Source of the DNA: an uncultured Gemmatimonadaceae bacterium
GTDB taxonomy: Bacteria > Gemmatimonadota > Gemmatimonadetes > Gemmatimonadales > Gemmatimonadaceae
Length of the DNA: 64,000 bases
Assembly (NCBI GenBank): GCA_964537775.1
Contig: CAZICQ010000015.1
Span: forward strand, 5,935 to 69,934
Reading direction: 5' to 3'
Shown piece after piece: positions 1 through 64,000 of the stretch (within the stretch, counting starts at the first letter, position 1; each line of letters opens with the position of its first letter). The position numbers and the translations under genes were made by a program. Under the pieces are notes generated by a model. It made no database searches, was not told where the DNA came from, and worked only from the letters and a program-made list of their open reading frames with translations.

Positions 1-750
1 GCACAGTGACCTCGGCACCGCTGGCGCGACCGACGCGAGCGGCGACGCCGGCTCTGAGATCTGCTTGGCGAGCAGGGCGGGTGTGCTCGGCGCATCGAAA
101 GGCAACCGTCCGCTCAGCGCCACGTGGGCGACGATGCCGAGCGAGTACAGATCGCTGCGGGCGCCGAGTGCTTCGCCCGACGCCTGCTCGGGACTCATGT
201 AGTGCGCGCTCCCTAACACTAATCCGGCGTCGCTTCCGATGTCGGGAGTCTTCTCGGCGCGCGCGATGCCGAAGTCGGTGAGCATGGCGCGCCCGCTGCC
301 GCGCTCGATGAGGATGTTCTCCGGCTTCACGTCGCGGTGCACGATGCCGCGCGCGTGAGCGTACGCCAGCGCCCACGCCGCCTCGCGCAGCACGCGCGCG
401 CCTTCGTGCGGCGACAGCGGGCCGTGGCTGCGCACGCGGCTCCCGAGCGTTTCGCCCTCCACATACGCCATGGCGAAGTAGACGAAATCCGCCCGCTCGC
501 CGACGCGAAAGATCGGCACGATGTTCGGGTGCGACAGCCGCGCCGCCGTGCGCGCCTCCCGGAGGAAGCGCTCGCGCAGCGCTGGCTGCGCCGCCAGCCG
601 CGGCGGCAGAATCTTGAGCGCGACCAGCCGGTCCAGGCTCACCTCGCGCGCGAGGTAGACGATCCCCATCCCGCCGCGGCCGAGCTCCCGCTCGAGCGAG
701 TATTCCCCCGCGAGCGCTTCCTGGAAACTGATGAACTCGGGATCGATCAT
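1..750 (-). CDS. Hanks-type serine/threonine protein kinase, N-terminal catalytic domain (C-terminus lies beyond the window edge)
   Basis: Reverse-complement translation from the ATG at 750-748 reads MIDPEFISFQEALAGEYSLERELGRGGMGIVYLAREV..LVALKIL..HRDVKPENIL..DFGIA..YMSPEQ. These are the Gly-loop, VAxK, HRD, DFG and SPE kinase motifs. The frame is open to position 1, so it is absent from the ORF track. Confidence 0.9.
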   Translation of the reverse strand, partial: MIDPEFISFQEALAGEYSLERELGRGGMGIVYLAREVSLDRLVALKILPPRLAAQPALRERFLREARTAARLSHPNIVPIFRVGERADFVYFAMAYVEGETLGSRVRSHGPLSPHEGARVLREAAWALAYAHARGIVHRDVKPENILIERGSGRAMLTDFGIARAEKTPDIGSDAGLVLGSAHYMSPEQASGEALGARSDLYSLGIVAHVALSGRLPFDAPSTPALLAKQISEPASPLASVAPAVPRSLC

Positions 751-870
751 CGCCGGCAACGGTAGCGGAAGGGACAGCGAAGTCGCGCTGTGAAATGACG
801 ATTGCCCGGCGCCTCCCGCCACCGCGCAGCAGAGGGACTGCCCCATCCAGAAAACCGTCCATTGAAATCC

Positions 871-985
871 GCGTCCGCAGCCCGCAGTACGTCCGCAGTA
901 CGCAGTGCGCAGTTGGTCCGAGTCCGCAGTCCGCAGCCCTGCTGCGCAGTTGGTCCGACTCCGAAGTCCGCCGCCCTGCTGCGCG
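871..985. repeat. Degenerate heptanucleotide array (AGTCCGC / CCGCAGT type) containing about 2.1 copies of a 37-nt tandem unit
   Basis: CCGCAG-like units recur mostly at 7-nt spacing from about 875. Segments 907-943 and 944-980 are direct copies (gcgcagttggtccgagtccgcagtccgcagccctgct vs gcgcagttggtccgactccgaagtccgccgccctgct, 3 mismatches), and a third copy starts at 981. The array lies in the 249-nt divergent region between the kinase and ispH. Confidence 0.85.
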
Positions 986-999
986 ATTATGTTACAATC

Positions 1000-2202
1000 A
1001 TGCCCTCGCCTGACACCTACTTCCGCAAAGGCTTTGGCCTCAAAGCCGAGGTCCAGGATGATCTCGCCGTCTACGGCGGCCGCATCGTGGACGTCATGCG
1101 CGACCGCGACTACACGTTGCAGGTGGGCGACATCACCCTCCGCCTCGCCCGCGAGTTCGGCTTCTGCTACGGCGTCGAGCGCGCGGTGGAGTACGCCTAT
1201 CAGGCGCGGCGGAAGTTTCCCGACAAGCGCATCGTGCTCGTCGGGGAGATCATCCACAATCCGCACGTCAACAACAAGCTGCGGGAGCTGGGCGTCCGGA
1301 TTCTGGAGCGCGGCGCCGATGGCTTCGACTTCGGCGACATCACGCCAAACGACGTCGTGATTCTGCCGGCGTTCGGCGTCACCATCGACGATTTTCAGCG
1401 GCTGCACGCGATCGGTTGCGTCCTCGTGGACACCACCTGCGGCTCGGTGCTCAATGTGTGGAAGCGGGTGGACAGCTATGCCCGGGATGGCTTCACGGCG
1501 TTGATCCATGGCAAGTACGCGCACGAGGAGACGCGCGCGACCGCGTCGCAGGCGCGAAAGCATGCCGGCGGCCAGTACCTCGTGGTGCGGAACATGGACG
1601 AGGCGCGCCTCGTCTGCGATTTCATCGAAGGACGCATCGCCGCACAGGCGATCCTGTCCCGCTTCGCGCCGCACGCGGTATCGCCGGGCTTCGATCCGGC
1701 GCGCGATCTGCAGCGCATCGGCGTGGCCAACCAAACGACGATGCTGGCGAAGGAATCGCTCGCGATCGCCGAGGAAGTCGGAGCAGCAATCGCGCGCGCC
1801 CGCGGGGCCGAGGCGCGCGCTCGCGACTTCCGGAGCTTCGACACGATTTGCAGCGCCACGCAGGAGCGGCAGGATGCGGTGATCGAGCTGCTCGAGGAGC
1901 CGCTGGATCTGATGATCGTCATCGGTGGCTTCAACTCCAGCAACACGATCTCCCTCGCGTCGCTCTGCGCGGACCGCGTCCCGACCTTTCACATCGAGGT
2001 CGCCACCAGCATTGATCCCGTCGCCAAAACGATTCACCACCGCGTGTCCGGCGTTCATCATCACGAGGAAACCACCGCCGACTGGCTACCCGCCGGGCCG
2101 TTGCGCATCGGCATCACGGCGGGCGCGAGCACACCCAACAACAAGATCGGAGAGGTGATCACCCGCGTGCTCGCCACGCGCGACCTTCAGCTCGAGTTCT
2201 GA
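1000..2202 (+). CDS. ispH: 4-hydroxy-3-methylbut-2-enyl diphosphate reductase (IspH/LytB)
   Basis: ATG at 1000 is in frame with track ORF 802..2202; the upstream part of that ORF is repeat-derived. Motifs: FGFCYGVERAV, GEIIHNPHVN, VDTTCGSV, DTICSATQERQ, GGFNSSNT, giving the three cluster cysteines and the SSN motif of IspH. Confidence 0.9.
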   Translation: MPSPDTYFRKGFGLKAEVQDDLAVYGGRIVDVMRDRDYTLQVGDITLRLAREFGFCYGVERAVEYAYQARRKFPDKRIVLVGEIIHNPHVNNKLRELGVRILERGADGFDFGDITPNDVVILPAFGVTIDDFQRLHAIGCVLVDTTCGSVLNVWKRVDSYARDGFTALIHGKYAHEETRATASQARKHAGGQYLVVRNMDEARLVCDFIEGRIAAQAILSRFAPHAVSPGFDPARDLQRIGVANQTTMLAKESLAIAEEVGAAIARARGAEARARDFRSFDTICSATQERQDAVIELLEEPLDLMIVIGGFNSSNTISLASLCADRVPTFHIEVATSIDPVAKTIHHRVSGVHHHEETTADWLPAGPLRIGITAGASTPNNKIGEVITRVLATRDLQLEF

Positions 2203-2248
2203 GGCGCGCGTCCGTTCCCGCTGCGGTTGCCCGGTCGTATCTTGCGAT

Positions 2249-3019
2249 GTGCGATTCAACCGGTACATCGCTCTCGGCGACTCGATGTCCATCGATCTGT
2301 ATCCGGCGCTCGATCTCGGATTGACCGACGTTGCCGTGGCGTTGGAGCGCTCCGTCGACGCCGGCACGGTTGCTCCCGTGGGCGCCGCGTCGCTCTTCTA
2401 TAGAAACGAAGATGAGCAGTGGCCCGAAGATCAGGGCGCCGACCTCGTGAGCCAGTTCCCATCCATCGAGCCGCGCATCCTGGCGCAGGACAATGCGACG
2501 ATCGGGGACATCTTCGGTGAGCAGCTTCCCGGGATCGACGAAGACCAGGAAGCCACGCTCGTGACGCTGACCGCCGGCGGAAACGATCTGCTCAGCGCCT
2601 TCGCCAACAAGCCCCGGCATGATCTGCTGGTGCGCATCGCCGACGACATCGCCGACGCGTACGACTTCCTGGTGAAGTCGATACGCGAGGCGCGGCCCAA
2701 CTCGGGGCTGGTGCTCACGACGATCTACGACCCGTCCGACGGCACCGGGCGCGTGCCGGGCGTGCTCGAGAGCGCGGGACCCATGCCCCTCGATGTGCTC
2801 GAGCGTCTGAATGGCCGGATCAGACGTATCGCCGATGACACAGAGGGAGCCATCGTCGCCGATGTGCATGCGCACTTTCTTGGACACGGTGTGTCGGCGC
2901 CGGAGAAGGAGCGCTGGTACTGGCGCCGCTCCCTCATCGAGCCGAACGCGCGCGGCGCCAGCGAGATCCGTCACGTCTGGCTCGAATCCTTGCAGCAGCT
3001 GCAGGAAGTCCTGGACTGA
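2249..3019 (+). CDS. SGNH/GDSL-family hydrolase
   Basis: GTG start. N-terminal block I YIALGDSMS and block III LTAGGNDL are present. Regular high GC3 coding frame. Confidence 0.75.
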   Translation: MRFNRYIALGDSMSIDLYPALDLGLTDVAVALERSVDAGTVAPVGAASLFYRNEDEQWPEDQGADLVSQFPSIEPRILAQDNATIGDIFGEQLPGIDEDQEATLVTLTAGGNDLLSAFANKPRHDLLVRIADDIADAYDFLVKSIREARPNSGLVLTTIYDPSDGTGRVPGVLESAGPMPLDVLERLNGRIRRIADDTEGAIVADVHAHFLGHGVSAPEKERWYWRRSLIEPNARGASEIRHVWLESLQQLQEVLD

Positions 3020-3035
3020 TCGACCCGAGCATCCG

Positions 3036-4097
3036 ATGACCGGAGCACTCGACCAGCTCGACACGTTGCGGCGCCAGTCCACCGCCGGCGCGATGGCAAC
3101 GCTGGTGGCCGCGAAAGGTGCCACGCCGAAGAAAGCGGGCGCGAAGATGTGGGTCGACGCAGCGGGCGACATCCTTGGGTCGGTGACGATCGGCGGCTGT
3201 GTCGACGCCGAGGTGGTGCGTGCCTCTGACGCGGTGATCAAGCGCGGCGGCGCGTCGCTGCTCGAGCTCTCGCTCGGCGACGAGGAGGCATGGGACATCG
3301 GCCTCACCTGCGGCGGAGCGGTCGAAGTGCTCGTGGAATGCGTGGACGGCCGCGACGCCGGCGACCCCGTGCTCGCTGCCTACGACACTGCGGCCGCCGA
3401 AGTGGCCGCCGGTCGCCGCGCGATCATCGTGACGGCGCTGGACGGCGGTCGCGAGCGGATGGTCGTCGGCGCGAACAGGCGGCTCTTCGGCTCGTTTGGC
3501 GACGCGCCCCTCGACGCCGCAGTGGTCGAGGAGGCGCTCACGCAGATGCCGGCGTCTTCGTCGGCGGTGCGGGAGGTCCGCACCGCCGAAAGCAGCCGGC
3601 GCTTCTACTTCGAGCTGCTCCGGCCCGCGGAGACGGTGGCGATCTTCGGTGCCGGAGACGTGGCGATGTCGCTGGCGGTGATCGCGCGCGAGCTGGGCAT
3701 GCGCACCATCATCGTCGACGCCCGGGAGCGGTACGCAACGCGCCAACGCTTTCCCTCCGCCGACGAGCTGCTCGTCGGCATGCCGTCGGAGATCGCGGAG
3801 CGACTTCCTGCATCGGCGTCGTTGTACGTCGTGCTGGTGGCGCACGACTATAAGTACGAGCTGCCCGTGCTTCGTCACGTTTTGCGTAGCGACGTCGGGT
3901 ACGTCGGCATGCTGGGGAGCAGGAAGCGCGGCGCCGCGCTGAAGAACATGCTGCGCGCCGAGGGCTTCACCGACGACGAGCTCGCGCGCATTCACACGCC
4001 GATCGGATTGAACATCGGAGCGAAGAGCGCCGCCGAGATCGCGCTCGCGATCGCGGCGGAGATCGTCGCCGTCCGGGAGGGAGCGGCGAAGGCATGA
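3036..4097 (+). CDS. XdhC/CoxI-family molybdenum-hydroxylase maturation protein
   Basis: ATG at 3036 in frame with track ORF 2811..4097. N-terminal XdhC_CoxI-like segment (AMATLVAAKGATPKKAGAKMWV...GSVTIGGCVDAEV) and C-terminal Rossmann-like segment (VAIFGAGDVAMSLAVIARELG...VGMLGSRKR). Confidence 0.8.
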   Translation: MTGALDQLDTLRRQSTAGAMATLVAAKGATPKKAGAKMWVDAAGDILGSVTIGGCVDAEVVRASDAVIKRGGASLLELSLGDEEAWDIGLTCGGAVEVLVECVDGRDAGDPVLAAYDTAAAEVAAGRRAIIVTALDGGRERMVVGANRRLFGSFGDAPLDAAVVEEALTQMPASSSAVREVRTAESSRRFYFELLRPAETVAIFGAGDVAMSLAVIARELGMRTIIVDARERYATRQRFPSADELLVGMPSEIAERLPASASLYVVLVAHDYKYELPVLRHVLRSDVGYVGMLGSRKRGAALKNMLRAEGFTDDELARIHTPIGLNIGAKSAAEIALAIAAEIVAVREGAAKA

Positions 4098-4480
4098 CGG
4101 CCAGATCCTACGGCGGTCTGGTGCTCGAGCACTTTCGCCATCCGCGCAACCACGGGAAGCTTGCCGACCCCGATGTGTCGGAGGAAGGCGTGAATGCTCT
4201 CTGCGGCGATATCATCCGCGTCGACCTCGCGTTTCGCGGTGAGCGCATCGAAGACGTGCGCTTCACGGCGAACGCATGTGCGATCTGCGTGGCGTCGGCG
4301 TCGCTGCTGACCGAGCGGCTGATGGGCATGACCACTGCCGCGGCGGCGGCACTGCGGGAGGAATCGGCGGTCGCGCAGCTGTCGACGGAGATTCCGGAGG
4401 GTCGCGTCAGCTGTGCCGTCCTGCCGCTCCGCACCGCGCAGCGCGCTGTGGCGCGGTGGCGCGCTATGCACGTCGCATGA
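4094..4480 (+). CDS. NifU-N / IscU-SufU-like Fe-S cluster scaffold protein
   Basis: HFRHPRNHGKL, ALCGD, ANACAICVASAS and a C-terminal VSCAVLPL cysteine fit the scaffold Cys triad. The ATG overlaps the xdhC-like stop (ATGA). Confidence 0.75.
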   Translation: MTARSYGGLVLEHFRHPRNHGKLADPDVSEEGVNALCGDIIRVDLAFRGERIEDVRFTANACAICVASASLLTERLMGMTTAAAAALREESAVAQLSTEIPEGRVSCAVLPLRTAQRAVARWRAMHVA

Positions 4481-5085
4481 TCGCGGCGATTCTCCTCGCC
4501 GCCGGCCAGGGCCGGCGCTTCGGCGCCGAAGTGAGCAAGCTCGTGGCCCCGTTAGGCACGAGCACGGTGGTGCGCCAGACGGCGATCCGGCTGCTGGCGT
4601 CGCCCGTGGATCGGGTGCTCGTCGTGGTGGGGGCCGGCGCCGCAGGCGAGTCCGTCCGGCGCGCCCTCGAGGGCCTGGACGTCGCGTTTGTCGACAATCC
4701 CCGTCACACCGAAGGCCTCGGAACGTCAGTGGCGGCCGGCATCACGGCCCTCGACGACAGCGTGGATCTCGCCCTCGTAGCGCTCGGCGATCAGCCGTCG
4801 GTGTCCGGTGTGGTCGTGAACGACCTCATCATTGCCCGGCGCAGGACGGACAAGCCGATCATCGTGCCGCGCTACAACGGGCAGCGCGGGAACCCGGTGC
4901 TCTTTCAGCGCGACATCTTCCCGGAGCTGCGGCGACTGACCGGCGATACCGGCGCGCGCGAGATTATCGAGAGGGAACCCTCGCGGGTAGAATGGTTGGA
5001 CGTCCACAGCCCGATGCCGGCGGACGTCGACACACCCGAAGACCTCGAGCGTTTGCGGCGAGGAGGAGCAACGACAGATGGCTGA
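4477..5085 (+). CDS. MobA/MocA-like nucleotidyltransferase (molybdenum cofactor cytidylyl/guanylyl transferase family)
   Basis: ATG at 4477 overlaps the preceding TGA (ATGA). N-terminus is [16 protein letters not shown], followed by GLGTSVAAG and LGDQP motifs. Confidence 0.8.
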
Positions 5086-5488
5086 CAAGCATACCAGTGA
5101 AAAGATCGAGCGCAGCGACGCGGAGTGGCGTGAGAAGCTGACGCCCGAGCAGTACCACGTCTGTCGCGAGCAGGGCACCGAGCGCGCGTTCACGGGCAAG
5201 TACTGGAACGAGCATGCGGCAGGCACCTACCGGTGTGCCGCCTGTGGCGAGCCGCTGTTCGACTCGAGCACCAAATTCGACTCCGGCACAGGCTGGCCCA
5301 GCTTCTACGCGCCGGCGTCGCCGGACAGCGTCGAGGAGCGGGAGGATCGGAGCCACGGCATGCGGCGCGTCGAGGTGGTCTGCTCGAAGTGCGGCTCGCA
5401 TCTGGGCCATGTCTTCGACGACGGCCCCGCTCCGACCGGTCAGCGGTACTGCATGAACTCGGCGGCGCTGGACCTCGAGAAGAAGTGA
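5078..5488 (+). CDS. msrB: Peptide-methionine (R)-S-oxide reductase MsrB
   Basis: Two CxxC zinc motifs ([25 protein letters not shown]), GWPSF, and the catalytic RYCMNSAAL. Overlaps the mocA-like stop by 8 nt. Confidence 0.92.
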
Positions 5489-5817
5489 TCGAGCGGCTGT
5501 TGCTCACACTGCGCGCCCTCGCCGCCGGCGGCGGTGTAAGCGACGCTCGCCTGCAGCGACTCGCGGGCGACTACCTCGACGCGTACCGATTGATCGTCGA
5601 CTGTCCACAGCTCGAATTAGGGTCGACCGCGCGCGCGGCCGTGGAGGATGTCGCGCTCGTGGCGGAGCGCATTGGCCAGGGGGCGGCCACGGAAGCAACG
5701 CGCCGGGCCGGCGCCGCTGCCGCCCGCCGGGCCCTGTTCGCGCTCGGTGAAGCGGTGAGCACAGGGGAGTCGCCCGCGGTCGCGGACGGTGCTATCCTAG
5801 ACCGCCCTCAAGGCTGA
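5485..5817 (+). CDS. Hypothetical protein (about 110 aa)
   Basis: GTG at 5485 overlaps the msrB stop (GTGA). Continuous GC3-rich frame, part of track ORF 5233..5817. No recognisable motif. Confidence 0.45.
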
Positions 5818-5884
5818 CCGTCTCGAGCGCCGGTGCGCGAGCGGTCCGGCCAGTCCATCCACCCGATCCGGAACAGCGCGAGCC

Positions 5885-7579
5885 ATGTCGCTCTGTCGGG
5901 CGTTGTGCCTCGTTCCCGCCGCCGTCGCTGTGGCGGCCGCGCAGTCGACTCAACGCAATGCCGATATGGCGCACCGGTCAGCGGTGTACGCGCCTAACGG
6001 GATCGCGGCGACGAGTCAGCCGCTGGCGACGTCGGCGGCGCTCGCGGTGCTGCAACGTGGCGGCAATGCCGTCGACGCGGCGGTGACGGCGGCGGCGGTG
6101 CTCGCGGTCGTCGAGCCGATGATGACCGGCATCGGTGGTGACATGTTCGCGATCGTGTGGCCGGCCAACGAGCGGAAGCTGGTCACGCTGAACGCGAGTG
6201 GCCGCGCCGGCGCGGGCATGACGCGCGAGGAGCTGCTGCGCCGCGGGCGCACGCATATCGTCGGTCGCAGCGCCGAATCGATCACGGTACCGGGCGCGCT
6301 GGCCGGCTGGGACGCGCTGCTGAAGCGCTACGGCACCATTTCGCTCGCCCAAGCCCTCGAGCCGGCCATCCGCTACGCCGGCGAGGGCTTCCCCGTTACG
6401 CCTGTCATCGCCGCTGATTGGGCAGGTGCCCGCGATGTGCTGGTGCGCGATGAAGGTGGCGGCGCCCGTGCGACCTTTCTCATCGACGGCACGCGCACGC
6501 CGCGGGCGGGCGAATGGTTCCGCAATCCCGATCTCGCGGCGACGCTGCGCGCCATCGCGGCGGGCGGCCCGAAGGTGCTGTACGACGGCCCGTTAGGCGA
6601 GACGATCGTTGCGCGCGTGCGTGAGCTGGGCGGCTTCCTCACCATGGACGACCTGCGGCAGAACGTGCCCACGTGGGAGACGCCCATCTCCACCACATTC
6701 AAGGGCTATCGAGTTTGGGAGCTGCCGCCGAACAACCAGGGCATCGCCACGCTCGAGATGCTGCGGATGCTGGAGCCGTACGATCTGTTGGCCATGGGTC
6801 ACAACACGGCCGCGTATCTCCACCTGCTGATCGAGGCAAAGAAGCTCGCGTACGCCGACCTCGCGCGCTTCGTGGGCGATCCCGAGCATCTGGACGTCCC
6901 CGCGACGCATCTGTTGTCCGACGCCTTCATCGCCGAGCGGCGCACGCATCTCGATCCGCGGCGCGCGCACGAGCACCCCGCGCCCGGGCCAGCCGTCCTG
7001 GCCAGCGAGACCATCTATCTCACCGTCGCCGACAAGGACGGCAACATGGTCTCCTTCATCAACAGCCTGTTCGACGAATTCGGATCCGGCGTCGTGGTGC
7101 CCGGAACCGGCTTCGCGCTGCAGGACCGCGGTGCCGGCTTCACCCTCGAACCTGGGCTGCCGAACACCGTCGCGCCGGGCAAGCGGCCCTTTCACACGCT
7201 CATTCCCGGCTTCGTCACCAGGCCCGCGGCCCAGATGCGGCCGGACGGCAGCGGTGACGAGCCGTACATGAGCTTCGGTCTGATGGGCGGCGCGATGCAG
7301 GCGCAGGGACACGCGCAGTTTCTGTTGAACCTCCTCGTCTTCGGCATGGACGTGCAGCAGGCGATCGACGCGGCACGCTTCCGCCACCTCGACGGCAATC
7401 GTGTGGCGATCGAGACGCCGGTCCCCGACAGCGTCCGCGCGGCGCTGCGCGCGCTCGGGCACGAGATCATCGATGAGCATCACACGGCGTTCGGCGGCGC
7501 GCAGGCGATCATTCGGCTGCCGCACGGCTGGGTCGCCGGCTCGGATCCCCGCAAAGACGGACACGCGGCCGGCTATTGA
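5885..7579 (+). CDS. ggt: Gamma-glutamyltransferase (paralog 1), secreted
   Basis: 564 aa with a signal-like N-terminus. GGT-family blocks: GGNAVDAAV, MTGIGGDMFA, the processing-site region ETIYLTVADKDGNMVSFINSL, and GLMGG. Confidence 0.88.
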   Translation: MSLCRALCLVPAAVAVAAAQSTQRNADMAHRSAVYAPNGIAATSQPLATSAALAVLQRGGNAVDAAVTAAAVLAVVEPMMTGIGGDMFAIVWPANERKLVTLNASGRAGAGMTREELLRRGRTHIVGRSAESITVPGALAGWDALLKRYGTISLAQALEPAIRYAGEGFPVTPVIAADWAGARDVLVRDEGGGARATFLIDGTRTPRAGEWFRNPDLAATLRAIAAGGPKVLYDGPLGETIVARVRELGGFLTMDDLRQNVPTWETPISTTFKGYRVWELPPNNQGIATLEMLRMLEPYDLLAMGHNTAAYLHLLIEAKKLAYADLARFVGDPEHLDVPATHLLSDAFIAERRTHLDPRRAHEHPAPGPAVLASETIYLTVADKDGNMVSFINSLFDEFGSGVVVPGTGFALQDRGAGFTLEPGLPNTVAPGKRPFHTLIPGFVTRPAAQMRPDGSGDEPYMSFGLMGGAMQAQGHAQFLLNLLVFGMDVQQAIDAARFRHLDGNRVAIETPVPDSVRAALRALGHEIIDEHHTAFGGAQAIIRLPHGWVAGSDPRKDGHAAGY

Positions 7580-7636
7580 CCACACCACTCGTTCCTGTCC
7601 CGTCTTCTCCTCGAACCCGATATTGGAGAGCCCACG

Positions 7637-7918
7637 ATGGAACCTAACGAACGGTTGCGCGCCCTCGCGGCGTCCCGATGGCGTGTGGCGCTCGTGCTCA
7701 CAGCGGCCACGGTCGTCATCTACTTCGGCTTCATCGCGCTCATCGCCTACGATCGGCCGTTCATGGCCAGGCTTATCGTGCCGGGGCTGAGCGTCGGCAT
7801 TGCGTTGGGTGCCCTGGTGATCGTGGCATCGTGGCTGCTGACGCTCGGGTATGTGCGCTGGGCGAACACACGATACGATGTCGAGTTGCGATCGCTCGTT
7901 GACGGGAGCGGACGATGA
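7637..7918 (+). CDS. DUF485 (YjcH-like) small membrane protein
   Basis: 93 aa with two predicted TM helices. Its stop overlaps the start of the following acetate-permease-like gene, which is the classic yjcH-actP arrangement. Confidence 0.75.
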   Translation: MEPNERLRALAASRWRVALVLTAATVVIYFGFIALIAYDRPFMARLIVPGLSVGIALGALVIVASWLLTLGYVRWANTRYDVELRSLVDGSGR

Positions 7919-9477
7919 ACGCCGCGAGCTCGATCGGTCACCCGAACACGGTCGCGATGGGGTTCTTCGTTCTGTTCATCGCCATCACGTTAGGCATCAC
8001 GTACTGGGCGGCGCGACGGACGAGGACCACGGAGCACTTCTATGCCGCCGGCCGCACGATCACCGCCGGCCAGAACGGCTTCGCCCTCGCCGGCGATTAC
8101 ATGAGCGCGGCGTCGTTTCTCGGCATTGCCGGCCTCGTGTCGACGACCGGATTCGACGGCTTGATCTACTCCACGGGCTGGCTGGTGGGCTGGCCGGTTG
8201 TGCTCTTTCTCATCGCCGAGCCGCTCCGGAATCTTGGACGCTACACCTTCGCCGATGTCGTGGCGTTGCGGCTACGCCAGCGCCCCGTGCGCATCGCAGC
8301 GGCGATCGGCACGCTCGCCACAGTGATTCTGTACCTCATCGCGCAGATGGTCGGCGCGGGCGGGTTGATACGCCTGATGTTCGGCCTCAGCTACGAGACG
8401 GCCATCGTTCTCGTCGGCGTCGCCATGATCGCGTACGTGTTGTTCGGCGGCATGCTGGCCACCACGTGGGTGCAGATCGTGAAGGCCGCGCTCCTTCTGA
8501 CCGGCGCCTGCCTGCTCGCCCTGCTCGTGCTGGCGCGTTTTGGAATGAATCCGGCGGCGCTGTTCGCCGCCGCGGCGGCAAAGTATGGCAATGGCGTGCT
8601 CGCGCCGGGGAAGCTGGTGTCGAACCCGCTCGACGCGATCTCGCTCGGCATGGCGCTGATGTTCGGCACCGCCGGCCTCCCGCACATTTTGATGCGCTTC
8701 TATACGGTTCCGGACGCGAAGGCCGCGCGCACGAGCGTGTTCTACGCCACGGGGCTGATTGGCTTCTTTTATCTCCTCACCTTCGTTCTTGGCTTCGGCG
8801 CGATGGTGCTGGTTGGCCCCGACGCGATCAAGGCCGTCGACAAGGGAGGAAACATGGCGGCGCCGCTGCTCGCGGAGCTGCTCGGGGGCACGCCCTTCCT
8901 CGGGTTCATCGCCGCGGTGGCCTTCGCTACGATCCTGGCGGTGGTCGCCGGACTCACGCTGTCCGGCGCGGCCGCGCTCTCTCACGATCTGTGGGTGAAC
9001 GCTGTGCGCGGTGGTGAGGCCAGCTCGACGGAACAGTTCCGCGTGGCGCGGATGGCGACGGTCTGTCTCGGCGTCATCGCGGTCTTCCTCGGCATCACCT
9101 TCAAGAGCCAAAACGTGGCGTACATGGTGGGACTCGCGTTTGCGATCGCCGCCAGCGCGAATTTTCCGGCGCTCCTGCTGTCGATGTTCTGGCGGCGCCT
9201 GACGACGGCGGGCGCGGTGTCGAGCATGCTCTTTGGCACGGTCGCGACGCTGGTGCTGATCTATCTCTCACCCACCCTGCAGATCGACGTGTTCAAGCAC
9301 ACGACCGCCACCTTCCCGCTGAAGAATCCGGCGCTCGTCACGATTCCACTGTCGTTCATCGTCTGCATCGTCGTGTCGCTGCTCGGCTCGAGGCCCGCCG
9401 GCGAGGGCGATGCCGAGCGACATCGGGAGCACGAGCGACAGATGCACCTCGGCGCGCCCGTCGTGGACGTCGGCTAG
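7915..9477 (+). CDS. actP: Cation/acetate symporter ActP (sodium:solute symporter family)
   Basis: 520 aa polytopic protein. The N-terminus FFVLFIAITLGITYWAARRTRTTEHFYAAGR..GQNGFALAGDYMSAASFLG is typical of ActP/SSF proteins. Confidence 0.85.
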   Translation: MNAASSIGHPNTVAMGFFVLFIAITLGITYWAARRTRTTEHFYAAGRTITAGQNGFALAGDYMSAASFLGIAGLVSTTGFDGLIYSTGWLVGWPVVLFLIAEPLRNLGRYTFADVVALRLRQRPVRIAAAIGTLATVILYLIAQMVGAGGLIRLMFGLSYETAIVLVGVAMIAYVLFGGMLATTWVQIVKAALLLTGACLLALLVLARFGMNPAALFAAAAAKYGNGVLAPGKLVSNPLDAISLGMALMFGTAGLPHILMRFYTVPDAKAARTSVFYATGLIGFFYLLTFVLGFGAMVLVGPDAIKAVDKGGNMAAPLLAELLGGTPFLGFIAAVAFATILAVVAGLTLSGAAALSHDLWVNAVRGGEASSTEQFRVARMATVCLGVIAVFLGITFKSQNVAYMVGLAFAIAASANFPALLLSMFWRRLTTAGAVSSMLFGTVATLVLIYLSPTLQIDVFKHTTATFPLKNPALVTIPLSFIVCIVVSLLGSRPAGEGDAERHREHERQMHLGAPVVDVG

Positions 9478-9561
9478 AGATCACGCCGTTCGAGCAGTAC
9501 ATTCGCACGCGTGTCACCGATGTTGCCACGAGATCACAACCACTCTGCGTCAGGAGACCGT

Positions 9562-10236
9562 ATGCGCAGTCTGCTCAGCACTCTCGCTCTGCTCGTCTTC
9601 GCGGCGCCATTGGCCGCACAGAAGCCACAAGGCAGAGATGACGACCCCACGCACAAGGTCGCCGGTGGAACGGTACCCGCCGGATGGACGGTGCGCGTCG
9701 ACGACAAGGACGCCGTGCGTGGCATGTCATCGGCGAATCTGAAGTTCGTGGGCATGGGCACTGGTTATCACGTCACGGCCGGCCCCGCCGCGATCTTATA
9801 CAACCCGAACGACGTCGTGACCGGTAACTACACAGTCCATGCGTCGTTCACGCAGACCAAAGCGCCGATGCATCCCGAGGCCTATGGCCTGGTGATCGGG
9901 GGAAAGAACCTCCCCGACAGTACGCAGGAGTACATGTACTTCATCGTGCGCGGCGACGGGAAGTACATGATCAACCACAGAGGCGGATCCGTGGTACACA
10001 AGCTCGTGGACTGGACGCCGAGCGATGCCGTCCACAAGGCAGACGAGTCGGGAAAGGCCACTAACGATCTAGCGGTGCGGGTGACGAGCGATTCGGTGGC
10101 GTTCATCGCCAACGGCACACCGGTGCAGACGTTCGCGAAGTCAGAGCTGCATGGCTTCAACACCGATGGTCAGGCGGGATTCCGCGTCAACCACAATCTC
10201 GACGTGCACGTCGCGAACTTCGGCATCACGAAGTAG
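9562..10236 (+). CDS. Secreted protein of unknown function (beta-rich, possibly jelly-roll/LamG-like)
   Basis: ATG at 9562 preceded by AGGAGA (9552-9557). Signal peptide MRSLLSTLALLVFAAPLAAQ. In frame with track ORF 9511..10236. Confidence 0.7.
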   Translation: MRSLLSTLALLVFAAPLAAQKPQGRDDDPTHKVAGGTVPAGWTVRVDDKDAVRGMSSANLKFVGMGTGYHVTAGPAAILYNPNDVVTGNYTVHASFTQTKAPMHPEAYGLVIGGKNLPDSTQEYMYFIVRGDGKYMINHRGGSVVHKLVDWTPSDAVHKADESGKATNDLAVRVTSDSVAFIANGTPVQTFAKSELHGFNTDGQAGFRVNHNLDVHVANFGITK

Positions 10237-10242
10237 CTCGTT

Positions 10243-11493
10243 TTGACAACCAGCACTGCGCCAGAGGCGCGCACCACCGGTGCGCGCCACGCCGCCGGCA
10301 GCGGTCACCGCGCCGCGGTCACCGCGAGCTTCCTCGGCTGGACGCTCGATGCGTTCGACTTCTTTCTCGTCATCATGAGCGTGACGGCGATCGCGCAGGA
10401 GTTCGGTCGCCCGAAGTCCGATATCGCGGTCGCCATCACGCTCACGCTGGCCTTTCGCCCCGTCGGCGCCTTCGTGTTCGGCCTGATGGCCGATCGCTAC
10501 GGTCGGCGCCTGCCGCTCATGATCGATCTCGTCTTCTTCTCGATCGTGGAGGTGGCGACGGGCCTCACGCACAGCTACGCGCTGTTCCTGGTGCTGCGCG
10601 CGCTGTTTGGAATCGGCATGGGTGGAGAGTGGGGCGTGGGCGCTTCGCTCGCGATGGAGAAGGCTCCCGCCGGCCGCCGCGGCATTCTCTCGGGACTGTT
10701 GCAGGAGGGGTACGCGACCGGCTACCTGCTCGCCGCGGTGTGCTACTTCTTCGTCTTTCCGCGCTGGGGGTGGCGGCCGATGTTCTTCATCGGAGGACTG
10801 CCGGCGCTCCTCGCGCTGTTCGTGCGGGCGCGCGTCACGGAATCGGAGGTGTGGCAGCGGACGCGCCATCATGACTGGGGCAGCCTCGGCCGCGCGATCG
10901 TCTCCAACTGGAAGCTGTTTTTGTATCTGGTCGTGCTGATGACGATGATGAACTTCGTCTCCCACGGCACGCAGGATATGTATCCGACGCTGCTCCAGAG
11001 CGACTGGAAGATGAGCCCGCAGCGTACGGCCGCGATCACCGCGTTTTCGATGATCGGCGCGATCACGGGCGGCATCGTGTTTGGCTATCTCTCCGATCGC
11101 TTTGGGCGCCGCAAGGCCATCGTGACTGCGCTGGTGCTCGCGATTCTCGTTGTCCCCCTGTGGGCGTTCCCGCCAAACGTGGCCTGGTTGCTCGAGGGCG
11201 CGTTCATCATGCAATTCATGGTGCAGGGCGCGTGGGGCGTGATACCGGCTCACATCAACGAGCTGTCCCCCGACAGCGTTCGCGGTTTTCTGCCCGGCTT
11301 CGCGTACCAATGCGGCGTGATGCTGGCGAGCTCGGTGGCGTACATCGAGGCAGTTTTCGCCGAGCGACTCACGTTCGCCACCGCGATGTCGTTGACTGCG
11401 GTGACGGTGTTCCTGCTCGGTGCCGTGGCAGCCTGGGCCGGCCGCGAAAAGCACGGCGTCTTGTTCGGCGACGTGGTCTCGAGTGGCCGCTGA
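10243..11493 (+). CDS. MFS transporter
   Basis: 416 aa with about 12 TM helices. MFS signature-like loops LMADRYGRRLPLM and LSDRFGRRKAI. TTG start as given by the track, so the start is uncertain. Confidence 0.8.
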   Translation: MTTSTAPEARTTGARHAAGSGHRAAVTASFLGWTLDAFDFFLVIMSVTAIAQEFGRPKSDIAVAITLTLAFRPVGAFVFGLMADRYGRRLPLMIDLVFFSIVEVATGLTHSYALFLVLRALFGIGMGGEWGVGASLAMEKAPAGRRGILSGLLQEGYATGYLLAAVCYFFVFPRWGWRPMFFIGGLPALLALFVRARVTESEVWQRTRHHDWGSLGRAIVSNWKLFLYLVVLMTMMNFVSHGTQDMYPTLLQSDWKMSPQRTAAITAFSMIGAITGGIVFGYLSDRFGRRKAIVTALVLAILVVPLWAFPPNVAWLLEGAFIMQFMVQGAWGVIPAHINELSPDSVRGFLPGFAYQCGVMLASSVAYIEAVFAERLTFATAMSLTAVTVFLLGAVAAWAGREKHGVLFGDVVSSGR

Positions 11494-11564
11494 CAGTCGC
11501 GGATAGCTAGCTCGCGGCGCGCGGCATCAGTCTAGAGACAGACCGCGGTCCACACCGTACATTC

Positions 11565-13952
11565 GTGGCCATGCTCCTACCCCTGGTCGGCTTCTTTCAG
11601 TTGCTCCAAGCGCAAACGATCGCCGTGCACAGCGGTCGCGCGCACGAGCTCGTGGTGCATCCGCCGCGATTCGTCGCTGATGCGGTGATCGACGGCGTGC
11701 TCGACGAGCCGGAGTGGGGGAAGGCTGCCGTGCTCACTGGGTTCTCGCAGTTCTCTCCCCACGACGGCCTGCCCGCCGTCGACTCGACGCGAGTGCTCGT
11801 TTGGTATTCGCCCACGGCCATCTACTTTGGGATCCGCGCCTTCGAGATTCACGGCCAGCCGCACGCGACGCTCGCCGATCGCGATCACATCGACGCCGAC
11901 GATCAGGTGCAGATCCTTCTCGGGACCTTCAACGATGGCCGTCAGGCGATGGTGTTCGGCGTCAATCCCCTCGGCGTGCAGATGGACGGCACGATCGTAG
12001 AGACGAACACGCAGTCCAGTGGCGGCTTCCTCGTGCAGGTGGCGGCGCGCGACTCCGTCGACCGAAGTCAGGACTTCGTATTTCAGTCGAAGGGGCACAT
12101 CACCGAGTACGGCTACGAGGTGGAGGTGCGCATTCCCTTCAAGTCGCTGCGCTACCAGGCGCTGGACGTGCAGAGCTGGAGCATCAACGTGGTCCGCGAG
12201 ATCCGGCACTCCGGGTGGGAGGACTCGTGGGCGCCGGCCACGCACGCCGCCACGTCATTTCTCCAGCAGTCCGGCACACTGGAGGGGCTCACCGGCCTGA
12301 ATCGCGGCCTCGTGCTCGACGTGGCGCCCGTGGTCACGCAGCGCACGACCGGCGCGCAGCTTTCGCCGCTGCACGGCGAAGGATGGCGCTACAGTGCCGC
12401 TCAGCCGCAGCTCGGCGGAAATGTGCGCTGGGGGATCACGAATAATCTGACCCTCAACGCCACGGTGAAACCGGATTTCGCCGAGGTGGAATCGGACGCC
12501 ACGAAATTCGTGTTCGATCCACGATCGGCGATCAGCTACCCGGAGAAGCGGCCTTTTTTCCTCGAGGGGATGGACGCCTTCAACACGCCGGGTGGCCTGG
12601 TGTACACTCGCGACATCGTGCAGCCGGTCACCGCAACGAAGCTCACCGGAAAGGTCTCAGGGACGACGGTCGCGTTGCTCTCCGCCATAGACAATCACAC
12701 GTTCTCGCTCTCGTACGATCCCGTGGCCGGCGGAGGCCACAATCCGATATACAACATCGCGCGGTTGCAGCGTGATGTCGGCGAGCAATCCAAGATCGGC
12801 GTGACCGTCACCGACAAGGAGGACGGTGCATGGTCCAACCGTCTCCTCGACTTGGACGGCAGCATCATCTTTCGCCGCGCGTATTCGCTGAACTTTCAGG
12901 GCGCGGCGAGTCGGACCACGTCCGGCGACAGCGCGGTGAGCGCGCCATTATGGAACGCCTCGTTCAATCACCGCGGGCGGAACCTGATCTTCCGATACGC
13001 GCTGTCGGGGATGGATCCGAATTTCATCGCGGCGAGCGGCTTCATCAGCCGCCCTGGCGTCGCGCACGCCACGGCGGATCAGAACTTCGTGTGGTACGGC
13101 CCCCGCGGCTCGTTGTTCGAGAGCGTGACGTTCAATCCGATGTTCGACCACCTCTGGAAGTACGGCGCGCTGATGCACAGCGCCGATGCGCTGGAGAAAA
13201 AGTATCACCTCAGCCTGGAGACGCAGCTCCGCGGCGGCTGGTCCGGCGGCTTCGCCGTGTACCTCGAGTCGTTTGGCTACGATCCGGCGATCTTTCCGAA
13301 CGTCTACGTCGAACGCGCTCGCGGAGCCGTGGTGGACACGGTTCCTTTCGACGGGAAGGTGCGGCTGTACAATCACGACTGGGTTGCGTCGCTGAACACG
13401 CCGCAATGGTCGATGTTCAACTTCACGGCCCTTGGGATCGTCGGTCCCGACGATGATTTCGACGAGTGGGCGACGACGAACATCTGGTACCTGAGCCTCG
13501 GTGCGCTCGTTCGTCCAAACGACAAGCTGCGTATCACGCCGACCTTGAGCTATCAGAGCTTCGACCACCCGCAGACAGGAAGCGTATATCGGAGCGGCCA
13601 CATCGTCCGCGTGAAGACGGAGTACCAGCTGTCGCGGCCGATCTTTCTGCGCCTGGTGGGGGAGTATCGCGGCAACGAGCACCTCCCGCTGGTGGATTGG
13701 TCGCGCACCGGCGGCGCACTGCTCTACTACAATCCAGCCACCCACAGCTACACGCGATCGGCGTTCTCCCGCACGAAGAGCTTCCGCACGGACTGGCTGT
13801 TCTCGTATCAACCCTATCCGGGTACGGTCTTTTTCGCCGGCTATGGCAACAGCTCGGCGCCGAACGCGTTCCGCCTCGATCAGCTGACGGAGACTCGCTA
13901 CCGCACCACGGACGCGTTCTTCATCAAGTTCTCGTATCTCTTCCGGATGTAG
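11565..13952 (+). CDS. CBM9-like / DUF5916 family protein
   Basis: 795 aa. The N-terminal IDGVLDEPEWGKAAVLTGFSQFSPHDG block is characteristic of the carbohydrate-binding family 9 / DUF5916 architecture as I recall it. The C-terminus is a long beta-rich region ending in F-x-F-type residues (FSYLFRM). Confidence 0.7.
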   Translation: MAMLLPLVGFFQLLQAQTIAVHSGRAHELVVHPPRFVADAVIDGVLDEPEWGKAAVLTGFSQFSPHDGLPAVDSTRVLVWYSPTAIYFGIRAFEIHGQPHATLADRDHIDADDQVQILLGTFNDGRQAMVFGVNPLGVQMDGTIVETNTQSSGGFLVQVAARDSVDRSQDFVFQSKGHITEYGYEVEVRIPFKSLRYQALDVQSWSINVVREIRHSGWEDSWAPATHAATSFLQQSGTLEGLTGLNRGLVLDVAPVVTQRTTGAQLSPLHGEGWRYSAAQPQLGGNVRWGITNNLTLNATVKPDFAEVESDATKFVFDPRSAISYPEKRPFFLEGMDAFNTPGGLVYTRDIVQPVTATKLTGKVSGTTVALLSAIDNHTFSLSYDPVAGGGHNPIYNIARLQRDVGEQSKIGVTVTDKEDGAWSNRLLDLDGSIIFRRAYSLNFQGAASRTTSGDSAVSAPLWNASFNHRGRNLIFRYALSGMDPNFIAASGFISRPGVAHATADQNFVWYGPRGSLFESVTFNPMFDHLWKYGALMHSADALEKKYHLSLETQLRGGWSGGFAVYLESFGYDPAIFPNVYVERARGAVVDTVPFDGKVRLYNHDWVASLNTPQWSMFNFTALGIVGPDDDFDEWATTNIWYLSLGALVRPNDKLRITPTLSYQSFDHPQTGSVYRSGHIVRVKTEYQLSRPIFLRLVGEYRGNEHLPLVDWSRTGGALLYYNPATHSYTRSAFSRTKSFRTDWLFSYQPYPGTVFFAGYGNSSAPNAFRLDQLTETRYRTTDAFFIKFSYLFRM

Positions 13953-13973
13953 CGCCGGCGAGCCGTCACTCAC

Positions 13974-15419
13974 GTGCTTCGTCGAGCGCTCGGGCTTCGC
14001 GATCTCGTCCTGTTCAATCTCGTTGCCGTCATCGGTCTCCGATGGCTGGCGACGTCAGCGAAGGCGGGGCCGAGCGCGCTCGTCCTCTGGCTCCTCGCGG
14101 CCATCCTCTTCTTCGTTCCGCAGGGGTTGGTCGTCGTGGAGCTGTCCTCGCGCTTTCCCGACGAGGGCGGCATATACGCCTGGACGAAGGAAGCGCTCGG
14201 TGAGGGACACGGCTTCCTCTGCGGCTGGTGCTACTGGATCAACAATGTCCTGTACTATCCCAATCTTCTGATCTCGACGGCGGTCATCGCCACCTTCGTG
14301 ATCGGCAAAGGGGAGTCGGGCTTGTCGGACACCTGGAGCTACGTGCTCGCGGCCACGCTCATCTGTCTCTGGGTGGCCGTGGCATTGAACATCGTGGGGC
14401 TCGGCACCGGGAAGTGGCTGCAGAACCTGGGCGGCATCGGCACCTACGTGCCCGGCGTCCTGCTCGCCGCGTTAGGCCTGTGGTCGCTGGCGGCCCATGC
14501 GCCCGCGGCGAACCCGGTAACGGCGCACAATCTAGCGCCGAATCTCACGGACCTGTCGACACTGAATCTGTGGGCGTCGATCGCGTTCGCGTTCGCCGGC
14601 CTGGAGTTGTCGGCGACGATGGGCGAGGAGATCGAGAATCCGCGGCGCAATCTGCCGCGTGCGATCTACATCTCGGGGCCGCTGATCGCGCTCGTGTACA
14701 TCGCCGGCACGTGGTCGCTGCTCCGCCTCGTGCCGGTGACGCATCTCAACATCGTGTCCGGCTTTCTGCAGGCCATCGATGCCGGTGCGCGGTCGTTCGT
14801 CCCGGTGCTGTGGTGGCTCGCGCCCTTCGCGGCGTTCTGCTATACGATTGGCAACGTCGGCGGAGTCGGGGCGTGGCTCAGTGGTCCGGCACGCGTTGCC
14901 TTCGTGATCGGGCTCGATCGCTACTTCCCACCAGCCTTCGGCCGCGTCCACTCGCGCTGGCAGACGCCGTACGTCGCGATCCTGGTGCAGGCGACGCTGG
15001 CGACGCTGTTCCTGCTTGTATCGGTGCTTGGCAAGGGCACCACCGTGGAGCGGGCGTATCTCATCCTGCTGGACACGCAGCTGCTCGTGTACTTCATCCC
15101 CTATCTGTATCTGTTCCTGGTGTTCCTGCTCCACCGGCGGCGTGATGCGGCGCGCCCGATCTCCGATACAGCGGTGTCGGTGATTCGCGCGCCGGGCGGG
15201 AGAATCGGAGGCTACCTGATTGGAGCTTGTGGCTTCGCGATCACGCTCTTCGCGATGGCGGTGGCGATGATTCCCCCTTCGTCGGGCGAGAGCGCCCTGC
15301 CCTTCGAGCTGAAGGTGGTGGGAGGTGCGGGCGCGTTCGTCGCCTTCGGTGGGCTGGTCTACTGGCGTGCCTCACGGGCGGGTCGCCACGAGCCGCAGCC
15401 GGCGAGCGATTGGCCGTAG
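13974..15419 (+). CDS. APC-superfamily amino acid/polyamine permease
   Basis: 481 aa with about 12 TM helices. GTG start. LRRALGLRDLVLFNLVAVIGLRW is an APC-type N-terminus. Confidence 0.8.
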   Translation: MLRRALGLRDLVLFNLVAVIGLRWLATSAKAGPSALVLWLLAAILFFVPQGLVVVELSSRFPDEGGIYAWTKEALGEGHGFLCGWCYWINNVLYYPNLLISTAVIATFVIGKGESGLSDTWSYVLAATLICLWVAVALNIVGLGTGKWLQNLGGIGTYVPGVLLAALGLWSLAAHAPAANPVTAHNLAPNLTDLSTLNLWASIAFAFAGLELSATMGEEIENPRRNLPRAIYISGPLIALVYIAGTWSLLRLVPVTHLNIVSGFLQAIDAGARSFVPVLWWLAPFAAFCYTIGNVGGVGAWLSGPARVAFVIGLDRYFPPAFGRVHSRWQTPYVAILVQATLATLFLLVSVLGKGTTVERAYLILLDTQLLVYFIPYLYLFLVFLLHRRRDAARPISDTAVSVIRAPGGRIGGYLIGACGFAITLFAMAVAMIPPSSGESALPFELKVVGGAGAFVAFGGLVYWRASRAGRHEPQPASDWP

Positions 15420-15504
15420 ACGCTGCCACGAATTAAGCTGTAGCGACACGCCGACGAACTGCCGATCGGCCAGGCCGCACCGTCACGTCGACACAGTCAC
15501 CCTC

Positions 15505-16617
15505 ATGAGCGCAGAGAACCCGATCGAGGCGACTGCCAGCGGCGCAGCCTCGGGCATGAGCGCCGACGAGGAGCCCAAGGACCTTGGATTCGGCGCGGCG
15601 ATTGGCCGTGAACACGAGCAGCGTCTGCTCAATCGTGACGGCACCTTCAATGTCCGCCGCCACGGCCTACGCTTCTGGGAATCGCTGAGCCTCTATCACT
15701 CCGCGTTGTCGATGGGGTGGACGCACTTCCTCGGCATGCTCGCCGGCGGCTATCTCCTGCTCAACGCGCTGTTCGCGGCGGCGTACCTGCTCTGCGGCCG
15801 CGACGCGTTAGGCGGCGACAGCGCGGACAGCCTCGGCGGCCCGTTCTGGAAAGCGTTTTTCTTCAGCGTGCACACCTTCGCGACGATCGGCTACGGCAGC
15901 ATCGTCCCGCGCGGCATCGCGGCAAATGTGCTCGTGACGATCGAATCGCTCTTTGGCCTGCTCGGCTTCGCGCTCGCCACCGGTCTCCTGTTTTCCCGCT
16001 TCTCGCGCCCGACGGGAAAACTGCTCTTCAGCAAGACCGCGATCATCGCGCCCTACCGCGGAATGACCGCGTTCATGTTTCGAATCGTGAACGCACGGAG
16101 CAGTCAGCTCATCGAGCTCGACGTCAAGGTGCAGTTCAGCCGCATCGAGTCGAGAGCGGGCGGGCCGATCCGCAAGTACGACCAGCTGACGCTCGAGCGA
16201 ACCCACGTCGTATTCTTCCCGCTGAGCTGGACAGTAGTGCATCCGATCACGGAGAAGAGCCCGCTCTACGGTCTCTCACACGAGGACCTCGTGGAGCGGG
16301 ACGCCGAGTTTCTCATTCTGCTCTCCGGCGTCGACGAGACGTTCTCGCAGACAGTGCATTCGCGCTCTTCGTACAAACCCGAAGAGATCGTCTTTGGCGC
16401 CCGATTCGCGAATATCTACAATCCCCTATCGCCGGAAGGATTGGTCAGCATCGACGTCTCGAAGCTGCACGACATCACGCCCGTGGACCTGGAGTCTGAG
16501 ACGATGATGTCCGAGACGTCGACCTGGCATCACACGGGACATTTCGCTGGCTATGTACCGGCGCGCGAACAGACCACGGACGACGGTCGGCGCCAATCCT
16601 CAGGAAAGACCAGCTAG
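15505..16617 (+). CDS. Inward-rectifier-type potassium channel (KirBac family)
   Basis: ATG at 15505 in frame with track ORF 15325..16617. Contains NRDGTFNVRRHG, two TM helices flanking the selectivity filter TIGYG (FFFSVHTFATIGYGSIVP), and a C-terminal Ig-like cytoplasmic domain. Confidence 0.85.
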   Translation: MSAENPIEATASGAASGMSADEEPKDLGFGAAIGREHEQRLLNRDGTFNVRRHGLRFWESLSLYHSALSMGWTHFLGMLAGGYLLLNALFAAAYLLCGRDALGGDSADSLGGPFWKAFFFSVHTFATIGYGSIVPRGIAANVLVTIESLFGLLGFALATGLLFSRFSRPTGKLLFSKTAIIAPYRGMTAFMFRIVNARSSQLIELDVKVQFSRIESRAGGPIRKYDQLTLERTHVVFFPLSWTVVHPITEKSPLYGLSHEDLVERDAEFLILLSGVDETFSQTVHSRSSYKPEEIVFGARFANIYNPLSPEGLVSIDVSKLHDITPVDLESETMMSETSTWHHTGHFAGYVPAREQTTDDGRRQSSGKTS

Positions 16618-16625
16618 CATCGAGC

Positions 16626-17105
16626 TCAGCCTCTTTCGCCAGCAGCTCTGTAGGGCCTTTCCTCGTCACCGTCTGCTTGGCCGTCAAAGGCCGTCGCATC
16701 GGCGGCTGCCTCACCCTGCTCCAGCGGATTCGCTTCACGCGGCGGGGTGAAATTCGGTTCGCCCGTTCGCCCGCCGCCGTGGCGGCCAATGCCGCCCGAA
16801 CGCCGCAGAACCGCCTCGCGACACGCGGCGAGCACCGCCTCCAGCGCCTCTATACCGTCATCCGTCGCTTCCAGGAAAAGATCGTTCACGACCGACTCGG
16901 CCCGTTCCAGCTGCGCGATCAGCATCTTGGCCTGACCCCGGCTGGGCATCGTGCCGCAGATCTTTGGCGTCGCTCGATTTCCGCAGGGTTTGCGTAGCAC
17001 GATCACCGCGCCGCGCTTTCCTGGCTGCAGGAAGTACTCCGATCTGGAGGCACCTTCGTTCCGCCGCGGCCGCGGTCGTTTCGTCGTGCTTCTCCGTTTG
17101 GCCAT
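16626..17105 (-). CDS. Hypothetical protein with a basic N-terminus (159 aa)
   Basis: ATG at 17105-17103 with AGGAGA 11 nt upstream (17117-17122 on the minus strand) and a TATATT -10-like hexamer (17139-17144). No recognised motif. Confidence 0.55.
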   Translation of the reverse strand: MAKRRSTTKRPRPRRNEGASRSEYFLQPGKRGAVIVLRKPCGNRATPKICGTMPSRGQAKMLIAQLERAESVVNDLFLEATDDGIEALEAVLAACREAVLRRSGGIGRHGGGRTGEPNFTPPREANPLEQGEAAADATAFDGQADGDEERPYRAAGERG

Positions 17106-17143
17106 TGCTACGGCAATCTCCTAGCAAGACATGAGAACAATAT

Positions 17144-17162
17144 ACGGCCGGTAGCCGGCCGT
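17144..17162 (-). promoter_or_regulatory. Perfect palindrome ACGGCCGG-TAG-CCGGCCGT abutting the -10-like TATATT of gene 16626..17105 (candidate operator)
   Basis: 8+8 nt inverted repeat read directly. It sits where a -35/operator would lie for the minus-strand gene. Confidence 0.35.
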
Positions 17163-17359
17163 CACGGTGGAGACGAGGAGGACAAAGCCGAGTCACGCCA
17201 GCCGGCCATGCTCTGGTCATCGGCACCTGCCGGGGAACGCGGCAGCCCTTTCTCCATGTGGCCGGCCGATGGTCCATTTCTTAGCTTCCTCCTCCGTACA
17301 GGTCCTGCCGCTTCAGGGCTCCTGCTGCCCCCTTCCCGTCTCCTCCAACCTCGCATCAT

Positions 17360-20300
17360 ATGCGGAATTGCTCCCGCGCCCTGGCCGGCGCACTCTGGTC
17401 GTTCCTCCTGCTGGTCCCGTCACTCGGCGCCCAGCAGCCGGAAACAGCCTCCAAGCCAAGCAAGACGAAGGCTGACCTGCCTCTCAAGCCCGGTCGCGAC
17501 ATACGCTTCACGACGACGAAAGGCTCCTGGATCTCGCTGGACGTGAGCCCCGATGGGCAAACGATCGTCTTCGACCTGCTCGGCGACCTCTACACAGTTC
17601 CGATTACCGGCGGCAAGGCAACACGCCTCACGAGCGGAATGGCGCAGGACGTCCAGCCGCGTTTCAGCCCGGACGGTAAGCGAGTCGCCTTCGTGTCGGA
17701 TCGATCTGGCGGGGACAACATCTGGATCATGTCGCTGGACGGCAGGGATACCGTCCAGCTGACGAAGGGAAACAACAGCCTCTACGTCTCCCCCGCTTGG
17801 ACGCCGGACGGGAAGTACATCGTCGCATCGAAATCCAGCGGTTTGGGGGGAGCGGCCAAGCTGTGGATGTACCACGTGGACGGCGGCACGGGCATCCAGC
17901 TCGTACGCGAGCCGGCGCAGCTGAAGACACTCGGCGCGGCAGTCACGGCCGACGGGCGCTACATCTGGTACGCGCAGCGACAGGGCGACTGGTCCTACAA
18001 CGCCATCTTCCCGCAGTATCAGCTCGCCGTCTACGATCGGCAGACGGGCGCGAGCACCACGATGTCGTCGCGCTACGGATCGGCGTTCCGGCCGGCGGTC
18101 TCGCACGACGGTAAATGGCTCGTCTACGGAACGCGTAACGAGACGAATACGGCGCTCCGGTTGCGCAATATGGAAAGCGGCGCCGAGGAGTGGCTTGCGT
18201 ACCCCGTGCAGCGTGACGACCAGGAGTCCCGCGCGCCGCTGGATGTGCTTCCGGGGTACGCGTTCACGCCTGACGACAAAGCGGTGGTCGTGTCCTACGG
18301 CGGCGAGATCTGGCGCGTGCCGCTGGACCACAGCGCGCCGCGGAAGATTCCCTTCACCGCGGATGTAGACATCCAGGCGGGCCCGGAGGTGCGCTTCACC
18401 TATCGCGTCGACGACGCACGAACCTTTGCCGCGCATCAGATTCGCGATATCGCACCCTCGCCGGATGGTACCAAGCTGGCGTTCTCGTCCCTCGACCGCG
18501 TGTACGTGGTCGACTTGCCTAACGGCACACCGCGCCGGCTCACCGACAGCGACGCCAACGAGCACTTTCCGGCCTGGTCGCCCGATGGCAAGTCCGTGGC
18601 GTTCGTGACGTGGACCGACAAGCAAGGTGGTCACATCATGCGCGCCAGTGCCGACGGCCGCTCCAAGGCGCAGCAGCTCACGAAGATGCCTGCGTTGTTC
18701 GAGGAGCCTGCCTGGTCCCCGGACGGTAAGCGCATCGTGGCGGTCGTCGCGTCGGCACGCGATCTCCAGGAGGCGTACAGTGGCTTCTTCGGCACCGGGC
18801 AGGGTGCACGCTTCGCGTGGGTGCCGGCGAATGGATGTCCCTCCGGGTGCGATCTCCGCGTCATCGCGCCGACCGGCAATCGTCATCACCCGCACTTCAC
18901 CGCCGACACGTCGCGGATCTTCGCTTACGGCGCCCAGGATGGCCTCGTGTCATTCCGATGGGACGGCACCGACATCAAGCCGCTGCTGAAGGTCACGGGA
19001 CCCCTCCCGCCGCAGTCGACGCTTGACGACGATGAGCCGCACCCCACAGACGTGCCGATGTTGGCCAACTACGACCTGGAGCAGAATCCGACGCCACCGC
19101 CGGCGGCGCTCATCGTCATGGCCCCGCACGGTGATGAAGCGCTGGCGCAGGTAGGCAGCGACATCTACGTCATCACGGTGCCGTCGGTGGGCGGCTCGGC
19201 GCCGACCGTCTCCGTAGCGACTCCCGACGCCGCTGTCGTTCCCGTGCGGAAGCTCACCGACATCGGCGGCCAGTTTCCGGTGTGGGACGTCGCTCGTCAC
19301 GCCGTGCACTGGGCCATCGGCAACGCGTACGTGACGTACGATCTCGATCGCGCCAAGCAGTACGACGACTCGGTGAAGCTCGCCACACGTGCGATGAGCG
19401 ATAGCGCGCGCGCCGCGGCCGCCAAGGACACGACGAAGAAGACGGGTTTCAAGCCGGTGGAACAACGCATCACGGTGACGGCGACGCGCGATCTCCCGCA
19501 GTCGTCCGCCGTGCTGCGCGGCGCCCGCGCCATCACCATGAAAGACGGGGGCCCTGAGGTGATCGAGAACTCCGACATCGTCGTGCGCGATAACCGCATC
19601 GTTGGCGTCGGAGCCCAGGGTACCGTGCCGGTTCCGGCGGGTGCGCAGGTGATCGATGTGACGGGCAAGACGATCGTTCCCGGCTTTGTCGACACGCACT
19701 ATCACCCGCAGTGGCTCATTCCGAACGTGCACAGCGAGCAGGTATGGCAATACCTCGCCACGCTCGCATATGGCACGACCACCACGCGTGATCCGCAGAC
19801 GTCGACCACCGACGTGCTCACGTACGAGGATCAGGTGGAGATGGGTCGCATGGTTGGCCCGCGCATCTACTCGACCGGGCCCGGGGTCTTCGCGGCCGAG
19901 AACATCAAGAGTCTCGACGACGCACGCAACGTCCTCAAGCGGTATGCGCAGTACTATCAGACCAACACGCTGAAGATGTACATGACGGGCAACCGCCAGC
20001 AGCGCCAATGGATCATCATGGCGGCGAAGGAGCTCGGACTCATGCCCACCACCGAGGGAGGGCTCGATTACAAGCTCGACCTCACCCACGCGATGGACGG
20101 CTATTCGGGTATCGAGCACGCGCTGCCGATCACGCCGCTCTACGACGACGTGGTGCAGCTGTTCAAGGGCGTGGGCGTGACCAACTCACCGACGCTCATC
20201 GTGTCGTATGGCGGCCCGTTTGGCGAGAACTACTGGTTCACCAACACCAACGTCCACGACGACCCGAAGGTGCGGCATTTCTATCCCGAGGCGGAGCTCG

Positions 20301-20794
20301 ACGGGAAGACGCGCCGTCGCGGCACCGGCTCCGGGGGCAGCCCGGGACCCGGCGGCTGGTTCATGCCTGACGAGTACGTGTTCTCGAAGCACGCCGCCTT
20401 CTCGAAGCAGCTGATCGAGGCGGGTGGTCGAGTCGGCATCGGCAGCCACGGACAGTTCCAGGGGTTGGGATACCACTGGGAGATGTGGATGATGGCGTCC
20501 GGCGGCATGTCCAATCACGACGTGCTCAAGGCGGCAACGATCCTGGGCGCCGAAGGCATCGGGATGGGCAAGGATCTCGGCTCCCTGGAGGCGGGGAAGC
20601 TTGCCGACCTCGTGGTGCTCGACAAAAATCCTCTCGACGACATCCACAACACGAACAGCATCCGTTACGTGATGAAGAACGGACGGCTGTACGACGGCGC
20701 GACGCTGAACGAAATGTATCCGGCGAAGCGCGTGCTCCCGACGTTCGTTTGGCAGACGGGCGCGCCGTCGGCGAACACCGGGGCGATGCCGTAA
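17360..20794 (+). CDS. Secreted amidohydrolase-family protein with N-terminal TolB/WD40-like beta-propeller repeats
   Basis: 1144 aa with a signal peptide. Repeated PxxSPDGKxxAF/V propeller motifs (RFSPDGKRVAFVSDRSG, AWTPDGKYIV, AWSPDGKSVAFV, AWSPDGKRIVAV). C-terminal metal-dependent hydrolase motif GFVDTHYHPQ. Confidence 0.85.
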   Translation: MRNCSRALAGALWSFLLLVPSLGAQQPETASKPSKTKADLPLKPGRDIRFTTTKGSWISLDVSPDGQTIVFDLLGDLYTVPITGGKATRLTSGMAQDVQPRFSPDGKRVAFVSDRSGGDNIWIMSLDGRDTVQLTKGNNSLYVSPAWTPDGKYIVASKSSGLGGAAKLWMYHVDGGTGIQLVREPAQLKTLGAAVTADGRYIWYAQRQGDWSYNAIFPQYQLAVYDRQTGASTTMSSRYGSAFRPAVSHDGKWLVYGTRNETNTALRLRNMESGAEEWLAYPVQRDDQESRAPLDVLPGYAFTPDDKAVVVSYGGEIWRVPLDHSAPRKIPFTADVDIQAGPEVRFTYRVDDARTFAAHQIRDIAPSPDGTKLAFSSLDRVYVVDLPNGTPRRLTDSDANEHFPAWSPDGKSVAFVTWTDKQGGHIMRASADGRSKAQQLTKMPALFEEPAWSPDGKRIVAVVASARDLQEAYSGFFGTGQGARFAWVPANGCPSGCDLRVIAPTGNRHHPHFTADTSRIFAYGAQDGLVSFRWDGTDIKPLLKVTGPLPPQSTLDDDEPHPTDVPMLANYDLEQNPTPPPAALIVMAPHGDEALAQVGSDIYVITVPSVGGSAPTVSVATPDAAVVPVRKLTDIGGQFPVWDVARHAVHWAIGNAYVTYDLDRAKQYDDSVKLATRAMSDSARAAAAKDTTKKTGFKPVEQRITVTATRDLPQSSAVLRGARAITMKDGGPEVIENSDIVVRDNRIVGVGAQGTVPVPAGAQVIDVTGKTIVPGFVDTHYHPQWLIPNVHSEQVWQYLATLAYGTTTTRDPQTSTTDVLTYEDQVEMGRMVGPRIYSTGPGVFAAENIKSLDDARNVLKRYAQYYQTNTLKMYMTGNRQQRQWIIMAAKELGLMPTTEGGLDYKLDLTHAMDGYSGIEHALPITPLYDDVVQLFKGVGVTNSPTLIVSYGGPFGENYWFTNTNVHDDPKVRHFYPEAELDGKTRRRGTGSGGSPGPGGWFMPDEYVFSKHAAFSKQLIEAGGRVGIGSHGQFQGLGYHWEMWMMASGGMSNHDVLKAATILGAEGIGMGKDLGSLEAGKLADLVVLDKNPLDDIHNTNSIRYVMKNGRLYDGATLNEMYPAKRVLPTFVWQTGAPSANTGAMP

Positions 20795-20796
20795 GA

Positions 20797-20954
20797 GCAG
20801 TCGGGAGTCGGTAGTCGAAAGTCGAGAGTAGGAGCGTCAACAGGAAGGGCTCGGCATGAGTAACCCATATGCCGAGCCTTTACCAGTCAAACGCCGTCAC
20901 TCTCGACTGTCGACTATCGACTCCCGACTGCCGTTCTCCCGACTCTCGACTGCC
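20797..20954. repeat. Heptad-arm inverted-repeat element, copy A
   Basis: Left arm 20797-20829 is gcagtcgggagtcggtagtcgaaagtcgagagt. The reverse complement of right arm 20899-20931 is gcagtcgggagtcgatagtcgacagtcgagagt (3 mismatches in 33). Inner hairpin ggctcggcat(20848-57)/atgccgagcc(20869-78). 13-nt core ctcggcatgagta at 20850-20862. Extra heptads continue to about 20954. Confidence 0.9.
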
Positions 20955-21934
20955 TCCATCTCCGCGATCTCGCGCGTCGCGCCGAGCTCACGGAAGATCG
21001 CCAGCGCGCGCTTGGCCCATCGCGTGGCGGCGGCCGGTTCGTTCGCCGCACGCTTGACGGCCGCCAGCTCACGACTGGCCTCTGCCTCGAGCAGCTTGAC
21101 GCGATGACGGACGGCCACGTGGACGGCGTCCGTGAGGCAGCGCTCTGCCGCGGCGAGGTCCCCCCGCTCGCGAAGGGCGCGGCCCTGCCACCGCTGCGCC
21201 TCACCTCGACCACACTCGTCGCCGATCTCGGCGTAGACTGCGCTGGCGAGCTGGCATTGGTGCACGGCATCGGCGAGCGCGCGCCGGGCGATGAGCACCT
21301 CGCAGCGGTTCACGAGCACACTCGCGATGAGCGGCCGGTTGCCCTGCTCCTCGAATAACGTCAACGCGCGCCGATACGCGTCATCCGCCTCGTCCCATTC
21401 CTCACGGTCGGCGTGCAGCATGCCCAGGTTGTGTAGCGCGAGCGCCTCGCTCGCGCGGTCGCCGTGTTCGCGGAACACGGCACAGGCGCGTGAATAGCTT
21501 TGGGCCGCCGACGCCAGATCGCCTTGAATGTTCGCGAGAACGCCGAGGTTGAGCAGAAAGCGACCGCGCAGATCCGGCTCTTCCGTGAGGTCCATCGCGA
21601 CTCGGTACGACGCCTGTGCCTGCGCGTACTCACCGCGCGCGTAATGCACGGCGCCCGTGCCATTGTGCGCGCGGGCCTCGAGATCGCGGTTGCCTGCCAC
21701 GCGCGCGAGCTCGCGCGCGCGCTCGTAGTGCGTCAGAGCCGTCTCGAAGCGGCTCTGCCGCCAGGCCAGGCAGCCCAGACGAAACTGTCCTTCGGCGGCA
21801 ACGGTTGGCTCCCCCGCGTCCGCGAGCGCCTGGAACGACGCTGCCGCCGACGCGAAATCGCCACGCGCTTCCGCTGCTTCTCCCGCAGCCACCATCGCGC
21901 CGACCTGCGTCGCAACGCGCTGCTGGACCTTCAT
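20897..21934 (-). CDS. Tetratricopeptide-repeat (TPR) protein
   Basis: I prefer the ATG at 21934 (MKVQQRV) because it avoids overlap with the upstream lipoprotein gene. Multiple 34-40 aa Ala/Leu/Tyr-rich TPR-like repeats. The last 19 or so codons lie in the repeat arm. Confidence 0.7.
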   Translation of the reverse strand: MKVQQRVATQVGAMVAAGEAAEARGDFASAAASFQALADAGEPTVAAEGQFRLGCLAWRQSRFETALTHYERARELARVAGNRDLEARAHNGTGAVHYARGEYAQAQASYRVAMDLTEEPDLRGRFLLNLGVLANIQGDLASAAQSYSRACAVFREHGDRASEALALHNLGMLHADREEWDEADDAYRRALTLFEEQGNRPLIASVLVNRCEVLIARRALADAVHQCQLASAVYAEIGDECGRGEAQRWQGRALRERGDLAAAERCLTDAVHVAVRHRVKLLEAEASRELAAVKRAANEPAAATRWAKRALAIFRELGATREIAEMEAVESRENGSRESIVDSRE

Positions 21935-21965
21935 GCGGTCACTCGCGTCGGTCCGCGCCGGCGCG

Positions 21966-22511
21966 TCAGAACGCGATGGCGTAGCCTGAGAAGTGATTGA
22001 TGAGGGCAGCAATGGTGTGGCCATGTGTGTCGTAGCTTGCGTCGATACGTTCCAGAACGGTGCCGTCCTCGCCCACATACGCAACGATGGGCCTCAGCGA
22101 GCTCGGGATGCTGCAGCCATTGCTGGTGAGCACGAGGGTGACCGGGTGCTGGAAATGCAGGCCGTGCGGTTGCAGCTGCGCCAGCGCCGACGAGCCGGCA
22201 TTCATCGTCGCCGAGAGCTCCAGATGCTCGGTGAGCGCGCCGGGCGGCACGATGAGGAGATTGTCGCCGAAAACGAGAACTCCCCCTTCCGGCCCGATCT
22301 TGCCATGTGCCGAGACGCTGCGCGGCCTCGAGCAGGCGGCGAGCGACGCGCTCAATTTGCTGTTTCCCTGTCCGCGGTCCAACGATATCGCTGAGGGAGC
22401 GGAGGTGGGGGCTCGGCTGCCATCAGGCGCGGCCACGCTCTGGCATGCCCAAAGGAGCAGGGCGGCTGAGAAGGCCGAAAGCGTGGCGACCGCTCCGTTG
22501 CGGCGTCGCAT
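21966..22511 (-). CDS. Lipoprotein of unknown function
   Basis: ATG at 22511-22509 in frame with track ORF 21966..23051. Signal plus lipobox MRRRNGAVATLSAFSAALLLWAC. The longer N-terminal extension in the track overlaps the regulator gene. Confidence 0.65.
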   Translation of the reverse strand: MRRRNGAVATLSAFSAALLLWACQSVAAPDGSRAPTSAPSAISLDRGQGNSKLSASLAACSRPRSVSAHGKIGPEGGVLVFGDNLLIVPPGALTEHLELSATMNAGSSALAQLQPHGLHFQHPVTLVLTSNGCSIPSSLRPIVAYVGEDGTVLERIDASYDTHGHTIAALINHFSGYAIAF

Positions 22512-22578
22512 GCGTGTCTCTCCGCGGTGGGAATCGTGCATTGCCGTATGTGGTTGGTGTCGTTCCGTCGTCGGCCGA

Positions 22579-23403
22579 CTATAAAGCGAGGGCAGGGTGG
22601 CGGGATGCAGGACGCGCCGTAGGCGGCCGCGTGCCCGCTCCCGGACGAACATGCCGAACGAGCGCGCGTGCCACGAACACCGCTCCACCGCGCCGACGTA
22701 TCTCACTCGGCGTCGAGTGCAGGTACCGTTGACAGACGTTCCGAAAAGCGCTGCCAGAGGGAAATCCGAGGCTCGCCGCGACGCGATCCGCCGGACGATG
22801 TGGATCTTCGAGCAGGTGGGCAGCCATGATGAGCCGCCCCCACGTGAGCAGACGGCGCGGCGGAGGGAAGCCTGCCGTCGCAAGGCGTTCGGATAACGCG
22901 CGTCGCGGGAGCGCCAGCAGCTTCGACAACGCGAGTGGCGACAGGTGCTCGTGCGCGCGCGTGACCGAGAGCAACACCGCGTCCTGCACCATGTTGTCGA
23001 CACCCTCCAGCGAATGCCGGAGCACCGCCGTGAGGCTTCGTGTCTCCGCACGCTCGATGTGGGCGAGCAGAGCTCGCGGCGAGTCGTCGTGATCCGCCAC
23101 GATGAGTACGTCCACTCCCTGACGCCCGGCGTCGAACACCTCGTGGGCCCGCTCTGACGTGATCGACGAATACATGAGAATCGTCAACCGTGGCCAGCGT
23201 CGTTTGAGCTGCCGCACCCGATCGAATGCCGCGTCGCCGGTCGCGAAGAGGTCCGCGACGACTAGCCGAACCGGCCTATCCTCGCAGACGTCGCGCAGCT
23301 GCGTCCAATCCGAGCACGGCACGAGGTCGTGCCGGTCGCGTATGGCGAGCCTGATGCGTTGGAGGTGCGCTTCATTCGGCAGCAGTGTGGCGATGACGCC
23401 CAT
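22579..23403 (-). CDS. AraC-family transcriptional regulator with an N-terminal receiver-like domain
   Basis: C-terminal double HTH (LSPLALSKLLALPRRALSERL ... RVAASLGFPSGSAFRNVCQRYLHSTPSEIRR). The N-terminus has a CheY-like beta-alpha pattern (RLVVADLF...ILMYSS...VLIVADHD). Confidence 0.75.
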   Translation of the reverse strand: MGVIATLLPNEAHLQRIRLAIRDRHDLVPCSDWTQLRDVCEDRPVRLVVADLFATGDAAFDRVRQLKRRWPRLTILMYSSITSERAHEVFDAGRQGVDVLIVADHDDSPRALLAHIERAETRSLTAVLRHSLEGVDNMVQDAVLLSVTRAHEHLSPLALSKLLALPRRALSERLATAGFPPPRRLLTWGRLIMAAHLLEDPHRPADRVAASLGFPSGSAFRNVCQRYLHSTPSEIRRRGGAVFVARALVRHVRPGAGTRPPTARPASRHPALAL

Positions 23404-23546
23404 GATACTCCGACCGAGATGGCCGCATCAAATCGCGCGCAAGGACCAGCGCCGGTCCTGCAACGGCCCACGCTATCCGCACGGGACCATTACAGGCAAG
23501 TCAATAATGACCACAAGGTGACGGAGGCCGCCAGGAGTGTGACACC

Positions 23547-25265
23547 TTATTTGGCGGTCGTCGCCGCGATCGAATCGGGGCTTCGGAGATCGTTCGCCCC
23601 CCGTGCGACGCCCGTCGTGGGCTCGATCAGAATCGTATGGGCGTCACCCTGAACTCCCTCCAGCCGGACCTTGTGGCCCATCGCGCGGAGCCGCGCCACG
23701 GTCGTATCGGGAATGGCGCCCCGCTCGAAGATCGCGATGTCCGGTAGCCACTGATGATGCAGCCGGGGTGCGTCGACCGCGGCACGCACATCCATATGGA
23801 AAGCGGTGGCGTTGAGCACGACCTCCATCACAGTGTTTATGATCGTACGCCCGCCGGGCGAGCCCGTGATCATGAACAACTTGCCGTCCTTGATGACAAT
23901 GGTCGGCGTCATGGAGCTCAGCATGCGTTTCCCCGGGGCGATGAGATTCGGCCTCGTTCCGATATCCCCCGACGCATTCGTCTCGCCGGGCTTCTTGTTG
24001 AAATCGCCCATCTCGTTGTTGAGCAGAAAGCCTGCACCGCGCACGACCACGTGCGAGCCAAAACCGCCCTCGAGAGTGAATGTGTTCGCCACCGCATTGC
24101 CGGCAGCATCGACCACCGAGAAGTGCGTGGTCTCGTCGCTCTCGGCGGCGACGGACCCCGTCACGATGTCCTTGCCCAGCTGCAGGCTGCTCGACGCACG
24201 CGCGGTGTCGATCGATCGCGCCAACGCCGCTGCGTACGATTTCGACGTCAAACGGCCCACGGGAATCGTCACAAAATCCGGATCGCCGAGATAGCGCGCC
24301 CGGTCAACATACGCGCGGCGCATTGCCTCGATCATGAGATGCAACGTCTCGGGCGCATAACGATCCCGCTGGTCGATCCGGAAGCGCTCCAGGATGTTCA
24401 ACATCTCCAGCATCGCCACCCCGCCGGAGCTCGGCGGAGGCATCGTGATGAGATCGTAGCCATCGAAGCTGCCTCGCAGCGGAGCGCGAACGCGGGCTCG
24501 GTACGCCGCGAGGTCGCGTTTCGTGATCAGACCTCCGTGCGCCCGCATATCCGCGGCGATGCTGTCCGCAATCCAGCCGCTGTAGAACACGTCGGGTCCG
24601 GAGGCAATCGCTCGCAACGCTCGCCCGAGATCGAGAAGTCGCAGGGTGTCGCCCCTGCGCCAGTCACCGCCACCCGGCTTGCCGTAGGCAGCCACGGATG
24701 CGGCATACGGCGCCATTCCCCTGGAGATCTCTCGATTGAGCGACTCCGCGAGCGCAGCCGAGAGCGGGAATCCACGCTCCGCCAGCTCCACGGCCGGCAT
24801 GACGACGTCGCGCCACGGCAGCTTGCCGGACCGCGCATGCGCCGTCGCCAGGCCACGTACCGTTCCGGGCACGCCGGGCGCCAGGTACCCCGTCGCGGTG
24901 CGATCGCGCACGATGTGTCCCGCCGAGTCGAGGTACATCGTGAGCGTGGATCTGAACGGGGCACGCTCACGATAGTCGATCGTGAATGGCGGGCCGTGCG
25001 CGGGGCGGACGACCATGAACCCGCCGCCACCGATGTTTCCCGCAGCCGGATGTGTAACCGCCAGCGCGAATGCCGTCGCGACAGCCGCGTCGACCGCGTT
25101 GCCCCCCTTTCGCAGAATCGACGCGCCCACCTGCGAGGCGATGTCGGAGCTCGACACCACTAAACCTGCCCTCGTGGCGACGACGCCGGTGTCGCGCTGT
25201 GCACGCACCGGCGCAGCCGCCAGAACGAGCGCGATCAATGTCGGCGCGCGTATGGTGTGATACAT
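23547..25265 (-). CDS. ggt: Gamma-glutamyltransferase (paralog 2), secreted
   Basis: 572 aa with a signal peptide. GGNAVDAAVATAFALAV, GNIGGGGFMV, the canonical autoprocessing site ETTHFSVVDAAGNAVA, and PGGRTIINTV. Confidence 0.92.
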   Translation of the reverse strand: MYHTIRAPTLIALVLAAAPVRAQRDTGVVATRAGLVVSSSDIASQVGASILRKGGNAVDAAVATAFALAVTHPAAGNIGGGGFMVVRPAHGPPFTIDYRERAPFRSTLTMYLDSAGHIVRDRTATGYLAPGVPGTVRGLATAHARSGKLPWRDVVMPAVELAERGFPLSAALAESLNREISRGMAPYAASVAAYGKPGGGDWRRGDTLRLLDLGRALRAIASGPDVFYSGWIADSIAADMRAHGGLITKRDLAAYRARVRAPLRGSFDGYDLITMPPPSSGGVAMLEMLNILERFRIDQRDRYAPETLHLMIEAMRRAYVDRARYLGDPDFVTIPVGRLTSKSYAAALARSIDTARASSSLQLGKDIVTGSVAAESDETTHFSVVDAAGNAVANTFTLEGGFGSHVVVRGAGFLLNNEMGDFNKKPGETNASGDIGTRPNLIAPGKRMLSSMTPTIVIKDGKLFMITGSPGGRTIINTVMEVVLNATAFHMDVRAAVDAPRLHHQWLPDIAIFERGAIPDTTVARLRAMGHKVRLEGVQGDAHTILIEPTTGVARGANDLRSPDSIAATTAK

Positions 25266-25327
25266 GGTGCATTCTCCAGCCGGAAAGCCGGCGCTTCGAA
25301 GCTACTCGATGTGAGCGAGGCTTATCG

Positions 25328-27316
25328 TTAGGCCTGCGACATGGCGGTCTCCGCCGCGGCATCGCCGCTCTGCTCGTCGTCCGCCGAGCTCTCACCCGCG
25401 GCGCGATACAAGAATGCGACGCCGAGGAGAAAGGAGCCAACGAGTACGTACGCGCCGATGCGCAGGCCGGCATTCTCGAGGTCCGACGTCTGATAGACCG
25501 CCTTCAGCGCGGCGTACACGGCGATCGCCAGTCCAGCTCGACGCGCGCCCGAGCTCTGCCATCGGCGACCGGCGAGAATTGCCGTAACGCCGGCAGCGGC
25601 GGAGTAGAGTATGACGAGAAAGATCGCGATGTCCGGCGTGAAGGAACGCGACAGCTCCTCGCGACCCCACAGGAACGCCACAGCGGCGGCGCCAAACGTG
25701 AACATCGCCGGTGGCTGCATCGTCTCGGCGCGTTCAACCGGCAGCATCTGTCGCGCGTGCAGCGTCACGACCATCCATCCTGCGACCACGCACGCCATCG
25801 CCAGCGACGCGAGCGTAAAGAATGGTGCGTAGGCGTACGCCGGACGCGCGCTGAGCCGATCGAACGCCAATGCGGTCGCGAAGGCCAATCCCAGCGCCGG
25901 CGCGAGTAAGCGTAGCGGTTCCCGCGTGCGCCGCGCGAACGCACCGAAGATGCCGGCGTGAAGCGCCAGCAGCACGGCGTCGAGCGTCATGCGCATGTCG
26001 GCACCGACCGGCACGGATTCCGATGCTGCGACGACGGCGTAACCGCTCGCCAGCGCGCCTACGAACAGATGCGCGTCCCGGAGCTCTCTGGAATCGCTCG
26101 CCGCCACCAGGGCGGCCGCGCTCCACGCCGCTGCGAGTCCCGCGTGAGCGAGTGTGAACCCCCATTCGGGCGTGGCGACAGCAACGGCGAGAAAGGCGAG
26201 TGGCGCGCCGAGCGCTGTCACGAGCCATTGGCTCCGAGTCGCGCCCTGGCGCAGCTGAGCGAGGTACACGACGAACGTGCCGGATGCAGCCAGGAGAATG
26301 ACGTCTCCGGAGTGCTCGGGCCGAAACGATCGAATGATCAGCGCTCCAACACCTACCCACACGTACGTGCGCATGAGGCTCGGCCAGAGTGGCAGCGGGC
26401 CTATGACGAGCGCAGTGAGCGCGCAGAGGATCGCGAACGCTGTCGGTGCATCGCGCATGGTTCTGGAGGCGCCGCCCCAGTCGCCGCTCGCTGCGGCGAG
26501 CACGCAGAGCGATGCCGCCACGGTGAGCACCCGCGCCGCAACTGTCCACGAGCGACCGCGCAATCCCCAGAGCGCCAGCGTGAGTACCACCCACCCGTAG
26601 ACCAGGAGCATGACGACGTCGCCGCGTTTGTCGGCGGTGACAAAGGGCGCCAGAAAGGCGCCGCCGACGCCAAACACGAACAGCGCCTGCTCCTTGGTCC
26701 GCCACGCCAGAAACGCGAGCGCGGCCGACGCGAGCGCCGCCATCATCAGTGCCGTCAGATTCGAGATCACGTGCAGGCTCGGGCCAGCACCCCACGCATC
26801 GACATGCACCAGCGCGAGCGAAATCCCGAGCAGCGTGTTCCCGAACGGCCGCGATCCCCGCGCGCGAAGGCGCATGCCAATGCCGGCCAGGATCGCGCCA
26901 CCGACGAGACCGAGCACGACCCGCGCAACCGGTCTGAATTGGATGTGCTGCACAGCCCAGCTCACCAGGACGCCGGCGCCCATGACGAGAAGCAGGGCTC
27001 CAAGCAGGAGCGTGCCGTACCGGCCGATCAACGACTCCACATCGCTGGTGCCGCGACGATCGGGCACGCCGCTGCGCCGCCGGTCGGCATCGGCCAGAGA
27101 GGGCGCGACTGTCTGCCGAGGTGCCTGCGGCAGAACCGGCGCTCGACTACCGGCAGCTGGCGGCGGTACGCGCATCCCCGCGCGGGCGGCCAACTCGCTT
27201 CTCAGGAAGTGCACCTCGGTGCGGAGTGCGTCCACCTGCAGTCGGAGCTCGTGCATCGAAGCACGCAGCTCTTCGTTATCGTCGGACGACGGCGTTCCTC
27301 CGCTGCTCTCGGACAT
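25328..27316 (-). CDS. DUF2339-type polytopic membrane protein
   Basis: N-terminal coiled segment (ELRLQVDALRTEVHFLRSELAA) followed by more than 15 TM helices. The start is ambiguous: ATG 27316 (MSESSGG) or ATG 27451. Confidence 0.7.
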   Translation of the reverse strand: MSESSGGTPSSDDNEELRASMHELRLQVDALRTEVHFLRSELAARAGMRVPPPAAGSRAPVLPQAPRQTVAPSLADADRRRSGVPDRRGTSDVESLIGRYGTLLLGALLLVMGAGVLVSWAVQHIQFRPVARVVLGLVGGAILAGIGMRLRARGSRPFGNTLLGISLALVHVDAWGAGPSLHVISNLTALMMAALASAALAFLAWRTKEQALFVFGVGGAFLAPFVTADKRGDVVMLLVYGWVVLTLALWGLRGRSWTVAARVLTVAASLCVLAAASGDWGGASRTMRDAPTAFAILCALTALVIGPLPLWPSLMRTYVWVGVGALIIRSFRPEHSGDVILLAASGTFVVYLAQLRQGATRSQWLVTALGAPLAFLAVAVATPEWGFTLAHAGLAAAWSAAALVAASDSRELRDAHLFVGALASGYAVVAASESVPVGADMRMTLDAVLLALHAGIFGAFARRTREPLRLLAPALGLAFATALAFDRLSARPAYAYAPFFTLASLAMACVVAGWMVVTLHARQMLPVERAETMQPPAMFTFGAAAVAFLWGREELSRSFTPDIAIFLVILYSAAAGVTAILAGRRWQSSGARRAGLAIAVYAALKAVYQTSDLENAGLRIGAYVLVGSFLLGVAFLYRAAGESSADDEQSGDAAAETAMSQA

Positions 27317-27482
27317 GCCGACCAAGGTAAGTCGCGCACTGAATGCCGCAATGACTCGGCCCATTCCGCGCGCGTGCGCCGGACGCAATCTTAAAGCTGG
27401 CCCGTCCTGGTATTTCCCTGTCGCACTCCGCCGTGCGGACGCACACTCCATCCACGCTCTTCTTCACACGCCCGAGATATCC

Positions 27483-29750
27483 ATGCAACGCTTTACGGCA
27501 ACTGTTCTGCTCTCGTTTGGCAGCCTCACGCTGCTGCCGAAGGCACCGGAGCCGCCGACGCTCCGCGGCTTCACCCCCGAGTCGTCGCGCATCGAGCGCG
27601 AATGGGAGGCGAAGTTCGCCGCCTTGCCGCAGCCGCAGCGCATGCGCGAGCACATGCAGCTGCTATCCGCGCGTCCCCACCACGTGGGCTCACCATACGA
27701 CAAGCAGAATGCGGAGTGGCTGCTCGATCAGTACCGGTCCTATGGCTTCGATGCCCACATCGAGCAGTTCGACGTGCTCTTCCCGACACCCAAGGAGCGG
27801 CTCGTGGAGCTCGTCGCGCCCACACGCTTTCGCGCCAAGCTTCAAGAGCCGACCGTTCCCGAGGACCCAACTTCCGGCCAGCACGACGAACAGCTTCCCA
27901 CGTATAACGCGTATTCTGCCGACGGCGACGTCACCGGGCCGGTGGTGTACGTGAACTACGGAATACCGGCGGATTACGAGGAGCTGGAGCGCAAAGGCAT
28001 CTCGGCCAAGGGCGCTATCGTGCTCGCGCGCTATGGCGGCTCGTGGCGCGGCATCAAGCCGAAAGTCGCCGCCGAACACGGCGCGGTGGGCTGCCTCATC
28101 TTCTCGGATCCGCGCGACGACGGCTACGCCGCCGGAGACGTCTTCCCGAAAGGTCCGATGCGCCCGCGCGATGGCGTACAGCGCGGCAGCGTGGCCGACA
28201 TGCCGGTATACTCCGGCGATCCGCTCACGCCGGGCGTCGGCGCGACGAAGGATGCCAAACGGCTGCCGCTCGCTGAGGCGCAGACGATCGCGAAGATCCC
28301 GGTGCTCCCGATCTCCTATGGCGATGCCGAGCCGCTGCTCGCCGCGTTAGGCGGACCCGTCGCGCCGCCGTCCTGGCGCGGCGGACTGCCGATCACCTAT
28401 CGGCTCGGCGGCTCCGGTCCGGCACGGATTCACCTGGTAGTGAAAGCGAACTGGGACATCAAGCCGCTCTACGACGTCATCGCGAAGCTGCCTGGCAGCA
28501 CGGAGCCCGACCAGTGGGTGGTGCGGGGCAATCACCACGATGCGTGGGTGAATGGCGCCGAAGATCCCATCTCCGGGCAGGTAGCCGAGTTGGAGGAGGC
28601 GCGCGCGCTGGGCGAGCTATACAAGCAAGGCTGGCGTCCGAAGCGTACGATCATCTATGCGGCCTGGGACGGCGAGGAGCCGGGGCTACTCGGCTCGACA
28701 GAGTGGGCGGAGACGCACGCGGACGAGCTGCAGCAGCACGCAGTGGCGTATCTCAACAGCGATACCAACGGTCGCGGCTTTCTCGGCATCGAAGGCTCGC
28801 ATTCGCTGGAGAAGCTCGTGAACGGCGTCGCGAAAGACGTGCAGGATCCGGAGGCGAAGGTCAGTGCGTGGAAACGATTGCAGGCGGAGCAGATCGCAAA
28901 CGGCAATAAGGAAGCGCGTTCGGCCGACGACCTTCGCATCGGCGCGCTCGGGTCGGGATCCGATTACACGCCCTTCCTGCAACACCTCGGTATCGCGTCG
29001 GTGAATTTCGGCTTCGGCGGCGAAGACCAGGGCGGCATCTATCACTCGATATACGATGACTTCTACTGGTACACGCACTTCAGCGACACGTCATTCGTGT
29101 ACGGCCGCGCACTAGCGCAGGTTGCCGGCACGACGGTGATGCGCCTCGCCGACGCCGACGTGCTGCCCTACTCGTTCACGAATCTCGCGTCGACCGCAGA
29201 GCGCTACCTGCACGAGCTCCAAAAGCTCCGCGACGATCGCGCGGAGAGCATCGTCGAGCGGAACAAGGCGATCGACGATGGCGATTTCGCTGCGATCAGT
29301 GACCCGCGCGATCCGACGTTCGCACCGAAACGCGAGACCGTACCGCCGCACTTCGACTTCGCCCCGCTCGAGAACGCCGCCGAAGCCCTGGCGAGAGCGG
29401 CGGCACGCTACGAAGCGGCGCTTGGCAGCGCTCTCGGAGGCGCGCCGGGGGTCGCCCTCGCCGCCAAACCCGATGCGGCGGCGTTGCGCGCGATCAACGC
29501 CAAGCTCCTTTCGAGTGAGCGACAGCTGCTCGCCAGTGATGGCCTGCACGGGCGGCCGTGGTATCGGCACCTGCTCTACGCACCTGGTTTCTACACCGGC
29601 TATGGCGTCAAGACGATGCCCGGTGTGCGCGAGGCAATCGAGCAGGGGCAGTGGAGCAGCGTCGACGGCGAAATCAATCGGGTGGCGGCGGCGCTCGATC
29701 GCGAGGCCGCACTCGTCGATGCGCTCGCCGCCGAGCTGTCGCACAAATAG
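27483..29750 (+). CDS. M28-family peptidase of the glutamate carboxypeptidase II / transferrin-receptor-like type
   Basis: ATG at 27483 in frame with track ORF 26610..29750. Signal-like N-terminus. PA-domain block (GAIVLARYGGSWRGIKPKVAAEHGAVGCLIFSDP), catalytic block (VVRGNHHDAWVNGAEDPISG...AAWDGEEPGLLGSTEW), and a C-terminal dimerisation-like helical domain. Confidence 0.85.
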   Translation: MQRFTATVLLSFGSLTLLPKAPEPPTLRGFTPESSRIEREWEAKFAALPQPQRMREHMQLLSARPHHVGSPYDKQNAEWLLDQYRSYGFDAHIEQFDVLFPTPKERLVELVAPTRFRAKLQEPTVPEDPTSGQHDEQLPTYNAYSADGDVTGPVVYVNYGIPADYEELERKGISAKGAIVLARYGGSWRGIKPKVAAEHGAVGCLIFSDPRDDGYAAGDVFPKGPMRPRDGVQRGSVADMPVYSGDPLTPGVGATKDAKRLPLAEAQTIAKIPVLPISYGDAEPLLAALGGPVAPPSWRGGLPITYRLGGSGPARIHLVVKANWDIKPLYDVIAKLPGSTEPDQWVVRGNHHDAWVNGAEDPISGQVAELEEARALGELYKQGWRPKRTIIYAAWDGEEPGLLGSTEWAETHADELQQHAVAYLNSDTNGRGFLGIEGSHSLEKLVNGVAKDVQDPEAKVSAWKRLQAEQIANGNKEARSADDLRIGALGSGSDYTPFLQHLGIASVNFGFGGEDQGGIYHSIYDDFYWYTHFSDTSFVYGRALAQVAGTTVMRLADADVLPYSFTNLASTAERYLHELQKLRDDRAESIVERNKAIDDGDFAAISDPRDPTFAPKRETVPPHFDFAPLENAAEALARAAARYEAALGSALGGAPGVALAAKPDAAALRAINAKLLSSERQLLASDGLHGRPWYRHLLYAPGFYTGYGVKTMPGVREAIEQGQWSSVDGEINRVAAALDREAALVDALAAELSHK

Positions 29751-29753
29751 GAG

Positions 29754-31031
29754 CTAGATCGAATCCAGCGCTTGCGTCAGGTCGGCGATGAGATCCTCCG
29801 GGTGCTCCACGCCGACCGACAAGCGCACGAGTCCCGCCGTCACGCCGAGGCGTTCTTTCACGGCGGCGGGCACGTCGGCGTGTGTCATCGATGCGGGATG
29901 TTCGGCGAGCGACTCGGTGCCACCGAGGCTCACGGCGAGCTTTACCAGCCGTAGGGCATTCAGAAACCTGAATGCTTCAGCCTCGCCGCCCACCAGCTCG
30001 AACGAGATCATCGATCCAGGACTGAGGCACTGCCTCCGATACAACTCGAACTGGGGATCGCTCTCGCCAATGTGGCCGAGGTAGTACACGCGCATGACCT
30101 TGGGATGATCGGCAAGAAAATCGGCCACGTATCGCGCATTCTTCATCTGTGCGGTCATACGCATCTTCAGTGTCTCGAGGCTGCGCAGCAGGAGCCACCC
30201 CGTCCAGGGCCCGGCCATCGTGCCGAGAAAGGTACGCATCGCGAGCACCCGCTCCATCAAAGCCCGCGAGCCTAACGCCGCGCCAGCGATGAGATCGCTG
30301 TGACCGCCAATGAACTTCGTGGCCGAGTAGAGTACGACGTCCGCGCCGTGCTTCAGCGGATGCTGGTACAACGGTCCCAGAAAGGTATTGTCCACCGCCA
30401 CCAGCGCGCGGCGGTCGGCGGTCGAGTGCTCCCGCGCGAGATCGGCACACATCGCGATGTCGATCAGCGCGTTCGTCGGGTTTGCCGGCGTTTCGATGTA
30501 GATCATCGCCAAACGATTGGGGCGCACGGCGTGCTCGATGATGGTTTCCAGCTCGTCCCGCGTCGCGTCGGCGGTGAACCCCACCGGCTTGATGCCGAAG
30601 CGCGGCAGCACCTTGGTAATGAAGTGATCGGTACCGCCGTAAATCGGCTCACTGTGCAGGAGCACATCGCCCGGGTTGAGGAATTCGAGCAACGTGGTCG
30701 TGATCGCTGCCATTCCGCTCTCGAAGGTGGCGCAGCTCTCGGCGCCGTCCCAGATCGCGAGGCGATCCTCCAGAATCTCGAGATCGGGATTATTCAGTCT
30801 GCTGTAGATGAGTCCTGGCTGCTCGCCTGGACGCGGCGCCCGCAACCCGTAGGCGACCTCGAAAAACGCTTTTCCATCCTCGGCACTCTTGAACACGAAG
30901 GTGGAGCTCTGAAAAATCGGAGGCTTGATCGCTCCCTCTGAGAGCGCCGGCTTGTAGCCGTGGCTCATCATCAGGCTCTCCGGGTGGAGCTCCCGCTCGT
31001 GGTTGCTGCCGTCAGACTCGCGTTCCGCCAT
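29754..31031 (-). CDS. Cys/Met-metabolism PLP-dependent enzyme (cystathionine gamma-synthase / methionine gamma-lyase family)
   Basis: 425 aa. PLP-lysine block YSATKFIGGHSDLIAG and the C-terminal SLGGTESLAEHPASMTH family signature. Confidence 0.88.
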   Translation of the reverse strand: MAERESDGSNHERELHPESLMMSHGYKPALSEGAIKPPIFQSSTFVFKSAEDGKAFFEVAYGLRAPRPGEQPGLIYSRLNNPDLEILEDRLAIWDGAESCATFESGMAAITTTLLEFLNPGDVLLHSEPIYGGTDHFITKVLPRFGIKPVGFTADATRDELETIIEHAVRPNRLAMIYIETPANPTNALIDIAMCADLAREHSTADRRALVAVDNTFLGPLYQHPLKHGADVVLYSATKFIGGHSDLIAGAALGSRALMERVLAMRTFLGTMAGPWTGWLLLRSLETLKMRMTAQMKNARYVADFLADHPKVMRVYYLGHIGESDPQFELYRRQCLSPGSMISFELVGGEAEAFRFLNALRLVKLAVSLGGTESLAEHPASMTHADVPAAVKERLGVTAGLVRLSVGVEHPEDLIADLTQALDSI

Positions 31032-31122
31032 CGACTCTCCTTGGTGGACTGTTCAAGCAGAGCCCTCGCGCTGAAATTATCGGGCCTTGCCGCCTTCGAT
31101 CCGCTCTGCCACAGGATGGCCC

Positions 31123-31584
31123 ATGAGACTCGCTCCGCATTGCTCTCCGATGTACGTCGCTCTGATCGCCTGCTTCCTGGCGATCGCCGCCGGTTGTGCG
31201 CACCCTCACGCTGCACACGTCCAGTTCAATACTGGATCGCGTGCCGCTCCCGGCCCGTTCTCGCCTTCTGTACGCGTCGATCACCTGCTCTTCCTCGCTG
31301 GCCAGATCGGCACGGACGCGAACGGAGCGCTCGTCCCGGGCGGCATTCGCGCCGAGACACGGCAAGCGCTCGAGAACATTCGAGCCGAGGTCGAGCGCAA
31401 CAGCTCATCGATGGAGCGCGTCGTCAAATGCACGGTGTTCCTGGCCGACATGGCGGAGTGGAGCACGATGAACGAAGTGTACGTGACGTTCTTCCCCGGT
31501 CCGAAGCCGGCCCGCAGCGCTTTTGGAGCGAACGGCTTGGCGCGCAACGCCCGAGTGGAAATCGAGTGCATCGCGGCTGTGTGA
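31123..31584 (+). CDS. RidA/YjgF-family protein with a lipoprotein-type signal peptide
   Basis: Lipobox LAIAAGC. RidA blocks FSPSVRVDHLLFLAGQIG, ETRQALENI, VKCTVFLADM, PARSAFGANGLARNARVEIECIA. The start is uncertain (31087 TTG, 31123 ATG or 31150 ATG). Confidence 0.8.
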   Translation: MRLAPHCSPMYVALIACFLAIAAGCAHPHAAHVQFNTGSRAAPGPFSPSVRVDHLLFLAGQIGTDANGALVPGGIRAETRQALENIRAEVERNSSSMERVVKCTVFLADMAEWSTMNEVYVTFFPGPKPARSAFGANGLARNARVEIECIAAV

Positions 31585-31636
31585 TGCCTTGACGTCGTCT
31601 GTGCTCGGCCGCACGTTGAGGACGAAGGAGGAACGC

Positions 31637-32164
31637 ATGTCGCCCCACCGCCTGCTGCTGCCGCTGATCCTCGCGGCGGCGGTCTCCCTGCCCGCCAATC
31701 TGCTCGCGCCCACGCCGGTCGCCGCCGCCATCGCCCGACCGGCGCTCTTTCGTATCGAGCTGCAGCCGAGCAATTACGCTCCCAGTGCGTCCGGGACCGT
31801 CAAGCTCGCACCGGCTCGCTCGCCCTTTGGCATGCCGCTCACGCCGGACGGACGCTTCATCTTCGATCTGGAGATCAGTACGAGCGGCCTTCCTGCGGCG
31901 TCTGCCTTGGGTCCCTACGATAACTATGTCGCGTGGGTCGTGAGCGCCGACCTCTCGCAGGTTCATCAGTTGGGCGTAATACGGCCCGGCGAAACGCTCC
32001 GCGGCCAGGCGGCGTTCAACAAATTCCTCGTCTTCATTTCGGCGGAGCCGAAGATCGCGGGCGAGCGGTGGAAGGGGCCGGTCGTCCTCCGCGGTTTCGC
32101 GCCCAGCGCGCTGCTGGAGAACTTCTCCGGCAAGACGATGTTCAACGGCGGAATGCCGCAGTAG
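31637..32164 (+). CDS. Secreted protein of unknown function
   Basis: ATG at 31637 preceded by GAAGGAGG (31624-31631). Signal peptide MSPHRLLLPLILAAAVSLPA. The stop is 2 nt before the multicopper oxidase start. Confidence 0.7.
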   Translation: MSPHRLLLPLILAAAVSLPANLLAPTPVAAAIARPALFRIELQPSNYAPSASGTVKLAPARSPFGMPLTPDGRFIFDLEISTSGLPAASALGPYDNYVAWVVSADLSQVHQLGVIRPGETLRGQAAFNKFLVFISAEPKIAGERWKGPVVLRGFAPSALLENFSGKTMFNGGMPQ

Positions 32165-32166
32165 CA

Positions 32167-34005
32167 ATGAATCTCGAGAGAATCATCGTGCCCTCTGTCG
32201 CATGGATTCTGTTGGCCGCGACTCTGGTCGCGACGCCCGTGGCAGGCCAGAGTGGAAAGCCTGTGGCGCCTCGGGACTCCGCGCACAAGGCGCTGCCCAC
32301 GATGCAGGGAGGGCCCGTGGTCAAAGGGGGCGACTCCACCGGCATGGGCGAAATGGACATGGGCGACATGGACATGTCCGGGGCGAAGTCCGGTATTGGA
32401 TTGCCGCCGATGGGCATGAAGATGGGCGACCAGTACATGCCGCCGATGGGCCGCGGCCTCGAGATGCCGATGATCCCGGGCATGGAAAACGTGGCCCCGA
32501 AGATCACCCCATACGTGCCCGGCACGGGTGTCGATGTCGACAAGCTACCCGCCGCAACGCCGCGAAAGCTCATTCAGCTGAAGGACGGTGACACGCTCGA
32601 TCTGACGGCCGAGTTGGTCCGGCGGACGCTCTTCGGCAAGACACGCGTGATGTACGGCTTCAATGGCCAGTATCCAGGCCCGCTCATTCGCGTGAGGCAG
32701 AGCTCGACCATCGTGGTTCGCTTCCAGAATCGCATCGACCAACCGTCCTCCGTGCACTGGCATGGTGTGCGGCTCGACAATAAGTCCGACGGCGCCGTGG
32801 GCCTCACGCAGGAGGCCGTACCCCAGGGCGGCGACTTCACCTACACGGTGCACTTCAAGGACGCGGGGATCTACTGGTATCACCCGCACGTGCGCGAGGA
32901 TGTCCAGCAGGCGCTCGGGCTCTACGGCAACATGCTCGTCGACTCGCCCGATTCCGACTACTACGGCAAGGCGAATCAGGAACAGGTCCTGGTACTCGAT
33001 GACATGCTCATCGATCAGGCTGGCATCTTCCCCTTCGGCAAGGAGGCGGCGGATTTCGCGATCATGGGACGGTTCGGCAACGTTCTGATGATCAACGGGG
33101 AGCCGAGCTGGCGCATGACCGCCAACCGAGGCGACGTCGTGCGCTTCTTTCTGACCGACGTGTCCAACGCGCGCATGTACAACCTCGGGTTCGGCGGCGC
33201 CCCGATGAAGCTCGTTGGCGCCGATCTGTCGAAGTACGAGCGCGAACAGCTGGTGCCGAGCATCGTGATCGCTCCCGCCCAGCGGTACATCGTGGACGTG
33301 AAGTTCGACAAACCGGGCGTCTACCCGATCACCAACGCCGTGCAGGCGCTCGCCAACTTCAACGGCGAATTCGTGGCGCAGGTCGACACGTTAGGCACCG
33401 TCGTCGTGGGCGACCGCGCGTCCGCTTCCACCTACGGCCGGCAGTTCGCCGCGCTGCGCGAGAATGCCGACGTCAAAGCCGACATCGCGCGATATCGCAA
33501 GTACTTCGACAAGCCGGCCGACAAGGAGCTGCTGCTCAGCGTCAACATGCAGGGCCTGCCCGTGCCGATCACGGCATTCATGAGCGTCGACACGATGTAC
33601 TTCCCGCCGGCCGAATGGGCCGACGGCATGCCGGACATGAATTGGGTGTCGACCACCAACGAGGTCCACTGGCTCATCCGCGATCTGCAGACGCAGAAGC
33701 AGAACATGGATATCGATTGGCACTTCAAGGTCGGCGATGTCGTGAAAGTCCGCGTCACGAACGACGGGCAGTCGATGCACCCGATGAGTCACCCCATCCA
33801 CTTTCACGGCCAGCGGCTCCTCGTCATCAGCCGCAACGGCATCCCGGAGGACGACCTCGCGTGGCGGGACACCTTCGTCATGCCCGTGGGCACCACCGCC
33901 GACATCCTGGTGGAGATGTCGAATCCCGGCAAATGGATGGCCCACTGTCACATCGCCGAGCACCTCGAGGCCGGGATGCACATGATGTTCACGGTGGACC
34001 CGTGA
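32167..34005 (+). CDS. Multicopper oxidase with a Met-rich insert
   Basis: All four copper motifs are present: VHWHG, WYHPH, HPIHFHG, HCHIAEHLEAGM. Met-rich segment GMGEMDMGDMDMSGAKSGIGLPPMGMKMGDQYMPPMGRGLEMPMIPGM. Signal peptide present. Confidence 0.9.
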   Translation: MNLERIIVPSVAWILLAATLVATPVAGQSGKPVAPRDSAHKALPTMQGGPVVKGGDSTGMGEMDMGDMDMSGAKSGIGLPPMGMKMGDQYMPPMGRGLEMPMIPGMENVAPKITPYVPGTGVDVDKLPAATPRKLIQLKDGDTLDLTAELVRRTLFGKTRVMYGFNGQYPGPLIRVRQSSTIVVRFQNRIDQPSSVHWHGVRLDNKSDGAVGLTQEAVPQGGDFTYTVHFKDAGIYWYHPHVREDVQQALGLYGNMLVDSPDSDYYGKANQEQVLVLDDMLIDQAGIFPFGKEAADFAIMGRFGNVLMINGEPSWRMTANRGDVVRFFLTDVSNARMYNLGFGGAPMKLVGADLSKYEREQLVPSIVIAPAQRYIVDVKFDKPGVYPITNAVQALANFNGEFVAQVDTLGTVVVGDRASASTYGRQFAALRENADVKADIARYRKYFDKPADKELLLSVNMQGLPVPITAFMSVDTMYFPPAEWADGMPDMNWVSTTNEVHWLIRDLQTQKQNMDIDWHFKVGDVVKVRVTNDGQSMHPMSHPIHFHGQRLLVISRNGIPEDDLAWRDTFVMPVGTTADILVEMSNPGKWMAHCHIAEHLEAGMHMMFTVDP

Positions 34006-34083
34006 GCGCGATGAACGATCTCGCCGCGCGTCCGCATCTCCTCCCGCTCCATCCCGACCGCCGTTCCCTCACTCCGTAATCGC

Positions 34084-35463
34084 GTGTTGCATCGTCATTA
34101 TTGCGGGATCCGCCTCGCGATCGCCGCCTCTACACTCCTGCTCGTCGTTGCCGCGCCCGGCGCCAGCCAGGCACCCGGTGTGCTGCCTAACGTGAAGATG
34201 GGCGGCAGCTCCAACGTCAAGGTGCTGTCGCACATCCCCCTCGGCGGATTCTTTCGCGTCGGCGACGTCGCGCTCGAGCAGGAGCCGAACCGCCCGTACG
34301 CGTACGTGGGCCAGATGATGGACCATGCCGGCTTCACCATCGTGGGCTTCAAGGATCCCGACCACGCGCGCGCGTTGTATCACTGGTCGATCGAGAACGC
34401 TGCCGGCCACCATGGTCTCGGCGGTCTGCGGCCGCGCTACTTCAAGAGTCGCGGCCGCTACTACGTCGTGCAGGGGATGCAATTCGATCCTGGCACCGTC
34501 GACGCTGACCTCGGCGCCGTGGTCTTCGATGTCACGTCGCTCCCGGATACGACGCGCATTCGCGAGGTCGCCCGACTTCGCGTCCCCGAGTACCCGGGCG
34601 GGTTTCGCGACCTCTTTACTTACAAACACTCGGATGGTCACGCGCTCCTCTTCGCCGCGGTGAACGGGCCCGGCGCTCTCGTCTACGATCTGGATCTCGT
34701 GGTGCAGGGCCGGATGGCAGCGGCGAAGATCGGCAACGTGCCGGTGCCGGACGCTCCGGGTATTGCCGGTCCCCCGGGGTACAACGGCATCGACGTGCAA
34801 TTCGACCCGCTCACGTCACGCGACAAATTCTACGGCGCCGGCAAAGGTGGTTACTACGTGTACGACATCACCCAGCTGGCGGTTCCGAGGTTGCTTACCT
34901 CGATTGTCGGTGCTGCCGGGATTCTCAGCGGCGCCAGCATCACGCCGAGCCCGGATGGCCGCTTCGTCGTCACCGGTACCGACTACCAGTATGCGCCTCT
35001 GCGCTGGTTCGACCTACGTGAAGGTCTCGCCGGACGATCGCAAACGATCTCGCGCTCCGTGGGCGCTTGGGTCGCGGACTGGCGCAATGCGGTGCATCAT
35101 CACGAAGTGCGCTGGCCCTTTGTCTTTGTCTCCTCCTATGAAGACGGCCTCCAGATCGTAAACATGGTGGATCCCACTGACCCGAAGACTGTCGGCTGGT
35201 ACTACACCTGTCTCTGCCAGCACGAAGCCGGTCTCGATCCGACAACCCTCGCCAAGGGCACCAGCGTGACGCAGGGCGCGGTCGGAATCGACGTGCGAAA
35301 CAGTGACGGCCTCATGGCGGTCAGCGATGCCAACACCGGCCTCTGGCTCTTCCGCCTGGACGGCTTCGGTGGATGGAATGGGAATGATTGGGGCGTACCC
35401 AACGTCTCGAGCGCGCAGGACTGGGATCTCGGTCCGCGGCGCGGCCCCGTGCTCCTTCCGTAA
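34084..35463 (+). CDS. Secreted beta-propeller-like protein (LVIVD-repeat-like), function unknown
   Basis: 459 aa, GTG start, signal peptide. Recurring motifs of the type GLQIVNMVDPTDPKTVGWY / GLWLFRLDG / YYVYDITQLAVPRLL resemble LVIVD repeats as I recall them. Confidence 0.6.
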   Translation: MLHRHYCGIRLAIAASTLLLVVAAPGASQAPGVLPNVKMGGSSNVKVLSHIPLGGFFRVGDVALEQEPNRPYAYVGQMMDHAGFTIVGFKDPDHARALYHWSIENAAGHHGLGGLRPRYFKSRGRYYVVQGMQFDPGTVDADLGAVVFDVTSLPDTTRIREVARLRVPEYPGGFRDLFTYKHSDGHALLFAAVNGPGALVYDLDLVVQGRMAAAKIGNVPVPDAPGIAGPPGYNGIDVQFDPLTSRDKFYGAGKGGYYVYDITQLAVPRLLTSIVGAAGILSGASITPSPDGRFVVTGTDYQYAPLRWFDLREGLAGRSQTISRSVGAWVADWRNAVHHHEVRWPFVFVSSYEDGLQIVNMVDPTDPKTVGWYYTCLCQHEAGLDPTTLAKGTSVTQGAVGIDVRNSDGLMAVSDANTGLWLFRLDGFGGWNGNDWGVPNVSSAQDWDLGPRRGPVLLP

Positions 35464-35502
35464 TCACCGGTAGCGCGAATCGGCCTGGCTGTTGTAGGCT
35501 TG

Positions 35503-35633
35503 GCAGTAGAAGTCGAGAGTCGAGAGTCGAGAGTTACGGCGTTCGAACGCGTGCGGCCTCGGCATGAGTAGGCTGCATAACGAGGTTCGCCTTCTTTTCC
35601 GCCCTCACTGTCGACTACCGACTCTCGACTGAC
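35503..35633. repeat. Heptad-arm inverted-repeat element, copy B
   Basis: Left arm 35503-35534 gcagtagaagtcgagagtcgagagtcgagagt contains three perfect AGTCGAG units. The reverse complement of right arm 35606-35633 is gtcagtcgagagtcggtagtcgacagtg. The identical 13-nt core ctcggcatgagta sits at 35558-35570. Arm-core spacings (24 and 36 nt) nearly match copy A (21 and 37 nt). Confidence 0.9.
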
Positions 35634-35655
35634 CAATCCACCCGGAGGTTTGGCG

Positions 35656-35862
35656 ATGGCGACGAAACTGGAGAAGACGATCAAGCGCGAGCTCGAGTTC
35701 GACGGCACGGCGTACATGATCGCGGTTGGTCCCGACGGGCTGAAGATCACTCAGAAAGGTTTCCGGAAGGGAAGGGACTACACGTGGGCAGAGCTGATTC
35801 GCGGCAGTGGCGCCGGAGCAGGCAGTGCTGGCGCCGGCGCGGGTACGAGCGGCATGGAGTAA
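35656..35862 (+). CDS. Small hypothetical protein (68 aa) with a Gly/Ala/Ser-rich tail
   Basis: ATG at 35656 with GGAGG 7 nt upstream (35644-35648). Sequence MATKLEKTIKRELEFDGTAYMIAVGPDGLKITQKGFRKGRDYTWAELIRGSGAGAGSAGAGAGTSGME. Confidence 0.55.
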   Translation: MATKLEKTIKRELEFDGTAYMIAVGPDGLKITQKGFRKGRDYTWAELIRGSGAGAGSAGAGAGTSGME

Positions 35863-35890
35863 CGGCCACGCATTCCGATCGCGCGGTGTG

Positions 35891-36253
35891 ATGCGCCACG
35901 TTCTCCGTTTGCACGGCGTCGTGGTCGGCTGGTCCGATCTCGAGCAGGCGGAGCCGGAGCTCGGTCGTGCGCGTGGACGCTTCCGACCGGCGTTCGGCTA
36001 CGAGCTGATTCAACCGGTGTTTCGATTGTACGCCGAGGCGGTCGAGCGCGGCCGCTCCGTGCCCCACGACGGCGAGAAGCTCGAACGCTATCATCGGAGC
36101 CGCGACGCGCTGCAATTGGAGCTGCAGGATGACGCCGGACACCGCATCGCGACGAACGCCATCCACATCGCCGACTACTCCGCCGGGTCGCGGGAAGACA
36201 TCGAGCTCGACGTCCTGATCGCGGACGAGGGGTACTGGAAACGGCGTCAGTGA
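35891..36253 (+). CDS. Hypothetical protein (120 aa)
   Basis: ATG at 35891 (or GTG at 35888) in frame with track ORF 35807..36253. GC3-rich frame. The 3' end overlaps the convergent dnaE2 stop by 7 nt. Confidence 0.5.
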   Translation: MRHVLRLHGVVVGWSDLEQAEPELGRARGRFRPAFGYELIQPVFRLYAEAVERGRSVPHDGEKLERYHRSRDALQLELQDDAGHRIATNAIHIADYSAGSREDIELDVLIADEGYWKRRQ

Positions 36254-39200
36254 AAGTCGTGCCGGCCGGCGAATTCCGCTCCGACGGCCGCGTTCAGCTC
36301 ACGGAACTCCTCGCCGCGAATATTGAAGACCCCCTGCTCGACCTGAAGCACGCCGCGGACGAGGAGAAGGGGAGAGCGGGCGATCAGCAGTGCTTGCCGC
36401 TCGAAGCGCTTCGGGGTGACGATCACGTTCACCGTGCCCGTCTCGTCCTCGAGCGTGAGAAACACGAAGCCCTTCGCTGTTCCGGGGCGCTGCCGGCAGA
36501 TGACGAGTCCCGCGACGGCAACGCGTTCGCCGTCCCTGCCGCGATCGAGGATCTCCTTCGCCCTGCGTATGCCATTTGGCGCGAGCACCTCACGCAGGTG
36601 CGACAGCGGATGGCCGTTGAGCGAGATACCGGTCATTCGGTAGTCCGCTTCGGTGAGCTCGTGCGGCGTCATGGCCGGAAGGGGAGGGCTCGCTGCCACG
36701 GGCTGGTCGCCCGGCTCCGCCGGTGCTCGCCCGCCGCCGCCAGTGCTCGCCCGGCGCCGGCGCCCGGGCGCCAGCGGTCCAGCGTCTCCGCGCGCGCGCT
36801 CCAGCACGTCCCACAGCGCGGCTCGCCGCTTGCGCAGCGCCGGCTCGTTAGGCGCGAAGCAGTCGAACGCGCCGGCCTCGGCGAGATGGCGCAGCGAGCG
36901 GCGGTCGAAGGATGTCCGGGCGACGAAGTCGTCGATGGAGGTGAAGGTGCCACCGCGACTCCACGCCGCGTCGAGGATCTCCTGCGCCTTGGGACCGAGT
37001 CCATGCACGGAGCGAAAGCCGAGGCGTACCGCCGGAGCGGTCGCCGTGCCGCCGCTACTCGTACCGGGCGCTTCGTCCCGCTCGAGCGTCGCGTCCCATC
37101 GCGATCGCGAGGCGTCCACCGGCCGCACGACGACGCCGTGTCGTTTGGCATCCTCCACCAGCGTCCCCGGAGCGTAGAAGCCCATCGGCTGGGCATTGAG
37201 AATCGCCGCCGTGAACTCCGGGGCGTAGTAATGCTTGAGGTACGCCGACGCGTACACGAGCAGCGCAAAGCTCGCGGCGTGCGACTCGGGAAAGCCGTAG
37301 TCGGCGAAGGCGTTGATCTGGTTGTAGATGCTCATCGCCGTCTCGTCGGGGATGCCGTTCGCGCGCATGCCGTCGATCATGCGCTGGCAGACTGCCGCCA
37401 TACGCTCGTGGCTTCGCTTGTGCCCCATCGCGCGCCGGAGCGCGTCGGCCTCGCTGGGCGAGAATCCCGCGCAGGCGATCGCGACCTGCATCCCCTGCTC
37501 CTGAAACAGCGGCACGCCTAACGTGCGGGAGAGAATCGGCTCGAGCGACGGATGCGGATACGTCACCGCCTCCTCGTTGGCGCGCCGCCGCAGGTAGGGG
37601 TGCACGAGGTCGCCCTGGATCGGCCCCGGACGGATGATCGCGACCTCCACCACGATGTCGTAGAACGTGCGCGGCTTGAGACGGGGCAGGGTGCTCATCT
37701 GGGCGCGGCTCTCCACCTGGAAGATGCCGATCGTATCGGCGCGACAGAGATCGTCGAACACCGACTGATCCTCCATGTCCAGCTGTCCGAGATCGATCGT
37801 CACGCCGCGCATCTGCCGCACGTATTTCAGGCAGTCCTGGATGAGCGTGAGCATGCCGAGGCCGAGCAGGTCGATCTTCACGAGCTTCATCGGATCGAGG
37901 TCGTCCTTCTCCCACTGGATCACCGTGCGATCCTTCATCGATGCCGGTTCGATCGGCACGATCGTCGACAGCGGCTCCGCCGTGAGGACGAATCCGCCGA
38001 CGTGAATCGACCGGTGCCGCGGGACCTGATGCAATCCGTTCACGATTCTGGCGAGCGCTCGCACGCGCTTGTCCGCCGGATCCAGTCCGGCCAGCTCCAC
38101 CGGCGATCGGGACGAGCCGGTCGGACGCGTGGCCGTCGTAGGATTGCGCCGCTCGTTATGCGTCATCCTGGCGTGCGGATCCATGTAGCGGGGGCGCCCC
38201 CCCGCCCCCCCCTCCGCCCCCGCGCCCCTCTTCGCCGCCTCCTTCACCTTGCGCGCTTCCGTGGTCGCCTCCGTCCCGGCAACCATCGTTTGGCCGAAGG
38301 CGCGGGCAATCGCGGCTTCGTGTGACTCGCCTCCGGCTTCGCCTTCGTGGTCCGGCGGGAGCCCACGGAGCGCGTCCGCCGTTGCGCGCGCCGAGTATCG
38401 GTCCGCCACCGTGCAGAGCTTCTCCGCCTGTTCCACCGAGAAGCCGAGCACACGCGCCGCGTCGCGCACGGCCGAGCGGCCGCGGTACGTGATCTGCTCG
38501 CAGACCATCGCCGCATGGTCGCGCCCGTACTTCTCGTACACGTACTGAATGACCTTCTCGCGGTCACGGTGCGCGAAATCGATGTCGATGTCCGGCGCCT
38601 CTCGGCGTTCCTCGCTGAGAAAGCGCTCGAACAGCAGTCCGAGCCTGATCGGGTCGACGGAGGTGATCCCGAGGCAGTAGCACACCGCCGAATTCGCCGC
38701 CGAACCGCGTCCCTGGCACAACACCCCTTCGCGCCGTGCGAAGCGCACGATGTCCCACACGATGAGGAAGTAGCCGGCCAGGCCGAGCTTCGCGATGAGC
38801 TCCAGCTCGTGCGCGATCTGCTCGTCATGCCGTGCCGTACGATGCCCTGCTCCCCCGCTCTCACCCCAGCGTTCCTGAGCGCCCTGCTCGACCAGGCGCG
38901 CCAGATATTCGTCGGCGGTCACGCCGTGCGGCAATGGGAACGCCGGAAGGCTCGGCTCCAGATCGGTCATCCGAAACGCGCAGCGCTCGGCGATCTGCAA
39001 CGTTGCCTGGATGCCTTCCGGTGCATGCCGCCAGCGGCGTCGCATCTGCGCGGCGCTCTTGAGATACCATTCCCCGTTCGGCCGCAGGCGCGTTCCCATC
39101 TCGTCGAGCGTTCGCTCGTGCCGCAGACACGACAACACGTCCTGGATCATGCGATCCCGCGCTCGCGCGTAGTGGACGTCATTCGTGACCACCCAGGGCA

Positions 39201-39813
39201 CGCCGAGCGCGTGTGCCACGTCGATGAGGCCGCGCGATATCTCACGCTCCTCGGCCAGGCCGTGATCCCAGCACTCGATGGCCAGCCGCCCGTCGAAGAT
39301 GTCGCGCAGCTCCGCCGCGGCGTCGCACGCCAGCTCCGTCGCTCTCCCCTCCGCGATGAGCGACGGCACCCAGCCGCGCGCGCATGCGGTGAGCGCGAAC
39401 AGCCCTGCCGCATGGTGCGCCACCGTATCGAGTGGCACCGACGGCTGGCCGCGATCGTTCTGCATCCGCCCGGCCGTGATCAGCGAACAGAGATTGCCGT
39501 AGCCCTCGCGATTCTCGGCGAGCAGCACGAGATGATGCACGGAAGCGGATGGAGAGCTGCGTTCGGCGGACGCGTGGCCGTCGACCGCGATCGTCAGCTC
39601 CGCTCCGATGATCGCAGCGAGTCCGTGCTCATCCGCCGCCTGTGCGAAGCGCACGGCGCCGCCGAGGTCATCGTGATCGGTGAGCGCGAGAGCGGTGTGG
39701 CCCAGCTCCACCGCTCGTTGCACGAGCGTCTCCGGCAGCGCGGCGCCGTCGAGCAGTGAGAATGCCGAATGGCAATGCAGCTCGACGTATCCCGAGGCGT
39801 TCAGTCGTACCAT
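36247..39813 (-). CDS. dnaE2: Error-prone DNA polymerase III alpha-subunit paralog DnaE2 (ImuC)
   Basis: ATG at 39813-39811 (MVRLNASGYVELHCHSAFSLLDGA, the PHP domain). Pol III alpha blocks run throughout and there is a C-terminal OB-fold region. Located directly downstream of imuA/imuB-like genes. Confidence 0.93.
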   Translation of the reverse strand: MVRLNASGYVELHCHSAFSLLDGAALPETLVQRAVELGHTALALTDHDDLGGAVRFAQAADEHGLAAIIGAELTIAVDGHASAERSSPSASVHHLVLLAENREGYGNLCSLITAGRMQNDRGQPSVPLDTVAHHAAGLFALTACARGWVPSLIAEGRATELACDAAAELRDIFDGRLAIECWDHGLAEEREISRGLIDVAHALGVPWVVTNDVHYARARDRMIQDVLSCLRHERTLDEMGTRLRPNGEWYLKSAAQMRRRWRHAPEGIQATLQIAERCAFRMTDLEPSLPAFPLPHGVTADEYLARLVEQGAQERWGESGGAGHRTARHDEQIAHELELIAKLGLAGYFLIVWDIVRFARREGVLCQGRGSAANSAVCYCLGITSVDPIRLGLLFERFLSEERREAPDIDIDFAHRDREKVIQYVYEKYGRDHAAMVCEQITYRGRSAVRDAARVLGFSVEQAEKLCTVADRYSARATADALRGLPPDHEGEAGGESHEAAIARAFGQTMVAGTEATTEARKVKEAAKRGAGAEGGAGGRPRYMDPHARMTHNERRNPTTATRPTGSSRSPVELAGLDPADKRVRALARIVNGLHQVPRHRSIHVGGFVLTAEPLSTIVPIEPASMKDRTVIQWEKDDLDPMKLVKIDLLGLGMLTLIQDCLKYVRQMRGVTIDLGQLDMEDQSVFDDLCRADTIGIFQVESRAQMSTLPRLKPRTFYDIVVEVAIIRPGPIQGDLVHPYLRRRANEEAVTYPHPSLEPILSRTLGVPLFQEQGMQVAIACAGFSPSEADALRRAMGHKRSHERMAAVCQRMIDGMRANGIPDETAMSIYNQINAFADYGFPESHAASFALLVYASAYLKHYYAPEFTAAILNAQPMGFYAPGTLVEDAKRHGVVVRPVDASRSRWDATLERDEAPGTSSGGTATAPAVRLGFRSVHGLGPKAQEILDAAWSRGGTFTSIDDFVARTSFDRRSLRHLAEAGAFDCFAPNEPALRKRRAALWDVLERARGDAGPLAPGRRRRASTGGGGRAPAEPGDQPVAASPPLPAMTPHELTEADYRMTGISLNGHPLSHLREVLAPNGIRRAKEILDRGRDGERVAVAGLVICRQRPGTAKGFVFLTLEDETGTVNVIVTPKRFERQALLIARSPLLLVRGVLQVEQGVFNIRGEEFRELNAAVGAEFAGRHDFH

Positions 39814-41606
39814 CCCTGCAGCATCCACTGCGCTTCCGCGCGGTCGAGGTACAGCACGAAGTCGCCAAACGAGCTTTCGCATCGCCAGTAATCGCGCTGG
39901 TAGCCGTCGCTCCACCAGTCGCCCGAGAGCCGTTCTGGTCCTACCGCTCGAGCGATCGCGATGCGGCGATTCTGCCACGTCATTGCCTGTGGAACGTCGC
40001 CGTCGCAGTCGACGAACACCGACGCCGGCTGTTCCAGCAGGCGTAGCGTCGGCTCGATCTCGACCGCCGCGCTCTGCCGTCTGGCAGCCACCGTCGTCCG
40101 GTCACCCGCTGCCGATGGTACGTCGCTATCCTGCCATGCACCGGCGCGCTCGGGCACGAACGCATCGCGCGCCACCGGCTTGACCACGACATTCGGTCCC
40201 AGCTCGGCGCGCAACCGCGCCAGCGCGGCATCCGCGGCGGCTGGATCGCGCCACGCGCTGTCGAGCAGATTCCCCTGTTCTCCGGAGATCGGTGTCGTCG
40301 CCACGATGCTGACGGTGACGCCGCTGACCGGCGCGCTCAGCGTCCAGCTGTCGAGCAACGTTCGGCAATGCTCGAGGAGCGGGGACACGCGCGCGAGCGG
40401 ATGTGCCGGCCGTACCTCGCGCGTGATCGTGTGTGGTCGCGGCGCTGTTTCACTCCTGTTTGCCGACGCTGGTGGAGGCCAGGGCAGGGCGCTGCGTGCA
40501 TCGTCGAGTGTGAGCGTGATCGCCACCGCCGCGGCGGCGCGTCCGTCGCTCACGAGCTGCATCACCAGACGATCGAGTGCCGCGCGCACGAGAAAGAGCA
40601 CCGGCTCCATCGTCGCCGACGATGCCGGCAGCTCGAGCTCCACCGAGAGCGGTGGCGCCACGCGCGCGAGCACTGGGCGTCGCCGGTCCTCGCCGCGTGC
40701 CAGGCGCCACGCCGCGAGCCCGATGTCTCCCCAGCGCCGCTCCACGTCCTCGGCCGCCAACGCCGCCAGCGCGCCAACGCTGCGCAGGCCAAGAGCGCCG
40801 AGCGCTTCGCGCAGCTCCTCCTCCATCGGCACGAGCACCAGTGGTGCGGGCGCGAGGTACTCGGCATCACGGCCCGGAGGCACGATACAAATCAGCGACC
40901 GTTCATCGCCGCCGCGCTGAAAGGATGTCCCCGCCCAGGTCGCCGCGCGCGCGGCCACACACGAATCCGCGATAGCAACGCGGGCCTGTGGATGCCAGCG
41001 CGCGGCGATGCGGCGCAACGTGTACGCGAGCGCGCGTTCGCCGGCGCGCTGGCTATTGCGTCCGTCGCCATCGCGGCCAAATCCCGACGCGCCCACCCAC
41101 CACATCCCTGGCGCACCGGACACGGGGCTCACCTGGGGACTACCGCCGACGAGGAGTGCCGTCAACTCCGTGATCGCGCCGGCGATCGCGACATCGTCCC
41201 ACGGCAGCTCCTCGAGATCGGCGCACATGGCTCGCGCTTCGGCGATCGTCATACCGGCGCGAATGCCGCATCGTGCCGCCGCCGCCGACACCGTCCGCAG
41301 GCGCCGCCGGCTGCCATCGTCGGTTAGAACGATCGGCCGGTCATCCCAGAGCGCGGGCGCGCCCGTGTCCCCGCGGCGCTCGTCCGTAATCCGGCTCGGC
41401 GCACCGTCGCTTTCGGGGCAGCGACGCGGGGAGGGGTTCGTCAGGCGCGCGGTCTGCGAGGATGGGTGTCCCTCCGTCTCCCGCGTGAACGGTAGCAGTA
41501 GCTGTACGTCGCTCGCGCCCAGATCGCCCCTTCTCGCGCTGCGCCACACCGCGGCGATCGGGAATCTGGGGATGCGCACACAAGCGACGCGCCACTGCGA
41601 TTGCAC
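39801..41606 (-). CDS. imuB: ImuB (Y-family polymerase-like protein of the mutagenesis cassette)
   Basis: GTG start, then VACVRIPRFPIAAVW N-terminus. UmuC/DinB-like fold blocks (RCGIRAGMTIAEARAMCADL, ADSCVAARAAT). Its stop overlaps the dnaE2 start by 13 nt. Confidence 0.85.
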   Translation of the reverse strand: MQSQWRVACVRIPRFPIAAVWRSARRGDLGASDVQLLLPFTRETEGHPSSQTARLTNPSPRRCPESDGAPSRITDERRGDTGAPALWDDRPIVLTDDGSRRRLRTVSAAAARCGIRAGMTIAEARAMCADLEELPWDDVAIAGAITELTALLVGGSPQVSPVSGAPGMWWVGASGFGRDGDGRNSQRAGERALAYTLRRIAARWHPQARVAIADSCVAARAATWAGTSFQRGGDERSLICIVPPGRDAEYLAPAPLVLVPMEEELREALGALGLRSVGALAALAAEDVERRWGDIGLAAWRLARGEDRRRPVLARVAPPLSVELELPASSATMEPVLFLVRAALDRLVMQLVSDGRAAAAVAITLTLDDARSALPWPPPASANRSETAPRPHTITREVRPAHPLARVSPLLEHCRTLLDSWTLSAPVSGVTVSIVATTPISGEQGNLLDSAWRDPAAADAALARLRAELGPNVVVKPVARDAFVPERAGAWQDSDVPSAAGDRTTVAARRQSAAVEIEPTLRLLEQPASVFVDCDGDVPQAMTWQNRRIAIARAVGPERLSGDWWSDGYQRDYWRCESSFGDFVLYLDRAEAQWMLQGWYD

Positions 41607-42252
41607 AACTCACCTCCACGGTTTTGCGGGGACCACCTTTTTCGACGACGACGACGAACGAACGGGGAGCGGCGCACGATCGGCGCCTGCCTCCTCCCGG
41701 CTCGCCGCTCCCGCGCGCCACGCGCAATCGGACCGCCGTACCTAACGAGTTACGCATCGCGCTCCCCGCTCCTCCGGCGCTGGTCTCCTCGTCCCGCGTC
41801 ACCACGAATGCGGCGTTCGATTCGCGCGCCAGACGCGTGAGACGCACTGCGATCGCCTTGGGCAGCGGCGGCCCCGAGTCCAGCACCACGAGCGCGAACG
41901 CGCCGCAGCGCAGGAGCACGTCGGCACACCACGCCGCCCGCGCTGGATCGCGCGGCCGGATCACCCAGAGGCCTTCGTGCGCGCCGAGGTGCGCCCAGTC
42001 GCGCGGCGCCAGCGTGCGCGATGCGTCGATGTACGCCACCCATCCCGCTCCGGCGATCGCCTCTTCCGCCATGCGGCGCAGCAGCGTCGTCCGCCCGCTC
42101 CCGCGCGCACCCGTTCCCACGACCTCCGTCAATCGGCCGCGCGGCAAACCGCCACCAAGCGCAACGTCGAGGGCGTCGATTCCCGTCGGCAGCCCGGGCA
42201 CCGCTGGCGCTGCCGGCGGCAGCAGCGACAGGAGCGACTGCGGCGCGGTCAT
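41341..42252 (-). CDS. imuA: ImuA-like (RecA/SulA-fold) protein
   Basis: ATG at 42252-42250 (MTAPQSLL). Contains LPTGIDALDVALGGGLPRGRLTEVVGTGARGSGRTTLL and the typical WVAYIDASRTLAPRDW block. The frame runs on for 266 nt into imuB. Confidence 0.8.
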   Translation of the reverse strand: MTAPQSLLSLLPPAAPAVPGLPTGIDALDVALGGGLPRGRLTEVVGTGARGSGRTTLLRRMAEEAIAGAGWVAYIDASRTLAPRDWAHLGAHEGLWVIRPRDPARAAWCADVLLRCGAFALVVLDSGPPLPKAIAVRLTRLARESNAAFVVTRDEETSAGGAGSAMRNSLGTAVRLRVARGSGEPGGGRRRSCAAPRSFVVVVEKGGPRKTVEVSCAIAVARRLCAHPQIPDRRGVAQREKGRSGRERRTATATVHAGDGGTPILADRAPDEPLPASLPRKRRCAEPDYGRAPRGHGRARALG

Positions 42253-43352
42253 GGCGAAACATCCGCTTCCTCGAACAACGCGAGCTGCCGGTCGTCCAGC
42301 GCTCCTGCTTCTGCTGCCCACCGGGCGCGGACCGCGTATTCCTCACGCTGATCGTGGCCGAACGGAATGCCATACTTCGCGCACAGCCGCCTGAAATGGC
42401 GCTGGAGTCCTTCTCGATAGCGTGCACCCACCTGATGATCGTGCGCGTACGATGCGCGATATCGCGCCGCGAGCTCCGGAAACTCGTGTGCGATGAATGG
42501 CAGATACCGCTGCTTCGCCGACGCACGCAGCCGCAGCGCGCACGCGCTCAGCGAGCTCGCCCCCGCCGCCGCCACGGTCCGCACCAGCGTATCGAGCTGC
42601 GCCGGCTCGTCCGTGATTCCTGGCAGCACCGGCATCGTGTTGATTCCCACCGTGATCCCCGCCGCTCGCAATCTGCCTAACGCGCGAACGCGCGAGTCCG
42701 GCGTGGGCGCGCGCGGCTCCAGGCGGCGCGCCAGCTCGCGATCGAGCGTGATCAGCGACAGATGGATCGACAAGCTCGAGTGCCGCTCGATGCGCGTGAG
42801 CAGATCGATGTCGCGCGTGATCAGCGGACTCTTCGTGATGATCACGATCGTGAGTCCGGCATGATCGGCGAGCACCTCGAGCACGCCACGCGTCAGCTGA
42901 AAACGGCGCTCCGCCGGCTGGTATGGATCTGTCGCCGTGCCGATGACGATCGCTTCGCCGTGCAGCAGCGCGAGGTGGCGATCCGACCCGTGGCGCAGCG
43001 TCTCCCGCAACACGGCGGCGGCGTTCTCCTTCACGAAAATCCGCCGCTCGAACGCCAGCCAGGGCGGCATGGTCTCGATCGCCGTCTTCAACGGCTCATG
43101 ATCGGGATTCGCCGCTACCGACCGCTCCAGAACGTACCGGTGCGCATAGCGCGCGTAGCAGTACGTGCACCCGAACGCGCAGCCGACGTAGGGATTGATG
43201 GACCAGAACCCCATCCCCGTAGTCTCCGGCCCGTTCAAAATCTGCCGCGCTCGCGTTCCGTAGTAACTGATATCTTTCTGCTCGCCCACCACGGGCAGCC
43301 GGCGCCGGGTGGCGGTCGCGTCGTCGAACAATGTGGTCTGCTGCAGCTGCAT
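42249..43352 (-). CDS. Radical SAM protein of the PA0069 / SplB-like (COG1533 'DNA repair photolyase') family
   Basis: 367 aa. CxxxCxxC cluster motif in INPYVGCAFGCTYCYARY. The N-terminal region QILNGPETTGMGFWSINPY is typical of this family as I recall it. Its TGA overlaps the imuA ATG (ATGA at 42249-42252). Confidence 0.85.
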   Translation of the reverse strand: MQLQQTTLFDDATATRRRLPVVGEQKDISYYGTRARQILNGPETTGMGFWSINPYVGCAFGCTYCYARYAHRYVLERSVAANPDHEPLKTAIETMPPWLAFERRIFVKENAAAVLRETLRHGSDRHLALLHGEAIVIGTATDPYQPAERRFQLTRGVLEVLADHAGLTIVIITKSPLITRDIDLLTRIERHSSLSIHLSLITLDRELARRLEPRAPTPDSRVRALGRLRAAGITVGINTMPVLPGITDEPAQLDTLVRTVAAAGASSLSACALRLRASAKQRYLPFIAHEFPELAARYRASYAHDHQVGARYREGLQRHFRRLCAKYGIPFGHDQREEYAVRARWAAEAGALDDRQLALFEEADVSP

Positions 43353-43400
43353 CGTCTGGACGTCCTCGAGCCGACTGAACCGCTCATTCTGGCGGGGGGA

Positions 43401-43431
43401 TCGTATATACCGAATATAAACCGAAACAGCA
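43401..43431 (-). promoter_or_regulatory. AT-rich box with an 11-nt-spaced direct repeat CCGAA(N6)CCGAA and TATATA/TATATT hexamers; candidate promoter/operator of the radical-SAM-imuAB-dnaE2 operon
   Basis: The sequence tcgtatataccgaatataaaccgaaacagca is roughly one-third G+C in a GC-rich genome. It lies 50-80 nt upstream of the ATG at 43352. No other comparably AT-rich stretch was noticed nearby. Confidence 0.4.
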
Positions 43432-43439
43432 AGACGCCT

Positions 43440-44933
43440 GCCTTTGTCGCACTCACCTGTGCGGTCATCGCCTTCGCAGCGGCCCTCACCGTCAGCGATC
43501 CGCCAGGACCAGGACTCGATCCAGACAGTGCTTTCTATCTCGGTGGTGCCGAGTCACTCGTGGCGGGACATGGATACCGCGCTCCCATCGCCCTCTGGAG
43601 CTCACCCGACAGCAGCGCACCCATAACGCATTTTCCGCCAGGGCTTTCCGCGGCAATCGCCATCCCGACTCGCTTCGGCTTGCCGCTCCTCCAGAGTGCG
43701 CGTCTCGTCAACGCCGTCTCTGCTTTCATCACTCTCGGTGCGGCCACCTACCTCGTCGCCATCGCCGTGGGCCCTGCGGCCGCCATCGTGCTCGGCGTCA
43801 TCCTCCTCGTGACCCCGGCTCTGGTCGCCGACCATCTCGACGTCCTGAGCGAACCGCTCTTTCTCGCCTGCATCATGCTCGCGCTCCTTGCGATGGTACG
43901 TGCTCCGGAGCGTCCTCTGGCCGCGGGCATGGCCGCCGCGCTCGCGACCCTCGTGCGCTACGCGGGCATCTCCGTCGCGGCGGCGGCCGTCGTCTGGTCC
44001 GCCCTCCAGGGTGGCACGAGCCGAGAACGTCTCCGGCGCGCGGCGGTCGCCGCTATCCCCGCGCTCCTGCTGCAGAGCGCCTGGGTCGTCCATGCACGAG
44101 CCACCGCCGGCTCGCAACCCATTCGCACATTCGCCGTCTACCTGGGCAGAATGGACCGAACGCTCGTCCAGGCATGGGCGACGCTCACGCACTGGCTCGT
44201 TCCGCTGCCGGAGGACACGTTTAGCGTGCACCGCGTGCCTGCCGGCGCAATCGCCCTGGCCGCCATCGTCCTGCTCGCCACGCTCGTGACGTTAGGCAGC
44301 CGCGCGCTGCGTGTCGCCGATGAGCGCGCGGCCGTCGCGCGCCGGCTGCTTGGCGCAACGGGCATTCTCGTCACCGCGTACATCGCGGTGATCCTCGCGT
44401 CACGACTCGTCGCCGATCCGAACATCCCCTTCGACGACCGCATTCTCTCCCCGCTCCTGCTCCTGTTGGAGGTCGCCTGTGTAACGGCCGCAGCACAGTG
44501 GTGGCCGCGTGGGGCGATGCCGGCGCGCATTGCACTTCTCGCCGCCGGCGCGATCTGGGCCGTGGGGTCGTTCGCGCTGACGCGCGCTGCCGTGAACTGG
44601 GCGCTCACCTACGGCAACGATTTCGCTGGCGAGCAATGGCGCCGCTCCGAGCTTCTCGATTGGACGCGCACCCACGCGCGTGATGTGCCGATCTACTCCA
44701 ACTGGCCCTCGGCGATCACGTTATACCTCGATCGTCCCGCGCGGGACCTTCCCTTCGCCGACACGCGCGTGAACGGTCGCGCCTTCGCCGATACCGTGCG
44801 CGCGCGACGCGCTGTCATCGTCGATTTCGACGTGAAGAATCCGCAGTTCGCCGGTGGGGACTCGCTAGCCCGGGTGCCGGGCCTCGTTACGATCGCGAAG
44901 CTCGCCGACGGCCAGGTGTTGGCCGCGCGCTGA
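43440..44933 (+). CDS. Polytopic membrane protein, ArnT/PMT-like (GT-C fold) glycosyltransferase suspected; start codon unresolved
   Basis: Frame of track ORF 42762..44933. The first TM helix (AFVALTCAVIAFAAALTV) is followed by a DPDSAFYLGGAES loop and more than 10 further TM helices. No ATG/GTG/TTG lies in frame between 43353 and 43559. Confidence 0.6.
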   Translation, partial: AFVALTCAVIAFAAALTVSDPPGPGLDPDSAFYLGGAESLVAGHGYRAPIALWSSPDSSAPITHFPPGLSAAIAIPTRFGLPLLQSARLVNAVSAFITLGAATYLVAIAVGPAAAIVLGVILLVTPALVADHLDVLSEPLFLACIMLALLAMVRAPERPLAAGMAAALATLVRYAGISVAAAAVVWSALQGGTSRERLRRAAVAAIPALLLQSAWVVHARATAGSQPIRTFAVYLGRMDRTLVQAWATLTHWLVPLPEDTFSVHRVPAGAIALAAIVLLATLVTLGSRALRVADERAAVARRLLGATGILVTAYIAVILASRLVADPNIPFDDRILSPLLLLLEVACVTAAAQWWPRGAMPARIALLAAGAIWAVGSFALTRAAVNWALTYGNDFAGEQWRRSELLDWTRTHARDVPIYSNWPSAITLYLDRPARDLPFADTRVNGRAFADTVRARRAVIVDFDVKNPQFAGGDSLARVPGLVTIAKLADGQVLAAR

Positions 44934-44987
44934 CTACATGCCCCGGCACGGCCGCAGGCGCGGCCGCCGCATGGCGACGGAATGCGT

Positions 44988-45584
44988 TCATTGCGTCCAC
45001 ACCCCGATGCGCAGAGCGCCGCTGGTCGACGGACGCATGAAAAAGTTGGCGTAGTGGCCGTCGCGCGAAACACGAATGGTGTGAAGCACCGCGATGCCGC
45101 CGACGATCACCGTGAGCTCGTTCTTGGATAACGACGAGGTGCGCGACATGAAATCCATGTCGCTCACGGACCCGTTGCGGCCGATCGTGGCGTAGAAGAG
45201 TGCCGTCCCGATGCCTCCTGCCAGCATCCCCCGCTCGAACGCCGTCCCGCGCTCGTGTGGCACATCCAGGATCCCCTCGTCGAGCAGCGATTGCGCCGTG
45301 AGACCCGCGCTCGAAAACTCGAACTGCTTGCGCGGTTCGAGCTGCGAGTTGATCCCCGAGTAGATCGTTGGCCGCCCCTTGTTGAAACCAAACGACGGGC
45401 GGCCGCCGACGGCATACGCCGTGACGATGTGACCACCCTCATGTACGCCAAGACTCGTGATGACGCCTTCGGCAAACGCGCGCCAATAGCCATGCGCGCC
45501 GGCGGACCTGTCCTGAGCGGCGGCCGTGCTCACCACGACGGTAGCTGCGAACCACGACAGAAAGAACAGACGGGAAGCGTGCAT
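44988..45584 (-). CDS. Secreted/membrane protein with an HExxH motif (possible small zinc metallopeptidase)
   Basis: ATG at 45584 (MHASRLFFLSWFAATVVVSTAAAQ signal). The GVHEGGHIVTAYAVGG motif is present. In frame with track ORF 44988..45623. Confidence 0.6.
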   Translation of the reverse strand: MHASRLFFLSWFAATVVVSTAAAQDRSAGAHGYWRAFAEGVITSLGVHEGGHIVTAYAVGGRPSFGFNKGRPTIYSGINSQLEPRKQFEFSSAGLTAQSLLDEGILDVPHERGTAFERGMLAGGIGTALFYATIGRNGSVSDMDFMSRTSSLSKNELTVIVGGIAVLHTIRVSRDGHYANFFMRPSTSGALRIGVWTQ

Positions 45585-45688
45585 GACGAGCAATTTACAC
45601 AGCGGACCGCAGCGCTCGAGCAACTGCTAACCGGCATTCCCGAGATGGTGTATCTTCAAGGAGCGTCACCCCTCTCCCGTCCCTCCCC

Positions 45689-45976
45689 ATGCAACGAAAG
45701 CTCTCCGATCTCGAGATACAACGAGCGTTGGGTACGCTCAGCGGCTGGTCCCGTCGCGGCGACACACTCGTGAAGACCTACATATTTAACCGATTCGCGG
45801 ACGGCATCGCCTTCGTCAACCGGATCGCGAAAGTCGCCGACCAGATGGATCACCATCCCGATATCGATATTCGCTACACGAAGATCACCTGCACACTCTC
45901 GTCGCATGACGTGGGTGGCATCACCGAGCGGGATCTCAAGTTGGCCGAGGCGATGGAGAAAGTGGTGAACGGCTGA
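45689..45976 (+). CDS. Pterin-4-alpha-carbinolamine dehydratase (PCD/DCoH)
   Basis: 95 aa. Family signature FVNRIAKVADQMDHHPDIDIRYTKITCTLSSHDVGGIT. Confidence 0.88.
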   Translation: MQRKLSDLEIQRALGTLSGWSRRGDTLVKTYIFNRFADGIAFVNRIAKVADQMDHHPDIDIRYTKITCTLSSHDVGGITERDLKLAEAMEKVVNG

Positions 45977-45989
45977 GCCGTTCCCGCGC

Positions 45990-46727
45990 TCACAGGCCCT
46001 CGAGCAGGTCCTGAATCATCGGGTGCGGCTGCGGTTCGCCCGCCGCGAGCGCGAACAGCTCCGCGCCTTTGTCGGCCTGCTCGAACCGCGGCAGCAGCGA
46101 ACGCTGCGTGACGTGCGCCAGGAAGGCGTCGCGCTTCACCCGTCTGGCCTGCTCGCTCGCCACGAGGGCGGCGGTTGGCGCGACGCTGAGCGCCGTCAGC
46201 TCCTCGTTTGGCGCCGGCGGTTCCCAGGCACAGTAGAAGAGCCGAACAGGTCGGTGCGGCGACAGCCCGTTTTCGTGGAGCTGCTCGGGATACTGCGTTG
46301 CCAGCCCGGAGAGAAAGAACGCCGCCGTCGCCGCTCTCGATATCGCGCGATGATCGCGATGACTGTTGCGTCCCCCTTCCGGACCGAACGTCACCACGAC
46401 GTCCGGACGCCACGTCCGGAACGCTCGGACGATCTCGCCAACGAGCACGTCCGCATCCACGGCGGAGAGCGCGCTGTCCGGATGACCAGGCATTTCCCAC
46501 GCGTCGATTCCGAGCAGACGCGCCGCCGAGACCAGCTCGTTGCGCCGGAGAGCACCCAGCTGCTCTCGGGACTCCACCGGCACATCCGAGCTGGTACCGG
46601 CATCGCCGTTCGTTGCGCAGAACAGGCGGCAGGTGACCCCCGCGGCGGCGTACGACGCGATCGTTGCGCCAACGGCGAAGCTCTCGTCGTCGGGATGTGC
46701 GAATGCGAATGCAATCGAACGACTCAT
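45990..46727 (-). CDS. PIG-L/LmbE-family deacetylase
   Basis: AFAHPDDESF N-terminal zinc motif and HRDHRA. 245 aa. Confidence 0.85.
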   Translation of the reverse strand: MSRSIAFAFAHPDDESFAVGATIASYAAAGVTCRLFCATNGDAGTSSDVPVESREQLGALRRNELVSAARLLGIDAWEMPGHPDSALSAVDADVLVGEIVRAFRTWRPDVVVTFGPEGGRNSHRDHRAISRAATAAFFLSGLATQYPEQLHENGLSPHRPVRLFYCAWEPPAPNEELTALSVAPTAALVASEQARRVKRDAFLAHVTQRSLLPRFEQADKGAELFALAAGEPQPHPMIQDLLEGL

Positions 46728-46748
46728 TGCCCGTAGCGGCTATGTGCG

Positions 46749-46775
46749 GACGGCCGCTCTCACCGAGCGGCCGTC
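46749..46775 (-). terminator. Perfect 11-bp GC-rich hairpin downstream of the BI-1 gene (terminator-like, no clear U-tract)
   Basis: gacggccgctc-tcacc-gagcggccgtc, located 33 nt past the stop at 46808-46810 on the minus strand. Confidence 0.45.
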
Positions 46776-46807
46776 TGCGTCGCCGTGAAGATTGTCGAGC
46801 CGACGCG

Positions 46808-47503
46808 CTAGCTGCTGCGGCGTCCGCCGCCGAGTAGGCTCACGATCGCCAGAAAGATGTTCAGAAGGTCGAGATAGATCTGCACCGCCGCGACGACGTA
46901 GTCATCCTCGCCGTACGCGCCGGAGCGCACGATACGCCATGTGTCGAACACGAGCAGACCGCTGAACACCACCAGCACGCCCGCGGCGATCCACAGCGAC
47001 GCCGCTGGATTCCGGAAGAACATGTTGAGCAGCATCGTCCCGAGCAGCACGAACAGGCCGATGGTGAAGAAGCTGCCCCAGGCGCTGAAGTCGCGGCGGC
47101 TGAAGACCGCGAACAGCGACAGCACGCCAAACGTCGACAACGTCAACAGCGCCGCTTGGCCCACGATGCCCGGTTGCGTGCGGCTGTACAGCAGAATCAG
47201 CGGCGAGAGGAAGATCCCCTCGATGAATGTGAACAGCAGCGTCAGAGCGATGTTGCGCGGGAATTCACGCGGCGCTCGCATCACGAGGAACAACGGCGCG
47301 AACAGGCAGAGCATCGCGATAATGGGGTGCATCCACACCGCGCTCATGAGCGCCGGCTGCGTGAAGGCGAATGCGGTGCCGAGCATCGTGACGATGATGC
47401 TCACGAACACCAGACCGTACGTGCGCCGCACCAGCGTGGCGCGTTCGGCCCCGGTGCGAATTGGAAGGGCAGCAGTCGAGTACAGATTGCCCGAGAAACC
47501 CAT
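46808..47503 (-). CDS. Bax inhibitor-1 / YccA-family membrane protein
   Basis: 231 aa with 7 TM helices. N-terminal RTYGLVFVSIIVTMLGTAF and C-terminal YLDLLNIFLAIVSLLG are typical of BI-1 proteins. Confidence 0.85.
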   Translation of the reverse strand: MGFSGNLYSTAALPIRTGAERATLVRRTYGLVFVSIIVTMLGTAFAFTQPALMSAVWMHPIIAMLCLFAPLFLVMRAPREFPRNIALTLLFTFIEGIFLSPLILLYSRTQPGIVGQAALLTLSTFGVLSLFAVFSRRDFSAWGSFFTIGLFVLLGTMLLNMFFRNPAASLWIAAGVLVVFSGLLVFDTWRIVRSGAYGEDDYVVAAVQIYLDLLNIFLAIVSLLGGGRRSS

Positions 47504-47546
47504 GACGAACCAAGCTCCGGTTGGGGGGAACAGTGAATAATACCCG

Positions 47547-47570
47547 AAAATGGCGGCGGGGAGCCATTCC
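47547..47570 (-). terminator. Hairpin plus U-run downstream of the last DUF4097 gene (putative intrinsic terminator)
   Basis: The minus-sense RNA GGAAUGGC-UCCCCGCC-GCCAUUUUC is followed by GGGUAUUAUU. It lies 40-60 nt past the stop at 47609. Confidence 0.4.
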
Positions 47571-47608
47571 GCGAGCGGCGTCGTTCGAGGGGATCTCCCG
47601 CAGGGGTG

Positions 47609-48421
47609 TTAGCTCTTCTTCAACATTACGCTTCCGTTCACGGTCTGGAGCGACACCGTTCGGTTTGCCGTTCCCAGGCTGCCACGCACCGTGCGAGCGT
47701 CCGGGCGGATGGACGTCCCGAGCGGGAAATCACTCTCCACCCGGCCGGTTACCGTTGCCAGGATGACAGAACCCTGCAGCGTCTGGGGAAATGCCACGGA
47801 GACCGAGCCGTTCACGGTCGCAAAGCGATACGGTCCGTCGCTGTTCACCGAATCCACGGATGCAGTGATGCTTCCGTTCACCGTCTCCAGGCGCAGAGCG
47901 CCGCCGGCGGTATGGGCCGTGATGCTGCCATTGACGAGCTTCGCCACGACGTCCGTGCTTGCTCCCGTAATGTCGGCCGCTCCGTTCATCGACAGGACGT
48001 CCACAGCCACTCCTGACGGCAGGGCGACGGTGAAATCCACGCGCATGTCGGTGTTGTGCCGGCGGAGGCTGAAGATCCGCCAAATCGAGCCGTGACCGGT
48101 GCTGTATCCGCGATCGTCGCACCGGCCGCCCGAGCCCCACAGCGCGCACACGTACACGTCGTTTCCGATGCGATTCGTCACGAAGTGAACGTCGTTCTCC
48201 CGTCCGCGGCTCCAGTGCTTGGAGGCGCTCACCTGCGCCACCGTGCCTGTCGCCCGCGTCACGTGCACGTCACCGTTCAAATCACGGACGTACAGCCTGC
48301 TACCGGGAGGCAATGGCTGCGACCAGTGGAATGCATCTGCCACCACATGCGGCTCGCGATGCCGGCACGCGGTGACGGCGAGAAGCGCCACGGCCACCGC
48401 CAGCCATTCGTACTTTCGCAT
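47609..48421 (-). CDS. DUF4097-family beta-rich lipoprotein (paralog 1)
   Basis: Lipobox LLAVTAC. Repeated (T/S)VNGS(I/V) strands. Cys pair VCALWGSGGRCDD. Confidence 0.8.
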   Translation of the reverse strand: MRKYEWLAVAVALLAVTACRHREPHVVADAFHWSQPLPPGSRLYVRDLNGDVHVTRATGTVAQVSASKHWSRGRENDVHFVTNRIGNDVYVCALWGSGGRCDDRGYSTGHGSIWRIFSLRRHNTDMRVDFTVALPSGVAVDVLSMNGAADITGASTDVVAKLVNGSITAHTAGGALRLETVNGSITASVDSVNSDGPYRFATVNGSVSVAFPQTLQGSVILATVTGRVESDFPLGTSIRPDARTVRGSLGTANRTVSLQTVNGSVMLKKS

Positions 48422-48510
48422 GTCCTCTCCAGTTGCTGGTGCGCGCTCCCGCGCCCACGGTCTCGAATACCATCAGAGAGTACATACGGACGAACGACGC
48501 CGGCGTTTCG

Positions 48511-49314
48511 TCAACCGCGGCGGCGCAGCTCCACGCTCCCGTTCACCGTCGACAGCTTGATGCGGGGACCGCCTTTGCCGATCCGCGCCCTGAGGTTCCT
48601 GGGATCGAGCCGGCCATTCACGGTGACCTGGTAGTCCGTGTAGAAGCGACCATTGACGGTGCTCAACTCCACGTCGGCGTCGAGATCGCCGGCAAATTCC
48701 GCGACGACGCTGCCGTTCACCGTGGAGAGCCTCAGATCGTCCTGCAGTGGAAAGCGACCCATGCTGGCCCGCACGTCGCCATTCACGCTCGACGCGGTCA
48801 CCGGGCCTCCACTCGACGTCGCATCCACCGACCCATTCACCGTCGACGCATCCACCACGGACGTGGCGCCGCTCACCCGCACTTCGCCGTTCACCGTGCT
48901 CACACCCACGTTCACACCGTGCGGCACGGTCACGCGAAACTCCACACTGGTGTCGTTGTTGCGCGAGCGGTGGGAGTGGTGATCCTCGTCGTCCTCGTCG
49001 CAGCTCGTCCGGTCACCCCAGAGCGCGCAGATGAGCACATCCTGCCGCCCCGGCCCGGTCTGTTGCGTATCGAAGTGCACTTCATCCGGATTGCCGCGGC
49101 GCCAGTGCTTCGTGGCTGTCACTTGCACCTTGTCGCCGCTTCCTTGGGTGACGGTGATCTCGCCGTTGACGTTGCGAATTCGAATCCAGCGCCCTTCGGG
49201 GATGCGGCCTTCCCATGTGAATCGATCGCTGGATTGCTGGGCGCCGGCTGTCCGTGCCGGTGCAGCATGGCCGACGATCGCGAGGCCGAGAGCAACGTGT
49301 AGGAATCGCTTCAT
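48511..49314 (-). CDS. DUF4097-family secreted protein (paralog 2)
   Basis: Signal peptide. STVNGxV repeats. Cys pair ICALWGDRTSCDEDDEDHH. Its ATG overlaps the upstream stop (ATGA at 49311-49314). Confidence 0.8.
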   Translation of the reverse strand: MKRFLHVALGLAIVGHAAPARTAGAQQSSDRFTWEGRIPEGRWIRIRNVNGEITVTQGSGDKVQVTATKHWRRGNPDEVHFDTQQTGPGRQDVLICALWGDRTSCDEDDEDHHSHRSRNNDTSVEFRVTVPHGVNVGVSTVNGEVRVSGATSVVDASTVNGSVDATSSGGPVTASSVNGDVRASMGRFPLQDDLRLSTVNGSVVAEFAGDLDADVELSTVNGRFYTDYQVTVNGRLDPRNLRARIGKGGPRIKLSTVNGSVELRRRG

Positions 49315-50099
49315 CGGGACTCCTCGCTCCGGTTGGTCTTGATGCGCAAGCTGCCGCTCACGGTCGAGACGTCGAGCCGGCGGCCGCCGTTGCCAATCTT
49401 CGCGTCGATGTCGTGACGGCCGAAGCCGCCGGTCAGCGTGATGGGAAAGTCGCTGTCCAAGCGACCGCTGACGGTCCGCATCCGCAGGTCGGCGTCGAAG
49501 GATTTCGGCACGTCCAGGCTGACGCGGCCGCTGACGGTGTGGAACTCGAGATCCCCATTTCCAGTCAACGCGTCGATCTGCGCCGCGATCTCACCGCTCA
49601 CCGAGTGTGCGTTCACAGAGCTGGCCCGCAGATGTCGCAGATCGATGCTCCCGCTGACGCTGTGCGCGTCGATGTCGCCCTGCGCGCCGTCGATACCCAC
49701 ATCGCCGCTCACCGAGCTCGCCGCCACCTCCAGGTTCGACGGAACTGCGACCCGCAGATCCATGTCGCCGTAACGCCGGCCCCCCCAGTGATCACCTTCG
49801 CTGTGCAATCCGTGCTCGTCGCATTCGTCGTCGCCGCGCAGCACGCAGACGTCGATGCCGTTCCGTCCTTCGTGGACTTCGGCCCGAAGGTCGTCATCGG
49901 AGCGGTTCCGCGTCTTGAAGCCGCTTACTTCGACCTTGCCGCTGGTTGAAGGCACGACCTCGATGTTGCCGCTGATGTTGTGAATGCGCACGTGATTGCC
50001 GGCCGGCAACGCCTTTTCCCAATGAAAGTCGGGTTGCCGATTCTGTGCGTCCGCGCTGGCAAACGCCGCGAATGCGCCGATCAGGAGAAGTTTGTGCAT
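49311..50099 (-). CDS. DUF4097-family secreted protein (paralog 3)
   Basis: ATG at 50099 (MHKLLLIGAFAAFASADAQ). (H/S)SVSG(D/E/S) repeats. Cys pair VCVLRGDDECDEHG. Confidence 0.8.
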   Translation of the reverse strand: MHKLLLIGAFAAFASADAQNRQPDFHWEKALPAGNHVRIHNISGNIEVVPSTSGKVEVSGFKTRNRSDDDLRAEVHEGRNGIDVCVLRGDDECDEHGLHSEGDHWGGRRYGDMDLRVAVPSNLEVAASSVSGDVGIDGAQGDIDAHSVSGSIDLRHLRASSVNAHSVSGEIAAQIDALTGNGDLEFHTVSGRVSLDVPKSFDADLRMRTVSGRLDSDFPITLTGGFGRHDIDAKIGNGGRRLDVSTVSGSLRIKTNRSEESR

Positions 50100-50134
50100 G
50101 CGAGACTCTCGATGAAGGTGTGCGGCCACGCCGG

Positions 50135-51082
50135 TCAACGTTCGCGACCGCGTCGGGTGCCGCCCGAAGAATGAATGGTGATGTCACCGCTGAAGCTCTC
50201 GAGATTGATGCGTGCGGCGCCGGCACCGATCTCGAACGTGAACTTCTTCGACTGACCGAAACCGTGCTCGCCAGGACGGAGGGTGATCGGGAAATCGCTG
50301 TCCACGGATCCACTCCATGTCGAGACGGAGATCTGCGCGCTCGTGTTTGGCGGAACGGTGATCGAGACCTCGCCGGAATGCGCCGTCAGATCGTAGTGAC
50401 CGGCCGGATCGATCGTGCCCTCGTACGTGATGGAGCCGCTCACGGAGTGGGCGCGCACCGATTTGGATGTCGCGCCAACGAGGCCGATCTCGCCGCTCAC
50501 CGACTCGGCGTCGATGTCACCCTTGATGTTTTCCAGATGGAAGTCACCGCTGACCGTGTGCGCGGTCGCGTCGCCGTTCACGCCGCGGGCGCGCACGTCG
50601 CCGGAGAGCGAGCCCAGGTCGAGGCGCCCCACATCCTCCACCTGCACGTCGCCACTCTGCGAGTTGACTTCCACGTCGCCGCGCGTTCCACGGACGTCGA
50701 TCTCACCCGATTGTGAGTGTGCGGTGAGGTGCACGCCGTAGGGGACCGTCACCTCGAAGCGCGCCTCGCGCGACCGGTAGCCGCTCATCTCGAGCGTCAG
50801 CCGCGAGCCGCCCGTGCTGAGGCGAATATCGCCGTCCTCGCTCGTGGCGTGGATCTTCACCTGCTCCTCTGCCCAGCCGCGGACGATGATCTCGCCGCTC
50901 GGGAGGTTCAAGCTCACGTTGCCATTCTTCGGGAAGGCGACCGTGGTGTCGATGCGCGACGTGACATCGCGATCGGAGAACCGATATCTCTGCGCCGACG
51001 CCGCCGGCGCGGAGAGCGCCGTCGCGAGCGCCAGCAGCATCGCCGTGCGCAGACAGGGTCCATGTGTCATGAGGATATCCAT
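50135..51082 (-). CDS. DUF4097-family secreted protein (paralog 4, lacks the Cys pair)
   Basis: Signal peptide. Many S(Q/L/V)SG(D/E)(I/V) repeats. The start codon shares 1 nt with the anti-sigma stop. Confidence 0.8.
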   Translation of the reverse strand: MDILMTHGPCLRTAMLLALATALSAPAASAQRYRFSDRDVTSRIDTTVAFPKNGNVSLNLPSGEIIVRGWAEEQVKIHATSEDGDIRLSTGGSRLTLEMSGYRSREARFEVTVPYGVHLTAHSQSGEIDVRGTRGDVEVNSQSGDVQVEDVGRLDLGSLSGDVRARGVNGDATAHTVSGDFHLENIKGDIDAESVSGEIGLVGATSKSVRAHSVSGSITYEGTIDPAGHYDLTAHSGEVSITVPPNTSAQISVSTWSGSVDSDFPITLRPGEHGFGQSKKFTFEIGAGAARINLESFSGDITIHSSGGTRRGRER

Positions 51083-51969
51083 CAGGAGTGCGACGGCAGC
51101 TGTGCCGCCGTGCGGAGCAGCTCGACTTTTGTCTCGAGCGCGCTATTGAGGGACTGCAGCAGGAATCGGCTCGCGGGATCCTTGGCCAGTGCCGCGCGGC
51201 ACTGCATGATCGCGTCGTCGATGACCCTGAGGTTCCGCTCGATCACGGCCACTGTGGCGGTGTCGAGCGAAGAGCGGCGCTGCGCCAGAATCAGTCGCAG
51301 GCGACCGATCTCGCGGCCATAGACCTCCTCGGCCGTCGGCTTCGCTGCGGCGCGTGAGGAGACGGCGCGCACCAGCGGCCGCATGGAGCGCTCTGCCGCC
51401 GGCGCGGAGCTCCCTTCCGGATGAGCAGAAGCCGGCGCGGTGGCCGAGTTCTGCTGCGGCGGAGTGGGAGGCACCGACGTCACAGACTCCGGCTCCGTCG
51501 CCGGCTTCACGGTATTCGCCACGATTTGTTGCGGCCGCTGCACCTGCGGGCGTCCGCGCATCGCGACATAGGTCGTACCCACCGACACCACAATAAGTGC
51601 CGCCGCGGCGGCGCTCGTCCACAGCCAGCGATCGAGCTGGCGAACGGAGCGGCTGCCTCCACGCACGAGCCGCGCGTCCGCACCCTTCGCTGCAATAGCA
51701 TCCATGCGTGCAGCGCGGGTCGTCAGCTCCACAACCGGTGCCTCGATTCGCGCGGCGATTCCCGCCCACAGATCCCGTGACGGCTGCAGCGGAGGGAGAT
51801 TCGCGGCGTCTACCCGCAGCCTGCGAATGTCCGCGAGCAGCGCCCCACAGTCCAGGCAGCCGAGCGCGTGCGCTTCCATGGCAGCACCGGTGAGCTCGTC
51901 CACCTCGTGCTCCAGGAAGTCCGGCAGCCGTTCGGCGAATACGTCGCAGGTGATGGATTGTGCCGTCAT
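51082..51969 (-). CDS. Anti-sigma factor (zf-HC2 type) with a single TM helix
   Basis: The N-terminal CDVFAERLPDFLEHE...HALGCLDCGALL matches the H-x3-C-x2-C anti-sigma zinc motif. TM helix WLWTSAAAAALIVVSVGTTYVAM. Overlaps the sigma gene stop by 4 nt. Confidence 0.8.
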   Translation of the reverse strand: MTAQSITCDVFAERLPDFLEHEVDELTGAAMEAHALGCLDCGALLADIRRLRVDAANLPPLQPSRDLWAGIAARIEAPVVELTTRAARMDAIAAKGADARLVRGGSRSVRQLDRWLWTSAAAAALIVVSVGTTYVAMRGRPQVQRPQQIVANTVKPATEPESVTSVPPTPPQQNSATAPASAHPEGSSAPAAERSMRPLVRAVSSRAAAKPTAEEVYGREIGRLRLILAQRRSSLDTATVAVIERNLRVIDDAIMQCRAALAKDPASRFLLQSLNSALETKVELLRTAAQLPSHS

Positions 51970-52541
51970 CGGTTCATTGCCTCCCGCAAGAGGAGCCGTG
52001 CCCGATGCAGCTGGGCTTTGGTGGCTCCCGTAGTCACGCCGAACATCTCGGCGATCTCTTCGTGTTTGTACCCCTCGACGTCGTGCAGCACGAATACTCG
52101 TTTGGCACCCGGCGGCAGTTGCTCCATCGCGCGCTCCAGATCGAGCAGATCCCCCGGCGCGAGCGGCGATCCGATCGTGCCCGGCAGCGCATCGATCCCG
52201 TCGTCCTCCTCACCCTCCTCGAACCTCGCCCGCTGTCGTCCTTCACTCTTCCGCGCGTTCAACACCACGTTCACGGTCAATCGATGCAGCCAGGTGCCAA
52301 AGGAACTGTCGCCGCGAAAGAGATGCAGTTTTTCCCACGCCCGAACAAAGACATCCTGCGTCAGCTCCTCTGCGCGCGCACGATCTGAAACCATCCGCAC
52401 ACAGAGACTGAAGACCCGGTTCACGTGCTGCCGATAGACCCGCTCGAACGCGCGGCGGTCGCCCGCGGCGGCAAGCGCCACGTCGGAGTCGCCGTTGCCG
52501 CTAGAGGGGACGGTCGCTTCGCTGATGACCACAGCAGCCAT
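51966..52541 (-). CDS. ECF-type RNA polymerase sigma-70 factor
   Basis: I prefer the ATG at 52541. Region 2 (AFERVYRQHVNRVFSLCVRMV..AEELTQDVFVRAWEKL) and region 4 HTH (VFVLHDVEGYKHEEIAEMFGVTTGATKAQLHRAR). Confidence 0.88.
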   Translation of the reverse strand: MAAVVISEATVPSSGNGDSDVALAAAGDRRAFERVYRQHVNRVFSLCVRMVSDRARAEELTQDVFVRAWEKLHLFRGDSSFGTWLHRLTVNVVLNARKSEGRQRARFEEGEEDDGIDALPGTIGSPLAPGDLLDLERAMEQLPPGAKRVFVLHDVEGYKHEEIAEMFGVTTGATKAQLHRARLLLREAMNR

Positions 52542-52675
52542 TGGGTCCGTGAGATCCAAGTCGGTGCACTGCCTCAGATAGCTGGACGAGACGGAAGGTT
52601 TGAAGAGATGATGCCGCTCGGCTGTGCCTGCCAAGGTGAACTCGGCAGGTCACTTCGGATAGCCCGCTATTCCTT

Positions 52676-53428
52676 TCAGAGCTGCGCTCTGGGGCTCCCC
52701 GCTTCGCCACCGCGATCGTCATCGAGGGCGATCCATTCCGCGGTCGTCACCTTTCCGGCGATACCCGCGATTTCATCTAACAAGGCCGGCAGTGCACCGA
52801 TACTGTCGAGAAAATGGCGCGGACCGGAAGATACGAGCTGTTCCCGACGAAATGGCCCCCACAACGCGGCGATCGTCGTAACGCCCGCTGCATTGCCCGC
52901 CTCCATATCATGCACTGAGTCGCCGACGAATACCGCCTCCCCGGGCTCGCATCGCAAACGCCCCAAGGCAATGAAAACGGGCTCCGGGTGGGGCTTATGG
53001 CGGGAGCAGGAGTCACACCCCACGACCGTGTCGATCAAGCCGTTAATGCCAACGTGGGTAAGACCGCGGGCGGCCAGGGCATCCGATTTGGAGGTCACCA
53101 CCGCAACGGGATGCCCGCGGGCGCGCAGCACGCTCAGCGTGTCTGCCACGCCCTCGTAGGAGCGCACGAGGCGGTCGTGGTTGGCCATCTGATGCTCGCG
53201 GTAGCGGGCAATCAACTGCGCGACCTCATCCTCGCGGGCCGCATAGCAACGAAACATCGTCGCCAAAGGAATGCCGACCCCGCCCAGCCATTCTTCATCG
53301 GAGGGTCTGTGTCCCGGCCAGCTGCGGAATGCGTGACGCGCCGAGTCGAGAATGAGGTCGATGGAATCTATGAGCGTGCCGTCAAGATCGAACAGCACCG
53401 CCAGCGGGCGCGCCGCGGGAATTGTCAT
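52676..53428 (-). CDS. HAD-superfamily hydrolase (phosphoglycolate phosphatase-like)
   Basis: ATG at 53428. Motif I LFDLDGTLIDS, motif II VVTSK, motif IV VGDSVHDMEAG. Confidence 0.82.
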   Translation of the reverse strand: MTIPAARPLAVLFDLDGTLIDSIDLILDSARHAFRSWPGHRPSDEEWLGGVGIPLATMFRCYAAREDEVAQLIARYREHQMANHDRLVRSYEGVADTLSVLRARGHPVAVVTSKSDALAARGLTHVGINGLIDTVVGCDSCSRHKPHPEPVFIALGRLRCEPGEAVFVGDSVHDMEAGNAAGVTTIAALWGPFRREQLVSSGPRHFLDSIGALPALLDEIAGIAGKVTTAEWIALDDDRGGEAGSPRAQL

Positions 53429-53563
53429 GCCGCAACCTACCTTGCGGCAGCGACTTGCGAAACACGTCGGGCGCGTGGGTGCCCGTGCTTGCATAACGAT
53501 TCAGCGGCGGGCTGTTCCCGCGTGCGCCGGATCACCGTCCCGACCGTTGCCTGCGGGCGCACC

Positions 53564-54046
53564 ATGAGCGATAATATGGTGGCAGACCGACCTCGTTCTC
53601 CCTTCCTACAGGGTCTGCGAACGACAAGCGGAGGATCGCCCATGGACCATGTCTCCAGGCACGATCGCGACGCGCGTGTCGCTCGATGGATGGATCTTTT
53701 TCGCGAAGCGGCGGAACGGCCGGAATTTCAGGTGCCGTCCCCCGCAGCTCGCCCATTCGATTTCGATTTCCGTGCGCCCGACGAGAAAGCGGCGCGCGGT
53801 TTCGCGGCATGGTTGCGCGCGCACACCCGGTATGCCGTCGACGTGCATCACACGCACGCCGCCGAAAGCTCGATGGCCGTGTTCGACGGTTGGCGCGTGA
53901 GCGGCCAGACGATGCCGCTCGATCCGGCGCCGCGCCTGTTCGAGCAGTGGCTCACCTTTCTCATCGGCGCCGGCATGTCGTTAGGCTGCGAGCTCGAAGC
54001 GTGCAGCGGCATCGATCTCGGCCAGGACGTGCCGGCGGCCGCCTGA
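53564..54046 (+). CDS. Hypothetical protein (160 aa)
   Basis: ATG at 53564 in frame with track ORF 52988..54046. The upstream part of that ORF is antisense to the HAD gene. No motif recognised. Confidence 0.5.
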   Translation: MSDNMVADRPRSPFLQGLRTTSGGSPMDHVSRHDRDARVARWMDLFREAAERPEFQVPSPAARPFDFDFRAPDEKAARGFAAWLRAHTRYAVDVHHTHAAESSMAVFDGWRVSGQTMPLDPAPRLFEQWLTFLIGAGMSLGCELEACSGIDLGQDVPAAA

Positions 54047-54053
54047 CGCTCCG

Positions 54054-55388
54054 CTAGTCGGGACGTGGCCGCGGCGGCCGGCGCCGCCGGCGGCCACGTC
54101 CGGCGGCTCTGCCGCCGTCCGCCGACGGCCGCAACGGGGCCGAGGCCGCAGCGCGCGCCCGCCCATCTTCCTTCGCTCTCGCGCGCGCCCGATCCTCGGC
54201 GCGCTTGGAGCGAATCGCCGCGATCCGCTCCGCGAGCGGCACCTCGAGCTTCGCCGACAGACGCGCGCTGTAGTCGAAGTCCGGCAGCGTGACGCGCGGC
54301 AGCGGCTTCCCGACAGCGCGCTCGATGGCGCGCAGCTCCGCCGATTCCTCCGGCGCCACGAAGGTGAACGCGTCTCCCGTCATTTCCGCCCGCGCCGTGC
54401 GGCCAACGCGATGGATGTAATCCTCCGGCTGCCCGGGAACGTCGAAGTTCACGACGTGACCGAGCGCTTCGACGTCGATGCCGCGCGCGGCGATGTCCGT
54501 GGCGACGAGCACGCGATACCGGCCGCTCTTGAATCCCTCCAGCGCGTCGGTGCGTTGCGTCTGCGACCGGTTGCCATGAATGCGCGCCGCCTGGATTCCT
54601 CGTTTGGCAAGGAATTCCCAGAGTCGGTTCGCCCGGTGCTTCGTGCGGGTGAACACCAGCGCCTCGTGCATGATGTCCCGCTGCAGCAGCGTGAGCAGGA
54701 GCATCGACTTCAGCTCCTGTGGCACCGGATACACCGCCTGCGTGATTCCCACCGCCGGCGTCGACCGCCGCTCGAGATTGATCGTCGACGGCTCGTGCAG
54801 CATCTCCCGCGTCAGCTCCAGGATCGGCGCGGGCATCGTCGCGCTGAAGAACAGCGTCTGCCGCTTCGCCGGCAGGTGGCGCAGGACGCGACGGATGTCG
54901 GGCAGAAAGCCCATGTCGAGCATCCGGTCGGCCTCGTCGAGCACCAGGTACTCGATGCGGTCGAGCCTTGCGTACGGCTGCTTCAGATGATCGAGCAGCC
55001 GCCCCGGCGTCGCGACGATGACGTCGACGCCGCTGCGGAACGCGTGCTCCTGCGGACCCATTCCGACGCCGCCGAACACCGCGGCCGCCGTGATCGGCGT
55101 GTGCACCGCGAGCTGCTCGAGCTCCTGGAGAATCTGCGCCGCCAGCTCGCGCGTCGGCGCGAGAACGAGCGCGCGCGTGGTGCCGCGCGGCCGTTGCAGC
55201 AGCTTCTCGAGAATCGGCAGCAGAAAAGCCGCCGTCTTGCCGCTGCCCGTCATCGCGCACGCCAGCACGTCTCGGCCGGCGAGCGCCGGTGGAATGGCAT
55301 CGGCCTGGATCGGCGTCGGACGCGTGAAGCCGAGCTCCTTCACGCCTCGGAGCAGACTCGGGTGAAGCTTCAGTGAACCGAAGCTCAC
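54054..55388 (-). CDS. DEAD-box ATP-dependent RNA helicase (RhlE-like) with an Arg-rich C-terminal tail
   Basis: GTG at 55388 (VSFGSLKLHP). Q-motif GFTRPTPIQ, AMTGSGKTAAF, DEAD (LVLDEADRM), SAT, ARGID, HRVGRTAR. Confidence 0.92.
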   Translation of the reverse strand: MSFGSLKLHPSLLRGVKELGFTRPTPIQADAIPPALAGRDVLACAMTGSGKTAAFLLPILEKLLQRPRGTTRALVLAPTRELAAQILQELEQLAVHTPITAAAVFGGVGMGPQEHAFRSGVDVIVATPGRLLDHLKQPYARLDRIEYLVLDEADRMLDMGFLPDIRRVLRHLPAKRQTLFFSATMPAPILELTREMLHEPSTINLERRSTPAVGITQAVYPVPQELKSMLLLTLLQRDIMHEALVFTRTKHRANRLWEFLAKRGIQAARIHGNRSQTQRTDALEGFKSGRYRVLVATDIAARGIDVEALGHVVNFDVPGQPEDYIHRVGRTARAEMTGDAFTFVAPEESAELRAIERAVGKPLPRVTLPDFDYSARLSAKLEVPLAERIAAIRSKRAEDRARARAKEDGRARAAASAPLRPSADGGRAAGRGRRRRRPPRPRPD

Positions 55389-55466
55389 AGTATGACCGAA
55401 GAAGGTATGGACATGTCTCAGGAAGCTAGAGTGGCCAGCGAGCCAGGCACAGCCTTCATCCGTGCG

Positions 55467-55501
55467 CCGACTACCGACTGCCGACTGTCGACTGTCGACT
55501 G
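55467..55501. repeat. Solo heptad array, five tandem units (C/T)CGACT(A/G)
   Basis: ccgacta ccgactg ccgactg tcgactg tcgactg. This is the same unit and polarity as the right arms of elements A and B. No matching left arm or 13-nt core occurs within 100 nt. Confidence 0.85.
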
Positions 55502-55504
55502 CCC

Positions 55505-55837
55505 TTGCCCTTCGCCCCCTCGACGCGGATACTGGCCATCGTGTTCCTGCGCATCTGGAGACTGCGTCCCGCACTCGGTCGCGACGGCGACTTCCGCGGC
55601 GTCTACGGTCCCGGCGGTGACTGGGCGCGCCTGTTCGCGCTGGCCCCGGGATTTCTTGGCACCGTGTTGCTGCGCGGGGGCGACGATTCTCCCGACTACC
55701 TCACCGTCGATCGCTGGGAGTCGGCGCAGGCCTGGCGCGACTTCCGCGAACGGCACGCGATCGCGTACGAGGCCCTGGACCGTCGCTGCGACGAGCTGAC
55801 GTCGTTCGAGGAGCAGGTGGGTGAGTACGACGACTGA
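55505..55837 (+). CDS. Antibiotic-biosynthesis-monooxygenase (ABM/Dabb)-like small protein
   Basis: 110 aa, TTG start per the track (uncertain). The pattern LTVDRWESAQAWRDFRERH is typical of the ABM fold. Confidence 0.55.
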   Translation: MPFAPSTRILAIVFLRIWRLRPALGRDGDFRGVYGPGGDWARLFALAPGFLGTVLLRGGDDSPDYLTVDRWESAQAWRDFRERHAIAYEALDRRCDELTSFEEQVGEYDD

Positions 55838-56426
55838 CGCGCTGCGGCGGTGTACGTGGGCGCGTTCCGAGCTGGAGATCGAGTATCACGATCGGGAGTG
55901 GGGCGTGCCGCAGCACGACGACACTCGACTGTTCGAGCTGCTTGTGCTCGAAGGCGCGCAGGCTGGGTTGAGCTGGTCCACCATTCTCCGCAAGCGCGAC
56001 AACTACCGTCGGGCCTTCGCCGACTTCGATCCGGCGCGCGTCGCCCGCTTCACTCCAAAGCAAATCGAACGGCTCATGTCGGACGACGGCATCGTCCGCA
56101 ACCGCCTCAAGATTCAGAGCGCCATCCGCAATGCCAGAGTGTTTCGAGATGTGCAGGCGGAATTCGGCAGCTTCGACAACTATTTGTGGAGCTTCGTGGG
56201 CGGCGAGCCGCGGCGAAACGCGTGGGCTGATCTGCGGGAGGTTCCGCCGCGCACGGCGCTGTCGGATCGCCTGAGCAAGGAGCTGCGCCGCCGCGGCTTC
56301 AACTTCGTGGGATCCACGATCTGCTATGCGTTCATGCAAGCGGTCGGGATGGTGAACGATCACCTTGTCGACTGCTACCGTCACGACCAAATCGGAGGGA
56401 AGGTGAATGATCGGACGCGCGCCTAA
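55821..56426 (+). CDS. tag: DNA-3-methyladenine glycosylase I
   Basis: Family signature CTWARSELEIEYHDREWGVPQHDDTRLFELLVLEGAQAGLSWSTILRKR, plus the C-terminal zinc ligands (H..C) in VNDHLVDCYRH. Confidence 0.92.
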   Translation: MSTTTDALRRCTWARSELEIEYHDREWGVPQHDDTRLFELLVLEGAQAGLSWSTILRKRDNYRRAFADFDPARVARFTPKQIERLMSDDGIVRNRLKIQSAIRNARVFRDVQAEFGSFDNYLWSFVGGEPRRNAWADLREVPPRTALSDRLSKELRRRGFNFVGSTICYAFMQAVGMVNDHLVDCYRHDQIGGKVNDRTRA

Positions 56427-56862
56427 CATACTCGTGTTCGCGCTCGCTGTGCTTGCCTCGTCAACCGGCTGCCGCCACGCCGCCCCGCAGGTCGCGCCCG
56501 TGACCGGCGCGTCCGAGCATGTGACGCTGGCGCGCATCTATTACTGGCGCGCGCGCCCCGGTCAGTTCGACAGCTACACGCGGTACGTGCGTGACGTGGC
56601 GGAGCCGATCGACCACGAAGCCCAACGCGCCGGAGCGTTCATGAGCATCACCACCTTCATCACGCGCGACGCGAGCAGCCCGTGGTCTCACATGCGGGTG
56701 TTCCTCCTGCGCGACTCTACCCAGCTCGCCGGTCTCGGTGCCGCGCTCGATGCAGCGGGCGTGCGCGTGCAGCCGGACTCGATCAAGCGGAAGGCGCAGT
56801 CCGATTACGCCGCCACGCTGCGCGACCGCGTTGGCGATGCGACCGTCGAGGTGCTCCCGTGA
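56407..56862 (+). CDS. Lipoprotein of unknown function
   Basis: Signal plus lipobox MIGRAPNILVFALAVLASSTGC. Overlaps the tag 3' end by 20 nt. Confidence 0.6.
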   Translation: MIGRAPNILVFALAVLASSTGCRHAAPQVAPVTGASEHVTLARIYYWRARPGQFDSYTRYVRDVAEPIDHEAQRAGAFMSITTFITRDASSPWSHMRVFLLRDSTQLAGLGAALDAAGVRVQPDSIKRKAQSDYAATLRDRVGDATVEVLP

Positions 56863-57092
56863 TGACCGCGGGCGTGCGCACGAGCATTCTGGCGTGGAGC
56901 ACCTTCTCCGGAGCGCTGCTCGGATTTTTCGCCGGCATTCTGCTCGTCGCCCTCGGCTACGCCGCCCTTCAGCTGCTGCAGCCGCGCTCGGAGTTGGCTT
57001 GGCTCCGCGTTGCGGCCGTCGTGTGCCTCCTGCTCTTCCCGGTGGCCGGAGCCGTCCTCGGATTTCTCGAAGGACGGCTCAAGCTCTTGTGA
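56862..57092 (+). CDS. Small two-TM membrane protein (76 aa)
   Basis: The ATG shares 1 nt with the preceding TGA (TGATG at 56860-56864). Two hydrophobic helices. Confidence 0.5.
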   Translation: MTAGVRTSILAWSTFSGALLGFFAGILLVALGYAALQLLQPRSELAWLRVAAVVCLLLFPVAGAVLGFLEGRLKLL

Positions 57093-57665
57093 TCACCAGA
57101 TGCTGGCCCGCTTCGCCCACGAACTGTTCTGGTATCGTTGCTTGAATGCGCGTCCGAGCTCCTGGAGCGCCGCCACTTCGTGGCTGCCGCTGTAGCGAGC
57201 GACCCCGCTCCAGTACAGCGCTTCCGGCGCGGCATCGGTGTTCGGCAGCTGATCCACGATTTGCTTGTACCACTCCTCCGCTTCCGACCAGGCCTTGCGG
57301 TCCACTGCCAGGTCGCCCGCCGCGAGCTCGAGCTGCGCTAGAAACTCATCGATAGGGAGAAAACCCTCGACCCGCCGCACTTCCTTTCCATTCGCATCCA
57401 ACACGAGCACCGTTGGCGTCCAGCGCACGTCGAAGCGGTGCCACATCGTGGGCTGCTCCTTGATGTGAATGCGCACGGGCACGAACTGCTCGCGAACGAA
57501 CGCGGCCACGCGCGGATGCGGATACACCTCGGCTTCCAGCCGAGCACAACCCCCTCAGGCAGGAGCGGCGGTGAAGTCGAGGAGGAGCGGACGTTTCGTG
57601 CTCTTCGCGTCAGCCAGGGCGGCGTCGACGTCCTTGCGCCACGGAATCTCGTCGTTCTTCGGCAT
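57093..57665 (-). CDS. Thioredoxin-fold protein with in-frame TGA at the first redox position (candidate selenoprotein, U-G-G-C motif), 190 aa if read through
   Basis: Track ORFs 57555..57971(-) and 57093..57527(-) are in the same frame. Translation from the ATG at 57665 gives MPKNDEIPWRKDVDAALADAKSTKRPLLLDFTAAPA-TGA-GGCARLEAEVYPHPRVAAFVREQFVPVRIH...WTPTVLVLDANGKE.... The TGA is at 57557-57555. Confidence 0.65.
57528..57544 (-). promoter_or_regulatory. SECIS-like hairpin CUCGGCU-GGA-AGCCGAG starting 10 nt 3' of the in-frame UGA
   Basis: Perfect 7-bp stem read directly, with a G-rich apical loop. The spacing resembles the ~11-nt spacing of the minimal E. coli fdhF SECIS. Confidence 0.5.
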
Positions 57666-57736
57666 TGGTCTCTCGCGGTTGAGCTTGCGGCCGAGCTGTC
57701 GCACACCTCGTTCCACTGGGCACACCCCGCGGTCCC

Positions 57737-58915
57737 TCAGCTCGAAAAGTAAGCGGCGTTCTCCTTGATGTAGCCTTCCGTGAGATCGCAGCCGTACGCG
57801 GTCGCCGTTCCGTCGCCCACGCCGAGCGTCACGATCAGATCCACCGCGGTCGCCCCGAGCGCCGTGCGCACGACTGTCTCGTCGAAGTCGAGCCGCTGTC
57901 CTCCGCCCACTACGGCGTGGCCATTGATCCACGCGTCGGTGCGCGACGGCTCGATGACGCAGTCGAAGCATTTGCCGACAGCCATCAGCAGCCGGCCGAC
58001 GTTCGGATCGGCGCCGTGCACCATCGTCTTTACGAGGGGCGAGTTGACGATCGACTTCGCGACCCGGCGCGCCTCGTCGTCGTTCCGTGCGCCGCGGACG
58101 GTCGCGCGGATGAGATGCGTCGCTCCTTCACCGTCGCTCGCGAGCGTCTCCGTCATCCGGATGCAGCCGGACGTGAGTGCGTCCAGAAACGCCGCCTCGT
58201 CGACCGCGCCAGCGAAACCGTTGGCGAGGATGGCGCAGGTGTCGGACGTGCTGGTGTCGCTGTCCACCGACAGCATGTTGAACGACCGATGCACTGCGTA
58301 CCGCAGCATGCGGTTCAGCGTATCCGCGTCCAACGCCGCATCCGTGAACACGTAAGCGAGCATCGTCGCCATGTTCGGCTCCACCATGCCCGACCCCTTG
58401 GCAACCCACGTGATCGTGGCGTTGCCCACGGAGCACGACGCCGCTTTCGGAAAGCTGTCCGTCGTCATGATGCCCTCGGCGCCAACGAGCGGATCGTCCT
58501 GGAGCTCGCGCGCGATGCCCGTGAGCCCGCGCTCGATCGTCTCGATGGGCAGCCGCACGCCGATGACGCCCGTCGAGCTCACGAGGACGCGATTCTCGGT
58601 CGTGCCCAGCTCCTTGGCCGCCGCAGCCGCCATGCGGCGCGCGTGCTCCACGCCGGCGGTGCCCGTGGCCACGTTACTGAATCTGCTGTTCGCCACGATG
58701 CCGCGCAGCCGCACCCCCCCACCCCCTCCGGCGCGAATCGTCTCCCGTCCCAGAATCACCGGTGCGCCGGGGAAGTGATTACGCGTGAACACCGCGGCGG
58801 CGGCGGCGTCCACGTCGCTGGCGAACAGAGCGACATCCTTCGCCGTCGGCTTGAGACCCACGTTGCGGCTCGCGCAGCGGAAGCCGCGCGGAAGGCGCGG
58901 GCGTTCGTGAAACAT
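57737..58915 (-). CDS. argJ: Bifunctional ornithine acetyltransferase / N-acetylglutamate synthase ArgJ
   Basis: 392 aa. Autoprocessing site PNMATMLAYVFTDA and the C-terminal GCDLTEGYIKENAAYFS. Confidence 0.92.
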   Translation of the reverse strand: MFHERPRLPRGFRCASRNVGLKPTAKDVALFASDVDAAAAAVFTRNHFPGAPVILGRETIRAGGGGGVRLRGIVANSRFSNVATGTAGVEHARRMAAAAAKELGTTENRVLVSSTGVIGVRLPIETIERGLTGIARELQDDPLVGAEGIMTTDSFPKAASCSVGNATITWVAKGSGMVEPNMATMLAYVFTDAALDADTLNRMLRYAVHRSFNMLSVDSDTSTSDTCAILANGFAGAVDEAAFLDALTSGCIRMTETLASDGEGATHLIRATVRGARNDDEARRVAKSIVNSPLVKTMVHGADPNVGRLLMAVGKCFDCVIEPSRTDAWINGHAVVGGGQRLDFDETVVRTALGATAVDLIVTLGVGDGTATAYGCDLTEGYIKENAAYFSS

Positions 58916-58940
58916 CGAAGGCGTTAGGACGATCGCCAGC

Positions 58941-60632
58941 TCACTTGGCCGCGCTCTCCGCCATCTTCAACGCAGCATACGCGTTCACGATGCCTCCGGT
59001 CGACGAGAGCGTGCCGAACGGAACGTGCGTCCCCTGAGAGCCCGGCCGTACGACCTCGCGGTCTGCATAACGAGTCGCCGAAGCCAGGATGATGCGCTTC
59101 AGATCGGCGGCGCTGAGATTGGGATAATAATCCAGCAGGAGCGCCGCCAGCCCCGTCACCACAGGAGCCGCCATGCTCGTACCGCTGTCCCGCTCGTACC
59201 GGTTGCCCGGTACCGTGGACAGGATGTCCATGCCCGGCGCGAAGACGTCCACGCGGTCGTGGCCATAGTTCGAGAACGGCGCGGCCAGGCTGTCGGCGTC
59301 CTTCCACGATGACGCACCCACCTCGATCCAGTTCTGCGCCCGCCCGCCGTCGAGATAGACCTGGTTGGGGAAGTTCGGCAGGCTGTCGTTGTTCTGACCG
59401 TCGTTGCCGGCCGCGTGAATCATCAGCACGCCGTGCGCGTCGGCGTACTTCACCGCGTCGTCCACCGCGCGCTTCTGCGGTGAATAGGCCTTGCCGAAGC
59501 TCATGTTGATGACGCGGGCGCCGGCGTCCACCGCATAACGAATGGCGTTGGCGACATCCTTGTCGCGCTCGTCGCCATCCGGAATCGCGCGCACCATCAT
59601 GAGCCGCACCGACGGTGCGATCCCCTGGATGCCCACCGCGCTGTCGCGCACCGCGCCGATGATCCCGCCAACGTGTGATCCGTGCTTCGCGTCCGGTCCC
59701 ATCACGTCTGGATTGCCGTAGAAGCGCTGCGACGTGTTCCCGGGATCGTCGCCCACGATCGGCCGCGGGTTGTAGTCGGGATTGAACGCGTAATCGAGAC
59801 GCGCCTGGAGCTCCTCCCGTGCGTCGTACACCTCGTGCGGCATGATCCCGTTGGCGGCGAGCTGGAGATAGACCTGCCGCGCCGCTTGCACCTCTGGGCT
59901 TGTGGCGCGCAACGCTTGCACTCTGTCTGTCGTCAGCGAGTCGCCCACCGCAGCCTTCAACACCGGAAGGGCTCTGTCGAGGACCGCCGCGATCTCCTTC
60001 ACGCGCGGCAGCTCCTGCTCGGCCTCGCCGCGCTTCTTCTGATAGTCCTGCTGGATCTGCGGGCAGCGCTGGCGATCCGCGGTCGACAGGGAGTCCGTGC
60101 CCGCCGCGGCGCCGTGACCGGTACACTTCGCGTACAGCCGCGTCACCTCTTCCGTCTCCCAGTGGATGTCGCGGCCATCCTTGCCGCCGATGAAGTTCCA
60201 TCCACGCACGTCGTCCACGTATCCATTGGCGTCGTCATCCTTCCCGTTGCCCGGCACCTCCCGTGGATTCAGCCACAGATTCGGTCGCAGATCCGCGTGC
60301 GCGGTGTCGATGCCGCCGTCGATGACGGCGACGAGCACCGTCTGCTTCGGGCTCTTGCCGGCCAGCAGCTCTCGTTGCGCGCGATCGAGGCTGATGCCGG
60401 GCACGCGATCGGTCGTGGCGTCGAGGAGCTGCCAGTTGCTCGGCAGGTCGGACACAGAGCGTGGCGCGTGCGCAGCCGTGCGTGACGGCGACGCTGCTCC
60501 CGCTGCCGGTCCCGGCGCAACGACAGGCGCACCGGGCGACGCGACCGTAGACGAGGCCGGACGAACACAGGCGCCGGCGCCGAACGCGACGAGACCGGCC
60601 GCCAGCACGCGCGGCGTAGCGAGTAAATGCAT
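58941..60632 (-). CDS. Secreted S8-family (subtilisin-like) serine peptidase
   Basis: ATG at 60632 (MHLLATPRVLAAGLVAFGAGAC). Catalytic triad blocks VAVIDGGID, HGSHVGGIIGA, SGTSMAAPVVTG. Confidence 0.88.
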   Translation of the reverse strand: MHLLATPRVLAAGLVAFGAGACVRPASSTVASPGAPVVAPGPAAGAASPSRTAAHAPRSVSDLPSNWQLLDATTDRVPGISLDRAQRELLAGKSPKQTVLVAVIDGGIDTAHADLRPNLWLNPREVPGNGKDDDANGYVDDVRGWNFIGGKDGRDIHWETEEVTRLYAKCTGHGAAAGTDSLSTADRQRCPQIQQDYQKKRGEAEQELPRVKEIAAVLDRALPVLKAAVGDSLTTDRVQALRATSPEVQAARQVYLQLAANGIMPHEVYDAREELQARLDYAFNPDYNPRPIVGDDPGNTSQRFYGNPDVMGPDAKHGSHVGGIIGAVRDSAVGIQGIAPSVRLMMVRAIPDGDERDKDVANAIRYAVDAGARVINMSFGKAYSPQKRAVDDAVKYADAHGVLMIHAAGNDGQNNDSLPNFPNQVYLDGGRAQNWIEVGASSWKDADSLAAPFSNYGHDRVDVFAPGMDILSTVPGNRYERDSGTSMAAPVVTGLAALLLDYYPNLSAADLKRIILASATRYADREVVRPGSQGTHVPFGTLSSTGGIVNAYAALKMAESAAK

Positions 60633-60787
60633 GAATGGGCGTTGCAAAGGGTGACTGTAGCCCGCGCCTGCGGCCGATTCTAGCTTACTACACCGCAATC
60701 GCGCGGTCGGCGCACGGAATGTGCCGCATGTCCTTCGCCGGAGACGCGACGTCGCGCGCGGTTCACGTACGTCATGGAGGATTAAAT

Positions 60788-61210
60788 ATGGCACGAGGCG
60801 ACGGTCACGACCACGAGCACCGTCACGGACATGCCGGTCACGATCACGAAGAGGCTCAGGACCGGCTGCTCGAGTGCATCGAAGAATGTATGAACTGTCA
60901 CGTCGCCTGTACCATGACGGTGCAGCACTGCCTGGCGTCGGGCGGCGAGCTTGCTGATGTGAATCTCGTTGGCGTGTTGCTCGATTGCGCCGAGCTCTGT
61001 CAGGCGAGCGCGAACTTCATGCTGCGTGGCTCACCCTTCCATGCGCTCACCTGTGGCGCCTGCGCAGAGCTGTGTCGGAGCTGCGAGGAGCTGTGCCGCT
61101 CGGCCGGCGAAGGTGACGAGCAGCTCGTGCACTGCGCCGAGGTGTGCGCCACCTGCGCACAGCTCTGTGAGGCGATGGTGAGCATGGATGGTGACACCGA
61201 GGACGAGTAG
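60788..61210 (+). CDS. Cys-rich four-helix-bundle copper-binding protein (DUF326 / Csp-like) with a His-rich N-terminus
   Basis: ATG at 60788 with GGAGGA 8 nt upstream. 16 Cys by my count, in repeated CxxxC / CxxC-type spacings (ECIEECMNCHVAC, CGACAELCRSCEELC, HCAEVCATCAQLC). N-terminus MARGDGHDHEHRHGHAGHDHEE. Confidence 0.8.
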   Translation: MARGDGHDHEHRHGHAGHDHEEAQDRLLECIEECMNCHVACTMTVQHCLASGGELADVNLVGVLLDCAELCQASANFMLRGSPFHALTCGACAELCRSCEELCRSAGEGDEQLVHCAEVCATCAQLCEAMVSMDGDTEDE

Positions 61211-61288
61211 CTGCTCTTGTCGCCGCTCTTGACGAATCGCCGCGTCCGGTCAGTGTTGAGCGTCATCGGCGACGCGGAGGTGGCGACG

Positions 61289-61801
61289 ATGACGGAAGGA
61301 CAACAGTTCCTCGCGCTCTCGCGCTCCTTCCTGCGCGAGGAGTACCGCATCAAGCTGCGACGGTCGGTGGAAGCGATGCCCGAAGCGGTTCTGTGGTGGC
61401 GGGCGAATCCGCAGAGCAACAGTGTCGGCAATCTCCTACTGCATCTCGGCGGCAACGTGCGGCAGTGGATCGTCAGTGGCATCGGCGGCGCGCCCGACTC
61501 CCGTGACCGTGCGTCCGAGTTCTCGGCGCGCGAAGGCGCCACCGCCGTGCAACTGCTGGCGTACATCGAGACAGTCCTCGCGCAGGCCGATAAGGTGCTC
61601 GTCGAGCTCACGCCCGCCGATCTCCTCACCCGGCGCACCATTCAGGGGCGCGACGTCACCGTGCTCGAGGCCATCTACCAGGTGGTGCAACACTTCGCCA
61701 TGCACGTCGGACAGATCATTCTCATCGCGAAGGAGCATACGCCCGGCGCCGTGCGCTTCTACGAAGACGCCGGCGGACTGGCTCGACCTATCTGGAGGTA
61801 G
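61289..61801 (+). CDS. DinB-superfamily protein (DUF1572-like)
   Basis: ATG at 61289. Sequence NSVGNLLLHLGGNVRQWI ... VVQHFAMHVGQIILI contains the DinB-type His triad. Confidence 0.75.
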   Translation: MTEGQQFLALSRSFLREEYRIKLRRSVEAMPEAVLWWRANPQSNSVGNLLLHLGGNVRQWIVSGIGGAPDSRDRASEFSAREGATAVQLLAYIETVLAQADKVLVELTPADLLTRRTIQGRDVTVLEAIYQVVQHFAMHVGQIILIAKEHTPGAVRFYEDAGGLARPIWR

Positions 61802-61813
61802 AGAGCGACCCAC

Positions 61814-62548
61814 ATGACGACACGCCGCGAGTTCGTCGGCACCACCGGAGCATTGCTCGGCGCCGCGCTGCTGCCCGGCCGCGCCCTGCATAACGAGTCA
61901 CGCCGGCGTGGCGCGCCGGACGGATCAGTCGTGCTCTTCCAGGGCGACTCGATCACCGATGCCGGGCGCAATCGCACGATCGCCGATCCGAACAGCGCCG
62001 CCGCGCTCGGCACCGGCTATCCGTTGCTCGTCGCCTCGGCGGTACTGCACGCGCACCCGGAGGCCGGCTTCCGCTTCTTCAACCGCGGCGTGAGCGGCAA
62101 CAAGGTCCCTGACCTCGCCGCGCGCTGGGATGCCGACACACTGGCGCTCGCGCCCGACATTCTCAGCATTCTCATCGGCGTGAATGACATCTGGCACAAG
62201 TTGAATCATGCGTACGCGGGCACCGTGCAGGATTACGAGCAGGGCTACGATGCGCTGTTGGCGCGCACGCGCGAGGCGCGGCCGCGGCTCCGGCTGATCA
62301 TCCTCGAGCCGTTCGTGCTCCGAACCGGCGCCGTGAACGACCAGTGGTTTCCCGAGTTCGACGACCGCCGCGCAGCTGCCAAGCGGGTGGCGAGCCGCGC
62401 CGGCGCCACCTTCGTTCCGCTGCAGAGCATGTTCGACCGTTTGGCGGCGACGGCGGCGCCGCAGTACTGGGCCGCCGACGGCGTACATCCCACGCCGGCC
62501 GGCCACGAGGCCATCGCGGACGCATGGCGGAACGCCGCCGGTCTCTAA
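61814..62548 (+). CDS. SGNH/GDSL-family hydrolase with a Tat-like signal
   Basis: MTTRREFVGTTGALLGAALLPG twin-Arg-like signal. Block I LFQGDSITDAGR. C-terminal DGVHPTPAGHEAIA catalytic D..H block. Confidence 0.85.
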   Translation: MTTRREFVGTTGALLGAALLPGRALHNESRRRGAPDGSVVLFQGDSITDAGRNRTIADPNSAAALGTGYPLLVASAVLHAHPEAGFRFFNRGVSGNKVPDLAARWDADTLALAPDILSILIGVNDIWHKLNHAYAGTVQDYEQGYDALLARTREARPRLRLIILEPFVLRTGAVNDQWFPEFDDRRAAAKRVASRAGATFVPLQSMFDRLAATAAPQYWAADGVHPTPAGHEAIADAWRNAAGL

Positions 62549-62549
62549 G

Positions 62550-62795
62550 GTGACCGCGTCACCGCGACCCGAACGGTCGGAGGTGCGGCGGCGATTCCTG
62601 CAGCTCGTGCTCTCGGTTCTGATTTTCGACGCGGCCGTGATCGGCATGTGGTATGTCCTGCGCATCAGGGAAGCGCCGCCGCAGACGCAGCTCTATTTCG
62701 GATTTGGTTGGATGCTGTCGACGCTGCTCGTCGTCGGCATCGGACTGAAGCGCTTTCACGCGGCGAGGAGAGCGGCGCTCAGGTCGCGTCGCTGA
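62550..62795 (+). CDS. Small membrane protein (81 aa, two TM helices)
   Basis: GTG start 1 nt after the preceding TAA. Hydrophobic segments LQLVLSVLIFDAAVIGMWYVL and FGFGWMLSTLLVVGIGL. Confidence 0.5.
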   Translation: MTASPRPERSEVRRRFLQLVLSVLIFDAAVIGMWYVLRIREAPPQTQLYFGFGWMLSTLLVVGIGLKRFHAARRAALRSRR

Positions 62796-62821
62796 CATGC
62801 TTTTTGCCCCCCCAAGGGGCC

Positions 62822-63379
62822 GTGCGCAGACTCGTCGTCATAGTGGACCAACTTCCCGCGTGGGCTTTTGTCGCCACCGCCATCCTGGTGCTCGGCGCCG
62901 TTCGGCTCGCGGGCTCGGTGGCCTATCTGGGACGCAACAGCGGCGGTGTCGAGCTCTCGCGCCTTCTCACCCTCGCCGCATTTCTGCTGCTGTTGATCTT
63001 CGCGGTCAGACGCCGTCAGACCAGCGTCATGCACGGCGCTCTCCAGGTGCTCGTCGCCGTCGCCGGCTCCAGTTTGCTCGGAATTGCCGCGGTCTGGCCA
63101 CTCCTCCCTCGGCACCTGCCGATCTCGCTGGTCAACGTGTTGCAGGCCGACGCGGGCAGTCAGGTGACGCTCATTCTGTTCGGCCTTCCCGTCGCCACTA
63201 TGCTTCTATGGCTGTCGCGCCGCTGGGGCTCACACTCGCCTGTGACCGAACGCCGCTGGCGCGTGGTGATCCAGATGATGCGCGAACGTGCCGAGCGGCG
63301 CCGCCGGCCGCGCGTCAATGCGACTGTCGCTGAAGGGGGAGGGGGAGGGCCGCGCGATGCCAACCAATCAATATCATGA
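62822..63379 (+). CDS. Membrane protein of unknown function (about 185 aa, 4-5 TM helices)
   Basis: GTG at 62822 in frame with track ORF 62648..63379 (start uncertain). The 3' end overlaps the EncFtn-like start by 23 nt. Confidence 0.5.
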   Translation: MRRLVVIVDQLPAWAFVATAILVLGAVRLAGSVAYLGRNSGGVELSRLLTLAAFLLLLIFAVRRRQTSVMHGALQVLVAVAGSSLLGIAAVWPLLPRHLPISLVNVLQADAGSQVTLILFGLPVATMLLWLSRRWGSHSPVTERRWRVVIQMMRERAERRRRPRVNATVAEGGGGGPRDANQSIS

Positions 63380-63671
63380 GCCGCCCGACGAGCTGCCGCA
63401 GGAGACGCGCACCTTCGCGCGCATGATCACTTCGCTCATCGAGGAAGCGGAAGCGATCGGCTGGTACGAGCAGCGGCTCGCCGTCGAGAAGAATGCCGAC
63501 GCCCGCGCCATCATGCGGGACGCGCAGAAGGAGGAGTTCAAGCACTTCGGGATGGATCTGGAATTCCTGCTCCGACGCTCTCCCCGTTGGAAGGAGATTC
63601 TGCAGGGAATCCTGTTCCGGCGCGGCCCGATCGTGGAGCATGCCGAGGAAGCGGAAGAGAAGGCCGACTGA
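63357..63671 (+). CDS. Encapsulated-ferritin-like protein (EncFtn family)
   Basis: ATG at 63357 behind a strong purine-rich SD (gaagggggagggggaggg). HEPPDELPQETRTF..LIEEAEAIGWYEQRL..DAQKEEFKHFGMDLEFLLRRSPRWKEIL..FRRGPI mirrors the EE-x-E-x4-WY and EE-x-K-H ferroxidase ligand pattern of Rhodospirillum-type EncFtn as I recall it. Confidence 0.8.
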   Translation: MPTNQYHEPPDELPQETRTFARMITSLIEEAEAIGWYEQRLAVEKNADARAIMRDAQKEEFKHFGMDLEFLLRRSPRWKEILQGILFRRGPIVEHAEEAEEKAD

Positions 63672-64000
63672 TGCACATCCAGTACGTTGCGTTGTGCGAT
63701 CAGGTGGTGGTAGCGCAGGACGGCCGCCCCTCATTGATCGGCGTCTTCAACGATCTGCAAGTGCCCGCCTTCCCATTCACCCTTCCGCGCCTCGCCTTCG
63801 CCGCCCGTATGCTTTTCACCGCCGACGAAGCGGGACGACAGCACAACGTGGAGCTCGTGATGACGGATCCCTCCGGCCGCGAGATCGGCCGTCCCGCTGG
63901 AGAGATCAACCTGCCTCCCGCGCCGGCGGGAATGGAATCGGTCGCCGTGGACCTGCCGCTGCAGTTCGATCTCTTTCAGATCACCGCCGCCGGCCGGTAC
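63671..64000 (+). CDS. DUF6941-like protein, N-terminal 110 aa (continues beyond the window)
   Basis: The ATG at 63671 shares 1 nt with the EncFtn TGA (TGATG at 63669-63673). Translation is MHIQYVALCDQVVVAQDGRPSLIGVFNDLQVPAFPFTLPRLAFAARMLFTADEAGRQHNVELVMTDPSGREIG.... The frame is open to the window end, so it is absent from the ORF track. The family assignment is from memory only. Confidence 0.6.
   Translation, partial: MHIQYVALCDQVVVAQDGRPSLIGVFNDLQVPAFPFTLPRLAFAARMLFTADEAGRQHNVELVMTDPSGREIGRPAGEINLPPAPAGMESVAVDLPLQFDLFQITAAGRY

Follow-up and report, generated by a model that had tools for sequence, protein, structure and literature searches.

A predicted SOS operon in a soil Gemmatimonadaceae bacterium places a radical-SAM gene in front of the imuA-imuB-dnaE2 mutasome

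The window, i.e. the whole 64-kb stretch of DNA analysed here, originates from a soil Gemmatimonadaceae bacterium. Four genes lie on its minus strand in the order radical SAM, imuA, imuB and dnaE2, with head-to-tail overlaps throughout (36247-43352). The radical-SAM gene (42249..43352, ATG at 43352) comes first, and its TGA at 42251-42249 overlaps the ATG of imuA at 42252-42250 to form an ATGA junction (42252-42249). Subsequently, imuA (41341..42252) and imuB (39801..41606) share 266 nt out of frame (41606-41341), and imuB overlaps dnaE2 (36247..39813) by 13 nt (39813-39801), the ATG of dnaE2 being located at 39813 and the stop codon of imuB at 39803-39801. These coordinates confirm the gene order and the overlaps described in an earlier note on this DNA and, together with the single box upstream, bear out its proposal of one translationally coupled four-gene unit. 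The ATGA junction was found to be the sole negative gap among about 80 loci compared. An assembly artefact was ruled out as the source of the fusion, since the 2151-bp stretch from the promoter to imuA is 100% identical, with the same junction, in four independent run-level assemblies. The earlier note had also stated that an internal promoter or terminator separating the radical-SAM gene from imuA would argue against the unit, and none was found there by scan. Regarding the unit as a whole, a consensus (sigma-70) scan returned no internal promoter, although it also misses the operon's own upstream promoter, a consensus match too weak for it. Two terminator-like hairpins were detected, one within imuB and one in the leader, versus 2.7 expected by chance, so that the imuB hairpin was not considered to split the unit. 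As the note had remarked, no lexA is present within the 64-kb window; two lexA genes are found elsewhere in the host genome.

The products of the three downstream genes were compared with curated models. ImuA (303 aa) is a RecA-fold, ImuA-like protein scoring 52.9 bits against Pfam RecA (cut-off 27) and 57.7 bits against NCBIfam ImuA_translesion, the latter below the cut-off of 150; where the gene lies, and an identity of 37-70% to its syntenic counterpart in relatives, are in line with ImuA. ImuB (601 aa) is read from a GTG start at 41606 behind GGAGG and carries Y-family (IMS) and ImuB-C domains, with 32.8 bits against Pfam IMS (cut-off 23.2) and all DinB equivalog models far below cut-off. 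The first catalytic Asp is missing from its N-terminus, VACVRIPRFPIAAV, an absence judged by reading VACVRIPRFP against the DinB consensus. It further contains a clamp-type motif, EQGNLL (40263-40280, minus strand), conserved as EQGD/NLL in 20 relatives, and its ImuB-C domain ends in QGWYD, with the C-terminal W conserved in 20 relatives. This end matches the conserved C-terminal tryptophan given for ImuB-C in PMC3765255. ImuB is identified by its Y-family fold, the missing first catalytic Asp and the C-terminal ImuB-C. DnaE2 (1188 aa), an error-prone paralogue of Pol III alpha, contains a low-complexity insert as well as PHP, pol3_alpha, finger, HHH_6 and OB domains, and with 1260.8 bits against NF004225 'error-prone DNA polymerase' (cut-off 939) it is of the DnaE2 type. 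The LexA-regulated imuA-imuB-dnaE2 cassette has been described before (Abella 2004 and Erill 2006, both cited by PMC3919608), as has the mutasome model (PMC6511836). The window agrees with this cassette in its three genes, imuA being a probable assignment, their order, the overlapping junctions and a predicted LexA operator upstream, as well as in an inactive Y-family ImuB with ImuB-C and clamp motif and a DnaE2 above the curated cut-off. It differs in the radical-SAM gene translationally fused in front, the lack of lexA in the cassette, the TTCGG-N6-TTCGG direct-repeat operator and an ImuA below the curated cut-off.

The radical-SAM gene encodes an SPL-fold protein of 367 aa belonging to the COG1533 / PA0069-Rv2578c superfamily. 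Its cluster motif C58-x3-C62-x2-C65, with the three cysteines invariant in 30 sequences, and its 57.4 bits against Pfam Radical_SAM (PF04055, cut-off 29.5) uphold the previous reading of the first gene as a Cx3Cx2C radical SAM. The best NCBIfam matches were the Rv2578c family (NF038135, 220.3 bits in two stretches, cut-off 430) and the PA0069 family (NF033668, 205.4 bits, cut-off 360). Given that both scores lie below the cut-offs, the protein was assigned to neither family and belongs to a third, Gemmatimonadota/Acidobacteriota branch. In an AlphaFold2 model (mean pLDDT 85), the best PDB fold match was spore photoproduct lyase (4FHC and 4K9R, TM 0.52-0.55, 14% identity). The likeness to SplB proper is one of fold and not of sequence: no match to the sporelyase model was returned in the NCBIfam search, and a PDB sequence search with the family profile gave no meaningful match and no SPL chain even at E<=1. 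No established substrate for this family was found in the searchable literature, in accordance with the earlier note.

Upstream of the radical-SAM gene, a promoter can be read from the sequence on the minus strand (43404..43432), consisting of a -35-like TTGCTG (43432-43427) and a -10-like TATATA (43409-43404) with a 17-nt spacer. The spacer is filled by a TTCGG-N6-TTCGG direct repeat, the predicted LexA operator TTCGGTTTATATTCGG (43410..43425, minus strand). The AT-rich box noticed previously is thus a real regulatory site, i.e. a promoter combined with a predicted operator. The TTG...TATnnT frame around the box is also present in relatives, and among about 100 Gemmatimonadota loci nearly all have the exact box upstream of the radical-SAM ortholog. 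Moreover, in 30/30 relatives the 120 nt preceding lexA contain two exact TTCGG-N6-TTCGG copies, and in the host genome the box precedes lexA1, ruvB and recA (one mismatch in the case of recA), the identities of these genes having been confirmed. The second lexA paralogue of the host (C3:58532-59128) has no TTCGG-N6-TTCGG upstream, and the box was therefore assigned to LexA1. From comparative genomics we infer that TTCGG-N6-TTCGG is the Gemmatimonadales LexA box, a role for which it was not found in the literature. Since the box is shared with lexA, recA and ruvB, the four-gene operon is predicted to be SOS-induced. Its genes are predicted to be co-transcribed.

The layout was counted over 75 unique informative Gemmatimonadota loci. 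The earlier note would have given up the association had the adjacency been absent from relatives; instead, a same-strand downstream mutasome within 10 kb was present in 44/75 loci (about 59%), the radical-SAM gene being solitary in the other 31/75. The linked loci comprise 13 fused ones, 6 near tandems with a box, 8 with 1.3-6.4 kb inserts, every one with a box, and 17 with ImuA-less cassettes. The inserts consist of unrelated genes between the radical-SAM gene and the mutasome; a conserved extra gene in these far-tandem loci was ruled out, as the inserts are heterogeneous. In sister Gemmatimonadales families, imuB-like (25-32% identity) and dnaE2-like (25-40%) genes are located downstream of the orthologous radical-SAM gene. 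They resemble the ImuA-less inactive-PolY / DnaE2 modules of Timinskas and Venclovas 2019 (PMC6511836), whereas the window has the canonical type with ImuA. Neither Gemmatimonadota nor any radical-SAM neighbour comes up in that paper.

The usual layout in relatives is that of two tandem LexA-boxed units, radical SAM followed by imuA-imuB-dnaE2. In the closest relative, L150 (80% identity), the two are separated by a 163-nt gap holding TTCGGTATTTGTTCGG, imuA's own box. In the tree, the window and L150 are sisters, nested in a well-supported clade of which the remaining members retain the internal box. Counted on well-supported branches, the internal box must have been lost at least 5 times independently. 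Because its closest relative retains the boxed spacer, the window's fusion is a recent deletion of roughly 160 nt of spacer with imuA's LexA box. The tight fusion in itself is a minor, recent event, and the idea of it as a conserved design is not sustained, given that in most relatives the two units remain apart, each with its own box. We thus consider with good confidence that the locus is a LexA-repressed SOS operon born from the fusion of two neighbouring SOS transcription units, in which the spacer deletion has left the ATGA junction, so that four proteins would be made from one message.

The two modules also occur apart. For example, the radical-SAM gene is present without an ImuB match at E<=1e-15 in genomes G016 and G025, and in G002, G010 and G015 the ImuB search gave only weak matches of ~32% identity elsewhere in the genome, which we take to be DinB-type. 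Conversely, G009 and G014 carry imuABC without the radical-SAM gene. In Gemmatirosa kalamazoonensis KBS708 the radical-SAM gene has the box but is solitary. Both modules are present in the laboratory strains Mycolicibacterium smegmatis mc2-155 (Rv2578c ortholog) and Pseudomonas putida KT2440 (PA0069 ortholog). Outside the phylum, imuA/imuB/dnaE2 were found beside the gene in 0/13 loci (6 Acidobacteriota, 5 Pseudomonadota, 1 Actinomycetota and 1 Bacteroidota). In the plasmid/chromid sample from outside the phylum, 46 records were matched, and none of the 8 inspected holds these genes beside it. A search for homologous proteins returned near relatives only. The survey of neighbours across phyla that the earlier note had suggested supports the linkage within Gemmatimonadota, but not in the 13 loci of the four other phyla. 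In the plasmid/chromid sample, the radical-SAM gene is divergent from polX in one Legionella record, and in one Sphingomonas record it converges with a gene that is annotated dnaE.

SOS control of the PA0069/Rv2578c-type radical-SAM family is already published. Rv2578c of M. tuberculosis has a LexA ChIP peak (PMC3381160), PA0069 is one of 15 P. aeruginosa SOS genes, and splB/COG1533 is under SOS control in several phyla (PMC3323433; PMC8565304). PA0069, Rv2578c and splB of Alpha-/Betaproteobacteria and Bacteroidetes share with the gene of the window the Cx3Cx2C core, an upstream LexA box, a C-terminal QxxLF tail and the lack of a known substrate; however, in those organisms the gene stands alone, whereas in the window it is joined to the mutasome. 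A further parallel is provided by Aravind, Anand and Iyer 2013 (PMC3765255), who describe operons in which a standalone ImuB-C is accompanied by SplB-like radical-SAM genes. In both cases a photolyase-like radical-SAM gene is linked with the ImuB-C module of SOS mutagenesis; their operons carry a small separate ImuB-C and no polymerase, in contrast to the full ImuA-ImuB-DnaE2 of the window, and their radical-SAM class may partly be of the COG4277/UDG-linked type.

In addition, the radical-SAM enzyme carries clamp-binding-type motifs at both ends, namely QTTLF at residues 5-9 (43326..43340, minus strand; within QQTTLFDD) and QLALF at residues 356-360 (42273..42287, minus strand; within RQLALFEE). 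Of 94 orthologs, 44 have the pattern Q-x-x-[LM]-[FLW] in their N-terminal leader, compared with 3.9% of shuffled leaders. A strict motif lies in the last 16 residues of 63/112 orthologs, compared with a frequency of 1.9% in shuffled tails and 0.09% in interior windows. A clamp-type motif at the extreme C-terminus was also found in PA0069- and Rv2578c-family proteins of Pseudomonadota, Actinomycetota and Acidobacteriota. Both motifs of the window enzyme are situated in low-pLDDT tails, the N-terminal region being disordered in the model. By sequence and model they are therefore peptides of the QL[SD]LF / QLxLxL type at disordered termini, short as such peptides are, and no earlier report of them on this enzyme family was found. 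With such motifs in its flexible tails, the enzyme is probably tethered to the sliding clamp where forks have stalled or gaps are present.

What maintains the linkage may be explained in different ways. The explanation that survives best, although we would not give it even chances, is that the two units are merely regulatory neighbours, i.e. unrelated adjacent SOS genes joined by neutral spacer deletion, with terminal motifs unconnected with the mutasome. The separable modules, their own boxes, the inserts between them and the adjacency not seen outside the phylum are all in line with it, as is the family's standing as an SOS gene in its own right in Mycobacterium and Pseudomonas. However, linkage on the same strand and within 10 kb in 59% of loci across the order is far more than a random regulon pair would show, and no other SOS gene (lexA, recA, ruvB) is located at this locus.

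A second explanation, functional integration, appears rather doubtful. Here the enzyme would convert or mark a replication-blocking lesion on the clamp for ImuB-DnaE2 bypass, and selection for this hand-off would keep the genes linked. It is favoured by a same-strand order, radical SAM then mutasome, held across three families and for two mutasome types (canonical imuABC and ImuA-less imuB-like/dnaE2-like), by the repeated independent fusion of the units, by the clamp-type motifs on both the enzyme and ImuB, and by the ImuB-C operons of PMC3765255. Nevertheless, either module is found without the other in complete genomes, most tandems have separate operators and some have unrelated inserts, and adjacency is lacking in the other phyla sampled, though there the family is SOS-regulated with a clamp tail.

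The weakest candidate, and an unlikely one, is a true spore photoproduct lyase that would directly reverse 5-thyminyl-5,6-dihydrothymine in soil cells exposed to desiccation and UV, without involving translesion synthesis: this radical-SAM DNA-repair enzyme is the closest solved full-length fold, some orthologs are named 'SPL family radical SAM protein' by NCBI, and such a role was proposed by the Erill group (PMC3323433), but the window enzyme differs in its low identity, its escape from profile and sporelyase-model detection, its clamp-type tails and its predicted SOS control, and the TM is only moderately higher than for other radical-SAM folds. The host phylum is not known to sporulate.

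Returning to the fused SOS operon, its operation may be outlined as follows. DNA damage would activate RecA, LexA would cleave itself and the promoter would open; ribosomes ending the radical-SAM gene would then restart on imuA and proceed to the following genes. The first product would be an SPL-fold radical-SAM enzyme with flexible clamp-motif tails at both ends, which, docked on the clamp, may apply SAM-derived radical chemistry to a DNA lesion, while ImuB, via its own clamp motif, would draw ImuA and DnaE2 onto that clamp, allowing mutagenic bypass. A radical-SAM damage-processing step feeding ImuABC, as the earlier note had suggested, is offered here as a hypothesis. Persistent synteny and shared clamp-type motifs somewhat raise the plausibility of such a hand-off, but since SOS control of the family is already published, co-regulation alone accounts for much of the linkage. 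Tentatively, and as a possibility that we rate well below an even chance, SOS COG1533 proteins (PA0069, Rv2578c and the Gemmatimonadota branch) might be clamp-tethered radical enzymes acting on replication-blocking lesions, which in Gemmatimonadales share the clamp of ImuB-DnaE2; if so, the linkage and repeated fusion of the genes would be explained.

The imuABC mutasome drives mutation in response to DNA damage, drug-resistance mutations of mycobacteria and pseudomonads among them, and SOS regulons contain PA0069/Rv2578c-type radical-SAM genes as conserved members without a known substrate. The parts of the operon are already known, and the clamp-docking-type tail is a testable clue to the function of the enzyme. 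Three handles are now available, namely the phylum-wide synteny of the radical-SAM gene with the mutasome, the candidate Gemmatimonadota LexA box and the canonical clamp-binding-type peptides, which are shared by the families from Proteobacteria, Actinobacteria and Acidobacteria. Taken together, they lead to a testable hypothesis, in which the enzyme would dock on the clamp and then carry out lesion chemistry at stalled forks.

The earlier description of four overlapping genes on the minus strand at 36247-43352 holds in every detail, including the coordinates and the ATGA junction. The first of these ORFs, all in the same direction, is the radical SAM gene (43352-42249), which encodes a 367-aa protein with the cysteines C58-x3-C62-x2-C65 and a Pfam Radical_SAM match. 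Its TGA is overlapped by the ATG of imuA (42252-41341), which encodes a RecA-fold protein with a weak score against the ImuA model. The imuA frame overlaps imuB (41606-39801) by 266 nt; imuB starts with a GTG six bases past GGAGG, and its stop overlaps the ATG of dnaE2 (39813-36247; NF004225 'error-prone DNA polymerase', 1261 bits) by 13 nt. At its N-terminus the imuB product reads VACVRIPRFPIAAV, as is usual for ImuB. Across four independent run-level assemblies the 2151-bp stretch running from the promoter into imuA, junction included, is 100% identical, and thus the ATGA fusion is real. An internal promoter or terminator between the genes, raised in the earlier note as an argument against a single unit, was sought by consensus scan; no promoter-like site was found inside the unit, and the one terminator-like hairpin there is within chance level. 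Over 41341-41606 the imuA frame continues inside imuB, and its stop TGA falls within the conserved W-D-D codons of imuB (ctgGGATGAcc). In the closest relative (locus L150, enzyme 80% identical) imuA also reads into imuB, with the same '...ALG*' ending and an overlap of 146 nt, the difference in length being due to an ImuB low-complexity insert. The imuA tail looks like alternate-frame read-on rather than a folded domain. ImuB carries a conserved EQGD/NLL motif of its own in addition to the ImuB-C domain. DnaE2 contains a low-complexity Gly/Ala/Arg-rich insert of ~100 residues (about 523-622; window about 38100-38400), which separates two blocks matching the family model and lies where length varies among relatives, as seen in split tblastn hits.

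The upstream box, cTTGCTGtTTCGGTTTATATTCGGTATATAcga in operon sense, had been noted as a single AT-rich box. It comprises a putative minus-strand promoter (-35-like TTGCTG, 17-nt spacer, -10-like TATATA) and a predicted LexA operator, TTCGG-N6-TTCGG (43425-43410, minus strand), which fills the promoter spacer. The exact motif lies just 5' of the orthologous radical SAM gene in nearly all of the ~100 Gemmatimonadota loci. The genome carries two lexA genes, both on contigs other than that of the window, and lexA1 has one exact copy 69 nt and another 97 nt 5' of its ATG. Among 30 lexA1 orthologs of the same family and order, all have at least one exact box within 120 nt of the start and 29 have two or three. 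Exact matches in the whole genome number 12, against ~8 expected from base composition, and include this operon, lexA1 (two), ruvB (one) and an HTH gene (one); a one-mismatch box lies 96 nt upstream of recA. The identities of recA, ruvB and lexA were confirmed. Autoregulation of lexA, with recA and ruvB as further targets, is what characterizes a LexA regulon. Since the box is found at all three, TTCGG-N6-TTCGG is predicted to be the Gemmatimonadales LexA box and the four-gene operon is predicted to be under SOS control; no description of a Gemmatimonadota LexA motif was found in the literature searched. The box of the HTH gene, TTCGGACTTTCTTCGG, precedes by 36 nt a 177-aa XRE-like protein (C1:197706-198275), possibly a further member of the regulon. 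The second LexA paralogue (C3:58532-59128; TIGR00498, 149 bits) has no TTCGG-N6-TTCGG box upstream. On the plus strand, the divergent PMT_2-like membrane protein gene lacks any ATG, GTG or TTG ahead of the first helix predicted in its product (43353-43560); gene callers place its start at GTG 43560, leaving a 207-nt intergenic region that contains the operator.

Examination of 10-kb contexts from 40 relatives, 80 further species genomes and two metagenome contigs yielded 75 unique informative Gemmatimonadota loci. Adjacency in relatives, on which the earlier interpretation depended, is present: same-strand mutasome genes lie downstream within 10 kb in 44/75 (59%), and the radical SAM gene is solitary in 31. 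It is fused to imuA at 13 loci, with -4 to 206 nt between the two genes and no box recognisable there, in near tandem at six, where the gap holds imuA's own box, and separated by 1.3-6.4 kb of unrelated, heterogeneous genes at eight, with a box before imuA in every case. At the other 17, from sister families, it is followed by an ImuA-less cassette of imuB-like and dnaE2-like genes, which in most cases has a box of its own. Either module may also occur by itself: two genomes (G009, G014) have imuABC with its own box and no radical SAM gene, and others, such as G016 and G025, have the radical SAM gene and no ImuB match at E<=1e-15. Three more (G002, G010, G015) combine it with only weak ImuB matches of ~32% identity elsewhere in the genome, which we take to be DinB-type. 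In the enzyme tree the window is sister to L150, where a 163-nt spacer holds TTCGGTATTTGTTCGG 45 nt before imuA, and both are nested in a well-supported clade whose remaining members retain the internal box; the four-gene operon therefore arose recently, when two neighbouring SOS units were compacted into one. Judging from well-supported branches, the internal box was lost independently at least five times. The interpretation in the earlier note thus stands in part: the adjacency is ancient and occurs widely across the order, but the tight fusion is derived and the modules are separable. In sister Gemmatimonadales families (L053-L067, L109-L149) the interval between the radical SAM gene and the LexA box or boxes upstream, often two in inverted orientation, contains a short ORF with six cysteines (...CPDCG...SGC..C..CGWGRCG*). 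In L062, for instance, it lies at about 8990-9160; the family of the window lacks it.

Outside the phylum the neighbourhood survey that had been proposed gave a negative answer. No imuA, imuB or dnaE2 adjoined the gene in six Acidobacteriota orthologs (42-44% identity), in PA0069/Rv2578c-family genes on Tsukamurella, Legionella, Sinorhizobium, Ralstonia, Sphingomonas and Paracoccus replicons, or in the more distant 'mobile pair' type of Runella. This small sample argues against a general cross-phylum linkage. On Legionella adelaidensis plasmid 8 (L154) a gene of the PA0069 family and one for a PolX polymerase/exonuclease diverge, and on a Sphingomonas plasmid (L191) another family member and a gene annotated as dnaE converge. 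The family may thus have further polymerase neighbours, or these two may lie there by chance.

The enzyme scores below cut-off against its best NCBIfam models (Rv2578c family, 220 bits, cut-off 430; PA0069 family, 205, cut-off 360), so it belongs to the superfamily but to neither curated family. An AlphaFold2 model built with 30 orthologs (mean pLDDT 85, pTM 0.82, ends disordered) has as best full-length solved-structure match spore photoproduct lyase (SPL; 4FHC, 4K9R; TM 0.52-0.55, 14% identity), followed by partial matches to NifB, LipA and others; a sequence profile search found no SPL chain. As modelled, the fold is SPL-like, and the enzyme is not SplB. It carries QLALF in its C-terminal tail and QTTLF near its N-terminus. 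The strict pattern Q[LMFWIV]x[LM]x0-1[FLWIV] occurs in the last 16 residues of 63/112 orthologs, compared with 1.9% of shuffled tails and 0.09% of interior windows, and an N-terminal leader Q-x-x-[LM]-[FLW] in 44/94, compared with 3.9% of shuffles. The C-terminal motif is QMKLF or QLALF in Acidobacteriota orthologs, QLSLF, QGSLF, QGELF, QLSLL or QLDLF in sampled proteobacterial PA0069 proteins, and QESLF in an actinobacterial Rv2578c protein. The beta-clamp-binding consensus is QL[SD]LF or QLxLxL, usually terminal, and the motifs fit it in sequence and position, suggesting clamp docking. No link between a clamp motif and a radical SAM enzyme was found in the literature searched.

SOS control of the radical SAM family is already published. 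Rv2578c shows a LexA ChIP-seq peak and RecA-dependent induction (PMC3381160), PA0069 is one of 15 P. aeruginosa SOS genes, a Streptomyces radical SAM gene is bound by LexA, and SOS control of splB/COG1533 is reported for Alpha- and Betaproteobacteria and Bacteroidetes (PMC3323433, PMC8565304). A radical SAM gene preceding imuA-imuB-dnaE2 was not found described in the literature searched. LexA1 would repress the operon from the promoter spacer until DNA damage activates RecA and LexA is cleaved; a single mRNA would then be made, on which overlapping stops and starts would link the translation of the four genes. The radical SAM enzyme would dock on the sliding clamp and act on DNA lesions by radical chemistry, and ImuB would bring ImuA and DnaE2 to the clamp as well, allowing mutagenic bypass. 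It may be hypothesized that enzyme and mutasome act in sequence on one lesion. Such a hand-off is favoured by synteny that has persisted with mutasomes of two different types, by repeated fusions, by the predicted clamp docking common to the enzyme and ImuB, and by the report of Aravind et al. (PMC3765255) on operons in which SplB-like radical SAM genes accompany a standalone ImuB-C domain. However, the modules are separable, both retain separate operators, unrelated genes are inserted between them, and in the other phyla sampled they are unlinked. In this operon a radical SAM gene of a known SOS type is fused to the front of the SOS mutagenesis cassette, and the fusion itself is minor. What gives the locus its value, we believe, is the synteny seen across the phylum, together with a candidate LexA box and the candidate clamp-docking tails on an enzyme family with no assigned function.

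Follow-up and report, generated by a model that had tools for sequence, protein, structure and literature searches.

Two adjacent reading frames form one gene for a thioredoxin-like enzyme, most likely with selenocysteine at its active site, in a Gemmatimonadaceae bacterium

Two adjacent minus-strand ORFs in the window (the whole 64-kb stretch of DNA that was analysed) are one gene for a thioredoxin-like enzyme, and its active-site residue is most likely selenocysteine (Sec), encoded by an in-frame UGA. The evidence presented below makes it very probable that this single gene encodes a cytoplasmic two-domain oxidoreductase with a U37-G-G-C40 motif, whose UGA is decoded as Sec via a SECIS element. 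Thioredoxin-fold selenoproteins with a UxxC motif are a well-established class, and the finding therefore adds a member to that class, not a new principle; the protein is a genuine and apparently uncatalogued member in Gemmatimonadaceae. The gene and its features are located as follows.

57093..57665, minus strand: complete candidate selenoprotein gene of 190 codons, counting that for Sec, from ATG 57665-57663 to the terminator TGA at 57095-57093
57555..57557, minus strand: codon 37, an in-frame UGA that most likely encodes selenocysteine and opens the U-x-x-C redox motif
57546..57548, minus strand: TGT encoding Cys40, the resolving cysteine of U-G-G-C; the column is invariant in an alignment of 43 full-length homologues
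57528..57544, minus strand: SECIS-type hairpin CUCGGCU-GGA-AGCCGAG (5′ arm 57544-57538, loop GGA 57537-57535, 3′ arm 57534-57528)
57330..57656, minus strand: thioredoxin-fold domain of the DsbD-gamma/Thioredoxin_7 type, residues about 4-112 (Pfam, PDB profile and Foldseek)
57411..57422, minus strand: W-T-P-T, residues 82-85, with P84 as the presumed cis-proline; all four residues are invariant in a 20-sequence alignment
57111..57326, minus strand: C-terminal helical TPR-like domain of the YbgF/CpoB type, residues about 114-185 (PDB profile matches)

Gene structure and conservation of the in-frame UGA

The upstream piece of the gene is a minus-strand ORF (57971-57555) that closes at TGA 57557-57555, and the downstream piece is a same-frame ORF that opens with a GTG at 57527, 27 nt past the TGA. 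The initial annotation had reported this arrangement and had predicted a joined product of 190 aa with U at the first Cys position of the motif, and both the coordinates and our translation agree with it. When the TGA is read through, translation from ATG 57665 gives a product of roughly 21 kDa with the sequence ...LLLDFTAAPA-U-GGC-ARLEAEVYP..., with the resolving Cys, as had also been noted, three codons after the TGA; its TGT codon (57548-57546) falls inside the 27-nt gap that both split ORFs leave uncovered. The readthrough product aligns end to end with other family members, and the N-termini of the homologues start at the same place. UGA has not been reassigned in these organisms, because TGA also serves as the terminator of the window gene and of 35 among the 80 orthologues.

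The ortholog set consisted of the best 80 loci, each from a different GTDB species and 49-67% identical to the query, and these loci belong to Gemmatimonadota, Acidobacteriota and several other phyla. All 80 carry TGA at the aligned codon, and the protein is kept on either side of it, with the sequence DF[ST]AAP[AM]-U-xGC-ARL[DE]AE conserved around the TGA. The same position is occupied by TGA in 80 of 80 loci of a sister clade, which were gathered by a metagenome scan with the single protein P0145 as query. Overall, the family, which is widespread in soil bacteria, is carried by at least 238 species-level genomes and by many metagenome contigs, and where JGI gene calls show a 'W', the underlying DNA has TGA. 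Among the carriers are the complete Pyrinomonadaceae chromosome OY970256.1 and the MAG contig CAVZBP010000003.1, both with the TGA form, as well as the MAG contigs JBJMOW010000005.1 and CAVOSV010000001.1. The initial annotation had asked whether homologues carry Cys in line with the TGA: they do so, as C-x-G-C, in 45 cluster representatives of more distant homologues, and two close homologues have TGC or TGT at the UGA codon. Among the outcomes that, according to it, would speak against a selenoprotein were a strain-specific TGA and homologues ending at it, and neither was observed. At the syntenic site in the cultured relative Gemmatirosa kalamazoonensis (CP007128) the gene is absent.

These data bear directly on two simpler explanations of the interrupted reading frame. 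We give practically no weight to a nonsense mutation that turned the gene into a pseudogene, or to an assembly error, in this strain. It is true that the ORF track is in two pieces and that gene callers and NCBI annotate the downstream piece only, the NCBI entries being truncated 'thioredoxin fold' proteins of 152-156 aa, just as the initial annotation had expected of automated pipelines. However, the TGA is present in every orthologous and sister-clade locus, with purifying selection on both sides, and an independent Logan contig is identical in sequence to the window gene. Nor are the 80 loci copies of one contaminating sequence, since their identity to the query is 49-67%. Hardly more tenable is the idea of a naturally split or truncated thioredoxin-like protein, with translation ending at the UGA after 36 residues and a separate downstream product starting at GTG 57527. 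The window and 42 of 81 loci do have a GTG 10 codons past the TGA, but the restart codon is not conserved: the first ATG, GTG or TTG is found anywhere from 10 to 118 codons downstream, and in the other 39 loci the first possible start is 16 to 118 codons away. Such a split would also detach strand beta-1 and the nucleophile from the remainder of the fold, and Cys40 would not be translated. At the protein level, the 27 nt between the two ORFs are conserved (x-G-C-A-R-L-[DE]-A-E).

The hairpin downstream of the UGA

In the single gene read through its UGA, the hairpin begins after a 10-nt spacer from the UGA; its sequence, its coordinates and its perfect 7-bp stem are those described in the initial annotation, which had also proposed a comparison with the bacterial SECIS (bSECIS) model. 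PMC13188914 gives the criteria of the bSECISearch model as a loop of 3-9 nt, a stem of 4-16 bp, a G in the first two loop positions, a spacing of 16-37 nt and a minimum free energy (MFE) of at most -7.5 kcal/mol. The hairpin, whose conserved core comprises 6 bp (CUCGGC/GCCGAG) and the loop U-G-G-A-N, fits all of them: counted either as 7 bp with GGA or as 6 bp with UGGAN, it has a loop of 3-5 nt and a UGA-to-loop distance of 16-17 nt, and the 21-nt hairpin folded alone has an energy of -11.2 kcal/mol (z = -3.0; 1 of 200 shuffles was as stable). Folding energy alone is weak evidence, because the 61-nt stretch around the hairpin (z = +0.43) is not unusual for DNA of 66% G+C. The small G-G apical loop, the upper stem of 6-7 bp, the distance from the UGA and the energy below -7.5 kcal/mol resemble the bacterial SECIS consensus as presented there, from which the hairpin differs in being unusually invariant across phyla. 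Unlike the E. coli fdhF element, to which it is unrelated in sequence, it has no Rfam family match: at the gathering threshold, Rfam matched neither a SECIS nor any other family, and a permissive Rfam search of 57400-57700 returned only an miRNA match, which we rejected as chance.

The decisive evidence is comparative: all 80 aligned species have kept both the TGA and the codons of the hairpin. A covariation test was uninformative because the stem is almost invariant, and a synonymous-codon entropy test was used in its place. Across 81 sequences, codons 41-46 (GCU CGG CUG GAN GCC GAG) had a codon entropy of 0-0.39 bits, with CGG, CTG and GCC each found in 81 of 81 and GCU in 92%, as against 1.2-2.3 bits for each of the other conserved 4- to 6-fold degenerate columns in these genes. 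The six hairpin pairs are kept in 91-100% of 76 distinct sequences. Within the clade, 4 of the 7 pairs are constant and another shows 2 compensatory CG to UA cells, which amounts to practically no covariation. In the sister clade, a hairpin of different sequence (GGAUGC-AGUUAC-GUAUCC) goes with the same local drop in codon entropy, and one AU to GC change in it is compensatory. Judged from these alignments, the synonymous sites are strongly constrained and the hairpin is under constraint at the RNA level.

Decoding of the UGA and genomic context

Neither the 64-kb window nor the regions flanking the 80 loci, searched for up to 10 kb to either side, yielded selA, selB, selD or tRNA-Sec, and ARAGORN likewise gave no tRNA-Sec for the window and the 80 loci; the tblastn queries were approximate E. 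coli SelA, SelB and SelD sequences. Three weak SelB-like tblastn matches were rejected: those in L060 and L077 proved on inspection to be TypA/BipA and LepA, and the one in L023 had the same identity and alignment span as that in L060. A 2016 census of Sec-using bacteria does not have Gemmatimonadetes among them. Directly upstream of the family member in L065 (Acidobacteriota) lies a peroxiredoxin gene with PxxxTxxU, the motif of an experimentally verified selenoprotein family. This gene was the only one recovered across the loci by a scan for in-frame TGA codons flanked on either side by coding signal, and the same scan gave nothing convincing elsewhere in the window. A Pyr_redox_2 gene pair in L002 resembled a split selenoprotein, but readthrough there is out of frame, which identifies a frameshift and not Sec. 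The gene neighbourhood is not conserved, as no flanking-gene cluster is common to more than 7 loci, and it lends no support to the function or the TPR partner; one cluster spanning 17 loci consisted of ORFs antisense to the gene itself and was discarded as an artefact. The gene upstream in the window is argJ.

Two further explanations accept that the UGA is decoded but dispense with the SECIS element or with selenium. The hairpin might act in mRNA stability or attenuation or as a protein-binding site, with the UGA decoded independently of it. Consistent with such a role, covariation is lacking within the clade, and the two closest Cys forms as well as L088 keep the hairpin codons, so that the nucleotide conservation is not strictly tied to the TGA; these Cys forms may have been converted recently, may carry fossil SECIS elements, or may stem from read errors in single short contigs. 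We nevertheless consider this explanation very unlikely, because the hairpin of the sister clade, though a different one, is equally far from the UGA there, because position and loop agree with the bSECIS model, and because the hairpin is lost in the distant Cys forms L087, L089 and L091, which encode the same or a closely similar peptide (ARLDAE, ARLEGD and ARLAAE) with other codons. It is also very unlikely, if slightly less so, that the UGA is recoded in another manner, either as Cys by a tRNASec-like tRNACys of the 'selC*' type (PMC5389517) or by hairpin-stimulated near-cognate readthrough. Such a mechanism would be in keeping with the failure to find Sec machinery in the window or the locus flanks, with the fact that Cys works at the UGA position in homologues, and with the existence of opal-suppressing SelC*-type tRNACys in some anaerobes (PMC5389517). 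However, the SelC* tRNAs come from anaerobic Firmicutes, Thermodesulfobacteria, Nitrospirae and Proteobacteria (PMC5389517) and are not reported from the phyla of the present family. TGC or TGT would be a simpler way to insert Cys, yet TGA is kept in 160 of 160 loci; the geometry and the G-containing loop in both clades are those of SelB-binding SECIS elements; and a seleno-peroxiredoxin gene adjoins one family member. We therefore favor decoding of the UGA as Sec, in which the G+C-rich hairpin of 6-7 bp within the coding sequence, with G-G in its apical loop, would serve as a bacterial SECIS and bring SelB-GTP-Sec-tRNASec to the ribosome.

Domain architecture and relation to known proteins

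The initial annotation had assigned the protein to the Thioredoxin_7-type thioredoxin fold, and Pfam bears this out with matches above the gathering threshold to Thioredoxin_2 (PF13098; 5.1e-15, 56.1 bits, cut-off 27) and Thioredoxin_7 (PF13899; 1e-13, 51.7 bits, cut-off 27). PDB profile searches matched the N-terminal domain to 2kuc (4.6e-17) and to DsbD-gamma (4ip6, 1uc7 and 2fwe; about 1e-14), and residues 114-185 to 2xev (YbgF; 3.6e-11) and 6g5s (CpoB; 1.8e-10); the NCBIfam model tol_pal_ybgF was matched at 4.2e-06, which is under its cut-off. For the structure, the Cys homologue P0002, which is 55% identical, was modelled as a stand-in for the window protein. The AlphaFold model of P0002 (pLDDT 97.4) has a strand at 23-28, then C33-x-x-C36 where helix 34-43 begins, and an all-helical C-terminal domain, and its top Foldseek match was DsbD-gamma 2fwg (TM 0.76, rmsd 2.0 Å). 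From the thioredoxin fold, W-T-P-T is presumed to be the cis-Pro loop.

The likely architecture is thus an N-terminal domain of the DsbD-gamma/Thioredoxin_7 type that bears U37-G-G-C40 and, at the C-terminus, a short TPR domain like that of YbgF/CpoB. In the mechanism that we propose, the selenolate, placed at the N-terminus of the first helix, would attack a substrate disulfide or sulfenic acid, and Cys40 would then resolve the mixed selenenylsulfide. By analogy with the Trx+TPR chaperedoxin CnoX/YbbN, the TPR domain probably picks the protein partner.

We compared the family with known selenoproteins and thioredoxin-like proteins. PMC13188914 lists a 'Thiol:disulfide interchange protein' selenoprotein (PF13098, UxxC, a family of Kryukov and Gladyshev, representative WP_011366075.1), to which the present family is likened by its best Pfam family and U-x-x-C active-site motif only. 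Both have an in-frame hairpin straight after the Sec UGA, and Cys homologues exist for both, whereas the present family has a C-terminal TPR domain, is without a signal peptide and occurs mainly in Gemmatimonadota and Acidobacteriota. A Sec-bearing domain of the Thioredoxin_7/DsbD-gamma type is also a feature of the NCBIfam models Trx7/PDZ (NF041199), VPGUxxT types 1 and 2 (NF041383/NF041382) and TsoB (NF045694), and Trx7/PDZ shares the fusion of a redox domain to a protein-binding module. Nonetheless, the scores of 28-52 bits are far from the cut-offs of 275-805 (for Trx7/PDZ, VPGUxxT types 1 and 2, and TsoB: 35.1 vs 300, 47 vs 275, 27.8 vs 350 and 51.7 vs 805 bits), the motif is UxxC instead of CxxU or VPGU, and the partner domain is TPR instead of PDZ or rhodanese. 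None of the NCBIfam selenoprotein models reached its cut-off with this protein, with the sister clade or with the Cys forms, and a catalogue of 119 selenoprotein families holds no TPR-containing entry.

Outside the selenoproteins, the nearest solved structures and the nearest sequences over residues about 8-110 are those of the DsbD gamma domain, with C-x-x-C in the same place. That domain, however, is the periplasmic part of a membrane electron transporter and relies on Cys, whereas the present protein is small, soluble and apparently cytoplasmic, with a TPR tail. The CnoX/YbbN chaperedoxins combine a thioredoxin domain with a TPR domain (PMC8129009, PMC10998233); they are cytoplasmic, as the present protein apparently is, and share with it the order of a thioredoxin fold and then TPR helices. 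Some members of the present family are called 'thioredoxin-like negative regulator of GroEL' by JGI. Foldseek aligned the P0002 model with E. coli YbbN (3qou) over 205 columns across both domains (E 4.3e-06), but the superposition is poor (TM 0.42, rmsd 11.6 Å), the Pfam thioredoxin type is another one, and the TPR part of the present protein, at about 75 residues, is much shorter and matches the YbgF/CpoB-type TPR instead. A literature search combining selenoprotein terms with CnoX/YbbN brought up no paper on a Sec form of CnoX.

Because gene callers split or truncate the gene at its active site, its redox function and selenium dependence are invisible in databases, and a family model with a Sec exception would mend hundreds of annotations. 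The gene implies that Sec is used in Gemmatimonadaceae and in other abundant aerobic soil lineages that have been little studied for selenium, and its compact 18-nt SECIS, which would lie wholly in the coding sequence, offers a handy test case for SelB-SECIS recognition beyond Proteobacteria and Firmicutes. A wider reading, which we put forward tentatively and regard as possible but on balance doubtful, is that the family constitutes an uncatalogued cytoplasmic Thioredoxin_7-TPR 'seleno-chaperedoxin', present almost exclusively in the Sec form in hundreds of soil and sediment species, that Sec decoding is a trait of Gemmatimonadaceae, that the enzyme is a partner-specific reductase, and that the gene spread horizontally along with its SECIS. 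If so, a phylum absent from the 2016 census would possess the Sec-decoding trait; the enzyme would reduce a partner, for example the seleno-peroxiredoxin encoded alongside it in one Acidobacteriota genome; and the nearly invariant, phylum-spanning SECIS would point to its joint horizontal spread with the gene.

A single reading frame across a conserved TGA

The initial annotation had proposed that two minus-strand ORFs are one mis-split gene for a UxxC thioredoxin-fold selenoprotein. Reading of the minus strand bore out this layout: one ORF ends at a TGA, a second opens in the same frame 27 nt past it, and translation through the TGA yields one 190-codon frame, with MPKNDEIPWRKDVDAALADAKSTKRPLLLDFTAAPA-U-GGCARLEAEVYPHP... 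around the TGA and the resolving Cys and hairpin where they had been placed.

57665-57093, minus strand: probable selenoprotein gene, from ATG 57665 to terminator TGA 57095-57093
57557-57555, minus strand: in-frame TGA (codon 37, U37)
57548-57546, minus strand: TGT, resolving Cys three codons past the TGA (Cys40)
57544-57528, minus strand: hairpin CUCGGCU-GGA-AGCCGAG, 10-nt spacer from the TGA
57527, minus strand: GTG of the second ORF

A homology search gave 314 matches, and only 11 among the best 120 spanned the site; the remaining matches among those 120 start past the TGA, a pattern typical of gene callers that halt at an in-frame TGA. The U position reads 'W' in 9/11 spanning matches and 'C' in 2/11, and the underlying DNA has TGA in the 'W' forms and TGC or TGT in the 'C' forms. 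Scanning one genome per GTDB species, we found relatives encoded at 238 loci, the best 80 of which were kept for comparison. Most of these 80 are Gemmatimonadaceae or Gemmatimonadales; other labels are Acidobacteriota (Pyrinomonadaceae, Bryobacteraceae, Thermoanaerobaculia, Terriglobia, Vicinamibacterales), Verrucomicrobiota, Binatia, Eisenbacteria, Myxococcales and, for one MAG, Clostridia. TGA occupies the aligned codon in 80/80, within DF[ST]AAP[AM]-U-xGC-ARL[DE]AE. The TGA is conserved, and the strain-specific nonsense mutation that we looked for is not what these loci show. The locus holds one gene, not two: a two-ORF reading fails, as the nearest codon that could start translation is between 10 and 118 codons past the TGA, depending on the locus. 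Reassignment of UGA in the carriers is ruled out, since TGA also terminates the window gene and 35/80 orthologues.

Many truncated representatives start with 'MDAVTYP'. When one of them (P0145) served as query in a metagenome scan, 80 further loci came back, here called the sister clade (L092-L171). TGA is again present in 80/80 at the same position, within DFFNP[GNQ]-U-IGC-xQMDAVTYPN, about 21 nt ahead of the annotated ATG in each locus. Gene callers begin these proteins at the Met right past the redox motif. As the initial annotation had supposed, automated annotation misses such genes: NCBI records of family members are 152-156-aa entries named 'thioredoxin (fold domain-containing protein)' that start past the TGA.

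A hairpin constrained as RNA, with the geometry of a bSECIS

The hairpin, readable as 7 bp with a GGA loop or 6 bp with a UGGAN loop, does lie at the position of a minimal bacterial SECIS (bSECIS). Published constraints (PMC13188914) require an apical loop of 3-9 nt (3-5 nt here), an upper stem of 4-16 bp (6-7 bp), a G in the first two loop positions (present), a UGA-to-loop spacing of 16-37 nt (16-17 nt) and an MFE <= -7.5 kcal/mol (-11.2 kcal/mol); the loop U-G-G-A-N also fits the N1-G-[G/U]-N-N2 pattern. The 21-nt hairpin alone, at -11.2 kcal/mol, has z = -3.0, with 1/200 shuffles as good. Folding energy by itself nevertheless proves little, because a longer 61-nt stretch (z = +0.43) is unremarkable for 66% G+C DNA. 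Covariation within the window clade is likewise uninformative, since the stem hardly varies (4/7 pairs never vary; two cells are compensatory, CG to UA).

Codon usage was more telling. The 18 nt GCU CGG CUG GAN GCC GAG are almost identical in 81/81 sequences (the window and 80 loci), and codon entropy was measured at every conserved amino-acid column of these genes.

Commonest codons at the constrained columns (entropy 0-0.39 bits)
Ala41: GCU, 92%
Arg42: CGG, 81/81
Leu43: CUG, 81/81
Ala45: GCC, 81/81
Glu46: GAG, 93%

At every other conserved Arg, Leu, Ala, Pro, Gly, Val or Thr column, 3-6 codons are in use and the entropy is 1.2-2.3 bits. Exactly the stem-forming codons are constrained; the hairpin is under constraint as RNA. 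The sister-clade hairpin, GGAUGC-AGUUAC-GUAUCC, is a different one, with G-U in its loop, a UGA-to-loop spacing of 20-21 nt and one compensatory change (AU to GC). Codon entropy collapses locally there too (GAU 100%, ACG 100%, UAU 97%), another conserved Thr column having 1.98 bits as compared with the invariant ACG. Two clades with differing peptides and differing hairpins at the same place are what a SECIS would predict.

As a control, we used Cys forms whose peptide at the hairpin positions is identical or very similar.

L087, Cys form: GCC CGC CTG GAC GCT GAG, hairpin lost
L089, Cys form: GCG CGT CTC GAG GGG GAC, hairpin lost
L091, Cys form: GCG CGG CTC GCC GCC GAG, hairpin lost
L083:113-706 and L084:19-618, closest Cys forms (TGC, TGT), window clade: GCT CGG CTG GAT GCC GAG unchanged

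The hairpin is retained in the two closest Cys forms and in L088, which we read as probable recent Sec-to-Cys conversions carrying a fossil SECIS. Their Cys codons may instead be read errors on single short contigs; L083 and L084 are each represented by one contig of ~1 kb.

Thioredoxin fold, TPR domain and catalogued families

Entered with C in place of U, the protein matched Pfam Thioredoxin_2 (5.1e-15) and Thioredoxin_7 (1e-13), both above threshold, confirming the fold class first proposed; Thioredox_DsbH and Thioredoxin also matched. A profile built from 43 full-length homologues and searched against the PDB related residues ~8-117 to Thioredoxin_7-type proteins and the DsbD gamma domain (2kuc, 4.6e-17; 4ip6, 1uc7 and 2fwe, ~1e-14), and residues 114-185 to TPR domains (YbgF 2xev, 3.6e-11; CpoB 6g5s). 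The model of P0002, a Cys homologue 55% identical to the window protein (pLDDT 97.4, pTM 0.91), has a strand at 23-28, then C33-x-x-C36 where helix 34-43 begins, a predicted placement that matches thioredoxin active-site geometry, and helices throughout residues 101-196. Its top Foldseek match in the PDB was DsbD-gamma (2fwg, TM 0.76, rmsd 2.0 A); E. coli YbbN/CnoX (Trx+TPR) matched along 205 columns that take in both domains, and superposed poorly (TM 0.42). The window protein has a thioredoxin fold, and U sits where the nucleophile belongs. Its hydrophilic N-terminus begins a few residues ahead of the first conserved Trp, and it is therefore presumably cytoplasmic.

Searching 1.84 billion cluster representatives with a profile yielded 119 matches at E <= 1e-30. 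Among the listed matches shorter than 260 aa, which were aligned, 45 carry Cys at the U column (C-x-G-C), giving a positive answer to the proposed check for aligned Cys, and 81 lack the N-terminal part altogether. The family therefore shows the classic Sec/Cys pairing.

We conclude that this is very probably a genuine selenoprotein gene mis-split by ORF calling. The hairpin would bind SelB-GTP-Sec-tRNASec so that Sec is put in at UGA37; the selenolate would attack a disulfide or sulfenate on the substrate, leaving Cys40 to resolve the selenenylsulfide. If CnoX/YbbN and the Trx7/PDZ selenoprotein are a guide, the TPR domain probably chooses the protein partner.

UxxC thioredoxin-fold selenoproteins are a well-known class. 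A 2026 catalogue of 119 prokaryotic selenoprotein families includes 'Trx7/PDZ' (CxxU), VPGUxxT, TsoB and several further thioredoxin-like families (PMC13188914); unlike the present family, these related entries contain no TPR domain, and that paper uses neither 'TPR' nor 'tetratricopeptide'. No curated NCBIfam 20.0 cut-off was reached by the window protein, by the sister clade or by the Cys forms (best scores 35-52 bits vs cut-offs of 275-805). The Trx-TPR family (the gene and its homologues) apparently is new to the catalogues; it may be a subfamily of the catalogued PF13098 family (WP_011366075.1), with which it shares Pfam family and motif. It introduces no new principle; its interest lies mainly in how widely it occurs in soil lineages, how systematically it is mis-annotated and the Sec use it implies in Gemmatimonadaceae.

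Sec machinery and gene neighbourhood

The 64 kb window, which holds ordinary housekeeping genes, contained no tRNA gene, no Rfam match and no SelA, SelB or SelD homologue (tblastn, E. coli query sequences), and no Sec machinery was found in the flanks of the 80 loci, up to 10 kb each side. This absence neither supports nor refutes Sec decoding, because it is near chance for 20 kb per genome. Three weak SelB-like matches appeared in the flanks: those in L060 and L077 proved on inspection to be TypA and LepA, and the L023 match equals that of L060 in identity and aligned span. A 2016 census of Sec users (PMC5029168) lists SelA, SelB and SelD in the Acidobacteria Koribacter, Solibacter and Chloracidobacterium; Gemmatimonadetes are not among the bacteria listed.

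One flank offers independent support for Sec use.

L065:9255-9806, plus strand: AhpC/TSA peroxiredoxin gene (Pfam 102.9 bits) with an in-frame TGA

The TGA lies at the peroxidatic position, P-K-A-F-T-G-G-U, i.e. PxxxTxxU, the motif of experimentally verified Sec-peroxiredoxins (PMC13188914). The gene stands ~190 nt upstream of a Trx-TPR family member (start L065:9999) on the same strand and, judged from its sequence, is likely a second selenoprotein gene. The two products could form a functional Prx/reductant pair; this single adjacency is only a hint at a partner, no conserved neighbourhood naming a specific one having been found around family loci. L065 is a Polarisedimenticolia (Acidobacteriota) MAG, and the peroxiredoxin N-terminus is signal-peptide-like. 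A Pyr_redox_2 gene called in 59-aa and 157-aa pieces (L002:10962-11646, minus strand; same place in L012) was rejected as a Sec candidate: readthrough is out of frame and Arg-rich, and the break looks like a frameshift or pseudogene.

57737-58915, minus strand: argJ
57666-57736: 71 nt between the argJ stop codon and the selenoprotein-gene ATG
57049-57080, minus strand: inverted repeat GAGCCGTCC(T)...(A)GGACGGCTC, 9-10 bp, loop 12-14 nt

The window ArgJ shares 81% identity with its Gemmatirosa kalamazoonensis counterpart, and the named ArgJ matches are Gemmatimonadaceae, which places the source bacterium in that family. The selenoprotein gene is variably present within Gemmatimonadaceae, since G. 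kalamazoonensis has no Trx-TPR gene downstream of argJ (L172, CP007128.1, 2537832-2551004). In that species, whose ArgJ makes it the nearest cultured relative, argJ is followed by a MacB/FtsX transporter gene. No sigma-70-like promoter was found in 57666-57736, and argJ and the selenoprotein gene may be co-transcribed in the source organism. Contig L001 shows this gene order too; in other species the linkage is not kept. The inverted repeat lacks a T-run, and a terminator scan did not report it; it starts 13 nt past the selenoprotein-gene stop codon and shares sequence with the 3' end of a doubtful plus-strand ORF (56682-57092).

Follow-up and report, generated by a model that had tools for sequence, protein, structure and literature searches.

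The locus considered here raises the question of how an EncFtn-type ferroxidase may operate when its gene encodes no recognisable encapsulin-targeting tail and is coupled to a gene of another family in place of a shell gene. It lies at the 3' end of the window, a stretch of 64,000 nucleotides from contig CAZICQ010000015.1 of an uncultured Gemmatimonadaceae bacterium (GCA_964537775.1). A sequence-only reading of this DNA had put forward two possibilities, a non-encapsulated EncFtn with a new partner and a new pairing of cargo and shell. The analysis presented below upholds one part of this interpretation, a shell-less EncFtn in a genome without detectable encapsulin, whereas the role given to the adjacent DUF6941 gene as partner or shell was not supported.

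Identification of the EncFtn-like gene

The short EncFtn-like ferroxidase gene (positions 63357-63671, forward strand; ATG at 63357, TGA at 63669-63671) encodes a protein of 104 amino acid residues and is preceded, 7 nt 5' of its ATG, by a Shine-Dalgarno-like GGAGGG (63344-63349, forward strand), which sits within the 3' end of the gene for a 185-aa membrane protein. The sequence-only reading had assigned the product to the EncFtn type and named a failure to match EncFtn models as the result that would speak against it; instead, the Pfam profile PF22277 (EncFtn-like) matched over its positions 1-84 of 85 with 79 bits (cut-off 27; E 2.4e-22). The NCBIfam models TIGR04535 and NF058679 scored 87.8 and 38.7 bits, under their cut-offs of 125 and 90 bits, respectively. 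A sequence search against solved structures retrieved the Rhodospirillum rubrum EncFtn (5da5; E 3.7e-16, residues 3-94) and 3k6c (E 1.4e-12). The AF2 model of the protein comprises helices at residues 15-43, 47-74, and 76-86, that is, the two long antiparallel helices and short C-terminal helix of the half-ferritin fold, and its comparison with Rru_A0973 (5da5), 3k6c, and 5n5f by Foldseek gave target-normalised TM scores of 0.84-0.89. At the ferroxidase centre and entry site, residues E29, E30, E32, W36, Y37, E60, and H63 correspond to E31, E32, E34, W38, Y39, E62, and H65 of the R. rubrum protein, whose ferroxidase ligands Glu32, Glu62, and His65, together with Tyr39, thus align with E30, E60, H63, and Y37; none of these positions varies across 23 homologues. 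The 104-aa protein is a member of the EncFtn family by sequence and fold, with conserved metal ligands.

Short and long forms of the subfamily

The protein ends in ...GPIVEHAEEAEEKAD, an acidic C-terminus without SLGIGSL-type peptide, just as had been read from the letters, and neither of the peptides by which encapsulin cargo is recognised (SLGIGSLK-type or LxVxxL) is present. The closing stretch, EHAEEAEEKAD, is itself conserved. Members of the EncFtn subfamily (core identity of 70% or more) were compared at 80 loci, which come from other species belonging to more than 10 phyla. Long forms account for 22 of them (129-145 aa, one frameshifted); an SLGIGSL-type peptide (SLGIGS/G) terminates 21 of these, and an encapsulin gene comes directly after every one of the 22. 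The remaining 58 loci encode short forms (101-119 aa, mostly 104) that end in GDIVEHGEEAEExAD, and no encapsulin was found within 4 kb of any of them. Beyond the point where short forms stop, the long sister forms carry an extra linker of 25-40 aa. Both linker and SLGIGSL-type tail are kept, with the encapsulin gene next to them, in one Actinomycetota clade of the same subfamily, and a Solirubrobacterales encapsulin cargo bearing the targeting peptide is approximately 75% identical to the 104-aa protein.

The subfamily occurs in at least 594 species of more than 10 phyla and is very conserved and horizontally spread. Tail-less EncFtns appear to be polyphyletic, since the 104-aa protein is closer to the R. 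rubrum EncFtn than to the short protein NE0167 of Nitrosomonas europaea and shares about 75% identity with the peptide-bearing Solirubrobacterales cargo. In the phylogenetic tree, from which NE0167 was left out, the short forms of this subfamily are placed apart from the short forms of loci L020 and L021; as the tree is built from 100 columns, with an unresolved backbone and no fixed root, neither loss nor gain of the tail is claimed. L020 and L021 appear to constitute a further independent tail-less case.

Search for an encapsulin shell

No match to the family-1 encapsulin profile PF04454 or to the HK97 capsid profile PF05065 was found by profile search in the host genome, a 93.7% complete MAG, and nothing at E <= 10 was retrieved with a local HMM trained on the encapsulins of the Actinomycetota neighbours. 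The profile check suggested by the sequence-only reading has thus revealed no shell gene. PF04454 is likewise missing from 33 of 34 other short-form genomes, including one closed chromosome and assemblies that are 99-100% complete, while in the long-form control genomes it was adjacent to EncFtn in three of three cases. Afipia broomeae is the sole short-form carrier of the 34 with an encapsulin, which is located elsewhere in its genome. These results support the non-encapsulated reading for the 104-aa EncFtn.

The host contig itself stops inside a dispersed repeat, 140 nt past the stop codon of the DUF6941 gene, which puts its end 215 nt beyond that of the window. The same population is represented by five independent Logan contigs, all of which break at or shortly after this gene, the longest reaching approximately 30 nt past its stop. 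Contig C20, whose head carries homologues of the lipoprotein and p57 genes of loci L123 and L124, was considered as a continuation and rejected, as orientation and repeat family differ.

The downstream DUF6941 gene

The next gene (63671-64000, forward strand, as the first 110 of 134 codons; end at window-equivalent 64075) shares one base with the EncFtn stop in a TGATG overlap (63669-63673, forward strand). The gene is complete on the contig, and its 134-aa product matches PF22091 over the full profile (positions 1-125 of 125; 92.7 bits, cut-off 27; E 2.9e-26), so that the earlier recognition of a DUF6941-like gene sharing 1 nt with EncFtn proved correct. Its AF2 model (pLDDT 93.9) is an all-beta sandwich of 11 strands, for which Foldseek returned only weak beta-sandwich matches (query-normalised TM 0.35-0.60), with weak resemblance to the UNC119/PDE6-delta lipid-binding and Wzt carbohydrate-binding modules. 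Neither an HK97 fold (AF2 and Foldseek) nor a PF04454 or PF05065 match (Pfam) was detected in it, in agreement with its noted unlikeness to an encapsulin, and a sequence search against solved structures gave a chance match only (E 0.87). No published literature on DUF6941 was found.

Of 301 genomes examined from the phylum, 269 contain DUF6941, irrespective of EncFtn, and its matches with organism names are all from Gemmatimonadota. The host genome contains two paralogues, the second at C7:54543-54923. DUF6941 adjoins EncFtn only in the host species and one sister species (L123), where the TGATG overlap is retained. In L124, a relative with 86% identity, it is absent from beside EncFtn, and a lipoprotein gene, which follows DUF6941 in L123, stands directly after EncFtn. 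Elsewhere, DUF6941 was found within 1.5 kb of EncFtn in none of 11 other loci of the phylum sample and within 4 kb in none of the 80 loci from other species and phyla; in all 41 other EncFtn carriers of the host family the two are on separate contigs or over 3 kb apart. Orthologues of the host DUF6941 usually follow an alcohol-dehydrogenase-like gene, with no EncFtn adjacent; in L042, as in three genomes belonging to one other genus, the same paralogue and EncFtn are separated by 3.2-4.9 kb. The link between DUF6941 and EncFtn is not conserved; the coupling appears to be a recent local gene arrangement in one narrow soil-bacterial lineage that stands outside the mechanism. The co-occurrence survey that had been proposed thus speaks against a new partner or cargo/shell pairing.

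Upstream membrane proteins and recurrent neighbours

The two small membrane proteins reported upstream of EncFtn, the second overlapping its start, were recovered from gene calls and hydropathy: a 70-aa protein with two predicted TM segments (62583-62795, forward strand) and a 185-aa protein with four predicted TM segments and an Arg-rich tail (62822-63379, forward strand), whose gene shares its final 23 nt with the start of EncFtn. The 185-aa protein has no Pfam or NCBIfam match. Its homologues (64-68% identity) lie directly 5' of EncFtn in L123 and L124, which makes it the steadiest EncFtn neighbour within this narrow clade, and none was found at approximately 110 other EncFtn loci. A homologue of the 70-aa protein is present in L124 (61% identity) and absent from L123. 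Genes for the upstream membrane proteins, GDSL, and DinB were sought at all other EncFtn loci, and none was found. In an all-against-all clustering of six-frame ORFs within 2.5 kb of EncFtn at the 80 loci, no neighbour family recurred in more than five loci besides encapsulin, which first surfaced there as off-frame ORFs, and frame artefacts.

Relation to classical ferritins

PF00210 (Ftn/Bfr/Dps) was not found in the host genome. In the host family, it is absent from 27 of 42 EncFtn carriers versus 39 of 259 non-carriers (Fisher p = 1.1e-10, ignoring phylogeny and MAG incompleteness), and EncFtn carriage is thus negatively associated with PF00210 in this family. A split of the PF00210 hits into Bfr/Ftn-like and Dps-like groups would draw on a bimodal E-value distribution only and was dropped in favour of the term high-scoring class. 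The contrast recurs within genera: one genome (G052) possesses a ferritin and no EncFtn, the reverse being true of four congeners, and the same pattern was seen for G077 and G251, while in G098 a ferritin is present and EncFtn is broken. Both genes occur together in 15 of the 42 carriers of the host family and in 13 of 23 carriers from other phyla.

Proposed function and alternative explanations

The explanation that we favour, with a probability of roughly 0.6, is that the 104-aa EncFtn is a free decameric ferroxidase standing in for classical ferritins; its oligomeric state, its activity, its role in the cell, and what becomes of the Fe(III) product are inferred. Like its solved relatives, the two-helix half-ferritin would pair into four-helix dimers, each with a di-iron ferroxidase centre at the interface, and a ring-shaped decamer would arise from five such dimers. 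The protein would have lost, or never possessed, the linker and SLGIGSL-type peptide by which the enzyme is docked inside family-1 encapsulins. Since the host lacks a detectable encapsulin, the enzyme would work free in the cytosol, where it may use O2 or H2O2 to oxidise Fe(II), thereby limiting Fenton damage; in the host family it seems to replace ferritin, bacterioferritin or Dps, a takeover suggested by its preferential occurrence in genomes without these proteins.

Several points weigh against this free-enzyme account. EncFtn alone oxidises iron and, without a shell, cannot keep the product soluble (PMC8346489; PMC11202242), and the fate of Fe(III) is therefore unexplained for a free enzyme. 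The loss of ferritin is not absolute, as seen in the 15 family carriers with both genes, and the TGATG coupling to DUF6941 in two species could mean that local co-expression matters. The literature on the function of short forms comprised PMC5012862 and PMC11202242, the laboratory data being an unpublished apo crystal structure (3K6C).

Other readings of the locus were weighed on the same evidence. That the protein is still encapsulin cargo, its shell gene hidden in the unassembled 6% or past the contig end and its acidic tail serving as a non-canonical docking sequence, would suit a 93.7% complete MAG whose contig breaks 140 nt after DUF6941, the view that short tails could sterically permit loading (a question left open for s-FLPs, the short shell-less class, in the review PMC11202242), and the encapsulin found elsewhere in Afipia broomeae. 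It is nevertheless extremely unlikely, because the 33 of 34 other carriers without PF04454 include a closed chromosome and 99-100% complete genomes in 3-4 contigs, shelled members of the subfamily keep the 25-40-aa linker, normally an SLGIGSL-type end, and an adjacent shell gene, while short forms stop just before the linker, and the gene after the cluster in L123 and L124 encodes a small lipoprotein and no shell. A functional pair, in which the DUF6941 beta-sandwich binds the ring as iron chaperone, nucleation partner or new container and TGATG matches the amounts of the two proteins, also appears very unlikely. The stop/start overlap is kept in two species with proteins 75-89% identical, and in L042 and three genomes of another genus EncFtn has the same paralogue at a distance of 3.2-4.9 kb; yet the adjacency is missing from the 80 and 11 loci surveyed beyond this lineage (within 4 and 1.5 kb, respectively) and from L124, where the lipoprotein gene comes directly after EncFtn, DUF6941 orthologues normally stand behind the alcohol-dehydrogenase-like gene, named DUF6941 hits are confined to Gemmatimonadota (269/301 genomes) while short EncFtns span more than 10 phyla, and a 134-aa sandwich has no cage-forming precedent.

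Within the narrow clade, EncFtn might instead cooperate with the 185-aa and perhaps also the 70-aa membrane protein, oxidising Fe(II) at the membrane for iron import, export or sequestration. This idea, which we regard as improbable, draws on the 23-nt overlap, the position of the ribosome-binding site inside the 185-aa gene, the 185-aa homologues directly 5' of EncFtn in all three clade members, and the frequent flanking of EncFtn elsewhere by unrelated TspO, Sulf_transp, TonB-dependent receptor, and small TM proteins. The latter are mutually unrelated, however; neither membrane protein has a homologue at any other EncFtn locus, and encapsulin was the only recurrent family in the 80-locus clustering. 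It is likewise unlikely that the di-iron site has another job, such as rubrerythrin-like reduction of peroxide or oxygen, with the link to ferritin loss being incidental. In its favour, bacterial EncFtns have an HxxxE motif ahead of ExxH (PMC11202242), where the 104-aa protein and its homologues have D/NxxxE. Against it, no variation is seen in any ferroxidase or entry-site ligand known from R. rubrum EncFtn, sister proteins sharing about 75% identity serve as regular cargo of encapsulins, and the negative association concerns ferritin-family genes specifically.

Extended to the tail-less subfamily as a whole, the free-ferroxidase explanation would mean that these proteins take the place of ferritin, bacterioferritin or Dps without a shell and that their carriers can dispense with every classical iron-storage cage, a generalisation that we regard as possible and rather doubtful. 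If it is true, the EncFtn ring, perhaps with its acidic tail, would handle Fe(III) by an undescribed route and might hand the iron on to a different acceptor or nucleate mineral in the absence of any container.

Comparison with known systems

The shell-less class of EncFtn has already been named, as Non-EncFtn (He et al., 2016, eLife, PMC5012862) and as s-FLP (Eren and Wingfield, 2024, PMC11202242), with NE0167 of N. europaea (PDB 3K6C) as its structural type. Being short, of EncFtn fold, and without targeting peptide or associated encapsulin, the 104-aa protein is an ordinary member of this class. For its subfamily, the survey answers the question left open in the 2024 review of whether short forms could still be encapsulated, nearly all carriers being without a shell gene, and the negative association with Ftn/Bfr/Dps in one bacterial family offers the first concrete and testable hint to the purpose of a shell-less EncFtn. 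Long and short forms this closely related provide a natural experiment on how cargo is loaded and on what the shell contributes to iron mineralisation.

With the Non-EncFtn/s-FLP type the protein shares a length of about 95-105 aa, the two-helix EncFtn fold (Foldseek target-normalised TM 0.84-0.86, rmsd 1.8-1.9 Å, approximately 40% identity), the Glu/Glu/His di-iron ligands, a tail of about 10 residues, and the lack of a shell. It differs in its apparent lineage, its match to R. rubrum EncFtn (E 3.7e-16) being stronger than that to NE0167 (E 1.4e-12), and in the acidic tail of its subfamily (EHGEEAEExAD), the s-FLP tail being listed as LFTD(E/N)KPIAHE. The classical ferritin-like cargo proteins of family-1 encapsulins (FLP-TP, with targeting peptide), R. 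rubrum Rru_A0973 (5DA5) and Haliangium ochraceum EncFtn (5N5F), resemble it in fold, in ferroxidase and entry-site residues, and in approximately 40% identity, and a sister clade within its own subfamily keeps the SLGIGSL-type peptide and the adjacent shell gene; in contrast, the 104-aa protein lacks linker, targeting peptide, and a shell gene detectable in its genome, and its TIGR04535 score (87.8 bits) falls below 125. Finally, where classical ferritins are missing, the IMEF encapsulin systems of Firmicutes provide the organism with its primary iron store (PMC8346489). Like IMEF, the 104-aa EncFtn is a ferritin-superfamily protein of the encapsulin world that occurs preferentially in genomes without Ftn/Bfr/Dps, whereas IMEF is a four-helix bundle that stores iron inside a large shell and the 104-aa EncFtn is shell-less.

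Identity and fold of the EncFtn-like protein

The gene at positions 63357-63671 of the plus strand encodes a 104-aa protein, which is a genuine EncFtn-fold protein. It matched the Pfam family EncFtn-like (PF22277) end to end at 79 bits (cut-off 27), and aligned with the EncFtn of R. rubrum (E 3.7e-16) and with the short protein NE0167 (3K6C; E 1.4e-12). Its AlphaFold model (pLDDT 82) consists of two long helices and a short third helix, and superposes on 5DA5, 3K6C and 5N5F with target-normalised TM values of 0.84-0.89 at 1.5-2.1 Å. In the alignment, residues E29, E30, E32, W36, Y37, E60 and H63 correspond to R. rubrum E31, E32, E34, W38, Y39, E62 and H65, respectively, which form the ferroxidase centre and entry site (PMC5012862; bioRxiv 10.1101/785121); all seven are invariant in 23 homologues. 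The cut-off of the NCBIfam model 'encapsulin-associated ferritin-like protein' was missed (87.8 vs 125 bits), and only positions 1-97 of 114 were matched, so the C-terminal end of that model has no counterpart in the 104-aa protein. The C-terminus reads ...GPIVEHAEEAEEKAD, with no tail.

Gene organization and the contig end

The source genome comprises 3.67 Mb in 97 contigs and is 93.7% complete, the window corresponding to C15:5935-69934. By the names of its homologues it belongs to the Gemmatimonadaceae. According to ORFs and gene calls, plus-strand genes are tightly packed around EncFtn: a DinB-family gene, a GDSL lipase gene (61814-62548), genes for products of 70 aa (62583-62795) and 185 aa (62822-63379), with two and four hydrophobic segments by hydropathy, respectively, the EncFtn-like gene, and a DUF6941 gene starting at 63671. 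Neither the 70-aa nor the 185-aa product matched any family in Pfam and NCBIfam profile searches. The EncFtn ATG is situated 23 nt within the 185-aa gene and is preceded at 7 nt by GGAGGG, while at the TGATG junction the A is common to the EncFtn TGA and the DUF6941 ATG. Both the tail-less EncFtn-fold gene and its TGATG junction to DUF6941, as proposed by the sequence-only reading, were confirmed by the profile match and by the sequence itself.

The 185-aa membrane protein gene lies directly upstream of EncFtn in all three members of the narrow clade (64-68% identity), and no homologue was found at any other EncFtn locus searched. Within this clade it is a steadier neighbour of EncFtn than DUF6941. 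In both closest relatives (L123:2002-2388 and L124:1199-1582) the EncFtn cluster is followed 3' by a gene for a conserved lipoprotein (about 128 aa; signal peptide with a lipobox-like ...LSAC/LSGC); the copy of the source genome is located at the head of another contig (C20:209-535), in the orientation opposite to its p57 neighbour.

The contig extends only 215 nt past the window, which suffices to complete DUF6941 (134 aa), and its final 140 nt are copies of a repeat of about 38 nt, GAGCTGCGGACTTCGGACGCTGACCAACTGCGCACCAA (C15:70009-70149, equivalent to L002:3010-3150). The repeat is dispersed and intergenic, its copies being arranged in tandem or inverted. More than 50 occurrences of its core motifs are spread over the genome, eight contig ends carry it, and it looks like a family of REP-like elements. 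Its presence explains the break in this assembly. In five further, independent contigs from this population the sequence likewise breaks off at DUF6941 or shortly beyond it, extending no more than about 30 nt past the stop codon. A second, distinct tandem-like repeat family, with GGGCGTCAGCGCC/T... units, occupies the head of contig C20 (C20:1-200).

Tail-less and tail-bearing forms

In the source genome no family-1 encapsulin was detected with Linocin_M18/encapsulin PF04454 or with an HMM built from the neighbour genes of close relatives, nor was any Phage_capsid (PF05065) found. When one genome per species was scanned, close relatives turned up in at least 594 species, and the best 80 loci (core at least 69% identical to the 104-aa protein) were analyzed using six-frame ORFs checked with purpose-built HMMs. 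Long forms were present at 22 of the 80, all in Actinomycetota (Solirubrobacterales and relatives). They measure 129-145 aa, one (L103) being frameshifted, and extend beyond ...GDIVEHGEEAE by a Gly/Asp/Ser-rich linker, which ends in 21 cases with the SLGIGSL-type peptide (SLGIGS/G) listed for R. rubrum and H. ochraceum (PMC11202242); an encapsulin gene (E about 1e-140 to the seed) follows directly 3'. The other 58 loci harbor short forms of 101-119 aa, mostly exactly 104, ending in ...GDIVEHGEEAEExAD, and none has an encapsulin within 4 kb. These belong to Gemmatimonadota, Verrucomicrobiota, Bacteroidota, Acidobacteriota, Chloroflexota, Armatimonadota, Planctomycetota and Dormibacterota, as well as to Alphaproteobacteria (including Afipia broomeae ATCC 49717 and Bradyrhizobium) and a few Actinomycetota.

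Whole-genome searches found a shell gene adjoining EncFtn in all three long-form controls, and no encapsulin anywhere in 33 of 34 other short-form carriers, a set including a closed chromosome and 99-100% complete assemblies in 3-4 contigs. Together with the missing tail and the lack of PF04454 in the source genome, this upholds the earlier suggestion of a non-encapsulated EncFtn. The exception (L101/G318), with an encapsulin elsewhere in the genome, is A. broomeae ATCC 49717, a cultured strain that possesses a 104-aa short form and a family-1 encapsulin at C1:1977811-1978563. At L103:4001-5203, from an uncultured Actinomycetota MAG, no stop separates the EncFtn frame from an encapsulin N-terminus (MNHLLRSQAPISDAGW...), and that frame is lost further on; the cause is either indel error in a long-read MAG or a naturally occurring fusion of EncFtn with encapsulin, comparable to those of archaea.

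In the maximum likelihood tree of the EncFtn core, the proteins with a tail group into a single clade within the subfamily. Short forms from separate phyla intermingle, a pattern in favour of horizontal spread; the backbone lacks resolution and would fit either loss or gain of the tail. Two tail-less proteins from the host's phylum (96 and 103 aa; L020 and L021, genomes G155 and G014, both without encapsulin) fall into the 'classical' lineage, which is more distant (PF22277 E about 1e-39), indicating that tail-less forms are polyphyletic. A further member of this lineage (L019, genome G024) has GSLGIGSLRKES and an adjoining shell gene, which suggests that tails were lost more than once.

DUF6941 as a putative partner

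The gene 3' of EncFtn had been proposed to encode a new partner or a new shell. Its product is a full-length PF22091 member, whose AlphaFold model (130-sequence alignment, pLDDT 93.9) is an all-beta sandwich of 11 strands. Foldseek matches were weak and confined to sandwich folds (query-normalised TM 0.35-0.60), including an uncharacterised Leptospira protein, UNC119/PDE6-delta and the Wzt carbohydrate-binding domain, and none resembled an HK97 shell. DUF6941 occurs in 269 of 301 phylum genomes, with two copies in the source genome, versus 17 genomes with any EncFtn-like match. Orthologues of this copy (74-78% identity) usually lie 3' of amidohydrolase, GMC-oxidoreductase and ADH-like genes, without adjoining EncFtn.

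The two genes are adjacent in the source species and in one relative, L123 (EncFtn 87-89% identical), where TGATG is retained. DUF6941 is already missing beside EncFtn in L124 (86% identity); the lipoprotein gene follows DUF6941 in L123 and EncFtn directly in L124. Nor does DUF6941 adjoin EncFtn at the loci of 77-84% identity (L003-L006, L031, L125-L127 and the P0005 contig), at any of the 11 other EncFtn loci of the phylum sample or at any of the 80 loci of the species-wide scan, and among 42 carriers of the host family it does so in the source genome only. The same paralogue lies 3.2-4.9 kb upstream of EncFtn in L042 and three genomes of one genus, separated in L042 by four other genes, one on the opposite strand, an arrangement we read as shared regional synteny, not coupling. 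With a sandwich fold and adjacency in two species only, the partner or shell proposal is not supported; the coupling is probably a chance arrangement confined to a single lineage.

The surroundings of this paralogue in L038-L042 (~5500-6700) include an opposite-strand 178-aa gene and a 115-aa gene, both without a Pfam match and absent from the source genome; the 178-aa gene shows 93-95% identity between contigs whose neighbouring genes share 75-84%.

Co-occurrence with classical ferritins

No ferritin/bacterioferritin/Dps (PF00210) was detected in the source genome at E <= 0.01, and the family was present in all 14 control genomes and in 246 of the 301 phylum-sample genomes (82%). Among the 12 short-EncFtn genomes of this sample, eight lack PF00210, two have matches of just 22 bits to other ORFs, and the last two, which represent a different family within the phylum, match it solidly. 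One genome (G052) possesses ferritin without EncFtn and four congeners show the reverse, a same-genus contrast repeated in G077 and G251. In another genus of the host family, an EncFtn-like gene split over two frames (G098:C206:4936-5188; profile positions 1-50 and 53-85), and hence probably a pseudogene, coexists with a high-scoring ferritin (E 3e-44), which fits an either-or pattern.

A second sample covered 301 genomes (77 genera) of the host's own family, with intact short EncFtn in 42 genomes over 19 genera. PF00210 was absent in 27 of 42 carriers vs 39 of 259 non-carriers (odds ratio 0.10, Fisher p = 1.1e-10), and its high-scoring class was found in 2 of 42 vs 103 of 259 (p = 2e-6), both tests ignoring kinship and MAG quality. 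Outside the family the association is weaker, with solid PF00210 matches in 13 of 23 carriers from other phyla. Genomically, the ferritin-less carriers offer a hint at EncFtn function.

Proposed role and place among known systems

That the protein is an EncFtn and that DUF6941 is not its partner we hold to be very likely. The full reading, to which we assign a probability of roughly 0.6 with the physiological role included, is that it would act as a free, probably decameric ferroxidase detoxifying Fe(II), that short EncFtn may tend to replace classical ferritins in the host's bacterial family, and that the DUF6941 coupling is accidental.

The non-encapsulated EncFtn class is already known: tail-less members were described by He et al. 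(PMC5012862), and a 2024 review names the class s-FLP, type 3K6C (PMC11202242); we found no functional study of short forms in the literature. According to published work, EncFtn by itself oxidises iron yet does not hold the product in solution (PMC8346489; PMC11202242), and in Firmicutes IMEF encapsulins stand in for ferritins (PMC8346489). Shell-less EncFtn in ferritin-less genomes would follow the same logic, except that here the container is absent.
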